A stretch of 61,141 nt of DNA, the filler included. It is 4 parts of 4 records of this genome, joined end to end, with 100 filler letters (N's around TTAATTAATTAA, not from the genome) between each part and the next. Parts side by side here need not be neighbours in the genome. Positions count along the whole stretch, not along the records: positions 1 to 11,218 come from DRR723986_4125; 3 more parts are not named here. One strand, written 5' to 3'. The notes under the pieces were generated by a model. That model worked only from the letters and a program-made list of their open reading frames with translations, was not told the origin of the DNA and searched no databases. This document shows, in pieces, positions 1 to 61,141 of this stretch. Position 1 is the first letter of the stretch, and every line of letters starts with the position of its first letter. A program made the position numbers and the translations under genes.

Positions 1-170
1 AGGAGCAACCGCCCCGGAAACTCTCAGGCAGAAGGACCGCATGAACTGCAACGCTCTGGAAAGCAGTGCTCCGCAAGTGGGTTTGCGGACTGCTCACCGA
101 AGGAGTAACCGAAAGGCGTCATCGGCGCCGGTCGGGAAATCTCTCAGGTACTCGGACAGAGGGGGTGCAG
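1..170 (+). ncRNA. Tandem glycine riboswitch (first aptamer truncated by window start)
   Basis: Two CTCTCAGG motifs (~21 and ~141); second aptamer has CTCTGGAAAG...CACCGAAGGAG...CTCTCAGG...GACAGAG; directly upstream of gcvT. Confidence 0.93.
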
Positions 171-231
171 ACGGATCAGGACCCATGCGGGCCGGTTCGG
201 GACTGCGCAACCCCGAATACGAGGACCGTTC

Positions 232-1383
232 ATGGCGGAAACCGTTGCAGACGAAGATCTGAAACAAACGCCTCTTCACGACCTTCATGTGGAACTGGGT
301 GCACGCATGGTGCCGTTTGCCGGCTATTCCATGCCCGTGCAGTACAAGGCCGGCATCATGGCCGAGCACCAGCAGACGCGCACGAAGGCCGGCCTTTTCG
401 ACGTCTCCCACATGGGCCAGGCCCTGTTGATCGGTCCCGATCACGAAACGACGGCCCGGGCTCTGGAAGCGCTGACCCCATCCAATTTCGTCGAACTTGG
501 CCACGGCCGTCAGCGCTACACGGTGCTGCTCAACGACGAAGGCGGCATTATCGACGATCTGATGGTCACCCGGCCGCTGTCCGAAGCAGAAGACGGAAAG
601 CTGATGCTGGTGGTCAATGCCTCCCGCAAGGATGTCGACTACGCCCATTTCCGCGACAGACTGCCTGAAAACGTGACCCTTGAAGTGATCGACGATCGTG
701 CGCTGATCGCGGTTCAGGGACCGGAAGCCGTGGCTGCGGTCGCAGCACATGCGCCCAGGGCGGCCGAACTTGGCTTCATGGCCGCCGCACCGATGGAGTT
801 TGACGGTATCGACTGCCACGTTGCCCGTGCCGGCTATACCGGCGAGGACGGCGTGGAGATGTCCGTGCCTGCCGGTGCTGCTGAAGCGATTGCCCGTGCA
901 CTGCTCGCCGACGACAGGGTCGAACCGATTGGGCTCGGGGCCCGCGACAGCCTGCGTCTTGAGGCAGGGCTGTGCCTCTACGGACACGACATTGACGAGA
1001 TGACGTCTCCCGTCGAAGGCGCGATCACCTTCTGCATGCAGAAGCGCCGCCGAGAAGAAGGCGGCTTTCCGGGCGCCGAACGCATTCAGGGCGAACTCGA
1101 AAAGGGACCGGGCCGAGTCCGCGTCGGCCTACGCCTCGATGGCAAGGCACCTGCGCGGGAAGGGGCCGAGATCGCACTGCCCGACGGGCCGGTGATCGGC
1201 ACCGTGACATCCGGCGGTTTCGCACCGACCGTGGGTGCCCCGATCGCAATGGGCTATGTCCCGGTGGAGTACTCCGAAACTGGCACGCCACTTGAATTGA
1301 TCGTCAGAGGCAAGCGCTTGCCCGCTACCGTCGCGGACATGCCGTTTGTTCCGAACCGGTATTACCGCAAACCCAAAGCATAA
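232..1383 (+). CDS. gcvT: Glycine cleavage system T protein (aminomethyltransferase)
   Basis: TPLHDLH, GLFDVSHMG, GYTGEDG, GLGARDSLRLEAG motifs; GAGGA RBS. Confidence 0.97.
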   Translation: MAETVADEDLKQTPLHDLHVELGARMVPFAGYSMPVQYKAGIMAEHQQTRTKAGLFDVSHMGQALLIGPDHETTARALEALTPSNFVELGHGRQRYTVLLNDEGGIIDDLMVTRPLSEAEDGKLMLVVNASRKDVDYAHFRDRLPENVTLEVIDDRALIAVQGPEAVAAVAAHAPRAAELGFMAAAPMEFDGIDCHVARAGYTGEDGVEMSVPAGAAEAIARALLADDRVEPIGLGARDSLRLEAGLCLYGHDIDEMTSPVEGAITFCMQKRRREEGGFPGAERIQGELEKGPGRVRVGLRLDGKAPAREGAEIALPDGPVIGTVTSGGFAPTVGAPIAMGYVPVEYSETGTPLELIVRGKRLPATVADMPFVPNRYYRKPKA

Positions 1384-1409
1384 ATCTTTCCAGATAACGG
1401 ACGCACAAT

Positions 1410-1781
1410 ATGACCACCTATTACTCCAAGGACCACGAGTGGATCGCCGTAGAAGGCGACAAAGCCACCATCGGCATCACGACTTACGCGCAGGAGCAGC
1501 TCGGCGACGTCGTTTACGTCGAACTGCCGGAAGCCGGCAAGGCGCTGTCACAGGGCGATGAAGCCGCCGTCGTGGAATCCGTCAAGGCCGCCAGTGAAGT
1601 CTACGCTCCGATCGACGGTGAAGTCGTTGAAGCCAACGATGCGCTGGTGGACGAGCCGGCCAAGGTGAACGAAGATCCCGAAGGCGCTGCATGGTTCATC
1701 AAGATGACCGTCGGCAATGCGGATCAGCTGTCCGACCTGATGGACGCGGCAGCCTACAAGGCGTACGTGGAGACGTTGTAA
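1410..1781 (+). CDS. gcvH: Glycine cleavage system H protein (lipoyl carrier)
   Basis: [12 protein letters not shown] lipoyl-lysine motif. Confidence 0.97.
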
Positions 1782-1784
1782 TTC

Positions 1785-2270
1785 ATGGCAGGGCACTACT
1801 ACACGGCACAGGTGGAATGGGCATGCGACGGCGACTATGCCGCAAACGCCTATTCCAGAGGGCACATCTGGCGTTTTGACGGTGGTTTGGAGATCCCGGC
1901 AAGCGCTTCGCCCACGGTGGTACCCCTGCCATATTCCATCGAGGCCGCCGTCGATCCGGAAGAGGCTTTCGTCGCCGCTATCTCCTCCTGCCACATGATG
2001 TCCTTCCTGGATCTTGCCCGGCGGGCGAATTTCGTTGTCGCCAGTTACAGCGACCGTGCCCAGGGCGAAATGAGTCGGGTGGCACGGGGCAAGATGGCAA
2101 TCACGAAAGTGGTGCTGCGACCGGTTATCACGCTGGTTGCGGCCGAGGACCCGGATCCGACCTGGCTGACCGATCTGCATGAAAAGGCGCATGACGTCTG
2201 TTTCATCGCCAACTCCGTGAAGTGCGAGATCGTTGTGGAGCCCGAACCGCTCCGCCTCGTCGCACCGTGA
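1785..2270 (+). CDS. OsmC/Ohr family peroxiredoxin-like protein
   Basis: DPEEAFVAAISSCHM and HEKAHDVCFIANSV with the two conserved Cys. Confidence 0.9.
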   Translation: MAGHYYTAQVEWACDGDYAANAYSRGHIWRFDGGLEIPASASPTVVPLPYSIEAAVDPEEAFVAAISSCHMMSFLDLARRANFVVASYSDRAQGEMSRVARGKMAITKVVLRPVITLVAAEDPDPTWLTDLHEKAHDVCFIANSVKCEIVVEPEPLRLVAP

Positions 2271-2483
2271 CTTTCCGGAACCGGCCGCACGAAGTCGCAG
2301 CCGGTTCCCTGTTCTGGATGGTGACCAGTTCTCTTCTCTGTGCGTCTGCACAGCGCCACCGCGCCGAGCAGGAAACGGGGAGCCCGTATCCGGAAGCTTG
2401 TCAGTTCTCCGGTTCCGGGCTGATGAAGCGAGAGCGTGGTTTTCGCCGGTCCGATTTTTGATCAAACCCTTGGGAGCTGCCTG

Positions 2484-3830
2484 ATGCGCTACCTGCCTTT
2501 GAACGATACCGACCGCAGCGACATGCTCGCGCGTGTCGGCGTCAAATCCGTCGATGAACTCTTTGCGGATATCCCTGAAGACGTTCGCATGAAGGGTCTG
2601 CTCGACCTTCCCAAACGAGCCAGCGAAATGGAAGTGGAGCGCAAGCTCTCTGCCATGGCATCGAAGAACACTGCGGCCGGCTCCGTACCGTTCTTCGTCG
2701 GCGCAGGTGCCTACAAGCACCATGTGCCGGCAACGGTCGACCACCTGATCCAGCGGTCGGAGTTCCTGACCTCCTATACGCCCTATCAGCCGGAAATCAC
2801 GCAAGGTACGCTTCAGTACCTGTTCGAGTTCCAGACCCAGGTAGCGCGCCTTACCGCAATGGATGTCGCCAACGCGTCCATGTATGACGGCTCCACCGGC
2901 ACCGGTGAAGCCGTGCTGATGGCGCACCGGGTGACCAAGCGCAACAAGGCCGTGCTTTCCGGCGGGCTGCATCCGCAGTACCGGGAAGTCGTCGAAGGCC
3001 TGTCCAACATGGCCGGCGATCGGGTCGTCAGCCTGCCGGCAGACCCGACGGGCACCGAAGACATCCTGTCACAGATCGATGACGAGACGTCTTGCGTTGT
3101 CGTCCAGTCGCCGTCGTTCTATGGCCAGCTGATCGACCTGAAGCCGATTGCCGAAAAGGCGCACCAGCACAAGGCGCTGCTGATCGCGGTCTTCACAGAA
3201 GTGGTGTCGCTCGGCCTGATCGAACCGCCGGGAACACAAGGCGCGGATATCGTGGTCGGTGAAGGCCAGTCCATCGGCAACGGCCTCAATTTCGGTGGTC
3301 CTTATGTCGGTCTCTTCGCCACCCGCCAGCAATATGTCCGCCAGATGCCGGGCCGGCTCTGCGGTGAGACGGTGGATGCGGAAGGCAAGCGCGGTTTCGT
3401 GCTGACGCTGTCCACCCGCGAACAGCATATCCGCCGCGACAAGGCAACGTCGAACATCTGCACCAACTCCGGTCTCTGCTGCCTTGCCTTCACCATTCAC
3501 ATGTCGCTGTTGGGGCAGGCCGGGTTGACCAAACTCGCCCGCATCAACCATGGCAACGCGGTGAAGCTGAAGAAGCTTCTTGCCGGCGTGCCTGGTGTCG
3601 AGGTTCTGAACTCGGCCTATTTCAACGAGTTCACGATTGCGCTGCCGAAGGTGGCCGAGGACGTGGTCGAGCAACTGGCCGAACGTGGCGTTCTCGCGGG
3701 CCTGCCGGTCTCACGCCTGGAGCCGGGCAGCAAGGATCTCGCGAACCTGTTGGTCGTCGCGTCGACCGAAGTCAATACGGATGAAGACCGCGCGGCCTTT
3801 GCGGACGCGCTGAAGGAGGTGCTGGCATGA
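2484..3830 (+). CDS. gcvPA: Glycine dehydrogenase subunit 1
   Basis: MRYLP start (ATG 2484 preferred over 2436), [36 protein letters not shown]. Confidence 0.96.
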
Positions 3831-5419
3831 GCATGAACACGCAAGGCCGCCCGACCGCAGCAGGTGATGCCGGGGATGCTTTCCGCCCGAAGACCTTCAC
3901 CGGCAACCGTGGTCTCGATATGGAAGAGCCGCTGATTTTCGAATTCGGCTCGCTGGAAACCACCGGCGTCGATCTCGACGAGGACGAAAGCGCCGAGTTC
4001 GAGCTTGGCAGCTTCAAGCGCAAGGCCGAGATCGGTCTGCCGGGCCTCGCCGAACCGGAAGCCATGCGCCACTATGTGCGCCTGTCGCGGAACAACTATG
4101 CCATCGACAGCGGTCTCTATCCGCTCGGCTCGTGCACCATGAAGCACAATCCGCGCCTCAACGAGAAAATGGCCCGTCTGCCGGGCTTCGCGGACATCCA
4201 TCCGCTTCAGCCGGTCTCCTCGGTGCCCGGCGCACTGGAACTGATCGATGCGCTTGCCCACTGGCTGATGGTGTCCACCAACACCTCCGCCGTCGCGATG
4301 AGCCCGAAAGCCGGTGCCCATGGCGAATTGTGCGGTATGATGGCAATCAAGGCAGCCCACACTGCTGCCGGTCGTGATCCGAAGATCGTTCTGGTGCCGG
4401 AAAGCGCCCATGGCACCAACCCGGCAACGGCAGCGCTCTTGGGTTACAAGGTCGTCAACATCGATGCCAAGGACGACGGGACCGTCGATCTGGAGGCACT
4501 GAAGAAGACCATTGCCGAACACGAAGGCAACATCGCCGGCATCATGCTGACCAACCCGAACACCTGCGGGCTGTTCGAACGGGAAGTGAAGCAGATCGCC
4601 GATCTGATTCACAAGGCGGATGCCTATTTCTACTGCGATGGCGCCAACTTCAACGCCATCGTCGGCAAGGCCCGCCCGGGAGATCTTGGCGTCGACGCCA
4701 TGCATATCAACCTGCACAAGACCTTCTCGACGCCTCACGGCGGCGGTGGCCCGGGTTCCGGTCCGGTCGTCCTGTCCCAGAGACTGGCTCCTTTCGCGCC
4801 GTTGCCGTTCATCCGCAAGACGGAAAAAGGTGTCGAACTGGTCGAAACCGAAGCTGCCACCAAGGACGGCGAGCAGCCATTCGGCCGCATGACCGCGTTC
4901 CACGGCCAGATGGGCATGTACGTGCGGGCTCTGTCCTACATGATGAGCCACGGCTCCGACGGTCTGCGGCAGGCGTCTGAAGATGCGGTGCTGAATGCGA
5001 ACTATATTCGCGTCGGCCTGCAGGACCTGATGAGCCTGCCCTTTGGCGAGCGTCCTTGCATGCACGAAGTGCTGTTCGACGACAGCTTCCTGAAGGACAC
5101 CGGCGTGACCACGCTCGACTTCGCCAAGGCGATGATCGACGAGGGCTATCATCCGATGACCATGTACTTCCCGCTGGTTGTCCATGGCGCGATGCTGATC
5201 GAGCCGACGGAATCGGAAAGCCGGGCTGCGCTCGACCTTTTCGTCGCCACCATGCGCGATCTCGTGATGAGTGCAAAGCGCGGCGAAACGGAACGCTTCT
5301 CCGGCGCACCGTACCTTGCCCCGCGCCGCCGTCTGGACGAAACGGGTGCAGCTCGCAAGCCGGTCCTGAAATGGACCGAGCCGGCTCCGGCCGAAGTGAC
5401 CCCGGCTGCTGCCGAGTAG
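3827..5419 (+). CDS. gcvPB: Glycine dehydrogenase subunit 2
   Basis: [32 protein letters not shown] lysine; ATGA overlap with gcvPA. Confidence 0.96.
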
Positions 5420-5443
5420 CGCGGGGACAAATTTTCAAGGATG

Positions 5444-5470
5444 AAAACCCCGGCTTCGGCCGGGGTTTTT
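5444..5470 (+). terminator. Rho-independent terminator of gcv operon
   Basis: AAAACCCCGGC-TTCG-GCCGGGGTTTTT. Confidence 0.88.
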
Positions 5471-5637
5471 AGTTTCCATGTCCGTCAGTTTGTCTACTCG
5501 GACATTCGCTGCGCTCCTTCCGGGCAGAAGGAGTCTGCCATCTTCATCGTGTTCTCTCTCACACTTCTAAGGTCCCTGATTCAAACAGCGCTGGGTATCT
5601 GGTTGGACCAAGTTCAAAAACAACGGCGAAAATCTTA

Positions 5638-5676
5638 TTGACAATATAAATGTCAAAATGACATATAAATTGTCAA
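5638..5676. promoter_or_regulatory. Two tandem TGACA-N7-TGTCA palindromes, likely MarR operators overlapping the promoter
   Basis: TTGACAatataaaTGTCAA (5638-5656) and aTGACAtataaatTGTCAA (5658-5676), just upstream of a MarR gene. Confidence 0.7.
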
Positions 5677-5687
5677 ATGAGGTGCAC

Positions 5688-6155
5688 ATGAAAAAATCCG
5701 TAGAGCTTTATGAAATCATCCGCCTGATACGCCCCGTGCACCGCCGGCTTGCGCGGGCGGTGGAGGCCAAGCTGGAGGGAACCGGCGTGACCGTCGGTAT
5801 GCGAGCGGTCATGGAAGTGCTGGAGGAGGCCGGGCCGATGGCGGTACCCGAGATCGGCCGGGCGCTGTTTCTTGCCCGCCAGCAGATCCAGCTGCTGATG
5901 AACGCTCTGGAAGAGCAGGGACTGGTCGAGCGCCGGGCCAATCCGGCGCACAAGCGATCACCACTGTTTGCCTTGAACGAATCGGGGCACGACCGGTTCG
6001 GCGAAATCCGGGCACGGGAGACTGACGAAATCGAGACAGTCTGCGAGCTCTTCTCGGACGACGATTTGCGTTCCACGCAGCGGGTGCTCTGCACCATGCT
6101 TGATCATTTTGCCGCGTTCGAGGACGACCCGGATCGGCCCAAGGCACTGGAATAA
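5688..6155 (+). CDS. MarR family transcriptional regulator
   Basis: Winged HTH, GLVERRANPAHKRS; start 5688 follows a GAGGTG RBS. Confidence 0.88.
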   Translation: MKKSVELYEIIRLIRPVHRRLARAVEAKLEGTGVTVGMRAVMEVLEEAGPMAVPEIGRALFLARQQIQLLMNALEEQGLVERRANPAHKRSPLFALNESGHDRFGEIRARETDEIETVCELFSDDDLRSTQRVLCTMLDHFAAFEDDPDRPKALE

Positions 6156-6177
6156 TTTCACGAACAGGAGAGGTCAC

Positions 6178-6822
6178 ATGACCGGTATCTGGATTGCGGC
6201 CGGGCTCTGTGCCGCAGGCGTTGTCGCCTATATCGTTTATTGCCTGCGGCGGCTGGGAACGCCGACCAAGGGCGCAAGCATCGACAGGTCAATGCGGCCA
6301 GGCACGGCTCTGGTGGTCATCGACGTGCAGGAGGACTTCACCAGGAACACCGGCAAACACGCTTTTGACCCAGGCCAGAGAGACGCCGTGCTTGCCGAAA
6401 TAGGACGCCAGGTGGAAGCGCACCGGATGGCAGGCCACCAGGTCGCTTTCGTCAAGAATGTCTTCCGCGACTGGCCGGTGATCGTGGCCATGAAGATGTC
6501 GGCGGGCGGTATCGGCACACCGGGGCGAGACGGTTTGAAGCTCGACCGAACACTTGCTGTCGGCAATGCTCCGGTCTTTGAGAAGTCGATCGGTGACAGT
6601 TTCTCCAGTCCGCAATTTGAAGCCTGGCTTGAGGAAAAGCGGATCGGACGGCTGGTCCTGGTTGGGCTTGATGCCTGTCATTGCGTTCAGCTGACCGCAA
6701 AGGGTGCGTTGAACCGGGGATATGACGTCGAAATCAGGGATCCTGCGACACTAACCACGACGCCGGACAGATGGACGGACCTCAAAGGCGAGTTGGGCAA
6801 ACTCGGCGCAGCCTTCGCCTGA
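6178..6822 (+). CDS. Isochorismatase/cysteine hydrolase with N-terminal membrane anchor
   Basis: ALVVIDVQEDF, K...DSFS, GLDACHCV; AGGAGAGG RBS before ATG 6178. Confidence 0.85.
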   Translation: MTGIWIAAGLCAAGVVAYIVYCLRRLGTPTKGASIDRSMRPGTALVVIDVQEDFTRNTGKHAFDPGQRDAVLAEIGRQVEAHRMAGHQVAFVKNVFRDWPVIVAMKMSAGGIGTPGRDGLKLDRTLAVGNAPVFEKSIGDSFSSPQFEAWLEEKRIGRLVLVGLDACHCVQLTAKGALNRGYDVEIRDPATLTTTPDRWTDLKGELGKLGAAFA

Positions 6823-6864
6823 AACAGGCGCAGTCGGAGCCATGTCCGGCTGCGCTTGAAGGCC

Positions 6865-7569
6865 TCAGTGTGCGACCAGGAGTGATCGCTCCCGGCTGCG
6901 CAAGTCGAGAAGTTGGGAGATCCAGCTATTTCGGTTTTGCAGAAAGGCGGTCAAAAGCGCTGGATAGTCCGCAGTAACTGCTTCTTGAACCGATGTACGG
7001 GCCGCAAGCTTGCCACGCCACGCAAGAACCCGGTCGAGGTCGTCAAACATTTCAAGCGTCAAGAACGTCTCAAAGACATCGAAATAGCGGAACACCGGGG
7101 CGAAAGCCGCATCGACGAGCGAAAAGGCTCTGCCGGCGAAGAAGGGACCGTCCGGATCAAGTTCGCCTTCCAGATGACGGAACTTTGCACGAAGTGCTTC
7201 ACCCGCAGCATAAAACCCGGTGTCGTCCCTGGCGTTGTAGAGCGCGCCGATGCCGTTCAGGATCTGCGAGGCGAATTCGATATAGGCCCGGTGCCGCGCG
7301 CGTTCGGCAGGGTCTTCCGGGTGCAGCCGGCTCCCTTCTGTCTCGTCCAGGAATTCGACGATCGGGGCGGATTCGAAGAGATAGCGATCACCACCCAGTT
7401 TCAGCAGCGGCACCTTGCCGAGTGGTGAGGCCGCGCGGAACCAGTCAGGTTTGTCGGCAAGGTCGATGGTAACCCGGTCAAACGGAACATTCTTTTCATG
7501 AAGGACGATCGCCGCGCGCTGCACGTAAGGGCAAAGCGCATGGCTGATCAGGGTAAGTGTGTCGGGCAT
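6865..7569 (-). CDS. Glutathione S-transferase family protein
   Basis: SHALCPYVQR, PLGKVPLL, LFESAPI; GGAG RBS before ATG 7569. Confidence 0.92.
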   Translation of the reverse strand: MPDTLTLISHALCPYVQRAAIVLHEKNVPFDRVTIDLADKPDWFRAASPLGKVPLLKLGGDRYLFESAPIVEFLDETEGSRLHPEDPAERARHRAYIEFASQILNGIGALYNARDDTGFYAAGEALRAKFRHLEGELDPDGPFFAGRAFSLVDAAFAPVFRYFDVFETFLTLEMFDDLDRVLAWRGKLAARTSVQEAVTADYPALLTAFLQNRNSWISQLLDLRSRERSLLVAH

Positions 7570-7580
7570 CTGGAAACTCC

Positions 7581-7644
7581 TTTTCATGCATCTGCATCAA
7601 GATGGATGCAGATGCATGAAAAATCAAGATTGATGCAATTGCAT
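7581..7644. promoter_or_regulatory. Three ATGCA-N2-TGCAT palindromes, likely MarR operators in a divergent promoter
   Basis: 7586-7597, 7606-7617, 7633-7644; the first two lie in an 18-bp-arm perfect inverted repeat (7581-7598/7605-7622). Confidence 0.72.
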
Positions 7645-7664
7645 AAATTTTCTATTTCTTGTCC

Positions 7665-8108
7665 ATGAGCAATTCCGCCGAAACCGTCCCTAAGGCCATC
7701 GACGCCTGGGCCCGTCTGCAGCGTGCAAGCGGCAACGTGCTGGCACGGGTCGAGGCACGCCTGAAGGCGGCCGGTTTCCCACCTCTTGGTTGGTACGATG
7801 TGCTGCTGGAATTAAGCCGGGCAGAGGACAAAACTCTGCGACCGGTCGAAATCGAAAAGCGGATGCTGCTGGCCCAGTACAATGTTTCGCGCCTGCTCGA
7901 CCGGCTGGCCGCTGCGGGCTACATCGAAAAGCTGAAGAGCCCGGAAGACGGTAGAGGTGTCTCGGTGCGTCTGACCCAGGAAGGGGAGATGCTCTTGAAG
8001 GCCATGTGGCCGTGTTACCGGGCAGCGGTGGAAACCGAATTCACAAGGCATCTGGAGCCGGGGGACACCGAAGCGCTCTGGAGGGTGCTGGGCAAACTGG
8101 TGCAGTGA
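7665..8108 (+). CDS. MarR family transcriptional regulator
   Basis: WYDVLLEL, YNVSRLLDRL, EDGRG wing motif; divergent from GST; start may be 7659. Confidence 0.9.
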   Translation: MSNSAETVPKAIDAWARLQRASGNVLARVEARLKAAGFPPLGWYDVLLELSRAEDKTLRPVEIEKRMLLAQYNVSRLLDRLAAAGYIEKLKSPEDGRGVSVRLTQEGEMLLKAMWPCYRAAVETEFTRHLEPGDTEALWRVLGKLVQ

Positions 8109-8205
8109 CGTCTGTTCCCGGGGAGTGAACACACTGTTTCCGCATGACAGGCCAAAACATGCGTATAAGGTCGGCAAACCTTCTCTCTGACCGGACCTGA
8201 AACCC

Positions 8206-8790
8206 ATGACCAACACCACCAATCTGGATGAACGGACCGGACTTCCGCAGGAGTGGCTGTTCCTTCTGAAAGAACATCCGCGCGAAGACTGGCCGGGTCA
8301 CCGGAACCTCGGCCCACTGACCGAATTCTGGCTCGCACGGCATAATGGCTTCCGTCAGCTCGGTGCTGACCTGGATACGATCCTGACCGACTTCCGCGAA
8401 CAACGGCTCCCGGTAAACCGTTTCGGCAACCTCTTTGCACCGCGTCTGCAACAGTTTCTCAGTGAGCTGCATCACCACCACATGATCGAGGATGAGCACT
8501 ATTTCCCGGTGTTCATGGAAGCCGAAAAGCGCCTGGTGGATGGCTTCGAGCTGCTGGAGGGCGACCACGAACTGATCCACCATCGCATTGAGGCGGTGAT
8601 CAAGAGCGCCAACAAGCTGTTCGGGCAATTGCAGACGAAAGACCGCGATGCCATCCGCCGCGCGGCCGACAGTTTCGCCGGTGTCAGCGACACCCTGATC
8701 TCCGGCCTGATGCGCCATCTGGATGACGAGGAAGACCTGATCGTTCCGGTTATCCTGGATCGCGGCGAACGGAAACTCGGGTTGTCGTAA
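8206..8790 (+). CDS. Hemerythrin/HHE cation-binding domain protein
   Basis: H...HHHHMIEDEHYFP...DHELIH...HLDDEEDLIVP pattern. Confidence 0.85.
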   Translation: MTNTTNLDERTGLPQEWLFLLKEHPREDWPGHRNLGPLTEFWLARHNGFRQLGADLDTILTDFREQRLPVNRFGNLFAPRLQQFLSELHHHHMIEDEHYFPVFMEAEKRLVDGFELLEGDHELIHHRIEAVIKSANKLFGQLQTKDRDAIRRAADSFAGVSDTLISGLMRHLDDEEDLIVPVILDRGERKLGLS

Positions 8791-8951
8791 CGCGGCCAGA
8801 TGTGCGGAAGCGCACGCCTGTCGCCCTGGGTTAGGTGGGATTTCTTGACCGCGCGCAGCCTTGAGGCATTCCGGTTACACTTGCCGGGGTCTGGAACGTC
8901 ACGAACACAACAGGCTTGACTCTTTTCCCGCCCTAACGCATTTAAGCTGGC

Positions 8952-9017
8952 ATGACCAAGATGAGCGCATCCTTCGTGTATTTTTATTACGTCACCGACA
9001 TACCGGCGGCTGCGTAG
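8952..9017 (+). CDS. Putative tyrS leader (attenuator) peptide MTKMSASFVYFYYVTDIPAAA
   Basis: ATG 8952 (alternative 8961) to TAG 9015-9017; TTC GTG TAT TTT TAT TAC control-codon cluster; followed by a terminator and tyrS. Confidence 0.75.
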   Translation: MTKMSASFVYFYYVTDIPAAA

Positions 9018-9043
9018 GATCTTGTTCACCCCATAGACACCTC

Positions 9044-9070
9044 AAAAGCCGCCGCGTCAGGCGGCTTTTT
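9044..9070 (+). terminator. Attenuator terminator in tyrS leader
   Basis: AAAAGCCGCC-GCGTCA-GGCGGCTTTTT; left arm can alternatively pair with GGCGGCT 9005-9011. Confidence 0.8.
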
Positions 9071-9118
9071 GGTTTCTAGAGACCCGAGCTTCCTGGCGGG
9101 GGAACCAGGAAGCGAAAA

Positions 9119-10396
9119 ATGACCAGACATATGATCGAAGCCGGCAAACCGGCGACAAAACTCAAATCGGAAGCACTTGCCGTGCTTCTGGAACGTGGTC
9201 TTGTGCACCAATGCACGGATATCGAGGCGCTCGACCAGACGCTGTCACAAGGGCCGATCACCGCATACGCCGGGTTCGATGCCACGGCGGCAAGTCTTCA
9301 TGTCGGCCATCTGATGCCGTTGATGACCATGCGTTGGCTGCAGAAGCTCGGCCATCGTCCCATCGTCGTGCTTGGCGGTGGTACCAGTCAGATCGGCGAT
9401 CCGAGTTTCCGCAAGGATGCCCGGCCGATGCTGGAAGAACGTCAGATCGCAGCCAACATCGCAAGCATACGACGATCCGTTGAGCGTCTCGTGGATATGA
9501 ACGGCGAAGATGGGGCTTTGCTGGTCGACAATGCGGAATGGCTCAATGAATTCCGCTTCCTGGAATTCCTCCGCGACTATGGCTCCCAGTTCACAGTCAA
9601 CCGCATGATGACCTTCGACAGCGTCAAGTCGCGCCTCGATGCTCAGATGCCGCTGACGGTTCTGGAGTTCTGCTACATGATGCTGCAGGCCGTTGATTTT
9701 CTGGAGTTGGCAAAGCGTCATGACTGTGCGCTACAGGTCGGTGGATCCGATCAATGGGGCAACATCGTCAATGGTGTGGAACTCGGCCGCCGTGATGGCC
9801 GCAAGTTGCACGGCCTCACTGTTCCTCTGCTGACCACCGCCAGCGGTGCGAAGATGGGCAAGACGGCTGCGGGTGCCGTGTGGTTGCATCCCGAACACCT
9901 GTCGCCCTTCGGCTTCTGGCAGTTCTGGCGCAACACCGCCGATGCAGATGTCGCCAAGTGCCTGCGCCTTTTTACCGAGCTGCCGATGAGCGAAATCGAA
10001 CGACTTGCGGCGCTGGAAGGGGCGGAGCTGAACGAAGCCAAGAAGATCCTGGCAACCCAGGTGACGGCAATCGTACATGGCCCGGAAGAAGCGCGCGGCG
10101 CCTTGCAGCAAGGCGATGCCCTGTTTTCGGGCGAGGGCGAAATCCTGGAACCGACCCACAGTCTGCCGCTGAAAATTCTGGCAGACGGTCTCGGTCTTCT
10201 GGAGCTTGTGGTCGCGGTCGGCTTCGCGGCATCCAACGGCGAAGCGCGGCGGCTGGTGGAAGGTGGAGGCGTTCGCCTCAACAACCAGATCGTCGACGAC
10301 GCGCGCCGCCGCATTGCCACCGGCGATCTTCAGGCCAACGACCGTTTATCGATTTCTGTCGGCAAACGCCGCAAGGCCCTGGTCGGCTTCGAGTGA
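9119..10396 (+). CDS. tyrS: Tyrosyl-tRNA synthetase
   Basis: YAGFDATAASLHVGH (HIGH), QVGGSDQWGNI, KMGKT (KMSKS), C-terminal S4 domain. Confidence 0.96.
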   Translation: MTRHMIEAGKPATKLKSEALAVLLERGLVHQCTDIEALDQTLSQGPITAYAGFDATAASLHVGHLMPLMTMRWLQKLGHRPIVVLGGGTSQIGDPSFRKDARPMLEERQIAANIASIRRSVERLVDMNGEDGALLVDNAEWLNEFRFLEFLRDYGSQFTVNRMMTFDSVKSRLDAQMPLTVLEFCYMMLQAVDFLELAKRHDCALQVGGSDQWGNIVNGVELGRRDGRKLHGLTVPLLTTASGAKMGKTAAGAVWLHPEHLSPFGFWQFWRNTADADVAKCLRLFTELPMSEIERLAALEGAELNEAKKILATQVTAIVHGPEEARGALQQGDALFSGEGEILEPTHSLPLKILADGLGLLELVVAVGFAASNGEARRLVEGGGVRLNNQIVDDARRRIATGDLQANDRLSISVGKRRKALVGFE

Positions 10397-10402
10397 GGCC
10401 GG

Positions 10403-10963
10403 TCAGACGGCTTTTGCATCATCGATCAGAACGGCCGGCTCCAGCCGGCCGTTGTAGCCGAAGACCTTCCCGATCAGCGGGAAGGTCACCTCTACGGTGA
10501 AACTGTACCTTCCATCGACAACACGCTCGCGCCCGACCGCTCTCGGAGCAAGGCGCAGCGGCAGCGGAAGCGGTCCAAGCGAAACCTCTGTCGGGGTGAT
10601 GTCGATGCCCTTGTCACTTGCCGTTACCCGCATCTTGAACAGGAACGGTCCAAGGCGCTCGAGCATGCAGGGATACGCTTCGCCTTTACCGGCCATCATG
10701 TCGGTCTGGAACGGCTGCCCGTCGAACCGCCGGGTCCAGCGCTCTCCACCCACGATAGGTTCAAAGCTGGTCTCGACCGGAACACCCATCTGTGCTTCCG
10801 GCAACTTCGCTAGCCGGCAGATCAGTCTTGCGCCCGACGAGCTTCCCCGGGTGACATCCGCGGTGCCCCGCGCCACCCGCGCGAAGCTGTGCATCCGCCG
10901 GATTTCTGCCGGTACCTTGTCGAACTCGGGGCCGAGGATGGTTTGATAAAGCGTGCGGGGCAT
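10403..10963 (-). CDS. DUF4166-like protein
   Basis: LYQTILGPEF...H, ERWTRRF, ERLGPF, YNGRL pattern resembles DUF4166; start taken at ATG 10963. Confidence 0.65.
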   Translation of the reverse strand: MPRTLYQTILGPEFDKVPAEIRRMHSFARVARGTADVTRGSSSGARLICRLAKLPEAQMGVPVETSFEPIVGGERWTRRFDGQPFQTDMMAGKGEAYPCMLERLGPFLFKMRVTASDKGIDITPTEVSLGPLPLPLRLAPRAVGRERVVDGRYSFTVEVTFPLIGKVFGYNGRLEPAVLIDDAKAV

Positions 10964-11106
10964 GTGAGAACTGCTTTGATGTCGTTGTGTCTTCTCAGAC
11001 AGATCATTCTCGCGTCGATTGGACAACAGCAAAAACTCTTTGCACTTGTTTGGTGACGTCCAGATGAGCACCATTCAGCCTTCCAATCATCCCCCTCCAC
11101 TTCCTC

Positions 11107-11218
11107 CGTCATGCCATGGCCCGACCATGGCATCCATGCCATTCCCCATCCGCCAATTGAAGCTTCTGGCTGAGGCACGGTCACGGCGTGGATTGCAGGG
11201 TCAAGCCCTGCAATGACG
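11107..11218. repeat. Inverted pair of CGTC-type REP-like palindromes
   Basis: CGTCATGCCATGG-CCCGA-CCATGGCATCCA (11107-11136) and TGGATTGCAGGG-TCAAG-CCCTGCAATGACG (11189-11218), at the contig end. Confidence 0.75.
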
Positions 11219-11318
11219 NNNNNNNNNNNNNNNNNNNNNNNNNNNNNNNNNNNNNNNNNNNNTTAATTAATTAANNNNNNNNNNNNNNNNNNNNNNNNNN
11301 NNNNNNNNNNNNNNNNNN
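11219..11318. other. Artificial contig spacer
   Basis: N44-TTAATTAATTAA-N44; stop codons in all six frames. Confidence 0.97.
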
Positions 11319-11320
11319 AT

Positions 11321-11758
11321 GAGACGTTCTCCCACAATGAAGACGCCGAATATGATGAACGCGTGGCGCAGGCAGGCGGTAAAATCTTCCTCGATTCAGA
11401 AATCCGCATCCGCTACATCCCGCGCGGTTCCGTCAGCCGCCTGGCGAAGCAGTACTTCAATTATGGTAAAGGCCGTGCCCGCAACGTTCGCAAGCATGGC
11501 CAGCGTCTCAAGATCCGTCAGGCCCTGCCTGTTTTCGCCCTTTTGGCGAACGCTGCCGGATTTCTGGTGTCACCCCTATTCCTGCCCGCCCTCATTCTGC
11601 CACTTGGCTACTTCGGCGTCCTGGCCACCGCTTCGGTGGCCGTCGCAGTCTGGAAACGGTCTCCGTGCGGCCTCTTGGCCGGCCTGATTTCCGGGACCAT
11701 GCACATGAGCTGGGCGGCGGGCTTTCTTAGTGAAGCGGTGGCCGGAACCAGGCGCTGA
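11321..11758 (+). CDS. GT2 glycosyltransferase, ExoA-like, 5'-truncated by gap
   Basis: Frame open from contig start: ETFSHNEDAEYD...LAKQYFNYGKGRARN plus C-terminal TM helices and MHMSWAAGF. Confidence 0.8.
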   Translation, partial: ETFSHNEDAEYDERVAQAGGKIFLDSEIRIRYIPRGSVSRLAKQYFNYGKGRARNVRKHGQRLKIRQALPVFALLANAAGFLVSPLFLPALILPLGYFGVLATASVAVAVWKRSPCGLLAGLISGTMHMSWAAGFLSEAVAGTRR

Positions 11759-11823
11759 ATCGCCCGCATCGATTGGTTTCAGATCAGAAGTCGTTATAAG
11801 TAGTTGTTAATACTTGCACCCAG

Positions 11824-12741
11824 ATGAGCAAAATGACCGACCAGACCCGGCAAAGTTTCCTGCAACGGATCAGTAACCTGACCCGATCAGCGACATCTTT
11901 GCGCGCGCGCATCCGCCGGGGCATCGGTCTCACATCGCCTCAGATGGAGGAGGAGGCGCAGGAACAAACACCGGTTGCAGTCACACGCCAGTCTGCTGCT
12001 CCTGATGGACAATGCGTCTACGCAATCGGAGATGTTCACGGTCGGCGAGATCTTCTTGAAAAGCTCGTCGAGCAAATTGACGAAGATTCCCAATCCCTGC
12101 CAGAAGGAACCAAGAGAGTCCTTGTCTTTCTTGGAGATTATATCGATCGCGGCCTTCAATCCAAAGACGTGATCGACTTCCTTCTGAGCGACCGCATGAA
12201 GGCATTCGAACGGGTCTTCCTGATGGGCAATCACGAGGAGGCGCTGCTGCGGTTTCTCAATGACGTCAATTTCGGGAAACAATGGGTACGCTATGGCGGC
12301 GCCGAAACGCTATACTCATACGGCCTCCAGCCGCCACAAAATGCTCGCGCTGCGATGCAATCCCATGACGCCATGCAAGCGTATCAGCGCGCCTGGGACA
12401 AAGTCTGGACCGAGTTCCGCAATCGCCTGCCTGAGCAACATCTGAAATTCTACCAGAACCTTCAGCACTACTATGTGACCGGAGACTACCTGTTCGTGCA
12501 TGCTGGCCTGCGCCCGGGAGAAGTGCTCGAAAACCAGACAGTGCGCGACATGCTGTGGATCCGTGAAGAGTTCCTGGACGCCGAGGAACAGTTTCCTCAG
12601 GTTGTCGTGCATGGCCATACGCCGACCGATGACGTATTTCGCGACGACCGGCGGATCGGCCTTGATACCGGCGCGTTCATCAGCGGGAAACTTTCTGCTG
12701 TTCGGCTATTCAGGGATGAAGTTTCCTTCATTTCCACCTGA
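11824..12741 (+). CDS. PPP-family metallophosphoesterase (Ser/Thr phosphatase-like)
   Basis: GDVHG, GDYIDRG, GNHEE, FVHAG, HGHTP, LDTGA. Confidence 0.9.
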   Translation: MSKMTDQTRQSFLQRISNLTRSATSLRARIRRGIGLTSPQMEEEAQEQTPVAVTRQSAAPDGQCVYAIGDVHGRRDLLEKLVEQIDEDSQSLPEGTKRVLVFLGDYIDRGLQSKDVIDFLLSDRMKAFERVFLMGNHEEALLRFLNDVNFGKQWVRYGGAETLYSYGLQPPQNARAAMQSHDAMQAYQRAWDKVWTEFRNRLPEQHLKFYQNLQHYYVTGDYLFVHAGLRPGEVLENQTVRDMLWIREEFLDAEEQFPQVVVHGHTPTDDVFRDDRRIGLDTGAFISGKLSAVRLFRDEVSFIST

Positions 12742-12799
12742 AACTCTGGAATAGGTCTTGCTAAGCAGCAGATACGCCTAATCTGGGAGAAAAGAGACG

Positions 12800-13390
12800 A
12801 TGAATTTCCTGCGCCCCCTCGTCACAGCCGTTCTGGGCAGCCTGCTTCTGGTTGTTGCCGCCTGTGAATCCACGGTCCCTTCCGCGCCAACCTCCGTTTC
12901 TGGAGAACGCGTGGTGCAGCAGCAGGCAATAAGCGCCTATACGCTTGGCAACGGAGATCAGCTCCGGATCACTGTATTTGGCCAGCCTGATCTTTCCGGC
13001 CAGTTTGAAGTCGATGGAACTGGCTCCATCTCCATGCCACTCATCGGTCAGGTCGAAGCTCTTGGCCTCACCACACCGCAGCTCGAAAATCGCATCGTGG
13101 AGATGCTGGAAGGTGACTACGTCCTGAACCCGCGGGTCAGCGCAGAAGTCATCAACTATCGTCCTTACTATATTCTCGGCGAAGTAAATCGTCCTGGAGA
13201 GTATCCATACACGTCCGGACTGACTGTCGTGAACGCCGTTGCCGCCGCAGGTGGTTGGACTTACCGAGCCAAGAAAAACATCGTGTACATCAAAAGCGTA
13301 GGCTCGCATGAAGAGCAGGCAATTGAGCTGACCACGTCAACCATGGTCCAGCCCGGCGACACAATTCGCATCAAAGATCGCGTCTTCTGA
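12800..13390 (+). CDS. Polysaccharide export lipoprotein (Wza/ExoF-like)
   Basis: Lipobox VAAC, YTLGNGDQLRITVFG, GSISMPLIG, SLBB domain. Confidence 0.9.
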   Translation: MNFLRPLVTAVLGSLLLVVAACESTVPSAPTSVSGERVVQQQAISAYTLGNGDQLRITVFGQPDLSGQFEVDGTGSISMPLIGQVEALGLTTPQLENRIVEMLEGDYVLNPRVSAEVINYRPYYILGEVNRPGEYPYTSGLTVVNAVAAAGGWTYRAKKNIVYIKSVGSHEEQAIELTTSTMVQPGDTIRIKDRVF

Positions 13391-13420
13391 TCGCTGTGGC
13401 GAAAGATCCCGCCCGAAATC

Positions 13421-13456
13421 AAAACGGCAGTGCTCAATAGCGCTGCCGTTTTTTTT
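13421..13456 (+). terminator. Rho-independent terminator
   Basis: AAAACGGCAGTGC-TCAATA-GCGCTGCCGTTTTTTTT. Confidence 0.8.
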
Positions 13457-13757
13457 CGTACCGAATTGGCACGCACATGACACGTTCTGGCACACGCGAA
13501 TCTCTCAAAGCTCCCCGAATCGGCGCGTTGTGATTAATAAATGCCCGCCGCCTACCGATTACTTGAAAAATACTTCGCCTAGCAGGCGAATTTCGGGAAA
13601 AACCCTCAAATATTTGCGCAAATCCCGGTATACAGATTGCAAACGTCCCCAAATGAAATAAAGGTTTCTTTGCTCTCAAAGTTAACGACTGTTGGCTTGG
13701 GCGTGAGGAATTCCGGGAAGATTTCTTACGCCGTTCGGTAGAGTTCCGGGGACAGTT

Positions 13758-14453
13758 ATGGGTCTGAGACTAACAAATCAATCACGTCACGCGGAAACGG
13801 CCGCATACTCTTCGACGCGGCTCGATCGCACGGAGCATCAGGCGAATACGAGTGCCAAACGTATTCTCGACATCATCATCGCGAGCGTCGCGCTTGTGTT
13901 TGTTTTCCCGCTCCTGCTTGTCGTGGGCATCCTCATTCGCATGCAGGATGGCGGCCCAGCAGTCTACGCCCAGAAGCGTTACGGTCGGAACGGGCGCACC
14001 TTCAAATGCTTCAAACTCCGCTCCATGGTCGCAAATGCCGATGACCGCCTTCGGGAGATCCTGGCGACCGATCCTGCCGCCCGCGCCGAATGGGAAGCGA
14101 CGCAGAAGCTCGTGAACGATCCGCGCATCACGCCACTGGGCCATTTCATCCGCAAGACGTCGATCGACGAGTTGCCGCAGCTCGTCAATATCCTTCGCGG
14201 AGACATGTCGCTGGTCGGTCCGCGCCCGATCGTTGAAAACGAGATTGCCAAATATGGCGAGTTCTACAGGGACTACTGCGCTGTCCGGCCGGGCCTTACC
14301 GGTTTGTGGCAGGTCGAAGGCCGCAGCGACACCACTTACGAAGAGCGCGTGCAGCTGGACGCCAAATACGCCCGCACCCGCACTTTTGTCAGCGATATCA
14401 TGATCATGCTGCGCACGGTTCCAGCTGTTCTGATGTCGCGCGGCGCTCGCTAA
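13758..14453 (+). CDS. Initiating polyprenol-phosphate sugar transferase (ExoY-like)
   Basis: KRILD, FKLRSM, DPRIT, IDELPQL, SLVGPRP, PGLTGLWQV. Confidence 0.9.
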   Translation: MGLRLTNQSRHAETAAYSSTRLDRTEHQANTSAKRILDIIIASVALVFVFPLLLVVGILIRMQDGGPAVYAQKRYGRNGRTFKCFKLRSMVANADDRLREILATDPAARAEWEATQKLVNDPRITPLGHFIRKTSIDELPQLVNILRGDMSLVGPRPIVENEIAKYGEFYRDYCAVRPGLTGLWQVEGRSDTTYEERVQLDAKYARTRTFVSDIMIMLRTVPAVLMSRGAR

Positions 14454-14480
14454 TATCTCCAGCGACAGGTTTCGCTCACA

Positions 14481-14520
14481 AACAAAGAGCCCCGGTGCGA
14501 TCACCGGGGCTCTTTGTTTT
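14481..14520. terminator. Bidirectional terminator
   Basis: AACAAAGAGCCCCGGTG-CGAT-CACCGGGGCTCTTTGTTTT between convergent genes. Confidence 0.85.
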
Positions 14521-14539
14521 GAGCAGGTGTTTTACGGCC

Positions 14540-14758
14540 TTAACCGAACAACGCGACCGCTGAGCTGATTATTCCTGCCCACAGCAGGGCGCTCAATCCA
14601 ACAATGATCAGGAGACGTGCCCAGACAGGCCATTTGTCATAGGTTTCCTTCTCAGCCTGGATACCAGCATCCCAGCCGCGATGCGCAATGGTGGCATTCG
14701 CAATATCGACCACAGGTCTGCTCCCTGGCACAGAAGAACTGGCATTGCTCATCAGCAC
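14540..14758 (-). CDS. Small single-pass membrane protein, unknown function
   Basis: 72 aa, C-terminal TM (WARLLIIVGLSALLWAGII), GAGGGG RBS, ends at the bidirectional terminator. Confidence 0.6.
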   Translation of the reverse strand: MLMSNASSSVPGSRPVVDIANATIAHRGWDAGIQAEKETYDKWPVWARLLIIVGLSALLWAGIISSAVALFG

Positions 14759-15059
14759 GTATCAGCCCCTCAAACTCTTAAAAGCGCGTTAAATCCGCTC
14801 CTTCCACGAAACTCATGACAGAAGTTATGGTTCCAACCTTGTCAGGAATGGGGCCACAAGGAGTGCCTGTTGTGGATGTCATATCGTTAACCTTTGCCAC
14901 GCCCTGAGAAAGGTTCGCCACTGAAGCCGAGACGATACCAACCACCGGACCTCACAAGGCTGGATTGTCAGCTAAAAGGGCCCCACCCGATTGGGTGAGG
15001 CCCTCACAAAATGTTTTTCTGCCTCAAGCCGTAACGCAAGTTGCAGCCTGTCGGTCAGA

Positions 15060-16034
15060 CTAAACCAGTTCTTTGGTCTCTCTCAGGAGATCATCAAAGT
15101 AGGCGATTGTCTTGGTCAGACCCTCACGAAGCTCAACCTTCGGCTTCCAGCCCAGCTGCTCAACCGCCTTTGAGATATCTGGCTGACGCTGTTTGGGATC
15201 GTCAGCCGGCAGCGGCAGACTGATAAGCTTGGAGGATGTACCGGTCAGATCAATAACAGTCTCGGCAAGCTCCCGAATGGTGAATTCTTTTGGATTCCCG
15301 ATATTGATCGGACCTGTTGTTTCCTTTGGCGTACTCATGAGGCGCAGAAAACCGTCGATCAGATCATCGACGTAGCAGAACGACCGCGTCTGATCGCCAT
15401 CTCCGTAAATTGTGATGTCCTCTCCCTTCAGCGCCTGGACAATGAAGTTCGAGACGACCCGGCCATCTCTCGGATGCATGCGCGGGCCATAGGTATTGAA
15501 GATCCGGGCGACCTTGATTTCCAACCCATGTTGGCGATGGTAATCAAAGAAGAGCGTTTCAGCGCAACGCTTCCCCTCGTCATAGCAGGACCGCGGCCCA
15601 ATCGGGTTCACGTTCCCCCAGTATTCCTCTGTCTGCGGATGCACGATGGGGTCCCCATAGACTTCCGAAGTCGAAGCCTGAAAAATGGGAGCCCCCAGGC
15701 GTTTAGCCAGTCCGAGCATGTTGATCGCGCCGTGAACACTGGTCTTGGTCGTCGCCACGGGATCGTGCTGATAATGAATCGGGGAAGCCGGACAAGCCAG
15801 ATTATAGATCGCGTCTACTTCAATATAGAGTGGGAAAGTCACATCGTGACGCATCAATTCGAAATTCGGGTGGTCGAGCAGATGCTGAACATTCCGTTTT
15901 GCCCCTGTGAAGAAGTTATCAAGGCAAACCACATCTTCCCCACGTTCAATCAGACGATCGCAGAGGTGCGAGCCAAGAAAGCCAGCTCCGCCGGTGACGA
16001 GCACCTGTCGTTCCAAAGTAAAGTCCATTTTCAA
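15060..16034 (-). CDS. UDP-glucuronate decarboxylase (UDP-xylose synthase)
   Basis: [41 protein letters not shown]. Confidence 0.93.
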
Positions 16035-16040
16035 TCGCCT

Positions 16041-17111
16041 TTAAGCATATTCAGTTGACTGATCCGCGCCTGCCATTCCGGCCCGCGCATAAGCTTGCAA
16101 GTAATTCTTTGCAGAATTCTCAAAGTTCAACGTCTCTTCGACAAATTTTCGGGGACTGAAACTCTCCCGGGCTGACCAGAAATCACTCCACTTTGTCTCG
16201 AGGTTCTCCGCCTTAAAATGCAATCCGCAACGCGAGTCGAAATATGGCGTAGAGGTACACGGAACAGGCTGATCCGACACTTCCGCTGCCTTCGGATTGG
16301 GCCAGATCCCCTCATCCCAGGCAAAAACTGGCACATTCATCGCCAGACATTCCTGATACGCCATGCCTTGAGTTTCTGAATGCGCGAAAAAAGCCATAGA
16401 CCGGCTTCGCTTCAGTTTGTCGATATAGTCATCATAAGCATATTCACCATAGCGGATGACTGTATACGTTAATCCCTCGCGTTCCAGACGCTCTATGAGC
16501 GGTGCAATCAAACGAGAATAGTTTGCCTCCCGATCAAAGTATATTTTGTCGTAGATGAGTACATCGTAGGTCTTGGGACTGCGGGCAGAGTCCGGGAACC
16601 TTGTAATATCGAAGCCGCCGAACCAGAGTGCGAGTTTGTCGCCCCACATCGGCTCAAACATGTTCCTGGTCCACTCACACGTTTGCAGGTAGACTTTGTT
16701 TCTTGGGTCTGAAAGCAGTGCGGTGCTTTCATTGGGAATGTCGTAAAGCCCCGGCCCCAATAATCTTGGGTTTGGCAGCGCGTCGACTTTCGGGATTACA
16801 CTGGGGTAGCCAAGAACACCGATTGGCTGATCGGGATACTTTCGCGCCAATCTGAAATTGTTTACATGAACTTCGACACCAGCGGTCTCAAGCGCCTCTT
16901 TGAGCATGAAGAACCAGGTATAGAATCCTGTTCTGACTTGCCGGCCACGCAGCTTCCTCCACGCATACCTTGCGTGCCTGCGAAGTTCGCCCTTCAACAT
17001 CGGACCAAGCGCTTCATCCGCGGTCCGCTCATAACCATCATAGAACAGAAATACTTTGTCTCTCATTTCGGACTGCACACTCCTGCTCTCTTGCCCCACG
17101 GAATTCTGCAA
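16041..17111 (-). CDS. Putative GT-B glycosyltransferase
   Basis: SETQGMAYQECLAMNVPVF resembles the GT4 EX7E motif; EPS context. Confidence 0.65.
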   Translation of the reverse strand: MQNSVGQESRSVQSEMRDKVFLFYDGYERTADEALGPMLKGELRRHARYAWRKLRGRQVRTGFYTWFFMLKEALETAGVEVHVNNFRLARKYPDQPIGVLGYPSVIPKVDALPNPRLLGPGLYDIPNESTALLSDPRNKVYLQTCEWTRNMFEPMWGDKLALWFGGFDITRFPDSARSPKTYDVLIYDKIYFDREANYSRLIAPLIERLEREGLTYTVIRYGEYAYDDYIDKLKRSRSMAFFAHSETQGMAYQECLAMNVPVFAWDEGIWPNPKAAEVSDQPVPCTSTPYFDSRCGLHFKAENLETKWSDFWSARESFSPRKFVEETLNFENSAKNYLQAYARAGMAGADQSTEYA

Positions 17112-17239
17112 AGTTCAAGCCAGTTCATCATCAGGTCAGAAACGCTACAGCCTCGCCTGAACCTTTAGTAAATGAGTGCTGGTTACAGGAGGCTAACGCA
17201 GCGGCAGGAAATTCTCGCACTGCCATACAATCTTGAGCG

Positions 17240-18556
17240 TTAAGCGCTCTTTCGAGTGAGCTTGTTCGCATTGGATCCAGTCACGCGAATTGGAACGTAG
17301 CCTTCAAACTTTCGGCGCCCGGTAGTGAAAGCCGAGATCGATGCAAGGATCATTACATTGACCGGAGTGTTGAACACGCTCCAAGGGGTCGATTCTGTGA
17401 AGCTCATCACGAAGACGATTCCCAATAGGAGCAACAATGCGGTCGCTTCCAAGTCTTTTGAGGATAACCAATTCCGAATTGCGTGCTGAGCTTGCCACAT
17501 CCAAGTCGCAATATAGAGAGCCCAACCGACATAGCCGAGGTGCACCCGCACTTCCATGTAAGCATTGTGGAACGACAATTTTGTCCCGTACGGTTTGAAG
17601 TCATAGAAGTTGATCGATTGTGCAGCGCCATTATCGTACTGCCAAAACCCTGCGAGGCCTGTGCCCGTAATTGGATGCTGGTCCTGAATCACACGTCCTG
17701 CAGCCCAGATCGCTTTCCGACCGCTGAAGGTAGAATCCTTACCCACCGCCTGCAGAAAGTCACCCATAAAATCTTCTTCCGGCATCGCAAGTAAGACTGT
17801 GGCAACGACAAGAATAAAAACGATCCCCGCCGACAGTAAAAGGCTGCGTGCATACTTGACCCGCCCCATATCGATCCACAGGAATCTCAAAGCCAGCATT
17901 CCAACAACTCCACCAGCCCCAGCCACTAGATTGGTTGCTGAATTGGCAGAATAAACGAATACCGCCCCCATCAAGACAAATGGAATTGCGGACACCCGGA
18001 TCCATACGAGCTCTTTTTTGTTTAATGCAGCGGCCAGAGATAGCAGCATCATGAAGTTCATCTGCAAGGCGACATAGTTCTTGGATGGATATGGTCCGCC
18101 GTATTGTATGCTCTGGAACTCCTTCAGCACCATGAAGGCCGCGATCCACCCCGCGAACATCAGACACCGCATTACCCTGCGGGCATCCATCAGTGATACG
18201 ATTGTCACCATGATCAATGGCGTCAAAATGAAGTAAACTGCCTGCTTGAGTGCTTCCGATGGATAAGGCGACCAAAGGATCGAGGATAGGCCGAAAGCTG
18301 GCAACATGAATAGCGGCCAAGCCTTGACAATCGTAGGAAATACAACCGCGCTTCGAACCGCCATCAAAGCCAGCATGGCCAAAACAGATAGATAGCGGAT
18401 TGCCGTAACGCCCGGGAACTCGATGTACGTGGAAAAGAACCAGCCGGTCACAATCGCCTGGAGCCACAATGGTGAGTTGTGGTCATTTGAGAAGACCTTG
18501 GCCCATACCAACGTCGTCTGATCGCTCACTTTCATTTTGCGAGATATAAAATTCAT
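17240..18556 (-). CDS. Wzy polymerase / O-antigen ligase family (ExoQ-like)
   Basis: About 10-12 TM helices, GKDSTFSGRKAIW, FHNAYME. Confidence 0.85.
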   Translation of the reverse strand: MNFISRKMKVSDQTTLVWAKVFSNDHNSPLWLQAIVTGWFFSTYIEFPGVTAIRYLSVLAMLALMAVRSAVVFPTIVKAWPLFMLPAFGLSSILWSPYPSEALKQAVYFILTPLIMVTIVSLMDARRVMRCLMFAGWIAAFMVLKEFQSIQYGGPYPSKNYVALQMNFMMLLSLAAALNKKELVWIRVSAIPFVLMGAVFVYSANSATNLVAGAGGVVGMLALRFLWIDMGRVKYARSLLLSAGIVFILVVATVLLAMPEEDFMGDFLQAVGKDSTFSGRKAIWAAGRVIQDQHPITGTGLAGFWQYDNGAAQSINFYDFKPYGTKLSFHNAYMEVRVHLGYVGWALYIATWMWQAQHAIRNWLSSKDLEATALLLLLGIVFVMSFTESTPWSVFNTPVNVMILASISAFTTGRRKFEGYVPIRVTGSNANKLTRKSA

Positions 18557-19755
18557 TGTGCCGCTCGTTCCGAAAGGACTTCATCCAGAAGGTCGGACAA
18601 AAAGCCCGCCGGCTGCACGAAATCTTCGCCAGGACACTCCGCAAGCGCGCCGGCGCAAACCAAAATCTCATTGGGTTCGTCCGCGAGGCGGGAAATCAAC
18701 GATGGCAGTGTCGTCTCAAGCGGCTCAGCAACTTCAAAACCGCCTTTATGCCGAGAGATCCATTGAGCCGTTTCTGTTCCAACCGGCGCAATCGCAGGAA
18801 CACAATAGTATCCGCCTTCGTAGATGCGATTTGGCAGCAACCAGACGGAATTGAATCCTGCCTCCATGAAATCCCCCGCCCAAACCAAATCGAGCTGGCC
18901 ATACAACTTCGACAGATCTTCCGGTGACTTGTAGCGACCATGATAGATCATGTTTGGGTGTTTTGAGACTTCCGGTTCAAACACCGGGATTTCGCGCCGC
19001 GCCGGAACTCCATGAATGTGGATTTCCAGCGTATCCGGAAACTGGTCTGCCAGACCGCAGAGCAGATCGAAAGAACGTTGGCACCGCAGGACACCAACCC
19101 ACCCGAGGCGCATTGGCCGGTCAGCCGCAGGCGCTTCAGGAACCGGCCGTGGCCCGTACTCTGCTCCCGCTGCGAGGCGGTTCTCAACGAGAACCGCCCG
19201 GTACTGACCGGGATAATATCGCTCGAAATGGTTTCGCAGGAATGCAGGTGAACTGACGATCAGGCCGATAGTTCGCCGCAGAAGACTGCGTTCCAGCTGG
19301 CGCAGTGCCTTGCCGATCAGATCCTGCCGGCACAAGAGACGGTGGATATCCAGTGACTCGTAAATCACTGGAGTATCAAGCCCAGCCTTATGCTTGGCCA
19401 GGAAAGCACACGCGAGCATATCCAGATTGCGCGCAACAATAACATCTGCCTTTGCCAGGTCTTCCATTTGCGCAGATGCTATTGCGGCTCCGGAAAAGAC
19501 CTGCCGGATCCTCTGAAGGAATGCGCCGTCTGCCGTCAGGCCGAGATCGATATTCTTCCACTCTGTCGACTGAATATCGCCACGGCGCATCATGAAACCT
19601 GTGACGGCTACGCCATCGTCTTCGAATCCCCGGACGCGGCGGCGGATCGCGGCGTCACCGGCGTCATGGCCGAAATATGCAACACGCCACGTCCGCGAGC
19701 CCTTCACGGCCTCGCGCTCCATGGATGGTTTCGCGATCCGCGCATTTCCTGACAT
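18553..19755 (-). CDS. Glycosyltransferase, ExoL-like
   Basis: DAAIRRRV, ARNLDML, YESLDIHRL, NSVWLLPNRIYEGG. Confidence 0.85.
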   Translation of the reverse strand: MSGNARIAKPSMEREAVKGSRTWRVAYFGHDAGDAAIRRRVRGFEDDGVAVTGFMMRRGDIQSTEWKNIDLGLTADGAFLQRIRQVFSGAAIASAQMEDLAKADVIVARNLDMLACAFLAKHKAGLDTPVIYESLDIHRLLCRQDLIGKALRQLERSLLRRTIGLIVSSPAFLRNHFERYYPGQYRAVLVENRLAAGAEYGPRPVPEAPAADRPMRLGWVGVLRCQRSFDLLCGLADQFPDTLEIHIHGVPARREIPVFEPEVSKHPNMIYHGRYKSPEDLSKLYGQLDLVWAGDFMEAGFNSVWLLPNRIYEGGYYCVPAIAPVGTETAQWISRHKGGFEVAEPLETTLPSLISRLADEPNEILVCAGALAECPGEDFVQPAGFLSDLLDEVLSERAAQ

Positions 19756-19778
19756 GGACCCGTCTCGCTTCGTACTGG

Positions 19779-22175
19779 TTATTCAAATCCCACAGGGACT
19801 TCTTCTTCCATCCTGCCCTTGGCCTTCTCCGGCGGCGTTTGCACAGCCACGGGGCCCTTTCCGCCTTTCTTCCGTTTACCTGCACCATTGAGGTCAAAGC
19901 CAAACACGGACTTCTTGCTCTCCATCTGGTAGTATTTGCGGTAGGCTTTGTAGCTGGCACCTGGGTCACGGTGATGACGACGACGGTTGAGGTCGACCAT
20001 GTTGAGTGTTGCGCCGAGCACGTCCGCATTGAACGAGCGCAGCAGGTTCAGCGATTGTTTTACGGCAGCACGGGTCGAATGACGCCAGCGCACCATCAGG
20101 ATGGTTTTATCAACTTTGCCTGCGACCACGCGAGCCTCTGCCATTAGGAGCAAAGGCCCCGTATCGATCAGGATCAGGTCGTACATCGACCGCAGGCGTG
20201 ACAACAAATCATCAAAGGCGCGCGTACCAAAGACATCATGCGGCGTATGGCCAGACTGGGACAGAGGAAGGACATCCAGCATCGTCTTGCTGTCTTTCTG
20301 GATCGCATCCGATAGCTGACCGGCGCCAAACAGGTGTTCGATGAAACCGATCTCCGGCGACATGCCCGCAGCTTCTGTCAACTGGCGCCGGCGAAAGTCA
20401 CCGTCGATCACGATCGTCCGCGAACCGGACATAGCCGACATACGGCCCAGGCTGAGCGTGAGGCTGGTCTTGCCTTCATCTGGCAGCGACGAGGTGATCG
20501 CCACCGTCTTGGTCTCGCTATCGAGATCGGAGAACGCGATTGCAGCCCTGAGGTAGCGAACACTTTCCGCGTACGCTGATAGTGGATTTTCCACCAGGTA
20601 ATCTGCGGGATTCATCTGGCCGAGGCCGAACAGGCTGGACGCCCGGATCAGCGGCACAGAACCGATGGCAGACACGCCAAGCTTGCGTTCAATTTCTTCC
20701 GTCGAACTGATCTTGGCATCGAACATCTCCGCGATGATCGCCATTGCCGCACCAATCGCTACGCCAAGGATCGCCCCGATCAAAAGGTTCAGCTTCTTCT
20801 TTGGCGCAGCCGGACTGTTTGGTACCGAGGCCGCAGACAGAATAACCGCGTCGGCCTGGACGAGATCGTCCTGAACACTGGTCTCTTTTGATCGCGCAAT
20901 GAATTCTTCGTATAGCACGCGGCTTGTTTCAGCGTCACGCTCGAGCTCACGCAGCCGAACGCTCGCGATGGAGTTGTCGCGCAGCTGGGCATTGGCTTGA
21001 TTGATACGGGCCTGGATCGCATTGACCTGGTCCTGTTTGGCCCTGACCTCGCTTTCAAGGTTACCCGCAATACGGTTCACTTCCGCCGTCATTTGCCGCT
21101 CGACGTCACGTACCTCGTTCCGGGCACCAATCAGTTCAGGGTGCTGAGGACCGAGCTTTGTCTCCAATTCTGCCACACGCCCCCGCAGCGTAGAAAGCTG
21201 CTCCTTGAGACGGGAAATCAACGGAGAATCGAGTACTTCACTGATGCCATCAACACCGGCACCGGAATCGATCTGCCGGCGCATATTCTCATAACGGGCC
21301 CGGGCCTGGCTTAGATCGAAATCGAGCTGAGTTTTCTGCTTGGTCAGGTCGGCAATTTTTTGCTCCGCCAGCGTGGTACCCATCGCAGTGTCCAGGCCAT
21401 TCTGTGCCCGATACAGCTCCACGCGATTTTCCTTTTCCGCTACTTCATCGCGCAAACCGGAAACTCGCTCACCCAACCATTCCGTGGCGCGGCGGGTTGC
21501 ATCCAGCTTCGTATCCAACTGTTGCACGCGGTATTGGTCTGCAACGGCATTCGCCAATCGAGCTGCCGTCTCCGGGGACGTCGACACGACCGTAACAGTC
21601 AGCAGGTAGGTTGTTCCCACACGAGAAACACTGACCCGGTTCGTCAGTGCCTGGACCACCGAAGACATAATAGCGGCTTCGCGCTCTTCAGCGCTGAGGC
21701 CGGCATAGGGGTCAAGCCGCTCCGTCCGCATACCGAGGCTTTTCTTGATGGGTTTTGTCAATCCATCAATCAGGCCTGGTTTATGTTCGACGAGAGTCCA
21801 GTTGAATTCCGGGTCCTCGATGAGTTTCTGACGCTCCGCAACTTTGGTCAGAAGGGACTTCGAGCTGATCACCATGACTTCGGTGTCAATGACCGCAGTG
21901 TTGGCAACAATGCCGCCCAACACACTTCCAAGGTCGATAACGTTCTCCTGGTTGGCACCCAGCTGAATTGTCGTCGACGCTTTGTAGATCGGTGTCGCCG
22001 TGAACGTGATGTAAGCAACAGCCAGAAACACGACCAGAAAACCGGTCATGATCAACCAGAACCGGCGATAAACAATGCCAACCAGAGACTTCAGGTCAAA
22101 GGATGTTTCTTCACCAGCCGGTGCATCATGGCCGGTCATCTGTGAAGGTAGCTCGAAGCTGAAACTCTTAGTCAA
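19779..22175 (-). CDS. Polysaccharide co-polymerase / tyrosine autokinase (Wzc/ExoP-like)
   Basis: Two TM segments flanking coiled coils, Walker A SSLPDEGKTS, DGDFRR, C-terminal Tyr cluster YKAYRKYY. Confidence 0.92.
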   Translation of the reverse strand: MTKSFSFELPSQMTGHDAPAGEETSFDLKSLVGIVYRRFWLIMTGFLVVFLAVAYITFTATPIYKASTTIQLGANQENVIDLGSVLGGIVANTAVIDTEVMVISSKSLLTKVAERQKLIEDPEFNWTLVEHKPGLIDGLTKPIKKSLGMRTERLDPYAGLSAEEREAAIMSSVVQALTNRVSVSRVGTTYLLTVTVVSTSPETAARLANAVADQYRVQQLDTKLDATRRATEWLGERVSGLRDEVAEKENRVELYRAQNGLDTAMGTTLAEQKIADLTKQKTQLDFDLSQARARYENMRRQIDSGAGVDGISEVLDSPLISRLKEQLSTLRGRVAELETKLGPQHPELIGARNEVRDVERQMTAEVNRIAGNLESEVRAKQDQVNAIQARINQANAQLRDNSIASVRLRELERDAETSRVLYEEFIARSKETSVQDDLVQADAVILSAASVPNSPAAPKKKLNLLIGAILGVAIGAAMAIIAEMFDAKISSTEEIERKLGVSAIGSVPLIRASSLFGLGQMNPADYLVENPLSAYAESVRYLRAAIAFSDLDSETKTVAITSSLPDEGKTSLTLSLGRMSAMSGSRTIVIDGDFRRRQLTEAAGMSPEIGFIEHLFGAGQLSDAIQKDSKTMLDVLPLSQSGHTPHDVFGTRAFDDLLSRLRSMYDLILIDTGPLLLMAEARVVAGKVDKTILMVRWRHSTRAAVKQSLNLLRSFNADVLGATLNMVDLNRRRHHRDPGASYKAYRKYYQMESKKSVFGFDLNGAGKRKKGGKGPVAVQTPPEKAKGRMEEEVPVGFE

Positions 22176-22229
22176 AACACTGTACCGATGATTGGAGTGA
22201 GCTGAAGGCGCAGATTAGTCCGCGATTGC

Positions 22230-23525
22230 TTAGGGGTGGAAACGAAACTCTACGCCGACCATGTCGATTCCATACGATGGCACGAACGCGACGTTTGCAC
22301 CGTTGGAATCCCAGTCCAGGTGCCGGGCAAAGGCATCGATGTGGAGACGCTTGTTCATCTTGTAGGTCGCTGCCACACGATAATTTGTGATCTCGTCAGT
22401 GCGGTCGATTTCCTGATAATCATAGTCTGAGAAAGTGACCTGCGCCGACAAGATGAGATTCCGGCGAAGCTCATGATCAATTTCAGCACCGTAGTTCGTC
22501 GCGAGCGCACTCGGCGCTTCAAAAATACCCGTGTCCGAAACGCGCCGGCTGCCCGTGAAAGTCACGGTCGTCAGTCGCGATGGGAACCACTGAACCCGCC
22601 CATCGACAGACACGCCATCCACATCCGAGAAAAAGTCGTCTTTCTTGTCTTCATTGAGATAGCCAACAGCAACATCACCGCGGATCAGGGACTGAAGCTC
22701 AAAATCCACACCGGCTGCAACCGTATATCCCTTGGAATCACGGCTTCGCGGCAAGCCGCCGATAATTTGCGTGGTATCATAGGACGTGTCGTGAGCCGTT
22801 CCCTGCACGAATACTGCCAGGTCAGGCGACACCGCGTATGTCAGCCGCGAGCGGGCATAAGTATCTTCGTTGTCGCGGAAATCCTGGTCAGACACAGCAC
22901 CAGACCCAATAATCCGACCGTCTTTATAGTTGTAGTCTCTAACGCCAACCGCATTCGCCCAGCGGAACCGGTCATTCGCGTAATTGGCACTCACTTCTGC
23001 GCCCGCGGCAGTGTACTCGATCGGCTTTTCCAGTCCGCCGAGTCCGGCAGGATCATAGCGTTGCAGCACCGATTGATCAGCAAATGCGCGTGCACCGAGC
23101 GAGAATTCCCGGGTCACATCGAGCCGGCCATTCACGCCAGCATGAAGCGACGGCGCGGATTCGTCTGATAGGTCCAGGTATTCGTTCTGATACGCAGAAA
23201 CGTCGAAGCCGACCTGATGGACGTTCCAGTCCGTGCGCCCAACTGCCTCGCCGCCAATCCGGACGATGACGTCAGATTCTTCGTTGTTGTCCTGTGCGTA
23301 GACATTCGAATTGTAGGTCGCACCGAGCACTGCGGTCGCATCCACCAGGAAGGTGCCAAGACGAATAGGCTCTGGATCGAACTCCGGCTGGCGGCGGTCT
23401 TTTACGGCTTCGTACTTGTTTCTGCTGTAGTAATTGTCAGCCCCTTGCCCCTGCGCCATCGCGGTTCCTGCAACAAGGCTGCCACCTGCAACCGTGAGAA
23501 GGCAAAGTTTTTTTACGTGGTTCAT
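22230..23525 (-). CDS. Outer-membrane beta-barrel protein associated with EPS export
   Basis: Signal peptide MNHVKK...AMA, YNSNVY, amphipathic strands; adjacent to wzc. Confidence 0.8.
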   Translation of the reverse strand: MNHVKKLCLLTVAGGSLVAGTAMAQGQGADNYYSRNKYEAVKDRRQPEFDPEPIRLGTFLVDATAVLGATYNSNVYAQDNNEESDVIVRIGGEAVGRTDWNVHQVGFDVSAYQNEYLDLSDESAPSLHAGVNGRLDVTREFSLGARAFADQSVLQRYDPAGLGGLEKPIEYTAAGAEVSANYANDRFRWANAVGVRDYNYKDGRIIGSGAVSDQDFRDNEDTYARSRLTYAVSPDLAVFVQGTAHDTSYDTTQIIGGLPRSRDSKGYTVAAGVDFELQSLIRGDVAVGYLNEDKKDDFFSDVDGVSVDGRVQWFPSRLTTVTFTGSRRVSDTGIFEAPSALATNYGAEIDHELRRNLILSAQVTFSDYDYQEIDRTDEITNYRVAATYKMNKRLHIDAFARHLDWDSNGANVAFVPSYGIDMVGVEFRFHP

Positions 23526-23850
23526 ATGTCTGAGTTCCCTCACAAATTGCGCCGGATGACCGCTCTGTTCGCCGTTTACCTCAATCATTTTGCAAGTGTC
23601 ATACCATTGACCTGCAAGGTTTCAGGAGGCTGTTAAACTTTAGATACACGAGAACTAGCCGCTTCGGCGAGTTTTCCTGCCAACCTCCCCTGTTGCGCGT
23701 ACCTTTTCAAGCGGCGACGCTTCAAACACACAAAATTAACTTTGTCCCGGCGGTCGACTAGTTTTTAGAAAAGAGTGCGCCGGAAACAGTTCCTGTGTGT
23801 CGTCAAAACCGCCTTCAGGCTGTTTCCCCAGTGCCCGTAGGAAGATTGCG

Positions 23851-24852
23851 TCAGGCTGAATGCCTGGTCGGACCGCCGTTACCGTTGATCTTGTTTCCGA
23901 TCGCCTTCAGCAGATTGCGTGCAACATGGAGGCTTGCGGGGACAGAAATCATGAAAGCTTTCAAAAGCCCGATCGGGTTCTTCGCACGCACGGCTGCAAT
24001 CGCTGTCCAGGCAGCCCATTCTTTCTCGCAATACCGTGTATAACCGGCAAACGCAGCACGCTCGGCTGGTGCGAGCCCTTCCCGCTTGAGGAAAGTACGC
24101 CCCATAAGAGCGAGTTTCCGGTGGTCATTCGCGCCTTGTCTGTGAGATGCCGATCCGTCCCGAACCACGAAAACATATCCCATCGGATCCGCCAGGACAG
24201 CCTTTGCGCCGCCGACCAGCAAACGCGCGTACAGCTCGAAGTCTTCGCCGAACCGAATGTCCGATTTGTACGGCTCGGATCCCGCCGCACCGCGCCGGAT
24301 CAGTGGTTTAAGAAAACCAAGTTCCGAGCGCTCCATCTCGACCGCGTAAGAACGATTAACAAACAATTCTGCGGTCAGCGGGACGTCCCCCAGTGGTTTC
24401 TCAGGCCACAAGTGTCGGGTTACAGTCTCCGGCGCGCTGGTTGAGCTTATCAACAGGTTGTCGGCAACGATATCAAATCCGCCTTCGCGCGCTTTCTCCA
24501 GCAATGATGCAACCCGTTCCGGCAACATGAAATCATCACTGTCGAAGGGCGTGAACCAACCCGCATCCGTTTCCCGCAAGGCCCGGTTTCTGGCAGCCGC
24601 CGGACCGCCGTTCTGCACCATTTTCAGAAAGATCACATTGTCGAAACGACGGGCATAGTCCTCGGCAATCTCCGGTCCGGAATCCTTTGACCCGTCATCA
24701 ACGACCAGGATCTCGAATTGAATCCCTTCTGGCGGTTTCTGTGCAACCGCACTTTCCAACGCACGCGCAATATTCGCCTCATCGTTGTAAAGCGGAATTA
24801 TGATCGCGACCTTGGTCTCGTCATACGTATTTGAGGCGGGCTCTGCCGGCAT
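23851..24852 (-). CDS. GT2 glycosyltransferase (ExoO/ExoU-like)
   Basis: IIIPLYN, VDDGSKD, GPAAARN, ELGFLKP, GEDFELYAR. Confidence 0.85.
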   Translation of the reverse strand: MPAEPASNTYDETKVAIIIPLYNDEANIARALESAVAQKPPEGIQFEILVVDDGSKDSGPEIAEDYARRFDNVIFLKMVQNGGPAAARNRALRETDAGWFTPFDSDDFMLPERVASLLEKAREGGFDIVADNLLISSTSAPETVTRHLWPEKPLGDVPLTAELFVNRSYAVEMERSELGFLKPLIRRGAAGSEPYKSDIRFGEDFELYARLLVGGAKAVLADPMGYVFVVRDGSASHRQGANDHRKLALMGRTFLKREGLAPAERAAFAGYTRYCEKEWAAWTAIAAVRAKNPIGLLKAFMISVPASLHVARNLLKAIGNKINGNGGPTRHSA

Positions 24853-25064
24853 AAGTTATGACTTACCTGTTCTCAAAGGGCACAATATGCAAATTCGGGG
24901 CAAGTGGTTTGGATTTGGTTTCCAGTACTGACAGTACCTATGGTTTCAGAATGAAACTTGCGCCGGATTGGCTCTGAATTGGTCTTCAATATGCATGAAG
25001 TACAACACAAGATAGCAAATCAGGACCGGAGCGCGCCAGCCTTCGGCACGAAGGTACAGCGCCG

Positions 25065-26192
25065 TTGATAGAAACCGAAGCCATCGTAATCGGAGCCGGT
25101 GCAGTCGGGCTCGCTTGCGGCGCGGCTTTAGCCCGCACCGGCAAAGAAACACTGGTTCTCGAAAGTGCACTCGGTATCGGAACCGGCACCTCGGCCCGCA
25201 ACAGCGAAGTCATTCATGCGGGGCTGTATTATCCAACCGGATCCCTGCGTCATCAGCTGTGCGTCGCTGGCCGTCGGCGGCTGTATCAGTGGTTGGCGGA
25301 GCGCGGCGTTCCCCACCGCAAAACAGGCAAGCTGATCGTGGGAACGACTGATGCGCAGATACCGCGCATGCAGGCGCTGTTCGATCAAGGGATGCGTAAC
25401 GATGTGGAAGGGCTTCGTTTTCTGACAGGATCAGAAGCGATTGCGCTGGAGCCGAATCTAACCTGCTCGGCCGCTGTTCTGTCAGAAGAAACCGGCATAA
25501 TCGATAGTCACGCCTACATGCTCTCGCTCCAGGGCGACCTCGAAGACCATGGCGGTTCGGTCGTCGTCGGCGCACCCGTAGAAACAGCAGAAATCCTTCC
25601 AGATGGACGGTTCCTTCTGGGCATAGGTGGAGCAGAGCCGGCCGACATCGTCACACGGGTTCTGGTGAACAGCACCGGCCTGCACGCCGTGCAGGTTGCC
25701 CGGCAAATGAAAGGTTACCACCCCGATCTCATCCCTTTCTTTACGCTCGCCAAGGGCAATTATTTCAGCTGCCTTGCCAAGCCGGCCTTCCAGCGCCTGA
25801 TCTATCCGGTACCCGTGGAAGGCGGTCTTGGTGTTCACATCACGCTGGACCTGGGCGGCCGCATGCGCTTCGGCCCTGACGTGGAATGGCTCGGACATGA
25901 TGATCCAGACCGGATCGACTTCACTGTCGACCTCAGCCGGGCCGACAATTTCTACGATGCCGTCCGCCAATACTGGCCAGGATTGCCCGACGGCGCGATT
26001 GTAGCGGATTATTCCGGTTGCCGCCCAAAACTCTCTTCACCGGGTGAACCGGCAGCGGATTTTCGTATCGATGGTCCCGAACTCCACGGTCATGCCGGAT
26101 TGATCCACTTATTCGGAATAGAATCCCCTGGCCTGACAAGTTCTCTCGCCATTGCGGAAGAAGTCGTCAGCCGACTGTCGGAACTGGACTGA
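25065..26192 (+). CDS. FAD-dependent oxidoreductase, L-2-hydroxyglutarate oxidase family
   Basis: GAGAVG, SARNSEVIHAGLYY, GLGVH, GIESPGLTSS. Confidence 0.88.
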   Translation: MIETEAIVIGAGAVGLACGAALARTGKETLVLESALGIGTGTSARNSEVIHAGLYYPTGSLRHQLCVAGRRRLYQWLAERGVPHRKTGKLIVGTTDAQIPRMQALFDQGMRNDVEGLRFLTGSEAIALEPNLTCSAAVLSEETGIIDSHAYMLSLQGDLEDHGGSVVVGAPVETAEILPDGRFLLGIGGAEPADIVTRVLVNSTGLHAVQVARQMKGYHPDLIPFFTLAKGNYFSCLAKPAFQRLIYPVPVEGGLGVHITLDLGGRMRFGPDVEWLGHDDPDRIDFTVDLSRADNFYDAVRQYWPGLPDGAIVADYSGCRPKLSSPGEPAADFRIDGPELHGHAGLIHLFGIESPGLTSSLAIAEEVVSRLSELD

Positions 26193-26254
26193 GATTTTTC
26201 CGAACCATTTGGTTCCGTTGTGCATAGACACAATAACAGAATCCTGAGTTTGCC

Positions 26255-26563
26255 ATGACAACTTTTGATCCCCGGCGGAGTTACTGTCGGCACCGCACAA
26301 GCCGTCGAACACGACTAAGGCCCAATGGATACAGGACCTGGATCCATGCCGCGATGATCGATTGGTCCGCTGCAGGTGCAAGCCTTTCCTGTCCCAATCA
26401 TGAAGTTCCACTAGGCCCGGCAATATTGGCTGTTTCGCCGATGGACGGCACAAACGACATCAAACTGGCCTGTGAGGTCGTCTGGCGTCGCAGCGATCAA
26501 CTAGGCCTGAAGTTCTCACCCGGCGCGCCGAAGAAAGAAGATAATGCGGTAGACGTCCACTAA
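26255..26563 (+). CDS. PilZ-domain protein
   Basis: Arg-rich RxxxR-like N-terminus, DWSAAG (DxSxxG), CEVVWR...GLKF. Confidence 0.7.
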   Translation: MTTFDPRRSYCRHRTSRRTRLRPNGYRTWIHAAMIDWSAAGASLSCPNHEVPLGPAILAVSPMDGTNDIKLACEVVWRRSDQLGLKFSPGAPKKEDNAVDVH

Positions 26564-27510
26564 CTCGCCCTGCCGTATTCTTCATACGTCCGGCCAGTCG
26601 CAAACGAGATCATGCCAGCACCTCTGCAGACTGTGTAACAGCGTTCCAATATCTTACGCGGGTTTCTGCCAAGCGTGACGAGCCAGACGATTGCAACAAG
26701 AAGAGCCCCAACAACAACGCGTATGACACCATGGAAAAGTGCCCGCACACGCGACAGGAAGGGTGAGAGGTTCCGTCCCGCAATCAAGGCATCGCTGATC
26801 CCTGTCCGGTACCAGCGGCGCATCAGCCAGCGAGAATTTGCCCGGATATCTGGAACATGTTCATAAACCAAAGCGTCTTTCGCCCGCGTAAGTCGCCGTC
26901 CGGCATCCAACATGCGTGTGAAGAAGAGTGTATCTTCTCCACCTAACAGGGACATGCACGGCTCAAATGTCAGGCCCAGCTCGGAAACGGTTTTCATCTC
27001 GATAAGGCAATTGCAGGTCGCGCCGGGTTTGGATTGATCTTCATCCGCCTCCATCGGAGTACCATGCACGCCCCAATCTCTGATCCATTGAGGCGCTGCG
27101 GCGGAATACACCGACTCCACTGGACCGAACACAGCTGCGGATGGACGGACGTCATATCGCTCGACAAGCGCCACCAGCCAATCCGCGGAAGCAAACTCGT
27201 CATCATCTATGAAAGCAAGGAAATCGAAATTCACCGCCGCGACCAGTGCCCGGTTGCGCACATGAGTTACCCCGGGGGCTTCTTCGATTTCATAATGCAG
27301 TGGACCCTCAAATTGGCTTTGCCACTTCTCTACGACGTGCCGCGCACCACCACTTTTCTCATTGTCGATGATGAGAAACTCGACCTCGACGCCATCAGGA
27401 ATATGTACGTCTCGCAAGCTTTTCAGCAGGCCGTCGAGCAAGTCATTGCGCTTGTAGGTTGCCGAAGCAACAAGCAGTTTTCTGCGAGAAGAGTTACTTG
27501 TGACTGGCAT
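26560..27510 (-). CDS. GT2 glycosyltransferase (ExoM-like)
   Basis: TYKR, IDN, AFIDDDE, GGEDTLFF, WLMRRWYRTG. Confidence 0.85.
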   Translation of the reverse strand: MPVTSNSSRRKLLVASATYKRNDLLDGLLKSLRDVHIPDGVEVEFLIIDNEKSGGARHVVEKWQSQFEGPLHYEIEEAPGVTHVRNRALVAAVNFDFLAFIDDDEFASADWLVALVERYDVRPSAAVFGPVESVYSAAAPQWIRDWGVHGTPMEADEDQSKPGATCNCLIEMKTVSELGLTFEPCMSLLGGEDTLFFTRMLDAGRRLTRAKDALVYEHVPDIRANSRWLMRRWYRTGISDALIAGRNLSPFLSRVRALFHGVIRVVVGALLVAIVWLVTLGRNPRKILERCYTVCRGAGMISFATGRTYEEYGRAS

Positions 27511-27595
27511 TTTTCGCTCCTGCCCACAGGCTCAACGACAATAAAGCAAAAAGCCTGCCGCCTTGAAGCCGCCGCGCCTGAGACTTCCACAAAAG

Positions 27596-27632
27596 AAAAC
27601 CGCCCCGGAATTTCACGTTCCGGGGCGGTTTG
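27596..27632 (-). terminator. Terminator after acyl-CoA dehydrogenase
   Basis: AAAACCGCCCCGGAA...TTCCGGGGCGGTTT inverted repeat. Confidence 0.75.
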
Positions 27633-27649
27633 TCTTGATAGATGGCCGA

Positions 27650-28804
27650 TTACTCAGCGGCGACTGGAACGTCGGCAGCAGACAGATCGGTGTAACGCTT
27701 CAGGTGGTGATCAACATTGCCGAACTCGGAGTCAATCATGGTCAGGCGCTTGAAGTAGTGTCCGACAGCCAGTTCGTCCGTCATGCCCATGCCGCCGTGG
27801 ATCTGGATCGACTGCTGGCCAACGAAGCGGCCACCCTGACCGATACGCACCTTGGCAGCCGACGCCGCTTTCTTGCGGGTGACTTCATCATCGCCCAGTT
27901 TCAGCGTGGCCATGTAGGTCATGGAGACCGACTGCTCGTATTCCATGAACATGTCGACCATGCGGTGCTGCAGCACCTGGAACTTGCCGATCGGCGTGCC
28001 GAACTGTTTACGCTGGCGCGAGTATTCGACCGTCATCTCGTGGGCAACTTTCATTGCACCGCATGCCTCGGCGCAGAGTGCGGCGATGGCTTCGTCCGAA
28101 ACGAGCTCGATCAGCGGCAAGCCATTGTCGACTTCGCCAATGACGGCTTCTGCACCGACAGCAACGTTTTCGAAGTAGACTTCCGAAGCGCGGCGGCCAT
28201 CGACCGTCGGGTAGTCACGAGTGGATACACCCGGTGCCGTTTTCTCGACCACGAAAACCGTCACACCGTTTGCATCGCGGCGGCCGCCGGAGGTGCGAGC
28301 GGTGACGATCAGGTGGGTTGCCCACGGCGCACCGATGACCACAGCCTTGTGGCCATTGATGACGAAGCCTTCGCCGTCTTTTTTGGCGGTGGTTTCAAGG
28401 TCAGCCAGATTGTAACGGCCGCGCGGTTCAGCATAGGCGAAGGCGAAGATGGTCTCGCCGGACATGATGCCGGTGAGGTATTCTTCCTTCTGCGCGTCGG
28501 TGCCGCGCTTGATAAAGCCACCACCACAAACAACGCTCGGTACATACGGCTCGACCACGAGGCCCTTGCCGAACTCTTCCATGACGACCATCGCATCGAT
28601 CGGGCCGCCGCCGAGACCGCCGTCTTCTTCGCTGAACGGCGCCATCATCAGGCCAAGCTCGGCGAACTGCATCCACATGTCCTTGCGCCAGCCATCGGCC
28701 GAAGCCACGACCTTGCGGCGGGTTTCGAAGTCGTACTGGTCGCGGATCATCTTCGCGAGGCTGTCGCGAAGCATTCCCTGTTCTTCAGTGAAATTAAAAT
28801 CCAT
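27650..28804 (-). CDS. Acyl-CoA dehydrogenase (PimD-like small subunit)
   Basis: MDFNFTEEQ, RKQFGTPIGKFQVLQHR, QIHGGMGMT. Confidence 0.9.
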   Translation of the reverse strand: MDFNFTEEQGMLRDSLAKMIRDQYDFETRRKVVASADGWRKDMWMQFAELGLMMAPFSEEDGGLGGGPIDAMVVMEEFGKGLVVEPYVPSVVCGGGFIKRGTDAQKEEYLTGIMSGETIFAFAYAEPRGRYNLADLETTAKKDGEGFVINGHKAVVIGAPWATHLIVTARTSGGRRDANGVTVFVVEKTAPGVSTRDYPTVDGRRASEVYFENVAVGAEAVIGEVDNGLPLIELVSDEAIAALCAEACGAMKVAHEMTVEYSRQRKQFGTPIGKFQVLQHRMVDMFMEYEQSVSMTYMATLKLGDDEVTRKKAASAAKVRIGQGGRFVGQQSIQIHGGMGMTDELAVGHYFKRLTMIDSEFGNVDHHLKRYTDLSAADVPVAAE

Positions 28805-28832
28805 TTGAGTCGTTTCCTCTCTGGCCTCGGGC

Positions 28833-29334
28833 TTAAAGGCCCAGGATCATTTTCGTGATGATGTTGCGCTGAATTTCGTTGGACCCGCCATAAATCGACG
28901 TCTTCCGCATGTTGAAATACGTCTCGGCAGCATAATCCGCATAGTCAGGACCGATGCCGGCGCCGTTGCCGGTGGCTTCCATGCCATAGGCGTAAGGCGC
29001 GCCGTAATGGTTGACGGCTTCCAGCGTGAGTTCGGTCAGGCGCTGCTGCACCTCGGTCCCCTTCACCTTCAGGATCGAGCTCTCAGGACCTGGGCCTTTT
29101 CCAGCGGCTTCCGATGCAAGCGTGCGGAGTTCGGTGAACTCAAGCGCCGTGAGATCGATCTCAAGCTGGCTGATCTTGCGGGAGAATTCCGGCGTTTCGA
29201 TCAGCGGCGTGCCGTCGACCGTTTCCTTGGTGGCGATATCGCGCAGACGCTCAATGCCACGCTTGGAGCGTGCCACACCGGCAATACCGGAACGTTCGTG
29301 CGCGAGCAGGAACTTGGCGTAGGTCCAGCCCTTG
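28833..29334 (-). CDS. Acyl-CoA dehydrogenase (PimC-like), 5'-truncated by gap
   Basis: GWTYAKFLLAHER, SIYGGSNEIQRNII. Confidence 0.88.
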
Positions 29335-29434
29335 NNNNNNNNNNNNNNNNNNNNNNNNNNNNNNNNNNNNNNNNNNNNTTAATTAATTAANNNNNNNNNN
29401 NNNNNNNNNNNNNNNNNNNNNNNNNNNNNNNNNN
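29335..29434. other. Artificial contig spacer
   Basis: N44-TTAATTAATTAA-N44. Confidence 0.97.
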
Positions 29435-29464
29435 CGGAAAACAAGGAAAAATCGAGGTGCCCTT

Positions 29465-30262
29465 TTGGCACTGCTGGCGTTCATCGTTACCGCTTCGGCG
29501 GCTTCTACGGTGAGCGCACAGGAAGACAGCATTGTTACCTTCAGCACTCAGACGGCAAGCGTCACATACGGGCCGTATGCCAGGTTGTCGTTCGGCTCTT
29601 CTGCCAGCAGCTACGACGATGGTCGCTGGCAGAATGGCGGCGGAGATCCCACAATCTTCTTTGATCTTGGAGATGAAACCGGCGGATTCGGAGAAATCGC
29701 GTTTGGCTTCGATTGGCAAAACGGGTTCCGAGGGGAACTTGCACTGGGCCGCTTTGGAGATACGAACGCTGTTGGGCCATGTAGTTCCGTTTCCGATTTG
29801 ACCCCTTGCAACGATCATGCGGATATTTCGAGCGGCTCGGTCAGCAGCACCGTGGTTATGGGGAACGTCTACTATGCCCCGTTTGAGCATCGCGGTAACA
29901 ACTCAGTGTTTCAGCCTTTCCTTGTGGCGGGTGTTGGGTTCTCACGCAATGAAGTCAGCGAATGGACACGCATGGCGAATCCGGGCAGCCCATCCGGAAG
30001 ACTTTACCGCAGCTTTGAGGGCAACACCGATACGTCGTTTGCCTGGTCCCTTGGGCTTGGCGCCGCATGGCAAATCTCGCGGCCCGGTCAGCACCCTGTG
30101 ATCATCGAGGCTTCGTGGCGTTACTTCGATCTGGGCGAGGCATCGGGCGGCTCTATGCCGTTGCCGGGCAATGGTGCCGGTGATCCTGTTGTCCCGCTGA
30201 CGTTCGAAAACACCCGTCAGGTATTCAGCCTCGGCATTCGGATCCCGCTTCAACGGCTTTGA
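29465..30262 (+). CDS. Outer-membrane beta-barrel protein (opacity/OmpA-TM-like); start may be truncated
   Basis: Signal peptide ...VSA, GFRGEL, PFLVAGVG, FAWSLGLG, WRYFDLG. Confidence 0.75.
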   Translation: MALLAFIVTASAASTVSAQEDSIVTFSTQTASVTYGPYARLSFGSSASSYDDGRWQNGGGDPTIFFDLGDETGGFGEIAFGFDWQNGFRGELALGRFGDTNAVGPCSSVSDLTPCNDHADISSGSVSSTVVMGNVYYAPFEHRGNNSVFQPFLVAGVGFSRNEVSEWTRMANPGSPSGRLYRSFEGNTDTSFAWSLGLGAAWQISRPGQHPVIIEASWRYFDLGEASGGSMPLPGNGAGDPVVPLTFENTRQVFSLGIRIPLQRL

Positions 30263-30416
30263 TCCGACCCATCAAGACGAACATGACAGGGCCGCCTTGG
30301 GGCGGCCTTCTCCTTTTCCCGAACCTGGTATAGACCTGACCTTGCAACCAATGGAGAGCGACATGAACAGCGCCGATATCTGAACGAACCCACGTCAGAC
30401 CAGAAAGGCAAATGTC

Positions 30417-31064
30417 ATGCGACCTTCGTATTCTTCTCCCGATACGCTTCATCCCGTTTCGCTGCCGGATGGCAGTCACCACCTTGGAACGGTATTCCTG
30501 AAACCCGCCATCAGTCATCCCCGTTGGCAAGTGGGAGAATACAGCTATGCCAGTGCCCATAATCCGCCGCAGGACTGGGCCTTTCATCTTGCACCCTATC
30601 TATATGATTTCTCGCCCGAACGACTGGTGATCGGGAAATTCTGCCAGATTGCCGACGGGGTTCAGTTCATCACCTCATCCGCAAATCATCGCTATGACGG
30701 GTTCACCAGCTTTCCCTTTGCGATCTTTGGTGGCGGGTCAGCGGCGGGACGCCCCTCGATGCCCGAACCCGGCCCGGATACCGTGATCGGCCATGATGTC
30801 TGGCTGGGGCATGGGGCGCGGGTGCTGCCTGGTGCCCGGATCGGCAGCGGTTGTATCATTGGCAGCGGTGCAGTGGTGTCAGGCGAAATCCCGCCCTACG
30901 CCATTGTTGCCGGAAACCCTGCGCGCGTGGTGCGCCGCCGCTTCCCCGATGATGTGATTGACGGGTTGCTGGACCTGAATTGGTGGGATTGGCCAATTGA
31001 TCAAATCTTGTCTCAGGAAGCTGCGCTGTGTTCGGGGGATCCGCTGATCTTCGCCTCTGGCTGA
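30417..31064 (+). CDS. CatB/Vat-related hexapeptide O-acetyltransferase
   Basis: IGKFCQIA, IGHDVWLG, GNPARVVRRRF, WWDW. Confidence 0.88.
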   Translation: MRPSYSSPDTLHPVSLPDGSHHLGTVFLKPAISHPRWQVGEYSYASAHNPPQDWAFHLAPYLYDFSPERLVIGKFCQIADGVQFITSSANHRYDGFTSFPFAIFGGGSAAGRPSMPEPGPDTVIGHDVWLGHGARVLPGARIGSGCIIGSGAVVSGEIPPYAIVAGNPARVVRRRFPDDVIDGLLDLNWWDWPIDQILSQEAALCSGDPLIFASG

Positions 31065-31159
31065 GCCATCGGCAGATTTCCCCGCTTGAACAAGCCGCGC
31101 ATGGCAGCACGATGCGCCGCGTGATAGGATATCCGAAACATCTCAGAAGGTTTGACACA

Positions 31160-31450
31160 ATGCATCGTTTCGCTCTGCCCGTGATTGCCGTGATCCTTGC
31201 CCTGGTGGCTTTGTCTGGCCCCGCTATCGCACAGCAGCGGGGCAGCGAGCAGTTGATCCGCTCGGTCGAGCGGGAGTTGCCCAACTATGTCGAAGGGGTC
31301 GACGTGCGGTCATTGACAGTTGGGCAGGTGTCCTCGCTTCATGTCATTCTACATAGTGGCAGGCGGCATTCTGCGATCCGCGGGCAGGTTATTGCCATTC
31401 TCGGTGGATTGGACGAACTGATGTTCGGGCGCAATTTCGGGGCACTCTGA
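31160..31450 (+). CDS. Small secreted hypothetical protein
   Basis: Signal peptide MHRFALPVIAV...AIA. Confidence 0.6.
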   Translation: MHRFALPVIAVILALVALSGPAIAQQRGSEQLIRSVERELPNYVEGVDVRSLTVGQVSSLHVILHSGRRHSAIRGQVIAILGGLDELMFGRNFGAL

Positions 31451-31491
31451 TCTCGCGCAAAGTATCTGTCTCCCTCACCCGCTAGACTGCG

Positions 31492-32685
31492 GTGATGAGA
31501 CTTGACCTGACCCTTCTGACCCTTGGCATCCTGTTCCTCGTCGGCCTGGCCGCAGACGAGATCGGGCGCCGCACGCGCCTGCCAAGGGTGACCCTACTGT
31601 TGCTGGCGGGGGTTCTGGCGGGCCGGTCGGGTCTGGACCTTGTGCCGACCGAGGCCGAAGACTGGTATGAGTTCCTGTCCGTTTCGGCCCTGACCATGGT
31701 TGCCTTTCTTCTTGGCAGCGCGCTGACCCGCAAGAATCTGGCCGCGCATGGCACCGAGATCTTGGTGATTTCGATCAGCATCGTGCTGGTGACGCTTGTG
31801 GTCGTTGCGGGGGGGTTGGTGCTGATCGGCATTCCCACCGGATTGGCCCTGCTTCTTGGGGCGATTGCCACCGCGACCGCACCAGCCGCGACAGAGGACA
31901 CAATCCGCCAGTCCGGAATGACCGGTGCCTTTCCGGACAAGCTGCGGGGCATCGTGGCGGTGGATGACGCCTGGGGCCTTATGGCCTTCAGCCTGATGGC
32001 CGTTGCCGCCGGAGAACTTTATGGAAATGGCCATGACGGGGTGCTGTGGCACGCGTTGAAAGAAATCGGGGGGGCATTGCTGCTTGGCGCTGTGATCGGT
32101 GTTCCGGGGGCGATGCTGACCGGGCGCATAAAGCCCGGCGAACCCTTGCAGACCGAGGCGCTTGGACTTGTGTTCCTGACGGCGGGTTTGGCGATCTGGC
32201 TCGACGTATCATACCTTTTGGCGGGCATGACGGCTGGTATGCTGATCGTCAATTTCGCCCGGCATCATCGTCAGGCGTTTCACGAAATCGAAAACGCCCG
32301 CTGGCCGTTCATGGTTCTGTTCTTCCTTTTGGCGGGCGTTTCACTGGAACTGGAACATCTGTCCACGATGGGGGTTCTGGGCCTGGCCTACCTGACCCTT
32401 CGGATTGTGTCCCGGATCGGTGGCGGCTGGATCGGTGCCCGTCTTGGAGGATCGAGCGTCACCGAACGATCTTGGTACGGAATTGCTCTTCTGCCACAGG
32501 CGGGCGTGGCGATCGGCATGGCGTTGGTCGCGGCAGAAAGCTTTCCCGATTGGGGGGAGACCATCATCACCCTGACCATCGGCACGACGGTGGCTTTCGA
32601 GCTTCTGGGCCCGCCCGCCACGTTGTTTGCGTTGCGTCGCGTTGCCGGGAAAGAAAGCGGTCAGCCACCCGCAAAGGGGCCTTGA
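31492..32685 (+). CDS. Cation:proton antiporter (Na+/H+ exchanger family)
   Basis: About 12 TM, ATAPAAT, VAVDDA, LLPQAGVAIG. Confidence 0.88.
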   Translation: MMRLDLTLLTLGILFLVGLAADEIGRRTRLPRVTLLLLAGVLAGRSGLDLVPTEAEDWYEFLSVSALTMVAFLLGSALTRKNLAAHGTEILVISISIVLVTLVVVAGGLVLIGIPTGLALLLGAIATATAPAATEDTIRQSGMTGAFPDKLRGIVAVDDAWGLMAFSLMAVAAGELYGNGHDGVLWHALKEIGGALLLGAVIGVPGAMLTGRIKPGEPLQTEALGLVFLTAGLAIWLDVSYLLAGMTAGMLIVNFARHHRQAFHEIENARWPFMVLFFLLAGVSLELEHLSTMGVLGLAYLTLRIVSRIGGGWIGARLGGSSVTERSWYGIALLPQAGVAIGMALVAAESFPDWGETIITLTIGTTVAFELLGPPATLFALRRVAGKESGQPPAKGP

Positions 32686-32723
32686 TTCCCCCTCGGTGAT
32701 GGCTTAACCGGTGGCTCCAGTAC

Positions 32724-32799
32724 AGGGGTGTAGCTCAGTTGGTAGAGCAGCGGATTCCAAATCCGCAGGCCGCGGGTTCGAATCCTGCCGCCCCTGCCA
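32724..32799 (+). tRNA. tRNA-Trp(CCA)
   Basis: AGGGGTG/CGCCCCT acceptor stem, GCGGA-TTCCAAA-TCCGC anticodon arm, GGTTCGAATCC, encoded CCA; 76 nt. Confidence 0.97.
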
Positions 32800-32802
32800 C
32801 GC

Positions 32803-32837
32803 AAAAAAGTCCGGCGAGTTTCGCCGGACTTTTTTTA
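32803..32837. terminator. Bidirectional terminator
   Basis: AAAAAAGTCCGGCGA-GTT-TCGCCGGACTTTTTTT. Confidence 0.88.
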
Positions 32838-32883
32838 TTGAATAGTCGCTGACGGGCGTCTTGTCGGACATCAGCCCGGCGGA

Positions 32884-33909
32884 TCACACCGCGTAATAAT
32901 CCCGATACCAGTCCACGAAACGCGCCACCCCGTCTGCGACAGATGTGGATGGGCTGTGACCTGTCAAGCGCCGCAACAGGGTGGTGTCTGCCCAGGTTGC
33001 GGGAACATCGCCTGGTTGCATGTCCATCAGGTTCTTGCGCGCCACTTGTCCGGTTGCGGCCTCAATCGCGGCAATGAATTCCATCAGGGGGACAGGATTG
33101 GCATTGCCGATGTTCACGATACGAAAGGGCGCGACGGGTGACAGGCTGTCGCCGTCCGGCGGCGCCTCTCCCGCTGCTGGTCGTATCGGGGCAACATCGA
33201 TCAGCCTTTCGATTCCGGCCACCAGATCGTCGACATAGGTAAAGTCACGCTGCATCCGTCCGTGATTGTAGACGTCAATCGGCTCTCCGCCGAGGATCGC
33301 TCGGGTGAATTTGAACAGCGCCATATCCGGACGCCCCCAGGGGCCATAGACAGTGAAGAAGCGGAACATCGTTGTGGGCAAGCCGTAGAGATGTGCATAG
33401 CTGTGTGCCATGGCTTCATTGGCTTTCTTGGTCGCCGCATAGAAAGACATCTGCGTGTCTGCCTTGTCGGTTTCCGCATAGGGCATGTCTAGGTTCGCCC
33501 CATAGGCAGAGCTGGTAGAGGCAAGCAGCATGTGGGCCGGCGGATGCGCGCGGGCGGCCTCTAGCAGCCGGAATGTGCCGATAAGATTGGCTTCGACATA
33601 GCTTTCCGGTGCCTCGATCGAATACCTAACGCCTGCCTGCGCCGCGAGGTGGATGACAGCTTCGGGGTGTTGATCTGCGAAAAGATCCGCCAGCAATCCG
33701 GGCTGTTCGATCCTGTCGTTCACAGCGCGGAAATTGGGTGATTGGCACAGCATTGCCTGACGCCGGTCTTTAAGTGAGACATCATAGTAATCGGTCATCG
33801 CGTCTACACCGATGACGCGCCATCCCGCTTGCAGAAGGGCAGCTGTAAGATGGTAGCCAATGAAGCCTGCGGATCCCGTCACAAGCGCAGTTCTGATAGG
33901 TTGGGACAT
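32884..33909 (-). CDS. UDP-glucuronate 4-epimerase (NAD-dependent)
   Basis: GSAGFIG, HLAAQAGVRYS, YAATKKANE, YGPWGRPDMA. Confidence 0.92.
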   Translation of the reverse strand: MSQPIRTALVTGSAGFIGYHLTAALLQAGWRVIGVDAMTDYYDVSLKDRRQAMLCQSPNFRAVNDRIEQPGLLADLFADQHPEAVIHLAAQAGVRYSIEAPESYVEANLIGTFRLLEAARAHPPAHMLLASTSSAYGANLDMPYAETDKADTQMSFYAATKKANEAMAHSYAHLYGLPTTMFRFFTVYGPWGRPDMALFKFTRAILGGEPIDVYNHGRMQRDFTYVDDLVAGIERLIDVAPIRPAAGEAPPDGDSLSPVAPFRIVNIGNANPVPLMEFIAAIEAATGQVARKNLMDMQPGDVPATWADTTLLRRLTGHSPSTSVADGVARFVDWYRDYYAV

Positions 33910-34231
33910 GTGGTGACCTTCGTGACCGACTTCGAGACATCCTCGCGTTCCCTTCCATGTACAGCCAATGACGACATGTGCAAACCGATTGGATCAGGGA
34001 TACTTCATCCGCGCCGTCAACAGCATAGCGCGGCAGGTCTCGGGGTGGGGGCATCGACGCATTTGGAGGGGACTTTCAAATGGCCGACATTTCCCTCCTG
34101 TTCCAATACCGAACACGATCCAATCGAACCGAATGGCCTAACAGGCCAATTCGCACATGCAGGCATGGACAATTCAAGAAGTCAAAACGAAAAATTGAAT
34201 GGATGAGGTCAAGAAATTCGGTTGACCGAAC

Positions 34232-34675
34232 TTATTGATCGCTGGAGTCCGACCTTGGAATATCCGATGCGTTGACAAGACTTGAGACAATAAACTGATA
34301 AAATGCCTCGGAAAGCGGGGCATCCAGAAAACCCACATCTAAGGTCGGCCCCCTGTTGGTTTCACCACCTATGGTCCATTCCAGATGACCGCGAAACAAG
34401 TTCCAGGTCATTGTTTCGGCCACCAGCCCAAGATGAACATCGTCAGGCAGGCCCGGGATCTGCTGATTGGCCAACACCCGGCAGATGCCGTTCAGATGAC
34501 CGGTCATTGTCTCTGACAGATCGGGTTCCAGCGTTCGGCAGATGCCGTTGTCAGGTGGGTTACCCCCATCAGTCATCGCCGCCAGCCCGTGCATCGACAC
34601 AAGGACCGATAGCAAAGTGATGGCCAGACCCTGAAATCGCATGAGAAGCACCGCCCTTTCTGATTTCTGCATCAT
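34232..34675 (-). CDS. Hypothetical exported protein
   Basis: Hydrophobic N-terminus; fills the intergenic gap; no recognised motif. Confidence 0.45.
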   Translation of the reverse strand: MMQKSERAVLLMRFQGLAITLLSVLVSMHGLAAMTDGGNPPDNGICRTLEPDLSETMTGHLNGICRVLANQQIPGLPDDVHLGLVAETMTWNLFRGHLEWTIGGETNRGPTLDVGFLDAPLSEAFYQFIVSSLVNASDIPRSDSSDQ

Positions 34676-34914
34676 AGGTCAGAGATGCGGTTCCGTTAAG
34701 GGCTAGCTGCACCTGTCAGCAGAATGCCGCGCGGTGACGAGAGACTTCTTGTGCCTGAGTATCGTGATTGTTATGGTTGCTGTGGAAGAAAATGGCACAT
34801 TGCTTCGGAAAAGAGACTGCAAGAAAAAGATGTTAATGTGCAAAGATCATTAAATAAACTCTCAAGAGATATTTGGATCTCGTTCGAGTTTTCTGAATCG
34901 GTGGGTTTTTCCAA

Positions 34915-36795
34915 ATGCTGAGCCTGGTCAAGTCCCTGACACGCAAGCAGAAAAGAAATGTTCTGCTGATTCTTGATTTGGTTCTGGTTCCTATTGCACT
35001 GGTTTTTACATTTGCCGTTCAGGCAGATGCCCGAACTCCTATTGAGACTCTGACACTTTTACTGCCCGTTTTGCCGTATTTGCTGGCTGTTGCCGTCGGC
35101 GTTTCATTGGCAATGGGCATTCCGCAAATTCAGCTCAACGCCTATGAAGGGCGCGCCTTGGCCAAGACGGCGGTTTTTGCCAGCTACATGGGCGCCAGCC
35201 TGGCGGGGCTGAGCTGGCTTTTCGTACTGGACGTTCCTATTGGCCATTGCATCGTTTTCGCGATCTGTTTCTTCATGTTCTCAGCTGTCAGCCGGGTTGT
35301 CATGTATCAGATCGTGGTGGCGATCTATCGGCGAGAGATTCCGCGTTGTCGGGTGCTGATCTATGGTGCCGGGACGACAGGCACTCAACTGGCGACCGCT
35401 CTGCGAACCCATGAAGGCATCGACCCAGTCGCGTTCGTGGATGACAACACTGCCTTGCAGGGCGTTCTGATTGCCGGGCTTCCAGTCTTCACACCGGCAA
35501 GCATCGCCCGCATCGTCGACGAAAAGAACATTCGGCGTGTTCTTTTGGCCATTCCCTCGCTGAGCCAGCCAAAACAGGCGCAAATCGCGCGGCGCTTGCA
35601 AAAGATGGGTTTGGAAGTTCAGACCCTGCCGTCATTCGCCCAGTTGATCGGGGAAGAACCGCTCGTTGAAAAGCTGACCCCGGTAAAACCTGCCCAGTTT
35701 CTCGGCCGCGCCCTGGCGGTGACCTCGCTGGGCGAGGAGGGCAACAGCTATACCAACCGCAGTGTACTGATCTCGGGCGCTGGCGGATCGATCGGTGCAG
35801 AACTGTCCCGCCAGGTGCTGGCTTGCCGCCCAGGAAAACTCATCCTGTACGAGCTGAGCGAGTTTGCGCTGTTCAACATCGACATGGAACTGCGCCCGTT
35901 GGCCGAAGAGGTCGGGGTGGAGCTTGTGGCGATCCTGGGATCGGTGACGGACTCTCGTCAGGTTCGCTACGTTCTGGATGAACATGACGTCCAGATCGTC
36001 GTTCATGCCGCAGCATACAAGCATGTGCCGCTTGTCGAGGCCAATCCGCTGTCGGGATTGGCGAACAATGTTCTGGGGACGCAAACTCTGGCGAGAGAGG
36101 CGGAAATGGCCGGGGTAGAGCGGTTCGTTCTGGTTTCCTCGGACAAGGCCGTCCGCCCGACTTCGGTTATGGGATCATCCAAGCGCCTTGCAGAGCTGGT
36201 CGTTCAGGATCTGGCCGTGCGGTCCAGCGGAACGGTTTTCTCAATCGTGCGTTTTGGAAATGTCCTTGGGTCCTCGGGGTCTGTGGTGCCGATCTTTCAG
36301 GAACAGATCAGCCGTGGTGGGCCGGTCACCGTGACCCATCAGGACGTGCGCCGTTACTTCATGACCGTCCGCGAAGCCGTCCACCTTGTCCTACGTGCAG
36401 GCGCGATGGCGACCGGGGGGGAGGTGTTCGTTCTGGACATGGGCGAAGAGGTGATGATCGAACGTCTTGCCAGGCAGGTTATTGAAAGTTCAGGCTATAC
36501 CGTTCGTGATGACAATAACCCCGACGGCGATATCGAGATTGTCTTCACGGGATTGCGCCCGGGGGAAAAAATCTTCGAAGAGCTCACGCTTAGCCAGGAA
36601 CGACTGACCACGCTGCATCCCAAGATCTTTGCAACACGCGAACAAGCCCTGTCCGAGATCGAGGTGGCATCGGTGCTGCGCAGCCTGCGCGAGGCGATCT
36701 CTGCCGGTGACAAGGTGGCTGCAATCGCTGTTCTGGACCGTTGGATCGAAGGTCGGAGAACACAGGGTTCGTCGGCCGTTCACGGCAGCAACTGA
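34915..36795 (+). CDS. Membrane UDP-GlcNAc 4,6-dehydratase (PglF/WbpM/CapD family)
   Basis: 4 TM, GAGGSIG, HAAAYKHVP, SSDKAV, RFGNVLGSSGSV, GLRPGEK. Confidence 0.92.
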   Translation: MLSLVKSLTRKQKRNVLLILDLVLVPIALVFTFAVQADARTPIETLTLLLPVLPYLLAVAVGVSLAMGIPQIQLNAYEGRALAKTAVFASYMGASLAGLSWLFVLDVPIGHCIVFAICFFMFSAVSRVVMYQIVVAIYRREIPRCRVLIYGAGTTGTQLATALRTHEGIDPVAFVDDNTALQGVLIAGLPVFTPASIARIVDEKNIRRVLLAIPSLSQPKQAQIARRLQKMGLEVQTLPSFAQLIGEEPLVEKLTPVKPAQFLGRALAVTSLGEEGNSYTNRSVLISGAGGSIGAELSRQVLACRPGKLILYELSEFALFNIDMELRPLAEEVGVELVAILGSVTDSRQVRYVLDEHDVQIVVHAAAYKHVPLVEANPLSGLANNVLGTQTLAREAEMAGVERFVLVSSDKAVRPTSVMGSSKRLAELVVQDLAVRSSGTVFSIVRFGNVLGSSGSVVPIFQEQISRGGPVTVTHQDVRRYFMTVREAVHLVLRAGAMATGGEVFVLDMGEEVMIERLARQVIESSGYTVRDDNNPDGDIEIVFTGLRPGEKIFEELTLSQERLTTLHPKIFATREQALSEIEVASVLRSLREAISAGDKVAAIAVLDRWIEGRRTQGSSAVHGSN

Positions 36796-36919
36796 CCGCT
36801 GGGCCGTCTCTGTCACCTTAAAGACGCGCTTTACCCAAAAGCGCATGGAAAGACAGCGGCGCGCGCTTGATCGCGTCCCGGCGCACGTGGTCTAAGAACG
36901 GCAAAGCAGGAGAACAGGC

Positions 36920-39082
36920 GTGCGCGGATTTATGGGTTTCGGAGGTGATACAAAGTCTGCGATGGCAGCTTTGGCGCTGGCCTTTGTCAGCGCCCTCGGG
37001 TCGTCAGCCGCTGCCGATATTCTGGGCACCCCTGCATCGGGGCCACGCCCGACGCTCAACTTCTACGGAACCGCCGGTCTGATCGACATGCCGTCAGCCG
37101 AAGTGATGCCGGATGGAGAGTTTTCCACCACGATCTCGCATTTCGGCGGCATCACCCGCAACACGCTATCCTTCCAGATCACGCCAAGGCTGTCGGGGTC
37201 TTTCCGCTATTCCGCGACCGAGGGCCTGAACCTTGCCGGGTTTGAGACCTATTTCGACCGCAGCTTCGACCTTCGCTATCAGATCTTGCAGCAGCAGGAT
37301 GGCGGATGGTGGCCGTCTCTTGCAATCGGATTGCAGGATTTCGTCGGCACCGGCATCTACGCAGGTGAATACATCGTCGCCAGCCGTACATTCGGTGACA
37401 CGCTTACCGTGACAGGCGGCGTCGGCTGGGGCCGCCTGGGCAGCTACAATTCATTCGGGGCACCGTTCAGCGATTTCCGGCCTGCCTTTGTGCCGGGCGA
37501 TACCGGCGGTGAGGTCTCGTATGATCAATGGTTCCGCGGGCAGGCGTCGTTCTTTGGCGGCATCGAGTGGCAACCGACGGATCGCCTTGGGGTCATTGTC
37601 GAATATTCTTCCGATGCCTATCGGACAGAAACCGCTCAGGGCGTGTTCGAACGGCGGTCCCCCTGGAATTTCGGCATTGAGTATCAGGTAAACAGATCGC
37701 TTACGGCAGGGGCATACTATCTTTATGGGTCCGAGGTCGCGGTGAACCTCGCCTTCAATTTCAACCCGCGCCGCCCTGTCACACCGGTCAGCAATCGCCC
37801 GGTTCCAGGCCCTTTGGCGATCCGGCCCAATCAAGCTGACAGCCCTGAACTCTGGACGACGGATTGGGTGGAAAATCCCCGCGCCCGCCCTGCCTTGGGG
37901 GAACGCCTGCGCGAAGCCCTTGATGCAGAGGGACAGGATCTGATTGCCTATGACATCGGGGCCCATCAGGCGGAAATCCGAATCGAGAACACCCGCTATA
38001 CAGCGATTGCCCAAGCGCTTGGCCGGTCCGCCCGGGTCATGGCGCAAATCCTGCCGCCATCGGTTGAGACATTCCATATTACCTTGTTGGATGACGGGCT
38101 TGCCATTTCGACGCTGACCATGCGCCGGTCTGATCTGGAGGCATTGGAACAGGAACCTGATGCAACCGAAGCCCTTCACGCCGTCGCAGGTTTGCGGGCC
38201 GCGATGCCGACGGATCAGGAAGATCTCGTCGAGGGCATGTTCCCTCGGTTCGACTGGTCACTCCGGCCCTATACGCGGACCAGCTATTTTGATCCGGACA
38301 ATCCTGTCCTCATCAACTTCGGGGTCCGGCTGGCCGCGTCCTACGAGTTCCGCCCCGGTTGGCGGCTGGATGGCGCATTGACCTACCGGCTGGCGGGGAA
38401 CCTCGATCAGGCGCGTGTGTCGCCCTCGAACTTGCCGCCGGTCCGCACCAGCAGCCCATTCTACAACCGCCATGATGGTATCGCGCTGGAACGGCTTACC
38501 TTTTCTCATGCGCGAAGCCTTGGCAACGACCTGTATGGCCGCGTGACGGTTGGCTATCTGGAACGCATGTATGGCGGTGTTTCGGCCGAATTGCTTTGGA
38601 GTCCGGTCAATAGCCGTCTCGCGCTTGGGGCCGAAGTCAACTACGCGCAGCAGCGAGAGTATGACATGGGTGTTGGGTTCCGCGACTATAGCGTCGTGAC
38701 CGGGCATCTTTCGGCCTATTACGATATGGCAAACGGCTATCATGTCCAGATTGATGCAGGCCGCTATCTTGCCGGAGACTGGGGCGCGACCCTGACGCTC
38801 GACCGGGAATTCCGCAATGGCTGGCGTGTTGGTGCCTTCATGACGATGACCGATGTGTCGGCACAGGATTTCGGCGAAGGCTCATTCGACAAGGGTATCC
38901 GCTTTTCGATCCCGGTGACGTGGTTTACCGGGCAGCCAAGCCGCCAGTCCGTCGGCACAACGATCCGGCCGATCACGCGGGACGGCGGTGCGCGGCTGGA
39001 AGTGCCCGGGCGTCTCTATGATCGAGTACGCGAGGGGCATCTGGGCAATATCGACGATCAATGGGCGCAGGTGTGGCGATGA
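36920..39082 (+). CDS. YjbH/GfcD family outer-membrane polysaccharide protein
   Basis: GLIDMPSA, DRSFD, GRYLAGDWG, FGEGSFDKG; start uncertain (36920-36962). Confidence 0.9.
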   Translation: MRGFMGFGGDTKSAMAALALAFVSALGSSAAADILGTPASGPRPTLNFYGTAGLIDMPSAEVMPDGEFSTTISHFGGITRNTLSFQITPRLSGSFRYSATEGLNLAGFETYFDRSFDLRYQILQQQDGGWWPSLAIGLQDFVGTGIYAGEYIVASRTFGDTLTVTGGVGWGRLGSYNSFGAPFSDFRPAFVPGDTGGEVSYDQWFRGQASFFGGIEWQPTDRLGVIVEYSSDAYRTETAQGVFERRSPWNFGIEYQVNRSLTAGAYYLYGSEVAVNLAFNFNPRRPVTPVSNRPVPGPLAIRPNQADSPELWTTDWVENPRARPALGERLREALDAEGQDLIAYDIGAHQAEIRIENTRYTAIAQALGRSARVMAQILPPSVETFHITLLDDGLAISTLTMRRSDLEALEQEPDATEALHAVAGLRAAMPTDQEDLVEGMFPRFDWSLRPYTRTSYFDPDNPVLINFGVRLAASYEFRPGWRLDGALTYRLAGNLDQARVSPSNLPPVRTSSPFYNRHDGIALERLTFSHARSLGNDLYGRVTVGYLERMYGGVSAELLWSPVNSRLALGAEVNYAQQREYDMGVGFRDYSVVTGHLSAYYDMANGYHVQIDAGRYLAGDWGATLTLDREFRNGWRVGAFMTMTDVSAQDFGEGSFDKGIRFSIPVTWFTGQPSRQSVGTTIRPITRDGGARLEVPGRLYDRVREGHLGNIDDQWAQVWR

Positions 39083-39747
39083 AACGAGTTCTGGCTGTTG
39101 TTGCGCTTTTGGCGCTTGGGGCGTGCGGCCAGGATGCCGCCGATGGCCCCTATGCGGCAGCGTTTCAACAGCTTCGCGGGGGCTTGTTCAACCGGGGTGA
39201 AGCTCCGGCCCAATTCACCGCGACGCGGGCATCGTTGGCTCAGGCCGGGATCACTGCGCCGGTGCTGGTCGCCCGGATGCCGAATGCGGGAATTTCGGTC
39301 GGCTTGCTTGAGTACGGTTCGAACCGGGGTGTTACCATCTGGCGCAGCCTTGATGGCAACACGATCAGCACCGCATCCGGTTTGATTCGGAACACGCGTG
39401 GTTTCGGAACCGATGTGCACAGTTTCGAAACCGATCCGGTGGTGCATGCCCTGTCCCGAGGACAAGCTGCAGAGTATACCCGGTTGTTCAGGGCCCTTGA
39501 TGGAGAGGGTCAACTGCACGCAGTACGGTTGTATTGCACGCTTTCGCCAGAGGGCCGTGAAACGGTCGATGTATTGGGGCGGAGCTACGAAACACACCGC
39601 TTTAGAGAGAGTTGCCACGCGGAAGACCGGGAAACTCCGGTTTTCACCAACACCTACTGGCAGGGAAATTCCGGGGAAATCTGGAAATCTAGGCAATGGG
39701 CTGGTCCAGAATTGGGCTATGCCGATCTGGAGCGCGTGATAAACTAG
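39079..39747 (+). CDS. YjbF/GfcB family lipoprotein
   Basis: Lipobox LGAC, TRGFG, FTNTYW, SRQW; overlaps yjbH stop. Confidence 0.85.
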   Translation: MKRVLAVVALLALGACGQDAADGPYAAAFQQLRGGLFNRGEAPAQFTATRASLAQAGITAPVLVARMPNAGISVGLLEYGSNRGVTIWRSLDGNTISTASGLIRNTRGFGTDVHSFETDPVVHALSRGQAAEYTRLFRALDGEGQLHAVRLYCTLSPEGRETVDVLGRSYETHRFRESCHAEDRETPVFTNTYWQGNSGEIWKSRQWAGPELGYADLERVIN

Positions 39748-39846
39748 CATCTATTGCAAAAAACAGCCGAGATGCCATGGCCCCAATTGAAACAGGACGG
39801 GCATCATGGTAGCAGACTGTAAGTAGTGTATTTGGAGACCAACCCG

Positions 39847-40173
39847 ATGAAACTCTCGAAAACGATTTTCGCCGCAGCAGCAGTTTCTGCATTCTGCGTG
39901 ACCGCCGCTAGCGCTCTGACTGTTCAGCAGTGCGAACAGCTCGGCGGCACCGTCGATCTCGTCGAAGCGGAATGCGAACTGAGCGCCGCTCAGCAAGACG
40001 AAGCGCGTGCTCTTGGCTGGCTGCCCGGCGGCAGCACTGCAGCAGCCGCAACCACAACCGGCCTTGGCACTGTTGCAGGCTCTGGTGGGCTTCTGGCCGC
40101 TGGTGGTGGCCTGATCCTGACCGCCGTTCTGATCGGCGACGGGTCTTCCAGCACCACGACCTCTGGCAGCTGA
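39847..40173 (+). CDS. Small secreted Ala/Thr/Gly-rich protein (YjbE/GfcA-like)
   Basis: Signal peptide, low-complexity A/T/G, hydrophobic stretch then GDGSSSTTTSGS; follows yjbHF. Confidence 0.6.
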   Translation: MKLSKTIFAAAAVSAFCVTAASALTVQQCEQLGGTVDLVEAECELSAAQQDEARALGWLPGGSTAAAATTTGLGTVAGSGGLLAAGGGLILTAVLIGDGSSSTTTSGS

Positions 40174-40201
40174 TCCCAAGTTCAGATCTTCTAGATCTCG
40201 G

Positions 40202-40237
40202 GCGGCCCCTGTAACAGGGGCCGCTCTTGTTGTTTTT
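40202..40237 (+). terminator. Rho-independent terminator
   Basis: GCGGCCCCTG-TAA-CAGGGGCCGC then T-rich tail. Confidence 0.7.
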
Positions 40238-40273
40238 CAAGATGGCCCAGACTTCCGAAAACGGCGTGTCTGG

Positions 40274-40975
40274 CTAGATCATGTCTGCCTCTGACGAGAG
40301 AAAGTCATGGATCCGGGACGCGACCGGACGACAATGAGCGGGCAGGTTGAAGAAGCCATGCCCCACATTCGGGTAGCGAACAAATTGGCAGCGCCCCTCC
40401 GGCCAGACCGCGCAGAAATCTTGCGTGGCAGCGATTGGAACAACGTCATCCGCGCTGCCGTGAATGGCCAGACAGCGAAGCGTCTCCATTCCACCCCATT
40501 CCCTCCAGCGCTGGATCGGCGAGTGTTCAGGACGCCCGCTTGAAGCCACCACGCGGTTCGCAAAGCCGCCCTCGGCGATATTCGTAACCGGATTGAGAAG
40601 GATAAGACCGCTGACGCCCTTGGCAGCGGCAAAGACCGCATCGAGGGCCAGCAGGCCCCCAAACGAGGCACCCATGACATAAAGCCGAGAGCCCGGTGGG
40701 GTCTTCCGGCGGCTCCACTTCAGTGCATGGCCTGCATCCGCCAGCATGTGTTCCAACGTTGCGCCGTCGCGATTGAGCGTTCGATACCGCGCCGCAATGA
40801 CCGTGATTTCTGGATGATCTCTGGACAGTTCGGTGCAGAAGGGCAGCAGCATTTCGGGGTTGCCGTCAACACCACCACCCCCATGGAACGCAAGAATGCG
40901 GACCCGTTCTTTCGATGTCGCAGGGCTGACAAGGGCCGATTGACGCCAGCGAATACAGGCAGAGCGAAAAGCCAG
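40274..40975 (-). CDS. Alpha/beta hydrolase (HGGG esterase), probable CTG start
   Basis: HGGGG lies upstream of ATG 40852 in the same open frame; GASFG nucleophile, HGSADD, GHGFF. Confidence 0.75.
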   Translation of the reverse strand: MAFRSACIRWRQSALVSPATSKERVRILAFHGGGGVDGNPEMLLPFCTELSRDHPEITVIAARYRTLNRDGATLEHMLADAGHALKWSRRKTPPGSRLYVMGASFGGLLALDAVFAAAKGVSGLILLNPVTNIAEGGFANRVVASSGRPEHSPIQRWREWGGMETLRCLAIHGSADDVVPIAATQDFCAVWPEGRCQFVRYPNVGHGFFNLPAHCRPVASRIHDFLSSEADMI

Positions 40976-40991
40976 CTTTCTCCCCCCTTTG

Positions 40992-41651
40992 TCAGTGACC
41001 GGTCATGTTTCTGTTGTGATGATCGAGCGCCTCTTCAAGATCCTCATAGTAGACAGCGCGCCCGTTCTCCAGCACCACGCCAACATCGCACATGGCACGA
41101 AGTTGTTCTACATTGTGGCTCACCATGAACGCCCCGGCATTCTCCATGCGCTCCATGAAAAGTGTCTGGCTCTTTTCCCTGAAAGCAAGGTCACCGACCG
41201 AGGTCACCTCATCAACCAGATAGGTGTCGAAGGGAATCCCCATGGAAACACCAAAAGACAACCGCGACCGCATGCCCGAGGAATAGGATCTGAACGGAAG
41301 GTAGTAGTGCTGCCCCAACTCGGCGAACTCCTCGACGAACGTGGCCAGCGCCTCGGTGTCGATGCCATAGACACGGGCGATGAACTTGGTGTTCTGGTAG
41401 CCCGTCAGGTCGGGGTGAAAAGACCCGGAAAAGCCAACCGGCCAGGAGATCGTGCCGGTTGAGAGAATCTCGCCCGAGGTTGGTTCCATCGTGCCGGAAA
41501 TCATCTGGAGAAGGGTCGACTTTCCGGCGCCGTTCCTGCCCAGAAGTGCAACAGAGGTGTTGGTTGGAAGGGAAATACTCAGGTTGTCGATGACAACTTT
41601 CCGGCGTCCGTTCAGAACAAAGACCTTCCGCAAATTCCGAAACTCGATCAT
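40992..41651 (-). CDS. kpsT: Capsule ABC transporter ATPase
   Basis: GRNGAGKST, YSSGMRSRL, YLVDE. Confidence 0.9.
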   Translation of the reverse strand: MIEFRNLRKVFVLNGRRKVVIDNLSISLPTNTSVALLGRNGAGKSTLLQMISGTMEPTSGEILSTGTISWPVGFSGSFHPDLTGYQNTKFIARVYGIDTEALATFVEEFAELGQHYYLPFRSYSSGMRSRLSFGVSMGIPFDTYLVDEVTSVGDLAFREKSQTLFMERMENAGAFMVSHNVEQLRAMCDVGVVLENGRAVYYEDLEEALDHHNRNMTGH

Positions 41652-41664
41652 TTGGCCGAACCCG

Positions 41665-42945
41665 TCACCGCCTGTCCCGCAGGCTATAGGCCACAAGAAT
41701 TACCACGCTCCAGATCAGGAACGCAAAGACGACGATCGTTACCAATTTGACCGGGCGATCAGGGTACTCGGAACTTTCCGCCAGAGTCGGGCGCACATGG
41801 GCCGCCAGATAGCGGCTTTGCCGCCGCGCTTCGTTCTGGGCCCCATCGTAGGCAGCCAGGGCTGTGGTGTAGGCACGTTCGGCAAACTCGCGGTCCACCT
41901 GAAGACGTTCGTATTGTCCGACAAGATCGGCGAATGCGACCCGGCCGGTTCCGCTGGTGCCAAGCACGGCGCGTTCCGCCGAAATGCGGTCCTCAATCAC
42001 GGAAATGCGGCGCTCGGCCTGCGTGATTCTGGGATCGTCCTCGCGGGTCGTCGTGTCGCGCAGAATGTCGAGCTCGATCAGGGCCTCGGCCAATTGCGCC
42101 TGTAGGTTGGTCACCAGACCCATCTGGCCCGCAGTGTCCGCAGTCGGGTCCACTGTCTGGTTCTCGTTACGCCACTCCGCCAGTGCAATCCGCGCCGCCG
42201 CAAGGCGTTCCTCGGCCTGGTCAAGTTCGTCGCGTGCATAGCTGATCGCGTCTTCCCTGGCGATATCCGAGAGCTGGTTGATCATCGCGCTGCTTTCCTC
42301 AAAGATCAGCTGCGCGATGGCGCGTGCATCCTGAGGATTGAACGCCAGAACCTCCAGGTCGATCAGACCGCTGCCGCCATCATAGTAGATGCGAACCTGG
42401 CGGCTCCAGTGGCCGATGAGATCTTCGATCGTTCCGGGGGCATGATAGGCGAAGATCGGGTCGTCTGCCGGATCCACTTGCGACCAGATCGCACGCAGAT
42501 CGATTTCCGAGTCAATGCGCTGTACAAGCTCTTGGCTTTGAAGGAATTCATAAAGGATATCCGTGTCCGAAGAGCTGGATCCGGACAGGTTCGTGATGCC
42601 CCCCAGAAGTTCGATGGCCGAACTGGCATCCTCGGTCCGCACCGAAAACCCGACACGCGATATGTACTGATCAGCGGCGCGGCCCCAGAGGTAATAGGCC
42701 GTGATTGCCCCGGGCAAGATCACCATAAGGAACAGCGACAACACCAGGATCGAGTGTCGGGATTTCCATTTTGCAGGGCCGGCAACCGGTGTGGTTGAAC
42801 GCGCTGCCGGCTTTTCCGGTTCGCCTTTCTGAGGTGGCGCCACCGCCTCTTTCACCGGCCCCGCCACGGGCTGAGGGCGCATCGCTGCCACAGGCGAGTC
42901 CGGCTTTTCGCCTTTGGCGTTTTCAGTCGTTTGGGGATTGGCCAT
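41665..42945 (-). CDS. kpsE: Capsule export inner-membrane adaptor
   Basis: Two TM, AADQY, coiled coil, ARRQSRYL...P. Confidence 0.88.
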   Translation of the reverse strand: MANPQTTENAKGEKPDSPVAAMRPQPVAGPVKEAVAPPQKGEPEKPAARSTTPVAGPAKWKSRHSILVLSLFLMVILPGAITAYYLWGRAADQYISRVGFSVRTEDASSAIELLGGITNLSGSSSSDTDILYEFLQSQELVQRIDSEIDLRAIWSQVDPADDPIFAYHAPGTIEDLIGHWSRQVRIYYDGGSGLIDLEVLAFNPQDARAIAQLIFEESSAMINQLSDIAREDAISYARDELDQAEERLAAARIALAEWRNENQTVDPTADTAGQMGLVTNLQAQLAEALIELDILRDTTTREDDPRITQAERRISVIEDRISAERAVLGTSGTGRVAFADLVGQYERLQVDREFAERAYTTALAAYDGAQNEARRQSRYLAAHVRPTLAESSEYPDRPVKLVTIVVFAFLIWSVVILVAYSLRDRR

Positions 42946-43036
42946 GAACCGGAAGACCTTGCAAGCTGGAAATTACTGTGACTACTTGCTACTCAATGAC
43001 AGCAGCTTTTTCCAGCATCCATTCATTGGTCGTCAC

Positions 43037-43858
43037 ATGGCTTCTGTAAGTGAATCCCCTCCGGCAACACCTTTAACCTCGGTCAGGAAGCGCCCTCCAT
43101 TTACGGGTGTTCGTACCATTGCTGCACTGATTTTGCGGGAGATGAACACAAGTTACGGCCGCTCCCCCGGCGGGTATATCTGGGCGGTTGTTCAGCCCGC
43201 GGCAGGGATTGGGGTGATGGTGGCGTTTTTCTCGGCGGGTTTCCGCTCGCCGCCACTTGGGAATAACTTCGCGCTCTTCTACGCAACGGGGCTGCTGCCG
43301 TTCATGGCGTTTATGGAGGTTTCGGGCAAGATCGGTCAGTCCCTGAACTATTCCCGTCCATTCCTTGCATACCCGCGAATTACGATCATGGATGCCATTA
43401 TTGCGCGGTTTATCCTGAATTACCTGACCCAGATTCTGGTCGGCTACATCCTGATTGCCCTAATTCTTTTCTTCTTCGAAACCAGAACCACGCTGGAGAT
43501 GAACAGAATAGCCCTCGCCTACATCATGGCCGGGTCATTGGCCTTTGGCATTGGGGTTCTGAATTGCTTTCTGATGTCTCAGTTTCGGGTGTGGCAGCAG
43601 GTGTGGGGCATCATGATGAGGCCGATGTTCCTGATCTCCGGCATCTTTTTCATGTATGACAGCATCCCCGAACCGTACCGGTCATACATCTGGTACAACC
43701 CGCTGGTACATGTCGCGGGCGAGATGCGCGGTGCATTCTATGTCAGCTACGAGGCGGACTATGTTTCGCCCGGCTACGTGTTCTCGATCAGCCTTGTTAC
43801 AAGCGCATTCGGGCTGCTGTTTCTCCGCCGCTATCACAGAGATATCCTGCATTCCTGA
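43037..43858 (+). CDS. kpsM: Capsule ABC transporter permease
   Basis: ALILRE..T.YGR, SGIFF, YNPLVH. Confidence 0.88.
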   Translation: MASVSESPPATPLTSVRKRPPFTGVRTIAALILREMNTSYGRSPGGYIWAVVQPAAGIGVMVAFFSAGFRSPPLGNNFALFYATGLLPFMAFMEVSGKIGQSLNYSRPFLAYPRITIMDAIIARFILNYLTQILVGYILIALILFFFETRTTLEMNRIALAYIMAGSLAFGIGVLNCFLMSQFRVWQQVWGIMMRPMFLISGIFFMYDSIPEPYRSYIWYNPLVHVAGEMRGAFYVSYEADYVSPGYVFSISLVTSAFGLLFLRRYHRDILHS

Positions 43859-43938
43859 GCAGCCCCGCACGCAGTTCGGGTGCCATCTGACGACTTGGGA
43901 ACCGCGGCCAATTTTCGCGTGACATGGCTGCTGGCGCG

Positions 43939-44694
43939 CTAGATTTCCAGGCCAAGCGCATCCAGCAACTGAATGTCCGCTTCGGCGAACTTTTCCAATC
44001 GTCGGATGCTTGCATCGCTTTCAAGGCGCTCAACCAGTTTGGGCCAGCGACGATCTTCGCGGGGATGGTCGCCGATGTTCACGAACCTGTCCGCAACCGA
44101 GATCGTCTCCCCCAAACGCAAAGCCACGTCGCGTTCGAGGCTGGCCAGATCAAGCGTTGAATAAATGCGATCGACCAAGGGAACCTTTTCAAGGGCTGCC
44201 GCGACTTTCCCGTTGACCGAGAGCTTTCGGACATGCTGCCAGCCGCGCATTCTTTGTGATGCGAAATAGGTGCAATAGACGTTGTCATAGTGATCGTGAA
44301 TGAACTTTTGCCACCCGGCATCACCTCCGAAAAAATAGTCATCGGCAGAGTGCGAGCGGATATGTTTCATACCTCGGCGATCTGGCGTCTCAAGCTCCTC
44401 CTCGGTCAACGCACGCGCTTCCTTGAGAAGGTAGAGATAAAAAGAGGCAATGCGTTCGAACGGATCCCGCAGCACGGTAAAGACAAACCGATCTTCGGGC
44501 AGGGCCTCAAGCGCATTCCAGTCCAGATGGCCGGAATACAGGCGATAGCCGGGGGGGAACTGGTCCGATCCCTCCGCGGCCTGCGTATGCACCCTGATCG
44601 GCGAGGTGTGTTCGTCTCCGGTGATACGCGACAGCTCGGCATGCACGGTCTGTCCAGCGGTTTTCGGAATGTGCAGAAAGACCGTGGTCGTCAT
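43939..44694 (-). CDS. Sulfotransferase family protein
   Basis: FLHIPKTAG (5'-PSB), LRDPFERIASFY (3'-PB); ATGA overlap with upstream gene. Confidence 0.82.
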   Translation of the reverse strand: MTTTVFLHIPKTAGQTVHAELSRITGDEHTSPIRVHTQAAEGSDQFPPGYRLYSGHLDWNALEALPEDRFVFTVLRDPFERIASFYLYLLKEARALTEEELETPDRRGMKHIRSHSADDYFFGGDAGWQKFIHDHYDNVYCTYFASQRMRGWQHVRKLSVNGKVAAALEKVPLVDRIYSTLDLASLERDVALRLGETISVADRFVNIGDHPREDRRWPKLVERLESDASIRRLEKFAEADIQLLDALGLEI

Positions 44695-45422
44695 TGTTGG
44701 AAGTCTTTGCCCACGAAAACCTCGGGCGCAAATTCTGGCGCGTCCGTCATCCGATTGACAGCGACGGCAAATGAAGCCGGATCGGATGGGTCCAGATGTT
44801 GCAGCTGCCACGGCGCGAACCGCCACCAACGTGACCGCAAGACCGCCGCCATCTGTTGAACGGGCAAGCGGTACTTCTTGATCGCGGCGGGATTGCCCGC
44901 GACCACTGCGAAGGGCGGCACATCCTTGGTCACCACCGAATGCGCGGCTACGATCGCGCCATCGCCGATCGTCACGCCCGCTCCGATATAGGCGCCATGC
45001 CCGATCCAGACATCATTTCCGATTGTGGTGATCTTTGCCCTTGTGGCCGCTTCCTTGTGACTGAACTTGTAGCTGTGGAACGCATCCGCGTCGCGGAACC
45101 CGTCCTTGACCGAGAACAGCCGATCGCCAAGGTAAAAGGCGGGGCTGGTCGATACCCAGGTCAAAGGGTGGTTCTGTCGGCCGATCTGCACATTCTCTCC
45201 GAACGAGCAATAGCGCCCGATTCGGGCGGCGAAGCAGTAGCCGGACACCTGGTAGGAAAACGCGCCAAGATGAATCGAATGTTCGTATTGCGTCCATTTC
45301 AGGCTGGACGGCGCTTCGATCCGGGACTCTGACGGTATTCGCACCATACCATCGGGACCGCGAGGCAATACTTCAATGCCCTTGTTTTGTAGGGTCTCGA
45401 TTGGAACCGTGATGATGCTCAT
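44691..45422 (-). CDS. Hexapeptide O-acyltransferase (CatB-related)
   Basis: IGRYCS, IGNDVWIG, VAGNPA, WWRF. Confidence 0.85.
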   Translation of the reverse strand: MSIITVPIETLQNKGIEVLPRGPDGMVRIPSESRIEAPSSLKWTQYEHSIHLGAFSYQVSGYCFAARIGRYCSFGENVQIGRQNHPLTWVSTSPAFYLGDRLFSVKDGFRDADAFHSYKFSHKEAATRAKITTIGNDVWIGHGAYIGAGVTIGDGAIVAAHSVVTKDVPPFAVVAGNPAAIKKYRLPVQQMAAVLRSRWWRFAPWQLQHLDPSDPASFAVAVNRMTDAPEFAPEVFVGKDFQQ

Positions 45423-45423
45423 T

Positions 45424-47916
45424 TCAGCTTTGTTCCTTGTTCACCGCGTTTCGAACGATGCTTTGTGCCAAATTTTGCCCGTTGGCAAATTCGATTATAG
45501 AACCGTTTGCCGCATTTCTAACAGCATCTCCCTGGGCACCGATATCGAAAGCAAAAACCGGCAACCCTGTCTGAAGGCATTCATGGGTTGTGTAGGAAAA
45601 GGTCTCGGGCCAGATCGACGGGATTAGCCAGCAGGTGATCCCGTATCGGGCGGCAAGTGCGGGAAGGTCTGCAACCTGGTAGTTGCCGTGCACCGGGATC
45701 GACGGGGGAAGGCCGAAAGCCGGGTCGATATTCCCGATCAGCGCAAGCCTGAAGTCATCCCTGCTCTGCGCAATCTTGGCCAGATCCTGAAGGACGGCTG
45801 CCCCTTTTTGTAGGCCGATATTCCCAAGAACGCCAATGACGACTGGCCCTGTATCATGGCGTGGGATTGTTGGAACGGGGTGCAGCAGGCTATGCGGAAT
45901 CACTCGGATCTTTGGCGCGGCTTGCGGATAGCTGGCAAGGATATGTACCCGGCTGTTTTCGGAAAAAACCGTCACATGGTTGGCAGCCTCGATCAGCGCC
46001 CCCCATTCCTGCTGCCACTCGTTCAGGGTGGCGCGTGTCCGGTCCGGGCGGCGGGCTGTGTGCGCGCGATCATCGCGGTCGGGCAGAACCGGGCCGCGAT
46101 ACAAGCCCTCCGAGTCGAGCAGGCAGTAAGAGGGCGACACCGGGAAGAAGTCGTGAATCAAAATCTCCAGCTCTTCACGTTTTTCATCCTGCTCGCGGGC
46201 CAATTGGCGCAAGAATCCGGGCAGTTCGATCGGATCGTGATCGCCAACGCCGCAAGAATAGATGATCTTCCGCCGGGGAAGAGCCGCCAACAGGCGCTCG
46301 ACGAACTCGAAGTCGTCGGTGGTTCCGGTGCTTTGCCCGCCGGGTGTGCGCACTTCTACCTGAAACCGCTGCGATCCTCCGACGCGCAGCACGACGGAGC
46401 TTTGCCCCTGCTGCAAATCGCATGAAATCCTGTCTTCCAGATAGTGCTCGGCCCCGCCTCCAAGGGAATGCGCCAGATAGATCGGAACGGCAGAGGATGC
46501 CCGAACCCCCACGAAGGCAATCGCAAGTGCGACACGGGCTGTTGCCAAAGGGTCTGACTGGATGAACTCCTGCACGTCCCGGTCATAGGTTGGATAGCGA
46601 CTTGCGACGAGCGCGTTGTTTTTTTGGACAAGCGCCTGTTTTTCAGCGGAACCAAAGCTTTCGCCGCCCTTGTGCTCTACAAAAAGGCCCGGCAACCCGA
46701 TGTGTCGCCCGTCCAGGGCCCGGGCCTTCTGGCACCAGTCCACCTCTTCGCCGTAACCCCGCCCAAAGGACGTATCCAGGGCGGGGAAGCGGTGCAGATA
46801 GGCGATGTTCATCGCCATGCAGAATCCCACACCGGTCGGGGCGCTTACGAGTTGCCTGTCCTGATGAAATTGTCGGGCAAAAGCGTCGATTGCATCTGCC
46901 TCGCCCGGGCGCAGATCGGTCTTGGTGCAAATGGCCGGGACCGAAAAGATTTCGGCATCGTTTGACATCGGCGTTACGGTTGCCACGTTGTTGCGGCGAA
47001 GCATCGGCGCGATCAGGCGGCTTGCCCATGCCGCGGGCACCAATGCGTCAGAGTTCAGAAGAACAACGTGATCCCCGAAGGCTGTCGCCCGATCCAGCCC
47101 CTTGTTTACGCTGCCGATAAAGCCGAGGTTTTCCGGGTTCTCTATCAGGTGTACCCGATCATCGCGCATTTCGGCCCAGTCCCTCAGAAAGGGCCTGACG
47201 CGCGGATCGGGGGAACAATCCTCGATGACAAGCAGACGCCAGGACAGATCGGTGTTGGTCTCTATGCGGGTCAGGGTCTCTGGCAGAAGATCGAACGCGT
47301 TATAGACTGGCAACACGATGGTTATGGACCTGTCCAAAAGCCCGGCAGGCAGTTCAGACCCTGGATCGAACAGGTCTGTCTGCATCGGGCCTGCAACCGG
47401 CACGGAATTCAGATCGAGAATAGACTTGACCCGCGCCCGATGAATGGGGTCGTTGGTGACCCTCCATCGAATAATTAATGGGCCTGCCATCAGCACGAGG
47501 CTTGCAAACCGAAGCACCAACCGCAATCTGGCGAGCAGAAACCTGAGGCGTGACGGCACTGGAAGCTGGCACTTGTACTCGGCGTTTCCAAAGCTCAGGG
47601 ACAGGTCAAACGGACCCGGCACCAATGGCGCAGTTATCGAGAAACCGACCTGTGGATCGACATCAAGCGCATCGGCTACGTCGTTTCTCATCAAATGCGG
47701 TCGATGAGTGATTTGCCCGTCCTGCCAAGACAGGACAACCTCGTCTGCCAGCGTCCAGCCATCATACTGAATTCTGTTGCCATGAACGGTGGTTTTCTCG
47801 ACATAGCCGAGACGCTGGCCATTGGCTTTCGGCAGCGCCGTTCCCCGACCAGAGACCGACAGGTGTCGGTCGGCAAATCGGGCGAACAATCCACGGACCC
47901 GGTTGAACACGGTCAA
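45424..47916 (-). CDS. Multidomain glycosyltransferase (GT2 plus C-terminal GT-B)
   Basis: LPVYNA, EDCSPD, LLNSD, YGEEVDWC; HSLGGGAE, PSIWPETFSY. Confidence 0.88.
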   Translation of the reverse strand: MTVFNRVRGLFARFADRHLSVSGRGTALPKANGQRLGYVEKTTVHGNRIQYDGWTLADEVVLSWQDGQITHRPHLMRNDVADALDVDPQVGFSITAPLVPGPFDLSLSFGNAEYKCQLPVPSRLRFLLARLRLVLRFASLVLMAGPLIIRWRVTNDPIHRARVKSILDLNSVPVAGPMQTDLFDPGSELPAGLLDRSITIVLPVYNAFDLLPETLTRIETNTDLSWRLLVIEDCSPDPRVRPFLRDWAEMRDDRVHLIENPENLGFIGSVNKGLDRATAFGDHVVLLNSDALVPAAWASRLIAPMLRRNNVATVTPMSNDAEIFSVPAICTKTDLRPGEADAIDAFARQFHQDRQLVSAPTGVGFCMAMNIAYLHRFPALDTSFGRGYGEEVDWCQKARALDGRHIGLPGLFVEHKGGESFGSAEKQALVQKNNALVASRYPTYDRDVQEFIQSDPLATARVALAIAFVGVRASSAVPIYLAHSLGGGAEHYLEDRISCDLQQGQSSVVLRVGGSQRFQVEVRTPGGQSTGTTDDFEFVERLLAALPRRKIIYSCGVGDHDPIELPGFLRQLAREQDEKREELEILIHDFFPVSPSYCLLDSEGLYRGPVLPDRDDRAHTARRPDRTRATLNEWQQEWGALIEAANHVTVFSENSRVHILASYPQAAPKIRVIPHSLLHPVPTIPRHDTGPVVIGVLGNIGLQKGAAVLQDLAKIAQSRDDFRLALIGNIDPAFGLPPSIPVHGNYQVADLPALAARYGITCWLIPSIWPETFSYTTHECLQTGLPVFAFDIGAQGDAVRNAANGSIIEFANGQNLAQSIVRNAVNKEQS

Positions 47917-48050
47917 TCCTTGTCTTTGCCGCGGAAAAACGCTTGCGGCGCTGGCTGCACTTTCAAACGCAGTGGCTGCGCAAGATCTATGGCTTCTTTA
48001 CCCGCCGGGGTCATGGGTGTCCATATTTGCGAAACGCCAAAAGGGCTCAG

Positions 48051-48665
48051 TCAGGACGACCGTCGAAAGAGGTTGCCAATGGTCTGGAAAACCAGGTCGA
48101 AATCGTAGCAGGTGCTTTGATTGCGCTGGTATATCAGATCAAGCCGGGCCTTCATCGGAATGCAGAGGCGACAGTACACATCGTCGGTTTCTTCCGGGGT
48201 ATTGCAACGATGGAGCAGGCGTTCTTCGTGCTTGTGATAGGTGATCGTGGCCAGACCGGTCACACCGGGCCTGCTTTTCAGAACCTTGCCATACAGGTCC
48301 GGGAAGCGATCGACATATTCGCGCAGTGGCGGGCGCGGGCCCACAAAGCTCAGGTCGCCGCGCAGAATGTTCCATAGCTGCGGAAATTCGTCCAACCGCT
48401 TTCGGCGTAGCCAGGCCCCCGTGGGCGTGATGCGGGCGGCCTTGTGCGCGCCGGAAACGCCGCTGTCCGCGTCCACCACGGTCATGGTGCGGAATTTCCA
48501 AAGGCGAAAGCTTTTGTCAGGCGTCTTCATGCGTTCTGCGGCGTAAAAGATCGGCCCCCCCTTTTCCCGCCATATCTTCCAGATCAGCCACAGGATGATT
48601 GGCCCCAGAATGATGACCAACAGGCTGGCGAAAAATAGGTCAAAGATTCGCTTGCGCCAAGTCAC
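48051..48665 (-). CDS. Small monotopic phosphoglycosyl transferase (PglC-like)
   Basis: KRIFD, KFRTM, LDEFPQL, SFVGPRP. Confidence 0.9.
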   Translation of the reverse strand: MTWRKRIFDLFFASLLVIILGPIILWLIWKIWREKGGPIFYAAERMKTPDKSFRLWKFRTMTVVDADSGVSGAHKAARITPTGAWLRRKRLDEFPQLWNILRGDLSFVGPRPPLREYVDRFPDLYGKVLKSRPGVTGLATITYHKHEERLLHRCNTPEETDDVYCRLCIPMKARLDLIYQRNQSTCYDFDLVFQTIGNLFRRSS

Positions 48666-48666
48666 G

Positions 48667-49503
48667 CTACTGCTCCCAATGCTCTACAAAGGCCCGCCAT
48701 TCTGCCACCAGCTTTTCAGCTTGTCCGGCCTGCGGGTCCAGCGTGATAAACCTGCCAAGCGTGTCAGTGTCCAGCACTACTTCTGCAATGGCGTCTCCGG
48801 GGGCGGGCCTTGGCGACCAGCGATGCGGCACGGCGTCCAGCAGCGCGCCCATCTCGACGCCACCGGGGCTCGACAGGTTCAGGATATGCGGCAAGCCCCG
48901 CCCCGTGCCGACCAGATCCAGCAGATCGGCCAGCATTCGCGCCAGAGTGGCGGGGCCAATATAGCTGCGGCAGGGGGTGCGGCCATCGTCAAAACGATCC
49001 AGAACAAGCGGGGTCGCGGTCGGCAGGCGGCCAAGAATCTGGTCTGCGCCCGCGACATTGCAGATGCGCAGGCTTGTCACTGGCCCGCCCGCTGCGACAA
49101 GGCTTTGCTCCATCTCCAGCTTTGCAGCGCCGTAAGGGGCGGCAGGCCGTGCCGGATCCCCTTCCTTGCACAGTCCAGCAGCGCGCCCGTAGACTGCGGC
49201 AGAGGACGCAACAAGCAGCGGTTTGCCTCCCGAGGCCGCTTGGACGGTCTGAGCGATGGTGCGATTCAGCGACATGTCGCCGCCCGATGCCGGTGTTACC
49301 CCGGCCAGACACAGGATCATGTCGCACTCGGAAATGGCCCGGGCAAGGGGCGCGGGATGCTTTAGAATGTCAAACACGCTGATTTCACGTGATTTTCCAG
49401 CAGAGCGCCCATGCCAAACGGCTGAGAAACGCCCCTCATCCTGCCATCCCCATTGCAGCATCTGCCCAAGACGACCTGTGGCCCCAAGTACCAAAACGCG
49501 CAT
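48667..49503 (-). CDS. NAD-dependent epimerase/reductase
   Basis: GATGRLG, SSAAVYG, YGAAK. Confidence 0.85.
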   Translation of the reverse strand: MRVLVLGATGRLGQMLQWGWQDEGRFSAVWHGRSAGKSREISVFDILKHPAPLARAISECDMILCLAGVTPASGGDMSLNRTIAQTVQAASGGKPLLVASSAAVYGRAAGLCKEGDPARPAAPYGAAKLEMEQSLVAAGGPVTSLRICNVAGADQILGRLPTATPLVLDRFDDGRTPCRSYIGPATLARMLADLLDLVGTGRGLPHILNLSSPGGVEMGALLDAVPHRWSPRPAPGDAIAEVVLDTDTLGRFITLDPQAGQAEKLVAEWRAFVEHWEQ

Positions 49504-49608
49504 AAAATGACCTTTCCTGCCCGAAACCGTTGACCCCCGGAACGCACACCGTATTTTGCCCAGAAGTTGCGTATCAATTCAAACCGGCAATTTGCAGTGG
49601 GACAGGGC

Positions 49609-50715
49609 ATGAAAATCACTCTTCGGACAGTAGGCGTATTTGCAGTTTGCCTTCTGTTGGCGGCCTGTTCCCTTCCGCGTGGCGCGGGAATTGAAAGAGA
49701 GATCACAAGCGGCGCAAACAATGCGGAGGCGGATTTCGCATTATATCCCGTGACACGCGCCTTTTTGCCGACACTGGCGGAATGGCCGTTGGTCGGTGAG
49801 CCTGAGTTGAACTGGATCACCGCCAGTGCCGGTGCCCGTACCCAGATCATCAACGCGGGCGATATTGTCGCGATCACCATCTGGGACAGCAACGACAACT
49901 CGCTACTGACCGCGCCGGGGCAGCGTGCTGTGAATCTCGAACAGATGCAGGTTGCGGCAAATGGCTCGATCTTCATGCCATATATCGGCAACACCCGCAT
50001 CGCCGGGCTGACGCCCCAGGCCGCGCGCGAACGGCTGCAATCCGAACTGGAGGCAATCGTACCCTCGGCGCAGGTGCAGCTGGCAATGGCTGCGGGCGTT
50101 CACAATTCGGTCGATCTGGTGGGCGGGGTTGGGGCTCCGGGCACCTACCCGATGCCCGACCAATCCTATTCGGTGCTCAGTCTGATTGCGCAGGGCGGTG
50201 GTGTGTCCGGCGCGCTGCAAAACCCGCAAATCAGGCTGATGCGTCATGGCCAGCTTTTCGGCACCTCCATTGCCCGCCTCTATTCGGAACCGCACCTGGA
50301 TACCCGCCTGATCGGCGGGGACCGGATTATCGTGGAAGAAGACCGGCGCTACTTCCTGTCGCTTGGTGCGGCGGGCATTCAGGATCAGCATGCGTTTACG
50401 CAGGACGTGGTCACCGCACTGGACGCCATGTCCATCATCGGCGGCGTGTCGTCCAGCCGTGCCGACCCCGAGGGCATCCTGATCCTGCGCGAATATCCCG
50501 CATCGGCCCTGCGGTCCGGTCAGCGCGGCCCCCGCGAGGAACGCGTGGTCTTCACGCTGGATCTGACAACCTCGGACGGCCTGTTCTCGGCCCGGAATTT
50601 CCGCATCCAGTCTGGCGATCTTGTGCTGGCTACGGAAAGCCCGGTCAGCTCGATCCAGACGGTGTTCAGCCTGTTTGGCAGCGCCTTCGGTCTTGCCAAC
50701 GCCGTTGCCAACTAA
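49609..50715 (+). CDS. Polysaccharide export lipoprotein (Wza/OPX)
   Basis: Lipobox LAAC-SLPRGAG, GSIFMPYIG, C-terminal amphipathic helix. Confidence 0.88.
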   Translation: MKITLRTVGVFAVCLLLAACSLPRGAGIEREITSGANNAEADFALYPVTRAFLPTLAEWPLVGEPELNWITASAGARTQIINAGDIVAITIWDSNDNSLLTAPGQRAVNLEQMQVAANGSIFMPYIGNTRIAGLTPQAARERLQSELEAIVPSAQVQLAMAAGVHNSVDLVGGVGAPGTYPMPDQSYSVLSLIAQGGGVSGALQNPQIRLMRHGQLFGTSIARLYSEPHLDTRLIGGDRIIVEEDRRYFLSLGAAGIQDQHAFTQDVVTALDAMSIIGGVSSSRADPEGILILREYPASALRSGQRGPREERVVFTLDLTTSDGLFSARNFRIQSGDLVLATESPVSSIQTVFSLFGSAFGLANAVAN

Positions 50716-50721
50716 GCGCCA

Positions 50722-51969
50722 TCAGGGCAGGGCAATGGGCCGCGCATGGGGCGCGAGCCCGTTGATCCGTTCGATATGTACCGGCAGGCAACGGGTCAGA
50801 AAATCATAGGCTTCGACCACATGAGCGCGGGCGGCACGGCCAAGATGGGCATAGTCGCCGGGCGCTGACAGCACCTCGCATACCTGCCGCGCCAAGGCTT
50901 CGGGTTGAAAGAAATCAACCAGCAGTCCGGTTTCGCCATGGCTCAGCGCCTCGCGCACCGGCGCGACGTCCGAGGCGACAATGGTCGCGCCCATGGACAT
51001 GGTTTCCAGCAGCGACCAGGACAGGACGAAGGGAACAGTCAGGTAGATGTGACAACGCGATAGCTGCATGACCGTCTGGTAGTCGGAATAGGGGATGCGG
51101 CCCAGAAAATGCACCCGGCTCCAATCCACCCGGTCGCCGACTTCGCGCTCCATCTCCGCACGATAGCCGCCGGCTTGCTGGCTTTCCTTGCCATAGGACA
51201 CCTCGTTTCCGCCAATGATCAGAGCACGGGCATTTGGCCGGGCATCCAGAATATGGGGCAGGGCGCGCATGAAGGTGTGAAAGCCACGGGTCGGTTCCAT
51301 ATTGCGGGCCATATAGGTGAAGATTTCATCGTCCCGCGTGACGGACCGCCCCAACCGATCCAGCCGCACGGCGGCATCGGGATTGGGCAACAGCCGGTCG
51401 GTACGGATGCCGTCATGACAGGTGTAGATCTTGCGGTGGAAGCTGGCAGGATAGCTGTTCCTTTGCCATTGTGTCGGGGATTGCCCCAGATCCACAGTTT
51501 CCAGATTGGCAAAGTTCACCGCATTGCGCGCGTGCATGATGAAGGGCGTGGCCGGGTTGGAGGGAAATTCCGGGTCGAACCCGACCGATCCGCCCTTTGC
51601 CAGAAAGTAGTATTCAAAATAGCCGAGCACCGGCACGTCAGGCCAGACGATCTTGGAGAATGTCAACTCGCCCCAGCCCACATGGCCGAGGATCACATCG
51701 GGGGTGAACCCTTCGGCCTGAAGCTTCTGGCAGGCCAGGGCCGCGCCATAGCCCGCGCCGGTGCAGTCCTCCCAGTAGCGGGACAGGCCGTAGGCATCCT
51801 TGGCGGGTTTGTGATGCGGCGCGTATTGCACAACTCGGATTCCCGGAGACGAAGACACACCCTTTCGCTGTGTCAGAAAGACAATCTCGTGCCCGCCCTG
51901 TGCCGCCAGCCAATCCACCAGCTGGCGATATTGTCCGGGGTAGTTCTGGTGGATGAACAGCAGTTTCAT
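50722..51969 (-). CDS. GT4 glycosyltransferase
   Basis: HQNYPGQY, EPTRGF, PFVLSWSLLE. Confidence 0.88.
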   Translation of the reverse strand: MKLLFIHQNYPGQYRQLVDWLAAQGGHEIVFLTQRKGVSSSPGIRVVQYAPHHKPAKDAYGLSRYWEDCTGAGYGAALACQKLQAEGFTPDVILGHVGWGELTFSKIVWPDVPVLGYFEYYFLAKGGSVGFDPEFPSNPATPFIMHARNAVNFANLETVDLGQSPTQWQRNSYPASFHRKIYTCHDGIRTDRLLPNPDAAVRLDRLGRSVTRDDEIFTYMARNMEPTRGFHTFMRALPHILDARPNARALIIGGNEVSYGKESQQAGGYRAEMEREVGDRVDWSRVHFLGRIPYSDYQTVMQLSRCHIYLTVPFVLSWSLLETMSMGATIVASDVAPVREALSHGETGLLVDFFQPEALARQVCEVLSAPGDYAHLGRAARAHVVEAYDFLTRCLPVHIERINGLAPHARPIALP

Positions 51970-52044
51970 GTACAGGCCGTGATCTGACTGAAAAAAGGCG
52001 GGACCGCTACGCTAACGGTCCCGCCCCTTGGTGCAAGGTATTCA

Positions 52045-52914
52045 TTAAAGCAAAGTTCGAAGATAGGCGCCGTAGCTGTTTTTGCGAAACATTTCGGCGC
52101 GTTCGGCCAGCGCCTCGCGGCTGATCCAGCCTCTTTCATAGGCGATTTCATCCAGGCACCCGGTTTGCAGCCCCTGCCGCTTTTCCAAGGTGCGCACGAA
52201 ATTGCCCGCATCCAGAAGGCTTCCATGGGTTCCCGTATCCAGCCAGGCATAGCCGCGTCCCATGCGTTTCACGCTGAGCAGGCCATCGCCCAGGTAGGTT
52301 TCCAGCAGCGTTGTAATCTCCAGTTCGCCCCGGGCGGATGGCTGCACCTTGCGGGCCCGTTCAGGGGCCGTGCCATCAAGGAAATAGAGCCCGGTCACCG
52401 CGTAGTTGGAGGGCGGCACATCCGGTTTTTCGATGATCCCGGTGACGTCGCCGGCGCTGTCGAACGCAACCACCCCATAGCGTTCCGGGTCGGACACATG
52501 ATAGCCGAACACCGTCGCGCCAGCGGACCGGTTGTCGGCCTCTTCCATGATCTCGGGCAGGCCGTGGCCGAAAAAGATGTTGTCGCCCAACACCATCGCC
52601 GAAGGCGCTCCGTCCAGGAACTCATCGGCAAGGATGTAGGCCTGCGCCAGCCCGTCGGGGGAGGGCTGTTCTATATAAGTCAGGCTGATGCCCCATTGGC
52701 TGCCATCGCCGAGAGAGCGCTGGAACTGATCCTGATCAACAGGTGTGGTGATCACCGCGATCTCGCGGATGCCGGCCAGCATCAACACGCTTAGGGGATA
52801 GTAGATCATCGGCTTGTCATAGATCGGCAACAGCTGTTTCGACACGCCGATGGTGATCGGGTAAAGACGGGTGCCAGAGCCGCCGGCCAGGATGATGCCT
52901 TTGCGATTGGTCAT
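52045..52914 (-). CDS. rfbA: Glucose-1-phosphate thymidylyltransferase
   Basis: [26 protein letters not shown]; true start 52914 overlaps rfbD stop. Confidence 0.96.
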
Positions 52915-53765
52915 GGGGATCGAGTCTCTATTTCCTTGAGAATGAGGGAAAGGCCTTTTCTCCAGTCGGGGCGAGAGATGCCGAAGGTCAGCGCCGTCGA
53001 GGCACAATCCATCCGGGAATTGGCCGGGCGCCGGGCGGGTGTCGGATAGTCGCTGGTAGGGATGTCGATGACCTGGCAGGGCAATCCGGCCTGGTGGAAG
53101 ATTTCGCGCGCGAAGTCTGCCCAGGACAGATCGGGCGCGCCAGAAAAGTGGTAGGTGCCCGACTTCGACGGGTCGGCCTGCAACTGCGCCGCGATGGACA
53201 GGCAGGCGGCGGCGATCTCGCTTGCAGGGGTCGGACCGCCCACCTGATCGGCAACGACGGTTAGTTGGTCCCTCGCGGATCCAAGCCGCAGCATCGTCTT
53301 GACGAAGTTCTTGCCATGCGCAGACACAACCCACGAGGTGCGCAGGATCGCAAAGGATCCGCCCGCCGCCTGAATCGCCGCCTCACCGGCCAGTTTGCTG
53401 CGCCCATAGGCCCCAAGCGGCCCGGTGGGGGCGTCGGCCGACCAGGGCGCGGTGCCGGTGCCGTCAAAGACATACTCGGTAGAGATATGGACGAAGGGAA
53501 TGCCCAGATCGGCACAGGCCCCGGCCATCGCGCCGGGGGCGGCCCCGTTGATCAGCGTTGCGATGGCCTCGTCGCTCTCCGCCTGATCGACGGCCGTAAA
53601 GGCGGCGGCGTTGATCACGGCATCGGGCGCGTGGCGCAAGATCACCTCGGCACAGGCCGCAGGGTCAGTCAGGTCGGCCTCGTCCCGGGCCAGGGCCAGA
53701 ACATCCGCCTGGCGCTGCAACTCGATTGCGACCTGCCCGGTTTTTCCGAAGACAAGCACGGTCAT
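52911..53765 (-). CDS. rfbD: dTDP-4-dehydrorhamnose reductase
   Basis: [32 protein letters not shown]. Confidence 0.94.
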
Positions 53766-54532
53766 GCCTGGACCCCAAGCCGCTTGCCCACACCATCACG
53801 GTCCTGCAAGACGCGCCACCAGGCTTCGTTATCGAGATACCACTGTACGGTTTTTCGCAGGCCCTCTTCTACGGTCAGCGAAGGCCGCCATCCCAATTCC
53901 TCGCGGATGCGGGTCGGGTCGATCGCATAGCGCGCGTCATGACCGGGGCGGTCGGTCACGAAGGTGATCTGATCGGCATAAGATCCGTTCGCCTTGGGGC
54001 GCAGGTCATCGAGAATGCTGCAAAGCGTCTTCACCAGGTCCAGATTGCTGCGCTCATTCTCGCCGCCGATATTGTAGCTTTGGCCAATCGCACCTTCTTG
54101 CACCACCAGCAGCAAAGCATCGGCATGATCTTCAACATACAGCCAGTCGCGGATGTTCGACCCGTCGCCATAAATCGGCAAGGGCTGGCCCGCCAAGGCG
54201 TTCAGGATGATTACCGGAATCAACTTTTCCGGGAAGTGATAGGGCCCATAATTGTTGGAGCAATTGGTCAGGACCACCGGCAGCCCGTAGGTTTCATGCC
54301 AGGCGCGCACCAGATGATCGGACGCGGCCTTGGACGCTGAATAGGGGCTGCGCGGGTCGTAGGGCGTGTCCTCGGTGAATTGCACTGACGGGTCGGCAGG
54401 CAACGAACCGAACACCTCATCCGTGGAGATATGATGAAAGCGGAAGCCGTCGGGCCGGCCTGTTTCCACCCAGTGTTTCCGCGCGGCCTCCAGCATGTTG
54501 AAGGTGCCGGTGATGTTGGTCTCGATGAAATC
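53762..54532 (-). CDS. rfbB: dTDP-glucose 4,6-dehydratase, 5'-truncated by gap
   Basis: [29 protein letters not shown]. Confidence 0.94.
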
Positions 54533-54632
54533 NNNNNNNNNNNNNNNNNNNNNNNNNNNNNNNNNNNNNNNNNNNNTTAATTAATTAANNNNNNNNNNNN
54601 NNNNNNNNNNNNNNNNNNNNNNNNNNNNNNNN
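54533..54632. other. Artificial contig spacer
   Basis: N44-TTAATTAATTAA-N44. Confidence 0.97.
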
Positions 54633-54679
54633 CAGGGGGTGTACAGGGGGTGTACGCCCGGCGCGCCCCCCAAATCAGC

Positions 54680-57478
54680 TCAATGCGCCTCGGCCCAGTT
54701 CGCGCCCTGCCCCGCATCTACGACCAGAGGAACGCTCAGCTTCACCGCCGGTTCCGCAGCGCCTTCCATGACCTCCCGAGCCCGGCCGATCAGATCGTCA
54801 ACGGCCCCGCCCGCCACTTCGAAGATCAGCTCGTCATGCACCTGCAACAGCATCTTCGCGGGCAACCCCTCGATGGCATCCTCCATACGGATCATCGCCC
54901 GCCGGATCACATCCGCGGCGGTGCCCTGAATGGGCGCGTTGATCGCCGCCCGATAGGCAAAACTGGCGCGCGGGCCCTTGGCGTTGATCTCTGGTGTGTG
55001 GATCTTGCGACCGAACAGGGTCTGCACGTAGCCCTTTGATTTCGCGAACTCTTTCGTCGCATCCATATAGTCTCGGATACCGGGGAAGCGCTCGAAATAG
55101 GTGTTGATGAACTCCTGAGCCTCCCCCCTCGGGATACGCAGATTGCGCGCCAGACCAAAGCCGGAAATCCCGTAGATCACCCCGAAATTGATCGCCTTGG
55201 CGCGGCGCCGGATCTCTGGCGTCATGTCTTCCATCGGCACGTTGAACATCTCGGATGCGGTCATCGCATGGATGTCGTCACCGCGTTTGAAGGCGGCCTT
55301 CAGCGCGTCGATCCCCGCAATATGGGCCAGAATGCGCAGCTCGATCTGGGAATAGTCCAGCGAAACCAGCACATTACCCGGCTCCGCCACGAAAGCCTCG
55401 CGGATACGCCGCCCTTCTTCGCTGCGCACCGGGATGTTCTGCAAATTCGGATCGGTCGAGGCCAACCGCCCCGTAGACGCGCCGGACTGGATGTAGCTGG
55501 TATGCACCCGGCCGGTGTCTGCGTTGATATGGTCCTGCAACGCGTCCGTGTAAGTCGATTTCAGCTTCTGCAACTGGCGGTAGTCCAGTACCCGCGCGGC
55601 GAAATCATGTTCCGTTGCAAGGTCTTCCAGCACGTCCGCAGGTGTGGACCATTGTCCGGTCTTGGTCTTTGAGCCGCCTTCCAGACCCATATCCTCGAAC
55701 AGGATCTGCCCGACCTGTGCCGGGGACTGTACGTTGAAGGGCTTGCCCGCCAGCTCGTGCAATTCAGCCTCCAGCCCCGCCATCTTCTGGGCAAAGGCAT
55801 TGGACATGCGGCTCAGCGTATCGCGGTCGACCTTGACGCCGTGCCGCTCCATCCGCGCCAGCACCGGCACCAGTGGCCGTTCCAGCGTTTCATAGACCGT
55901 TGTCACCTTTTCCCGGTGCAGTTGCGGCTTGAATGTCTGCCACAGACGCAGGGTGATATCGGCATCTTCGGCGGCGTATTTCACCGCGTCTGAAACCGCC
56001 ACCTTGTCGAAGGTAATCGCCGATTTTCCGCTTCCCAACAGAGACTTGATCGGAATCGGCTGGTGCCCAAGATAGCGGTCGGACAACGCGTCCATCCCGT
56101 GCCCGTGCAGCCCTGCATGAAGCGCGTAGGACAACAGCATCGTGTCATCGAACGGCCCGACCTCGATACCGTAGCCCGCAAGGATCTTGGCGTCGTATTT
56201 CATGTTCTGACCGATTTTCAGAACGCTCGGATCCTCCAGCATCGGTTTCAGCAATGCCAGCGCGTCGTCGAGCCCCATCTGCCCTTCGGCAAGGGCCGAA
56301 CCGCCAAAGAGATCGCCCTCGCCTTCCCTGTGCTGAAGCGGCACGTAACAGGCCTGCCCCGGCTCCACCGACAGGCAGACGCCGACCAGATCGGCGGTCA
56401 TCTCATCCAGGCTGGTGGTTTCGGTATCAACCGCCACATAGCCACGCGCATGGGCCTTGGCGATCCAGCTTGCCAGCGCCGTCGCATCGCGCACGCATTC
56501 ATAGATCTCCGGGTCGAAGGATGCGGCGGCGGGCGAAGGTGCATCGTCGGCAGCAGCCACGGCAGCGGGTTCGGGAATGTCCGGCGCGTCCATTCCAAGC
56601 TGCGTGGCGATCCGTTTGGTCAAGGTGCGGAACTCCATCTGGGCGAGGAATTCCAGCAAGGTTTCCGGCTCGGGCTCTCGCAGTTCCAGATCGTCCAGCG
56701 TCACCGTCATCGGCACCTGATCATCCAGCGTCACCAGTTGTTTCGACAGGCGGATCTGGTCAGCGAAATCAATCAACGTCTGCCGCCGCTTGGGTTGCTT
56801 TATCTCGTCCGCACGCGCCAGCAGCGTTTCCAGATCACCATATTCATTGATCAGAAGCGCGGCGGTCTTGATGCCGATCCCCGGCGCGCCGGGCACGTTG
56901 TCGACGCTGTCACCCGCCAGCGACTGCACATCCACCACGCGTTCCGGTCCGACACCGAACTTGGCCTCGACCCCCTCGCGGTCGATACGACCGTTTTTCA
57001 TCACGTCCAGCATTTCGACGCCGCCGCCGACCAGTTGCATCAAGTCCTTGTCGGAGGAGATGATGGTGCAGCGCCCCCCCGCTTCGCGCGCCTGGCGGGC
57101 GAAGGTGGCGATGATGTCGTCGGCCTCGTAATTCTCCTGCTCGATACAGGCGATGTTGAAGGCGCGGGTGGCCTCGCGCGTCAGGGGGAATTGCGGCACC
57201 AGATCTTCTGGCGCGGGCGGGCGGTTGGCCTTGTAGAGGTCATAGAGATCATTGCGGAAGGTCTTGCCGGAATGGTCGAAGATCACCGCAACATGGGTGG
57301 GCGCATCGGGGCCCTTGTTGTCCTCGATCTGTTTGAACAGCATATTGCAGAACCCGGCCACGGCCCCGATCGGCAACCCGTCGGATTTGCGCGTCAGCGG
57401 CGGCAAGGCGTGATAGGCGCGGAAGATAAAGGCCGAGCCGTCGACCAGATGCAGATGATGCCCTTTACCGAATGCCAT
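54680..57478 (-). CDS. polA: DNA polymerase I
   Basis: 5'-3' exonuclease (EADD), 3'-5' exonuclease (DTETT), DYSQIELR, KAINFG, QVHDEL. Confidence 0.98.
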   Translation of the reverse strand: MAFGKGHHLHLVDGSAFIFRAYHALPPLTRKSDGLPIGAVAGFCNMLFKQIEDNKGPDAPTHVAVIFDHSGKTFRNDLYDLYKANRPPAPEDLVPQFPLTREATRAFNIACIEQENYEADDIIATFARQAREAGGRCTIISSDKDLMQLVGGGVEMLDVMKNGRIDREGVEAKFGVGPERVVDVQSLAGDSVDNVPGAPGIGIKTAALLINEYGDLETLLARADEIKQPKRRQTLIDFADQIRLSKQLVTLDDQVPMTVTLDDLELREPEPETLLEFLAQMEFRTLTKRIATQLGMDAPDIPEPAAVAAADDAPSPAAASFDPEIYECVRDATALASWIAKAHARGYVAVDTETTSLDEMTADLVGVCLSVEPGQACYVPLQHREGEGDLFGGSALAEGQMGLDDALALLKPMLEDPSVLKIGQNMKYDAKILAGYGIEVGPFDDTMLLSYALHAGLHGHGMDALSDRYLGHQPIPIKSLLGSGKSAITFDKVAVSDAVKYAAEDADITLRLWQTFKPQLHREKVTTVYETLERPLVPVLARMERHGVKVDRDTLSRMSNAFAQKMAGLEAELHELAGKPFNVQSPAQVGQILFEDMGLEGGSKTKTGQWSTPADVLEDLATEHDFAARVLDYRQLQKLKSTYTDALQDHINADTGRVHTSYIQSGASTGRLASTDPNLQNIPVRSEEGRRIREAFVAEPGNVLVSLDYSQIELRILAHIAGIDALKAAFKRGDDIHAMTASEMFNVPMEDMTPEIRRRAKAINFGVIYGISGFGLARNLRIPRGEAQEFINTYFERFPGIRDYMDATKEFAKSKGYVQTLFGRKIHTPEINAKGPRASFAYRAAINAPIQGTAADVIRRAMIRMEDAIEGLPAKMLLQVHDELIFEVAGGAVDDLIGRAREVMEGAAEPAVKLSVPLVVDAGQGANWAEAH

Positions 57479-57541
57479 GTGCCGTCCCTGTTCGCGTTGA
57501 TCCGGGAACTGTGTAGCGCGGGCGGCGGGGTTTGGCGAGGG

Positions 57542-58213
57542 TCAGGCGACTTGTGCGACGTGCATGAAGATGGCGACGAAAAACACCACCGATGCGGTCA
57601 CCACGAAGCCATGCCAGATGGTGTTGTGAAAGCGCATTTTCGACCAGAGCAGGAACAGAGTGCCCGCAGAATACAGCACCCCGCCCACCACCATCAGCAC
57701 CACGACCGGCGTCGACATCAGCGCCAGCAGGTCGCGCCCGCCGAACACGATGAACCATCCCATGCCAAGGCAAATCAGCGTGCCCACCACGGTGGACCAT
57801 TTTCGGACCATGAAATTCCCGATGGACGCCACAAGCGCCACGGACCAGATCGCCGCCAGAACACCCGTGCCCGTGCCCGAGAGCAGGGCAAAAGGCGTGT
57901 AGGTTCCGGCGATCTTCATATAGATCGCGGCATGGTCGAAACGGCGCAGCAAATCACGCCAGTCGGGTCTTGGCAGGTGGTTGTACAGCAGCGAGGCCGT
58001 CAGCATCGCAATCAGGGTCGCGCCATAGATCGACACGCCCACGATCCCCGGCGCACCTGTCTGCCACAGGGCCGTCAGCGTGATCAGCACCGGCACCGCC
58101 CCAATGGCCAGCGCCAGCGCCGCCAGATGGACGATGGCATCGCTCAGCAATTCCGCCCGGCTGTAGATCCGGGAGGCATGGGGCATTGGAACGGGGTCGG
58201 GTTTTAGCTCCAT
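57542..58213 (-). CDS. Hemolysin III / PAQR family membrane protein
   Basis: 7 TM, ASLLYN, DHAAIY..IAGTYTP, HNTIWHGFV. Confidence 0.9.
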   Translation of the reverse strand: MELKPDPVPMPHASRIYSRAELLSDAIVHLAALALAIGAVPVLITLTALWQTGAPGIVGVSIYGATLIAMLTASLLYNHLPRPDWRDLLRRFDHAAIYMKIAGTYTPFALLSGTGTGVLAAIWSVALVASIGNFMVRKWSTVVGTLICLGMGWFIVFGGRDLLALMSTPVVVLMVVGGVLYSAGTLFLLWSKMRFHNTIWHGFVVTASVVFFVAIFMHVAQVA

Positions 58214-58295
58214 GGAGCAAAGATAGCACCGCCCCGGTCACCGACAAAGCGGGGCGGGCGGATGACCTTGGGGCAATCGGGTGGATCGGCGGAGA

Positions 58296-58481
58296 TCAGC
58301 CTGCCGTGTGATCCGCAACAGAGGCGTGGACGAATTTCTTGTCGCAATAGCCGCATTCGACCTCGCCGGTGTCCCGGTCCAGCGACAGCCACACGCGCGG
58401 GTGGCCAAGCGCGCCTTCGCCGCCGTCGCAGGCCACGCGCCAGCTGGTCACAACTTCTGTTTCGGGGGCGTCAATGGTCAT
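58296..58481 (-). CDS. zf-CHCC zinc-finger protein
   Basis: [14 protein letters not shown]...CGYCDK. Confidence 0.9.
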
Positions 58482-58575
58482 GGCTCGCGATCCTTCGCAA
58501 CAAACGGGGGCTTGCAACGTTCCGACATATGGCAAATCGGCCCGCCCCCGGCAAGGCCGATCCGTGTGCCCCGCG

Positions 58576-58959
58576 TCACTCCGCCTTCTTCAGCATCCGG
58601 CCTAGGGGGCGGCCGCTGAGGATATGCATGTGGTAATGCGGCACCTCCTGCACGCCGGTTTCGCCGGCGTTGGAGATCAGGCGATAGCCCTCGCCGCCTT
58701 CGCCCGGCTGGATGCCCAGCCCCGCGCAGATTGCGCCGACGACGCGCGTGAAATCGGCGATCTCGGCGTCAGACGCTTCAGCCGCGAAATGGTCATGGGT
58801 CACGTAAGGGCCCTTGGGAATGACCAGCACGTGATGCGGGGCTTGCGGGGCGATATCGTTGAAGGCGAGCGTGTGCTCGGTTTCCATCACCGTGCTGTTG
58901 GGGATCTCGCGACGCAGGATTTTGGCAAAGATGTTCTGGTCGTCATAGGCGTAGGCCAT
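58576..58959 (-). CDS. HIT family protein (HinT-like)
   Basis: [18 protein letters not shown] histidine triad. Confidence 0.92.
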
Positions 58960-58970
58960 GCGGGTGTTCC

Positions 58971-60548
58971 TCAGTCATCAAACAGATAGGGGGTTTCGGC
59001 GATTTCGCGGGCGGCGTCCATATCGAGGTTGAAGAACTCCGCCAGAACGGTGGCATTTTCCTCGGTGCTGCGGTCCTGATGGATGCGGAAGTGGTTGCCG
59101 AACCCGGCTTCACGGATGCGCGTACCCTCATAGTCGAACTCGTGGCGCAGGGTGGGCAGCAGATGTTCCACCACCTCTGGCGGCGTTTCCTCGCGCGCCA
59201 ACCCGACCCGGTGCGCGTGGCCGATCAGGTAGTCGTCATCGAAGGTGCACTGGATTTCGAGGATCCGGTTGTTCGACTTGTCGGACATGAAATCGCGCAT
59301 CAGGTCGACATTGTTGGGGTCAAGGCAGATCATCAGCCGATCCACCTCGTAATAATCGAACAGCAGCTTCATCACCGCGCGGCGGTGGCGGTTGCGTTTG
59401 TCCAGCGTGCGTTCCAACCCGCCCAGATGCGGGATATCGCAGCTTGCTTCGTCGAACATGTATTCCAGCCCGCGGGTCCGCGTGACCCGCCGTGCTGTTG
59501 TCAACAGGCGCTTGGCGACGTGCCATTTCTTGCACACCAGCATCAAGAGTTCGCGGTCCTGCCCGAGCGTGCTTTCGCTTTCCCAGAACCGGGGCGCGAA
59601 GCGGCGGCCGATGCGGCCCCGGCCTGACAGGAACTCGAACAGTTTCTTGCCTTCGTCCGAGATAGCGAAGTCGCGCCGGTCCGAGGCCCAAAGCTCGGCC
59701 AACCGTTCCTTCAGTTCGGTCGAGTCCGGGCTGATCTTGCGGGCGAACAGAAAATCCTGGCTCAGCAGCAGGTCGAAATGGTCGTTATAGAACGTGACCG
59801 GCATCCCGTAATCAGTGAACATCAGGAATGTCAGCGTCCGCGTCTCGATTTCCCGCACCGCAACGAGGTGGTTCACCAGCGTCTGAAAGAATGTCTCATC
59901 CGGGATCCATGTGGTGCGGAAAAAGCGGATTACATCGGGGCGGTCCTTGCAGAATTGAAGGATCTTCTCGATCGTTGACCGGCGCAGGCACCACCATTGG
60001 CTGCCGATCATGATCTGTACGTCTTCGGGGATTGCCCGTTCCAGATGCAGCCGTTTCTGAAGGTCCATCAGCCAATAAAATAGGCGCTTGTGCTTGCGTT
60101 CATTGACAAGGTGCCGGTAGACCAGACGTTCCTGACGCATCCCGGTCTTGATCCAGCCCGACGCGAAGAAATCGAAGCTTTCGATGTAGTCCTTGTCGTC
60201 GCGATCCAGGAAATCATGGGCATAGGCCGCCGATTTGATCGAGTTGCAATCCCCCGACAGCATGTAGAAATGCGTGGCATCCGGGAACGCCTCGACCGCG
60301 GCCTGCACCGCGTTCAGGGTCGCCTGTACCAGCGACCATTCCCCCCACCCGCATTTGATCCGGCGTTTCGCAAAGGTGATGGATGGGTTCTGATCCAGCG
60401 CCTCGCGGATGCGGGCGTAGCTGTCGGCCCCCGACCGGGCATCGAAATGGATGGAAATACAATCGCCAGTCGCCGTCAGCCGACGCGCCTGCAGGATGAT
60501 TGCCTCAGGGTCTTTGTGACACAACAGAATGAAGGCAATTTTTGCCAT
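58971..60548 (-). CDS. Core-2/I-branching (GT14-like) glycosyltransferase
   Basis: ILLCHK, WGEWSLV, LSGDC, GSQWW, PDETFFQT, FARK. Confidence 0.85.
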   Translation of the reverse strand: MAKIAFILLCHKDPEAIILQARRLTATGDCISIHFDARSGADSYARIREALDQNPSITFAKRRIKCGWGEWSLVQATLNAVQAAVEAFPDATHFYMLSGDCNSIKSAAYAHDFLDRDDKDYIESFDFFASGWIKTGMRQERLVYRHLVNERKHKRLFYWLMDLQKRLHLERAIPEDVQIMIGSQWWCLRRSTIEKILQFCKDRPDVIRFFRTTWIPDETFFQTLVNHLVAVREIETRTLTFLMFTDYGMPVTFYNDHFDLLLSQDFLFARKISPDSTELKERLAELWASDRRDFAISDEGKKLFEFLSGRGRIGRRFAPRFWESESTLGQDRELLMLVCKKWHVAKRLLTTARRVTRTRGLEYMFDEASCDIPHLGGLERTLDKRNRHRRAVMKLLFDYYEVDRLMICLDPNNVDLMRDFMSDKSNNRILEIQCTFDDDYLIGHAHRVGLAREETPPEVVEHLLPTLRHEFDYEGTRIREAGFGNHFRIHQDRSTEENATVLAEFFNLDMDAAREIAETPYLFDD

Positions 60549-60682
60549 TTGCGAAACAGACGCCTCAAACTTTCCTTATTGTTGTGCCATTACTAGTTGA
60601 TAGCAGGTAAAGACAGCCTAGAGTTTCATAAAAGCCCGATCAATCCGTGGATCGGGCAAAAAACCGTCGGAGGAAAGGCAGT

Positions 60683-61141
60683 ATGGGGTTTCCGGGAACC
60701 TGGATGACAGAGAGCGAAAGCGTCGTCTATCGGGTGGTTCCGAAATGTGCTTGTTCGACCATCGGGCAGATCATGTATTATTCGGACAACGGTAAGTTTT
60801 TTGATGGCGATATTCACGATGCCAGGGACGGCATGCACAAATGGGCCTTCGACGCGTCGCAACCGCTGATCGAAGCGAATGTGCGTGGTCACAACTCTTA
60901 TGCTTTCACCTGCGTGCGCAATCCCTACACCCGCATCCTCAGCAGCTTTTTCGACAAGATCTGCGGCATTCAGCGGAACGGCAAACGCTATCGCGGCAAT
61001 CTTGTGCCGCTTCTGATCCAGAAATACGGGATCGAAGTGGGTGGCGATGACGGCAAGGACGATTTCGATCAGATCGCCAGTTTCCGTCGCTTCCTGCTGT
61101 TCGCCCGCGACACCATCCGCTGGCGCCGCCCGATGGACCCG
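60683..61141 (+). CDS. Sulfotransferase family protein, 3'-truncated by window end
   Basis: MGFPGTWMTESESVVYRVVPKCACST..., VRNPYTRILSSFFDK; GGAGG/AAGG RBS region. Confidence 0.8.
   Translation, partial: MGFPGTWMTESESVVYRVVPKCACSTIGQIMYYSDNGKFFDGDIHDARDGMHKWAFDASQPLIEANVRGHNSYAFTCVRNPYTRILSSFFDKICGIQRNGKRYRGNLVPLLIQKYGIEVGGDDGKDDFDQIASFRRFLLFARDTIRWRRPMDP

Follow-up and report, generated by a model that had tools for sequence, protein, structure and literature searches.

A Candidate Tyrosine-Responsive Leader-Peptide Attenuator Upstream of an Accessory Tyrosyl-tRNA Synthetase Gene in Stappiaceae

Overview of the element

We identified a probable ribosome-mediated leader-peptide transcription attenuator of the classical type in the analyzed window (i.e., the whole stretch of 61,141 nucleotides [nt], consisting of four parts from one genome joined with filler). 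The element likely senses charged tRNA-Tyr and controls an adjacent tyrosyl-tRNA synthetase gene (tyrS), a reading to which we assign a probability of roughly 0.78, and it most likely turns the gene on when charged tRNA-Tyr falls short. The regulated tyrS is a divergent second paralogue, not the housekeeping gene, and is confined to part of the Stappiaceae. Upstream of it lie the parts that characterize leader-peptide attenuators, including a short open reading frame (ORF) on the same strand, a run of cognate codons, a terminator, an antiterminator, and a 1:2 protector hairpin (Table 1). The initial annotation of this stretch had proposed such a 1:2/2:3/3:4 layout, and every prediction of that proposal that was testable at the sequence level held, with support that is purely comparative and thermodynamic.

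Table 1. Features of the tyrS leader region (positions are those of the window)
Feature	Positions	Strand	Remarks
-35 box TTGACT of the leader promoter	8916-8921	+	TTGAC(A/T) kept in most relatives
Putative -10 region ATTTAA	8940-8945	+	Predicted from promoter geometry
Leader ORF	8952-9017	+	21 codons; reads MTKMSASFVYFYYVTDIPAAA
Outer helix, 5' arm	8953-8962	+	Spans the start codon and codons 2 to 4; pairs with 9019-9028
Regulatory codons TAT TTT TAT TAC	8979-8990	+	Tyr-Phe-Tyr-Tyr
Segment 1, 5' arm of the inner protector (anti-antiterminator) hairpin	8989-8997	+	Inside the predicted footprint of a Tyr-stalled ribosome
Segment 2	9004-9015	+	Core GGCGGCT at 9005-9011; pairs with segment 1 or with the left arm of the terminator
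Outer helix, 3' arm	9019-9028	+	Directly past the leader stop codon
Intrinsic terminator	9044-9070	+	Segment 3, 9044-9053; loop, 9054-9059; segment 4, 9060-9069; T run, 9066-9070
Hairpin whose 3' arm contains AGGAAG, the Shine-Dalgarno sequence of tyrS	9088-9113	+	Predicted; -16.6 kcal/mol, z = -3.4
tyrS, accessory tyrosyl-tRNA synthetase paralogue	9119-10396	+	425 amino acids; Pfam tRNA-synt_1b and S4

Conservation and linkage to tyrS

The leader and terminator were found in 73 of the 80 tyrS loci fetched, and these 73 are all of the loci whose tyrosyl-tRNA synthetase (TyrRS) shows at least 65% identity to that of the window. Both were absent from all 39 other tyrS loci examined (i.e., 7 more distant loci, 28 loci belonging to other genomes in the order, and 4 second copies of the canonical type). 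The element precedes this type of tyrS in 102 of the 102 family genomes carrying the gene. A strict pattern of segment 2 plus terminator was matched in 100 of these genomes, and the remaining two have the element with one substitution. Small ORFs containing Tyr codons also occur near two other tyrS genes; that of locus L089 has no terminator, and that of locus L114 presumably represents the C-terminal end of an upstream gene with its own terminator.

Two genomes depart from the usual arrangement: genome G178 has kept the leader though its tyrS has decayed, and genome G234 has an additional copy of the leader with no tyrS after it. We rejected the neighboring MarR-hemerythrin genes as a part of the system, because this neighborhood is limited to part of Roseibium, with no occurrence in Pannonibacter, Pseudovibrio, and others. 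The terminator was also considered as a genome-wide repeat. Its stem (AGCCGCC/GGCGGCT) recurs with other loops in 1 to 3 further copies per genome, as ordinary terminators (four genomes), and the copy with a GCGTCA or GCGTA loop is found only at tyrS, which argues against a repeat.

Leader ORF and its coding signal

The Tyr- and Phe-rich ORF of 21 codons described in the initial annotation was recovered at the same coordinates, as was its spacing of 101 nt from tyrS (the leader stop codon ends at 9017, and the tyrS ATG is at 9119). That annotation had also called for an alignment of tyrS upstream regions, which revealed a homologous ATG-started ORF in all 73 leader-type loci and an in-frame block of aromatic codons in all 74 sequences. 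The start codon is invariably ATG (74/74), and the T(A/T)(T/C) block, when located regardless of frame, lies in frame with this ATG in every sequence, at six different distances (15, 27, 30, 33, 45, and 48 nt). The ORFs (68 distinct sequences) are 17 to 27 codons long. The window's six frames contain 917 ATG-started ORFs of 10 to 60 codons; among them, only that at 8952, with its nested start at 8961, encodes at least three Tyr within four residues. Tyr accounts for 13.2% of leader residues versus 2.4% of those in 22 long ORFs of the window.

The run includes three Tyr residues in 60 of the 68 distinct ORFs, two in 5, and one in 3; all 68 thus have at least one, and no other residue is common to every run. 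The commonest run, YFYY (45/68), contains a Phe residue, and another Phe is located two codons upstream. A YYY run without Phe is encoded by 14 of the 68 distinct leaders, and three sequences (L051, L054, and L064) have only one Tyr beside one Phe (VYF). The length of the aromatic block varies by whole codons (VYF, VYYY, and VYFYY). Within the 21-codon group, changes in the regulatory codons are third-base synonymous, with the exception of one ORF, whose codons 10 and 11 are GTT and TAT. Changes across the F-V-Y-F-Y-Y-V codons are likewise mainly third-base synonymous, and the N-terminal residues are free to vary, the N-terminal half of the peptide not being conserved across relatives. Codons 15 to 21 vary at their first and second bases, as expected of an RNA rather than a coding constraint. 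Over the whole ORF there is no third-base excess (codon-position entropies, 0.29, 0.31, and 0.32), and this measure is of no help to the coding claim. The +2 frame is also open across the same span in 64 of the 68 ORFs; openness of the leader frame alone is therefore weak evidence.

Putative promoter and leaderless start

In 67 of 74 sequences, the TTGAC(A/T) box begins 35 to 37 nt ahead of the leader ATG (a spacing of 36 nt in 46 sequences, 37 nt in 14, and 35 nt in 7). Because of this spacing, the leader ORF is probably leaderless, like trpL of Sinorhizobium, and promoter geometry places the predicted transcription start at approximately 8952, the A of the leader ATG. No GGAG-like Shine-Dalgarno sequence was found in the 6 nt preceding this ATG. 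The promoter was not listed by a consensus promoter scan, the consensus being of the Escherichia coli type. All 171 leaderless starts mapped in Sinorhizobium meliloti use AUG, with poor conservation of the -10 region (PMC3616915).

The stretch is present in RNA assemblies from 23 runs, all of which are assembled contigs that cannot show starts, ends, or levels. Three of the four assemblies examined have one contig spanning the whole region. In study X9, coverage is interrupted between a contig that stops at 8950 and its successor, which opens at 8977; this gap in a single study proves neither a start nor termination.

Alternative pairings of the leader RNA

A terminator scan returned 9044 to 9069 (a stem of 10 pairs that includes 6 G-C pairs, with a loop of 6 nt, followed by a T run), in agreement with the terminator of the initial annotation, and the stem has an energy of -17.6 kcal/mol. 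The antiterminator proposed there also stood, as AGCCGCC at 9047 to 9053 is the exact complement of the segment 2 core. The protector, which had been drawn between 8969-8973 plus 8988-8997 and 9004-9020, was roughly right. In the minimum-energy fold, 9000-9015 is taken up by 8965-8981 and 9019-9024 by 8957-8962; the pairing conserved across relatives joins 8989-8997 to 9004-9015. The region from 8945 to 9080 folds at -51.1 kcal/mol versus -35.4 +/- 3.7 kcal/mol for 200 dinucleotide shuffles (z = -4.2), none of which folded as well.

Covarying stems, as sought by the initial annotation, were found for the protector hairpins and not for the switch itself: the inner hairpin has compensatory pairs and the outer helix has changes on both sides, whereas the 2:3 and 3:4 stems are invariant. 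In the inner hairpin, the pairs between 8989-8992 and 9012-9015 are formed in 98.9% of cases (72 sequences) and those between 8995-8997 and 9004-9006 in 85.6%; two pairs of the former group show compensatory changes. The GCGG of segment 2 is invariant (alignment A1), and the terminator core AGCCGCC...GGCGGCT is identical in all 72 distinct sequences. Because segments 2, 3, and 4 do not vary, the support for the 2:3 and 3:4 pairings comes from conservation and not from covariation. The U tract following the terminator stem is poor in 7 of the 72 sequences (L046 to L048, TTGCATGG; L059 and L066, TTAAGTG; L052 and L063, TTGTTCATT), so intrinsic termination in these is doubtful.

The sequence of the outer helix varies between lineages, and RNAalifold on a plain MAFFT alignment recovered only the invariant terminator and one 4-bp helix. 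Since the outer helix was misaligned between lineages, we used per-lineage folds, a test of cognate versus noncognate duplexes, and a model-fitted alignment. Cognate arms of the outer helix pair at -13.5 kcal/mol versus -11.1 kcal/mol for noncognate arms (22 representatives), a value that none of 20,000 permutations reached. The model-fitted alignment shows changes on both sides in 8 of the 9 outer-helix pairs, but only 74% of the cells are paired. For the structure as a whole, 89.5% of cells are paired in the plain MAFFT alignment versus 29 to 50% with partners slid, and 85.5% versus 33 to 48% in the model-fitted alignment (32 of the 74 sequences). In the latter, 12 of 26 pairs have changes on both sides, and 5 of 500 shuffles scored as high.

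Switch geometry and folds with a stalled ribosome

The distance from the last Tyr codon to the segment 2 core is 18 nt in 66 of 72 sequences and 21 nt in the other 6. The position of the stop codon relative to segment 2 takes the values -24, -15, -9, or +3. Folding with and without ribosome masking, another check suggested at the outset, gave the predicted pattern. With the transcript cut at 9059 and a ribosome masked over any one of the three Tyr codons, the antiterminator (9002/9004-9011 with 9047-9054/9056) was the structure of minimum energy; with the ribosome at the leader stop codon, the fold was the terminator. Across relatives, the antiterminator was the minimum-energy structure of the Tyr-stalled leader in 65 of 72 sequences and was not in 7. 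The 8-bp antiterminator (9004-9011 with 9047-9054) has an energy of -14.6 kcal/mol, against that of the terminator stem given above. At equilibrium the terminator is always favored over the antiterminator, and the attenuator model therefore needs kinetic control.

Accessory tyrS and its Shine-Dalgarno hairpin

The encoded TyrRS matches PF00579 (tRNA-synt_1b; 8.1e-70) and PF01479 (S4; 3.9e-08), and HVGH and KMGKT motifs are visible in its translation. In a quick tree, the accessory enzymes form a separate clade with 100% support. A canonical tyrS copy is present elsewhere in 101 of the 102 genomes with the accessory type.

The hairpin that takes up the tyrS Shine-Dalgarno sequence (Table 1) is arranged alike in 14 of 14 lineage representatives, with differing stem sequences. 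The Shine-Dalgarno sequence has an unpaired probability of only 0.003 to 0.005 in both attenuator states. We therefore rejected the idea that the antiterminator state frees it. With this site locked in both states, read-through alone may not yield protein.

Proposed mechanism

Transcription would begin at the A of the leader AUG, and since the start probably lies there, a ribosome would load on the 5' end as it emerges. With ample Tyr-tRNA, this ribosome would pass the regulatory codons and either cover segment 2 or let segments 1 and 2 re-pair behind it; the terminator would form, and transcription would end approximately 50 nt before tyrS. With scarce Tyr-tRNA, the ribosome would stall at the Tyr codons, its footprint covering segment 1 and ending just before segment 2. 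The free GGCGGCU could then pair with the AGCCGCC leaving the polymerase, no terminator would form, and tyrS would be transcribed. If the leader were not translated, the protector hairpins (i.e., the 1:2 pairing and the outer helix that buries the AUG) would hold segment 2, giving termination by default.

Alternative explanations

The same attenuator layout could serve a different signal, if stalling at Phe codons mattered at least as much as stalling at Tyr codons and the leader responded to Phe or to aromatic amino acids in general. We consider this unlikely, though not negligibly so. Phe occurs in the commonest run and again two codons upstream, three sequences have VYF only, and the Phe-Tyr-Phe leader aroR, upstream of aroF in Corynebacterium glutamicum, is reported to respond to Phe limitation and not to Tyr limitation (PMC11802643). 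Nevertheless, 14 leaders encode YYY without any Phe, Tyr is the sole residue present in every run and occurs three times in most, 66 of 72 sequences share one spacing between the last Tyr codon and segment 2, and the controlled gene charges tRNA-Tyr. Less probable still is a switch independent of translation, in which a protein (e.g., TyrRS), a tRNA, or a small molecule binds the U/A-rich block and GGCGGC and the ORF is incidental. The very high conservation of the nucleotides spanning the Tyr block to segment 2, the first- and second-base variation in codons 15 to 21, and the open +2 frame would suit such an RNA; however, the block remains in frame with an invariant ATG at six distances, that ATG keeps a fixed distance from the -35 box, and the block changes length by whole codons. 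Searches with Rfam and T-box models (see below) gave no family at threshold and no T-box match even at E values up to 10, and a leader of approximately 120 nt is short for a T box.

It is improbable, to a greater degree, that the element chiefly yields a product acting in trans (the terminated 120-nt RNA or its 21-residue peptide), with control of tyrS being secondary. There is a precedent in rnTrpL/peTrpL of the alphaproteobacterium Sinorhizobium (PMC6614838, PMC7298713, and PMC10117765), and the leader of G178 and the additional copy in G234 stand without an intact tyrS behind them; against this, the N-terminal half of the peptide is not conserved, and in all 102 genomes the element is strictly tied to tyrS of this type. 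A product acting in trans would be compatible with a cis function. That the ORF arose by chance beside an ordinary terminator of the upstream hemerythrin gene is hardly credible. The recurrence of the terminator stem with other loops in the four genomes fits this explanation, which is already contradicted by the conservation of the ORF in 73 of 73 loci, the promoter-like -35 box between the hemerythrin gene and the ORF, and the persistence of the element with tyrS in lineages without a hemerythrin neighbor.

Comparison with known systems

Leader-peptide attenuators are well known for Trp, His, Phe, Leu, Thr, and Ile/Val, and pheST is the classical case among aminoacyl-tRNA synthetase genes. 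The leader of E. coli pheM has a ribosome-binding site. Proteobacteria are not known to carry T boxes. tyrS is under T-box control in Firmicutes, whereas a T-box covariance model had no match in 8700 to 9250 on either strand at E values up to 10. No Rfam family reached its gathering threshold; the best of 13 weak matches was rnk_pseudo (24.1 versus 55). With a score of 19.4 bits (threshold, 55; E = 1.1), Phe_leader (RF01859) also fell short, and the tyrS leader is therefore not a member of that family.

The following systems are the most similar. The S. meliloti trp attenuator (trpL/rnTrpL, before trpE(G)) is also an alphaproteobacterial leader-peptide attenuator with a short ORF, regulatory codons, alternative hairpins, and an intrinsic terminator, and it is a leaderless small mRNA that begins with the trpL AUG (PMC10117765 and PMC6614838). 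It differs in having Trp codons and a biosynthetic gene where the present element has Tyr codons and a synthetase paralogue, and its leaderless start has been mapped, whereas that of the tyrS leader is predicted. E. coli pheST is controlled by attenuation through the pheM leader (PMC11802643, citing Springer et al. 1985); as proposed here, a leader rich in the cognate amino acid precedes an aminoacyl-tRNA synthetase operon, and low charging raises synthetase transcription. Unlike the tyrS leader, pheM and pheL (of pheA) use Phe rather than Tyr codons and are gammaproteobacterial. In Bacillus subtilis, tyrZ encodes a second TyrRS controlled by a T box and a MarR regulator (PMC9437257 and its reference Williams-Wagner et al. 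2015). Its terminator/antiterminator leader likewise answers tRNA-Tyr charging, but uncharged tRNA binds the T-box RNA directly, whereas a translating ribosome would read the Tyr codons here; part of Roseibium has a MarR gene just upstream of the element, a neighbor that the family as a whole has not conserved. Mycobacterial polycysteine ORFs, which attenuate downstream genes, are similarly leaderless, short, and rich in one amino acid, which is cysteine, in another phylum (10.1101/834739). Our literature search yielded only one other leader peptide whose regulatory run includes a Tyr codon, C. glutamicum aroR, which differs in being actinobacterial and in controlling aromatic biosynthesis.

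We found no published description of a Tyr-sensing leader-peptide attenuator in a search that did not extend to supplements or to the comparative studies of Lopatovskaya et al. 2010 and Vitreschak et al. 2004, which may bear on novelty. New here are the probable leaderless leader, the accessory divergent tyrS as its target, and the conserved hairpin locking the Shine-Dalgarno sequence.

Biological implications

A tentative extension, which we hold as possible rather than probable, is that the attenuator is the on-switch of a back-up TyrRS: the canonical tyrS has no such leader, and the divergent enzyme would be made only when Tyr-tRNA charging fails. Charging failure could result from a shortage of tyrosine or from poisoning of the housekeeping TyrRS by a natural inhibitor, D-tyrosine, or a tyrosine analogue. 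If so, the second TyrRS would differ in selectivity or resistance, and the system would be a proteobacterial, ribosome-read counterpart of the T-box-controlled tyrZ of Bacillus. There would also be two locks in series, with the Tyr attenuator followed by a Shine-Dalgarno hairpin needing a second signal.

If confirmed, the element would bring to the leader-peptide attenuators a member that senses Tyr and a second case involving a synthetase, and it would show how Proteobacteria can tie a spare synthetase to the level of charging of the cognate tRNA. The 102 genomes provide a data set on the constraints of attenuator geometry, in which the peptide occurs in several variants, the 18-nt ruler is fixed, and the stop codon shifts. 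The accessory TyrRS may also be a hint that the marine habitats of these bacteria contain natural inhibitors of TyrRS or analogues of tyrosine.

A tyrosine-rich leader ORF and terminator precede tyrS

The initial annotation proposed a ribosome-mediated tyrosine attenuator upstream of tyrS, and its 21-codon leader ORF, Tyr codons, terminator, and AGCCGCC/GGCGGCT complement were all confirmed at their exact window positions. The terminator is formed by segments 3 and 4, the antiterminator by segments 2 and 3, and a protector hairpin by segments 1 and 2. Among 917 ATG-started ORFs of 10 to 60 codons in the six frames of the window, only the leader ORF has three Tyr within four residues. The leader region carries more structure than chance (-51.1 kcal/mol versus -35.4 ± 3.7 kcal/mol in 200 dinucleotide shuffles; z -4.2). 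The element is outside every curated RNA family: all Rfam families scored below threshold for the leader region (Phe_leader, 19.4 bits versus 55), and no T-box match was obtained there at E values up to 10.

Features of the tyrS leader region and of related loci (window positions unless a locus is named)
Feature	Position	Description
Leader ORF MTKMSASFVYFYYVTDIPAAA	ATG at 8952, end 9017	21 codons
TAT TTT TAT TAC codon run	8979-8990	sequence reading
Segments 1, 2, 3, 4	8989-8997, 9004-9015, 9044-9053, 9060-9069	
AGCCGCC and GGCGGCT	9047-9053 and 9005-9011	exact complements
Terminator	9044-9069	10-pair stem, 6-nt loop, T run (terminator scan)
Shine-Dalgarno hairpin	9088-9113	between terminator and tyrS; -16.6 kcal/mol, z -3.4; tyrS Shine-Dalgarno AGGAAG in 3' arm
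tyrS	start 9119	425 aa; Pfam tRNA-synt_1b and S4
Glutathione S-transferase (GST) gene	6865-7587 (-)	upstream
MarR-family regulator gene	7659-8108	directly upstream, same strand
Hemerythrin-domain protein gene	8206-8790	directly upstream, same strand
DUF4166 protein gene	10403-11074 (-)	convergent on tyrS end
Canonical tyrS, genome G001	L111 1504-2757	no leader ORF or terminator
Canonical tyrS, genome G002	L112 1519-2772	no leader ORF or terminator
Canonical tyrS, two further copies	L113, L114	no leader ORF or terminator
Duplicated leader, genome G234	L127 702-823, 3982-4103	promoter, leader, and terminator; 3.28 kb apart
Leader MSRKQSTFSYVYFTVAHIRAARVSYCF, genome G178	L128 2600-2800 (-)	terminator and Shine-Dalgarno hairpin kept

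Conservation and coding signal of the leader

A search with the window TyrRS against one genome per species yielded 80 loci, of which 73 (Roseibium/Labrenzia, Stappia, Pannonibacter, Pseudovibrio, Polycladidibacter, and further Stappiaceae) encode enzymes at least 65% identical to it. All 73 share one terminator core, closely preceded by a small ORF with a Tyr-containing aromatic run; the remaining 7 (54 to 57% identity) have neither terminator core nor Tyr-run ORF. The 68 distinct leader ORFs are 17 to 27 codons long and carry the runs YFYY (45 ORFs), YYY (14), YYF (3), FYY (2), FYYY (1), and YF, as VYF (3); at locus L051 the script picked an earlier FY, and the run adjoining segment 1 is VYF. 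Tyr accounts for 13.2% of leader residues, versus 2.4% in the window's 22 long ORFs.

In all 74 sequences, the T(A/T)(T/C) block located by a frame-blind search shares the reading frame of the ATG, at distances of 15, 27, 30, 33, 45, and 48 nt, every one a multiple of three. In the 38 distinct ORFs of 21 codons, residues 2 to 7 vary freely and the F-V-Y-F-Y-Y-V codons show mostly synonymous third-base changes; in codons 15 to 21 the first and second bases vary while third bases are fixed, as expected if RNA pairing is the constraint. The coding claim is not helped by whole-ORF entropy, which lacks a third-base excess, or by the +2 frame, which is also open in 64 of the 68 ORFs.

A constant ruler and a proposed ribosome-dependent switch

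Counted from the first base of the final Tyr codon, segment 2 (core GCGG) starts at 18 nt in 66 of 72 distinct sequences and at 21 nt in the remaining 6. The position of the stop codon shifts: it is 24, 15, or 9 nt downstream of the segment 2 start or 3 nt upstream of it. Such a constant control-codon-to-segment 2 distance is what a stalled-ribosome ruler predicts. The ribosome footprint extends about 12 to 15 nt past the A-site codon; a ribosome stalled on the Tyr codons would cover segment 1, its footprint ending just before GGCGGC.

Folding with ribosome masking, a check proposed in the initial annotation, gave the anticipated outcomes. With the ribosome placed on each of the three Tyr codons and the transcript ending at 9059, the minimum-energy fold in the window was the antiterminator (9002/9004-9011 with 9047-9054/9056), and masking at the stop codon gave the terminator. 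The antiterminator appeared in the stalled fold of 65 of 72 sequences. The bare 8-bp antiterminator (-14.6 kcal/mol) is less stable than the terminator (-17.6 kcal/mol), which implies kinetic control, a balance resembling that of the E. coli trp leader.

Two pairings shield segment 2. In the inner hairpin, codons right after the Tyr run pair with segment 2 (98.9% and 85.6% pairing across 72 sequences), with compensatory changes at two pairs. In the outer helix, the extreme 5' end, including the AUG, pairs with the stretch right after segment 2 or the stop codon. The outer helix sequence varies by lineage, and in 22 hand-picked representatives cognate arms paired at -13.5 kcal/mol versus -11.1 kcal/mol when swapped (0 of 20,000 permutations as low). 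A plain MAFFT alignment of 72 sequences had 89.5% of cells paired (29 to 50% with partners slid), and a model-fitted alignment of 32 of 74 sequences had 85.5% (33 to 48%). In the latter, which is biased to the fitted structure, 12 of 26 pairs showed both-sided changes (5 of 500 shuffles as high). Segments 2, 3, and 4 show zero variation, so that the 2:3 and 3:4 pairings draw support from conservation, not covariation.

Predicted promoter and leader start

The leader ORF is probably leaderless, judging from promoter geometry. Of 74 sequences, 46 have a TTGAC(A/T) box that starts 36 nt ahead of the ATG; the distance is 37 nt in 14 sequences and 35 nt in 7. The remaining 7 sequences are atypical or were wrongly picked by the regular expression. 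Given a spacer of 17 to 18 nt and a putative -10 region at 8940-8945, the predicted start is the A of the ATG, and no Shine-Dalgarno-like sequence precedes this ATG in the window. An E. coli-type promoter scan did not list the leader promoter. In S. meliloti, all 171 mapped leaderless mRNAs begin with AUG, and conservation of the -10 region is poor (PMC3616915). The S. meliloti trp attenuator is likewise described as a leaderless small mRNA (excerpts of PMC10117765 and PMC6614838), a likeness that here depends on the predicted start.

The putatively regulated gene is an accessory TyrRS paralogue

In each of four Stappiaceae genomes, the leader-type tyrS is accompanied by a second, canonical gene, an intact 417-aa copy 48 to 51% identical to the window's TyrRS. 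Within the family, 102 of 132 genomes have the leader-type gene; all of these but one 3.1-Mb genome (101) also have the canonical copy, and the other 30 genomes have the canonical copy alone. In the order sample, 147 of 151 genomes gave a TyrRS match; only two had the leader type, both alongside the other copy, and no other among the matches listed exceeded 57% identity. No Tyr-run ORF with a terminator was found at any of 28 order loci, 7 more distant loci, or 4 canonical copies. In a quick, unrooted maximum-likelihood tree, leader-type enzymes grouped together with 100% support; a long branch places this clade outside every other alphaproteobacterial TyrRS in the sample, and canonical copies nested within the order. 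The gene under the proposed attenuator is a spare, accessory TyrRS paralogue.

A strict segment 2-plus-terminator pattern matched 100 of the 102 leader-type genomes; in the other two the leader is present with one substitution. Two loci carry single-base variants of the otherwise invariant switch: L129 (G213) has GCCGCA in the terminator's left arm, and L130 (G186) has GGTGGC in segment 2, where a G-U pair preserves pairing. At L128, the downstream leader-type tyrS is reduced to a C-terminal fragment; this is a decaying copy. At L127, the hemerythrin gene is followed by leader copy 1, after which come a 479-aa oxidoreductase-like ORF, a GST fragment, and MarR, and copy 2 lies before tyrS; the duplication looks like an insertion bringing a leader copy.

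The MarR and/or hemerythrin neighbor is retained only in part of Roseibium, and the DUF4166 gene in only some Roseibium loci. A MarR regulator also accompanies tyrZ in B. subtilis, a parallel that may be coincidental. A run of N's (masked or unsequenced) at about 11215-11330 leaves X in several ORF translations.

A second predicted lock and relation to known systems

The Shine-Dalgarno hairpin arrangement recurs in 14 of 14 lineage representatives with differing stem sequences (-8 to -18.6 kcal/mol; z -0.2 to -3.6) and is predicted to act as a second, translational lock on the accessory tyrS. The tyrS Shine-Dalgarno is closed both with a forced terminator and with a forced antiterminator (probability unpaired, 0.003 to 0.005), so the hairpin is uncoupled from the attenuator in these folds. 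A stretch conserved in Roseibium, the terminator's T run with the bases that follow it (9066-9076, TTTTTGGTTTC), is complementary to the tyrS Shine-Dalgarno/spacer at 9108-9118, and at several related loci (L005, L010, L011, L020, L021, L027, and L028) the minimum-energy fold favors this type of long-range pairing over the local hairpin.

The nearest known items include E. coli pheST, which is under attenuation, and the C. glutamicum aroR leader (Phe-Tyr-Phe), which responds to Phe, not Tyr (both from excerpts of PMC11802643). The second B. subtilis TyrRS, tyrZ, is under T-box and MarR control (excerpt of PMC9437257), and the excerpted actinobacterial survey of synthetase upstream regions lists candidate T boxes for ileS only (PMC1262725). 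Our provisional literature search turned up neither a Tyr leader peptide for tyrS nor a tyrS attenuator in Proteobacteria; publications about leaderless leader peptides, aroR, and tyrZ likewise contained no Tyr leader for tyrS.

The comparative and thermodynamic evidence supports the attenuator interpretation well, and Tyr-sensing leader-peptide attenuation is the probable mechanism at tyrS (probability about 0.78, from sequence and folding models). The element has all class-defining features testable from sequence and would work as trpL and pheM do. Its added interest is that the attenuator would gate an accessory TyrRS paralogue, with a predicted second translational lock behind it.
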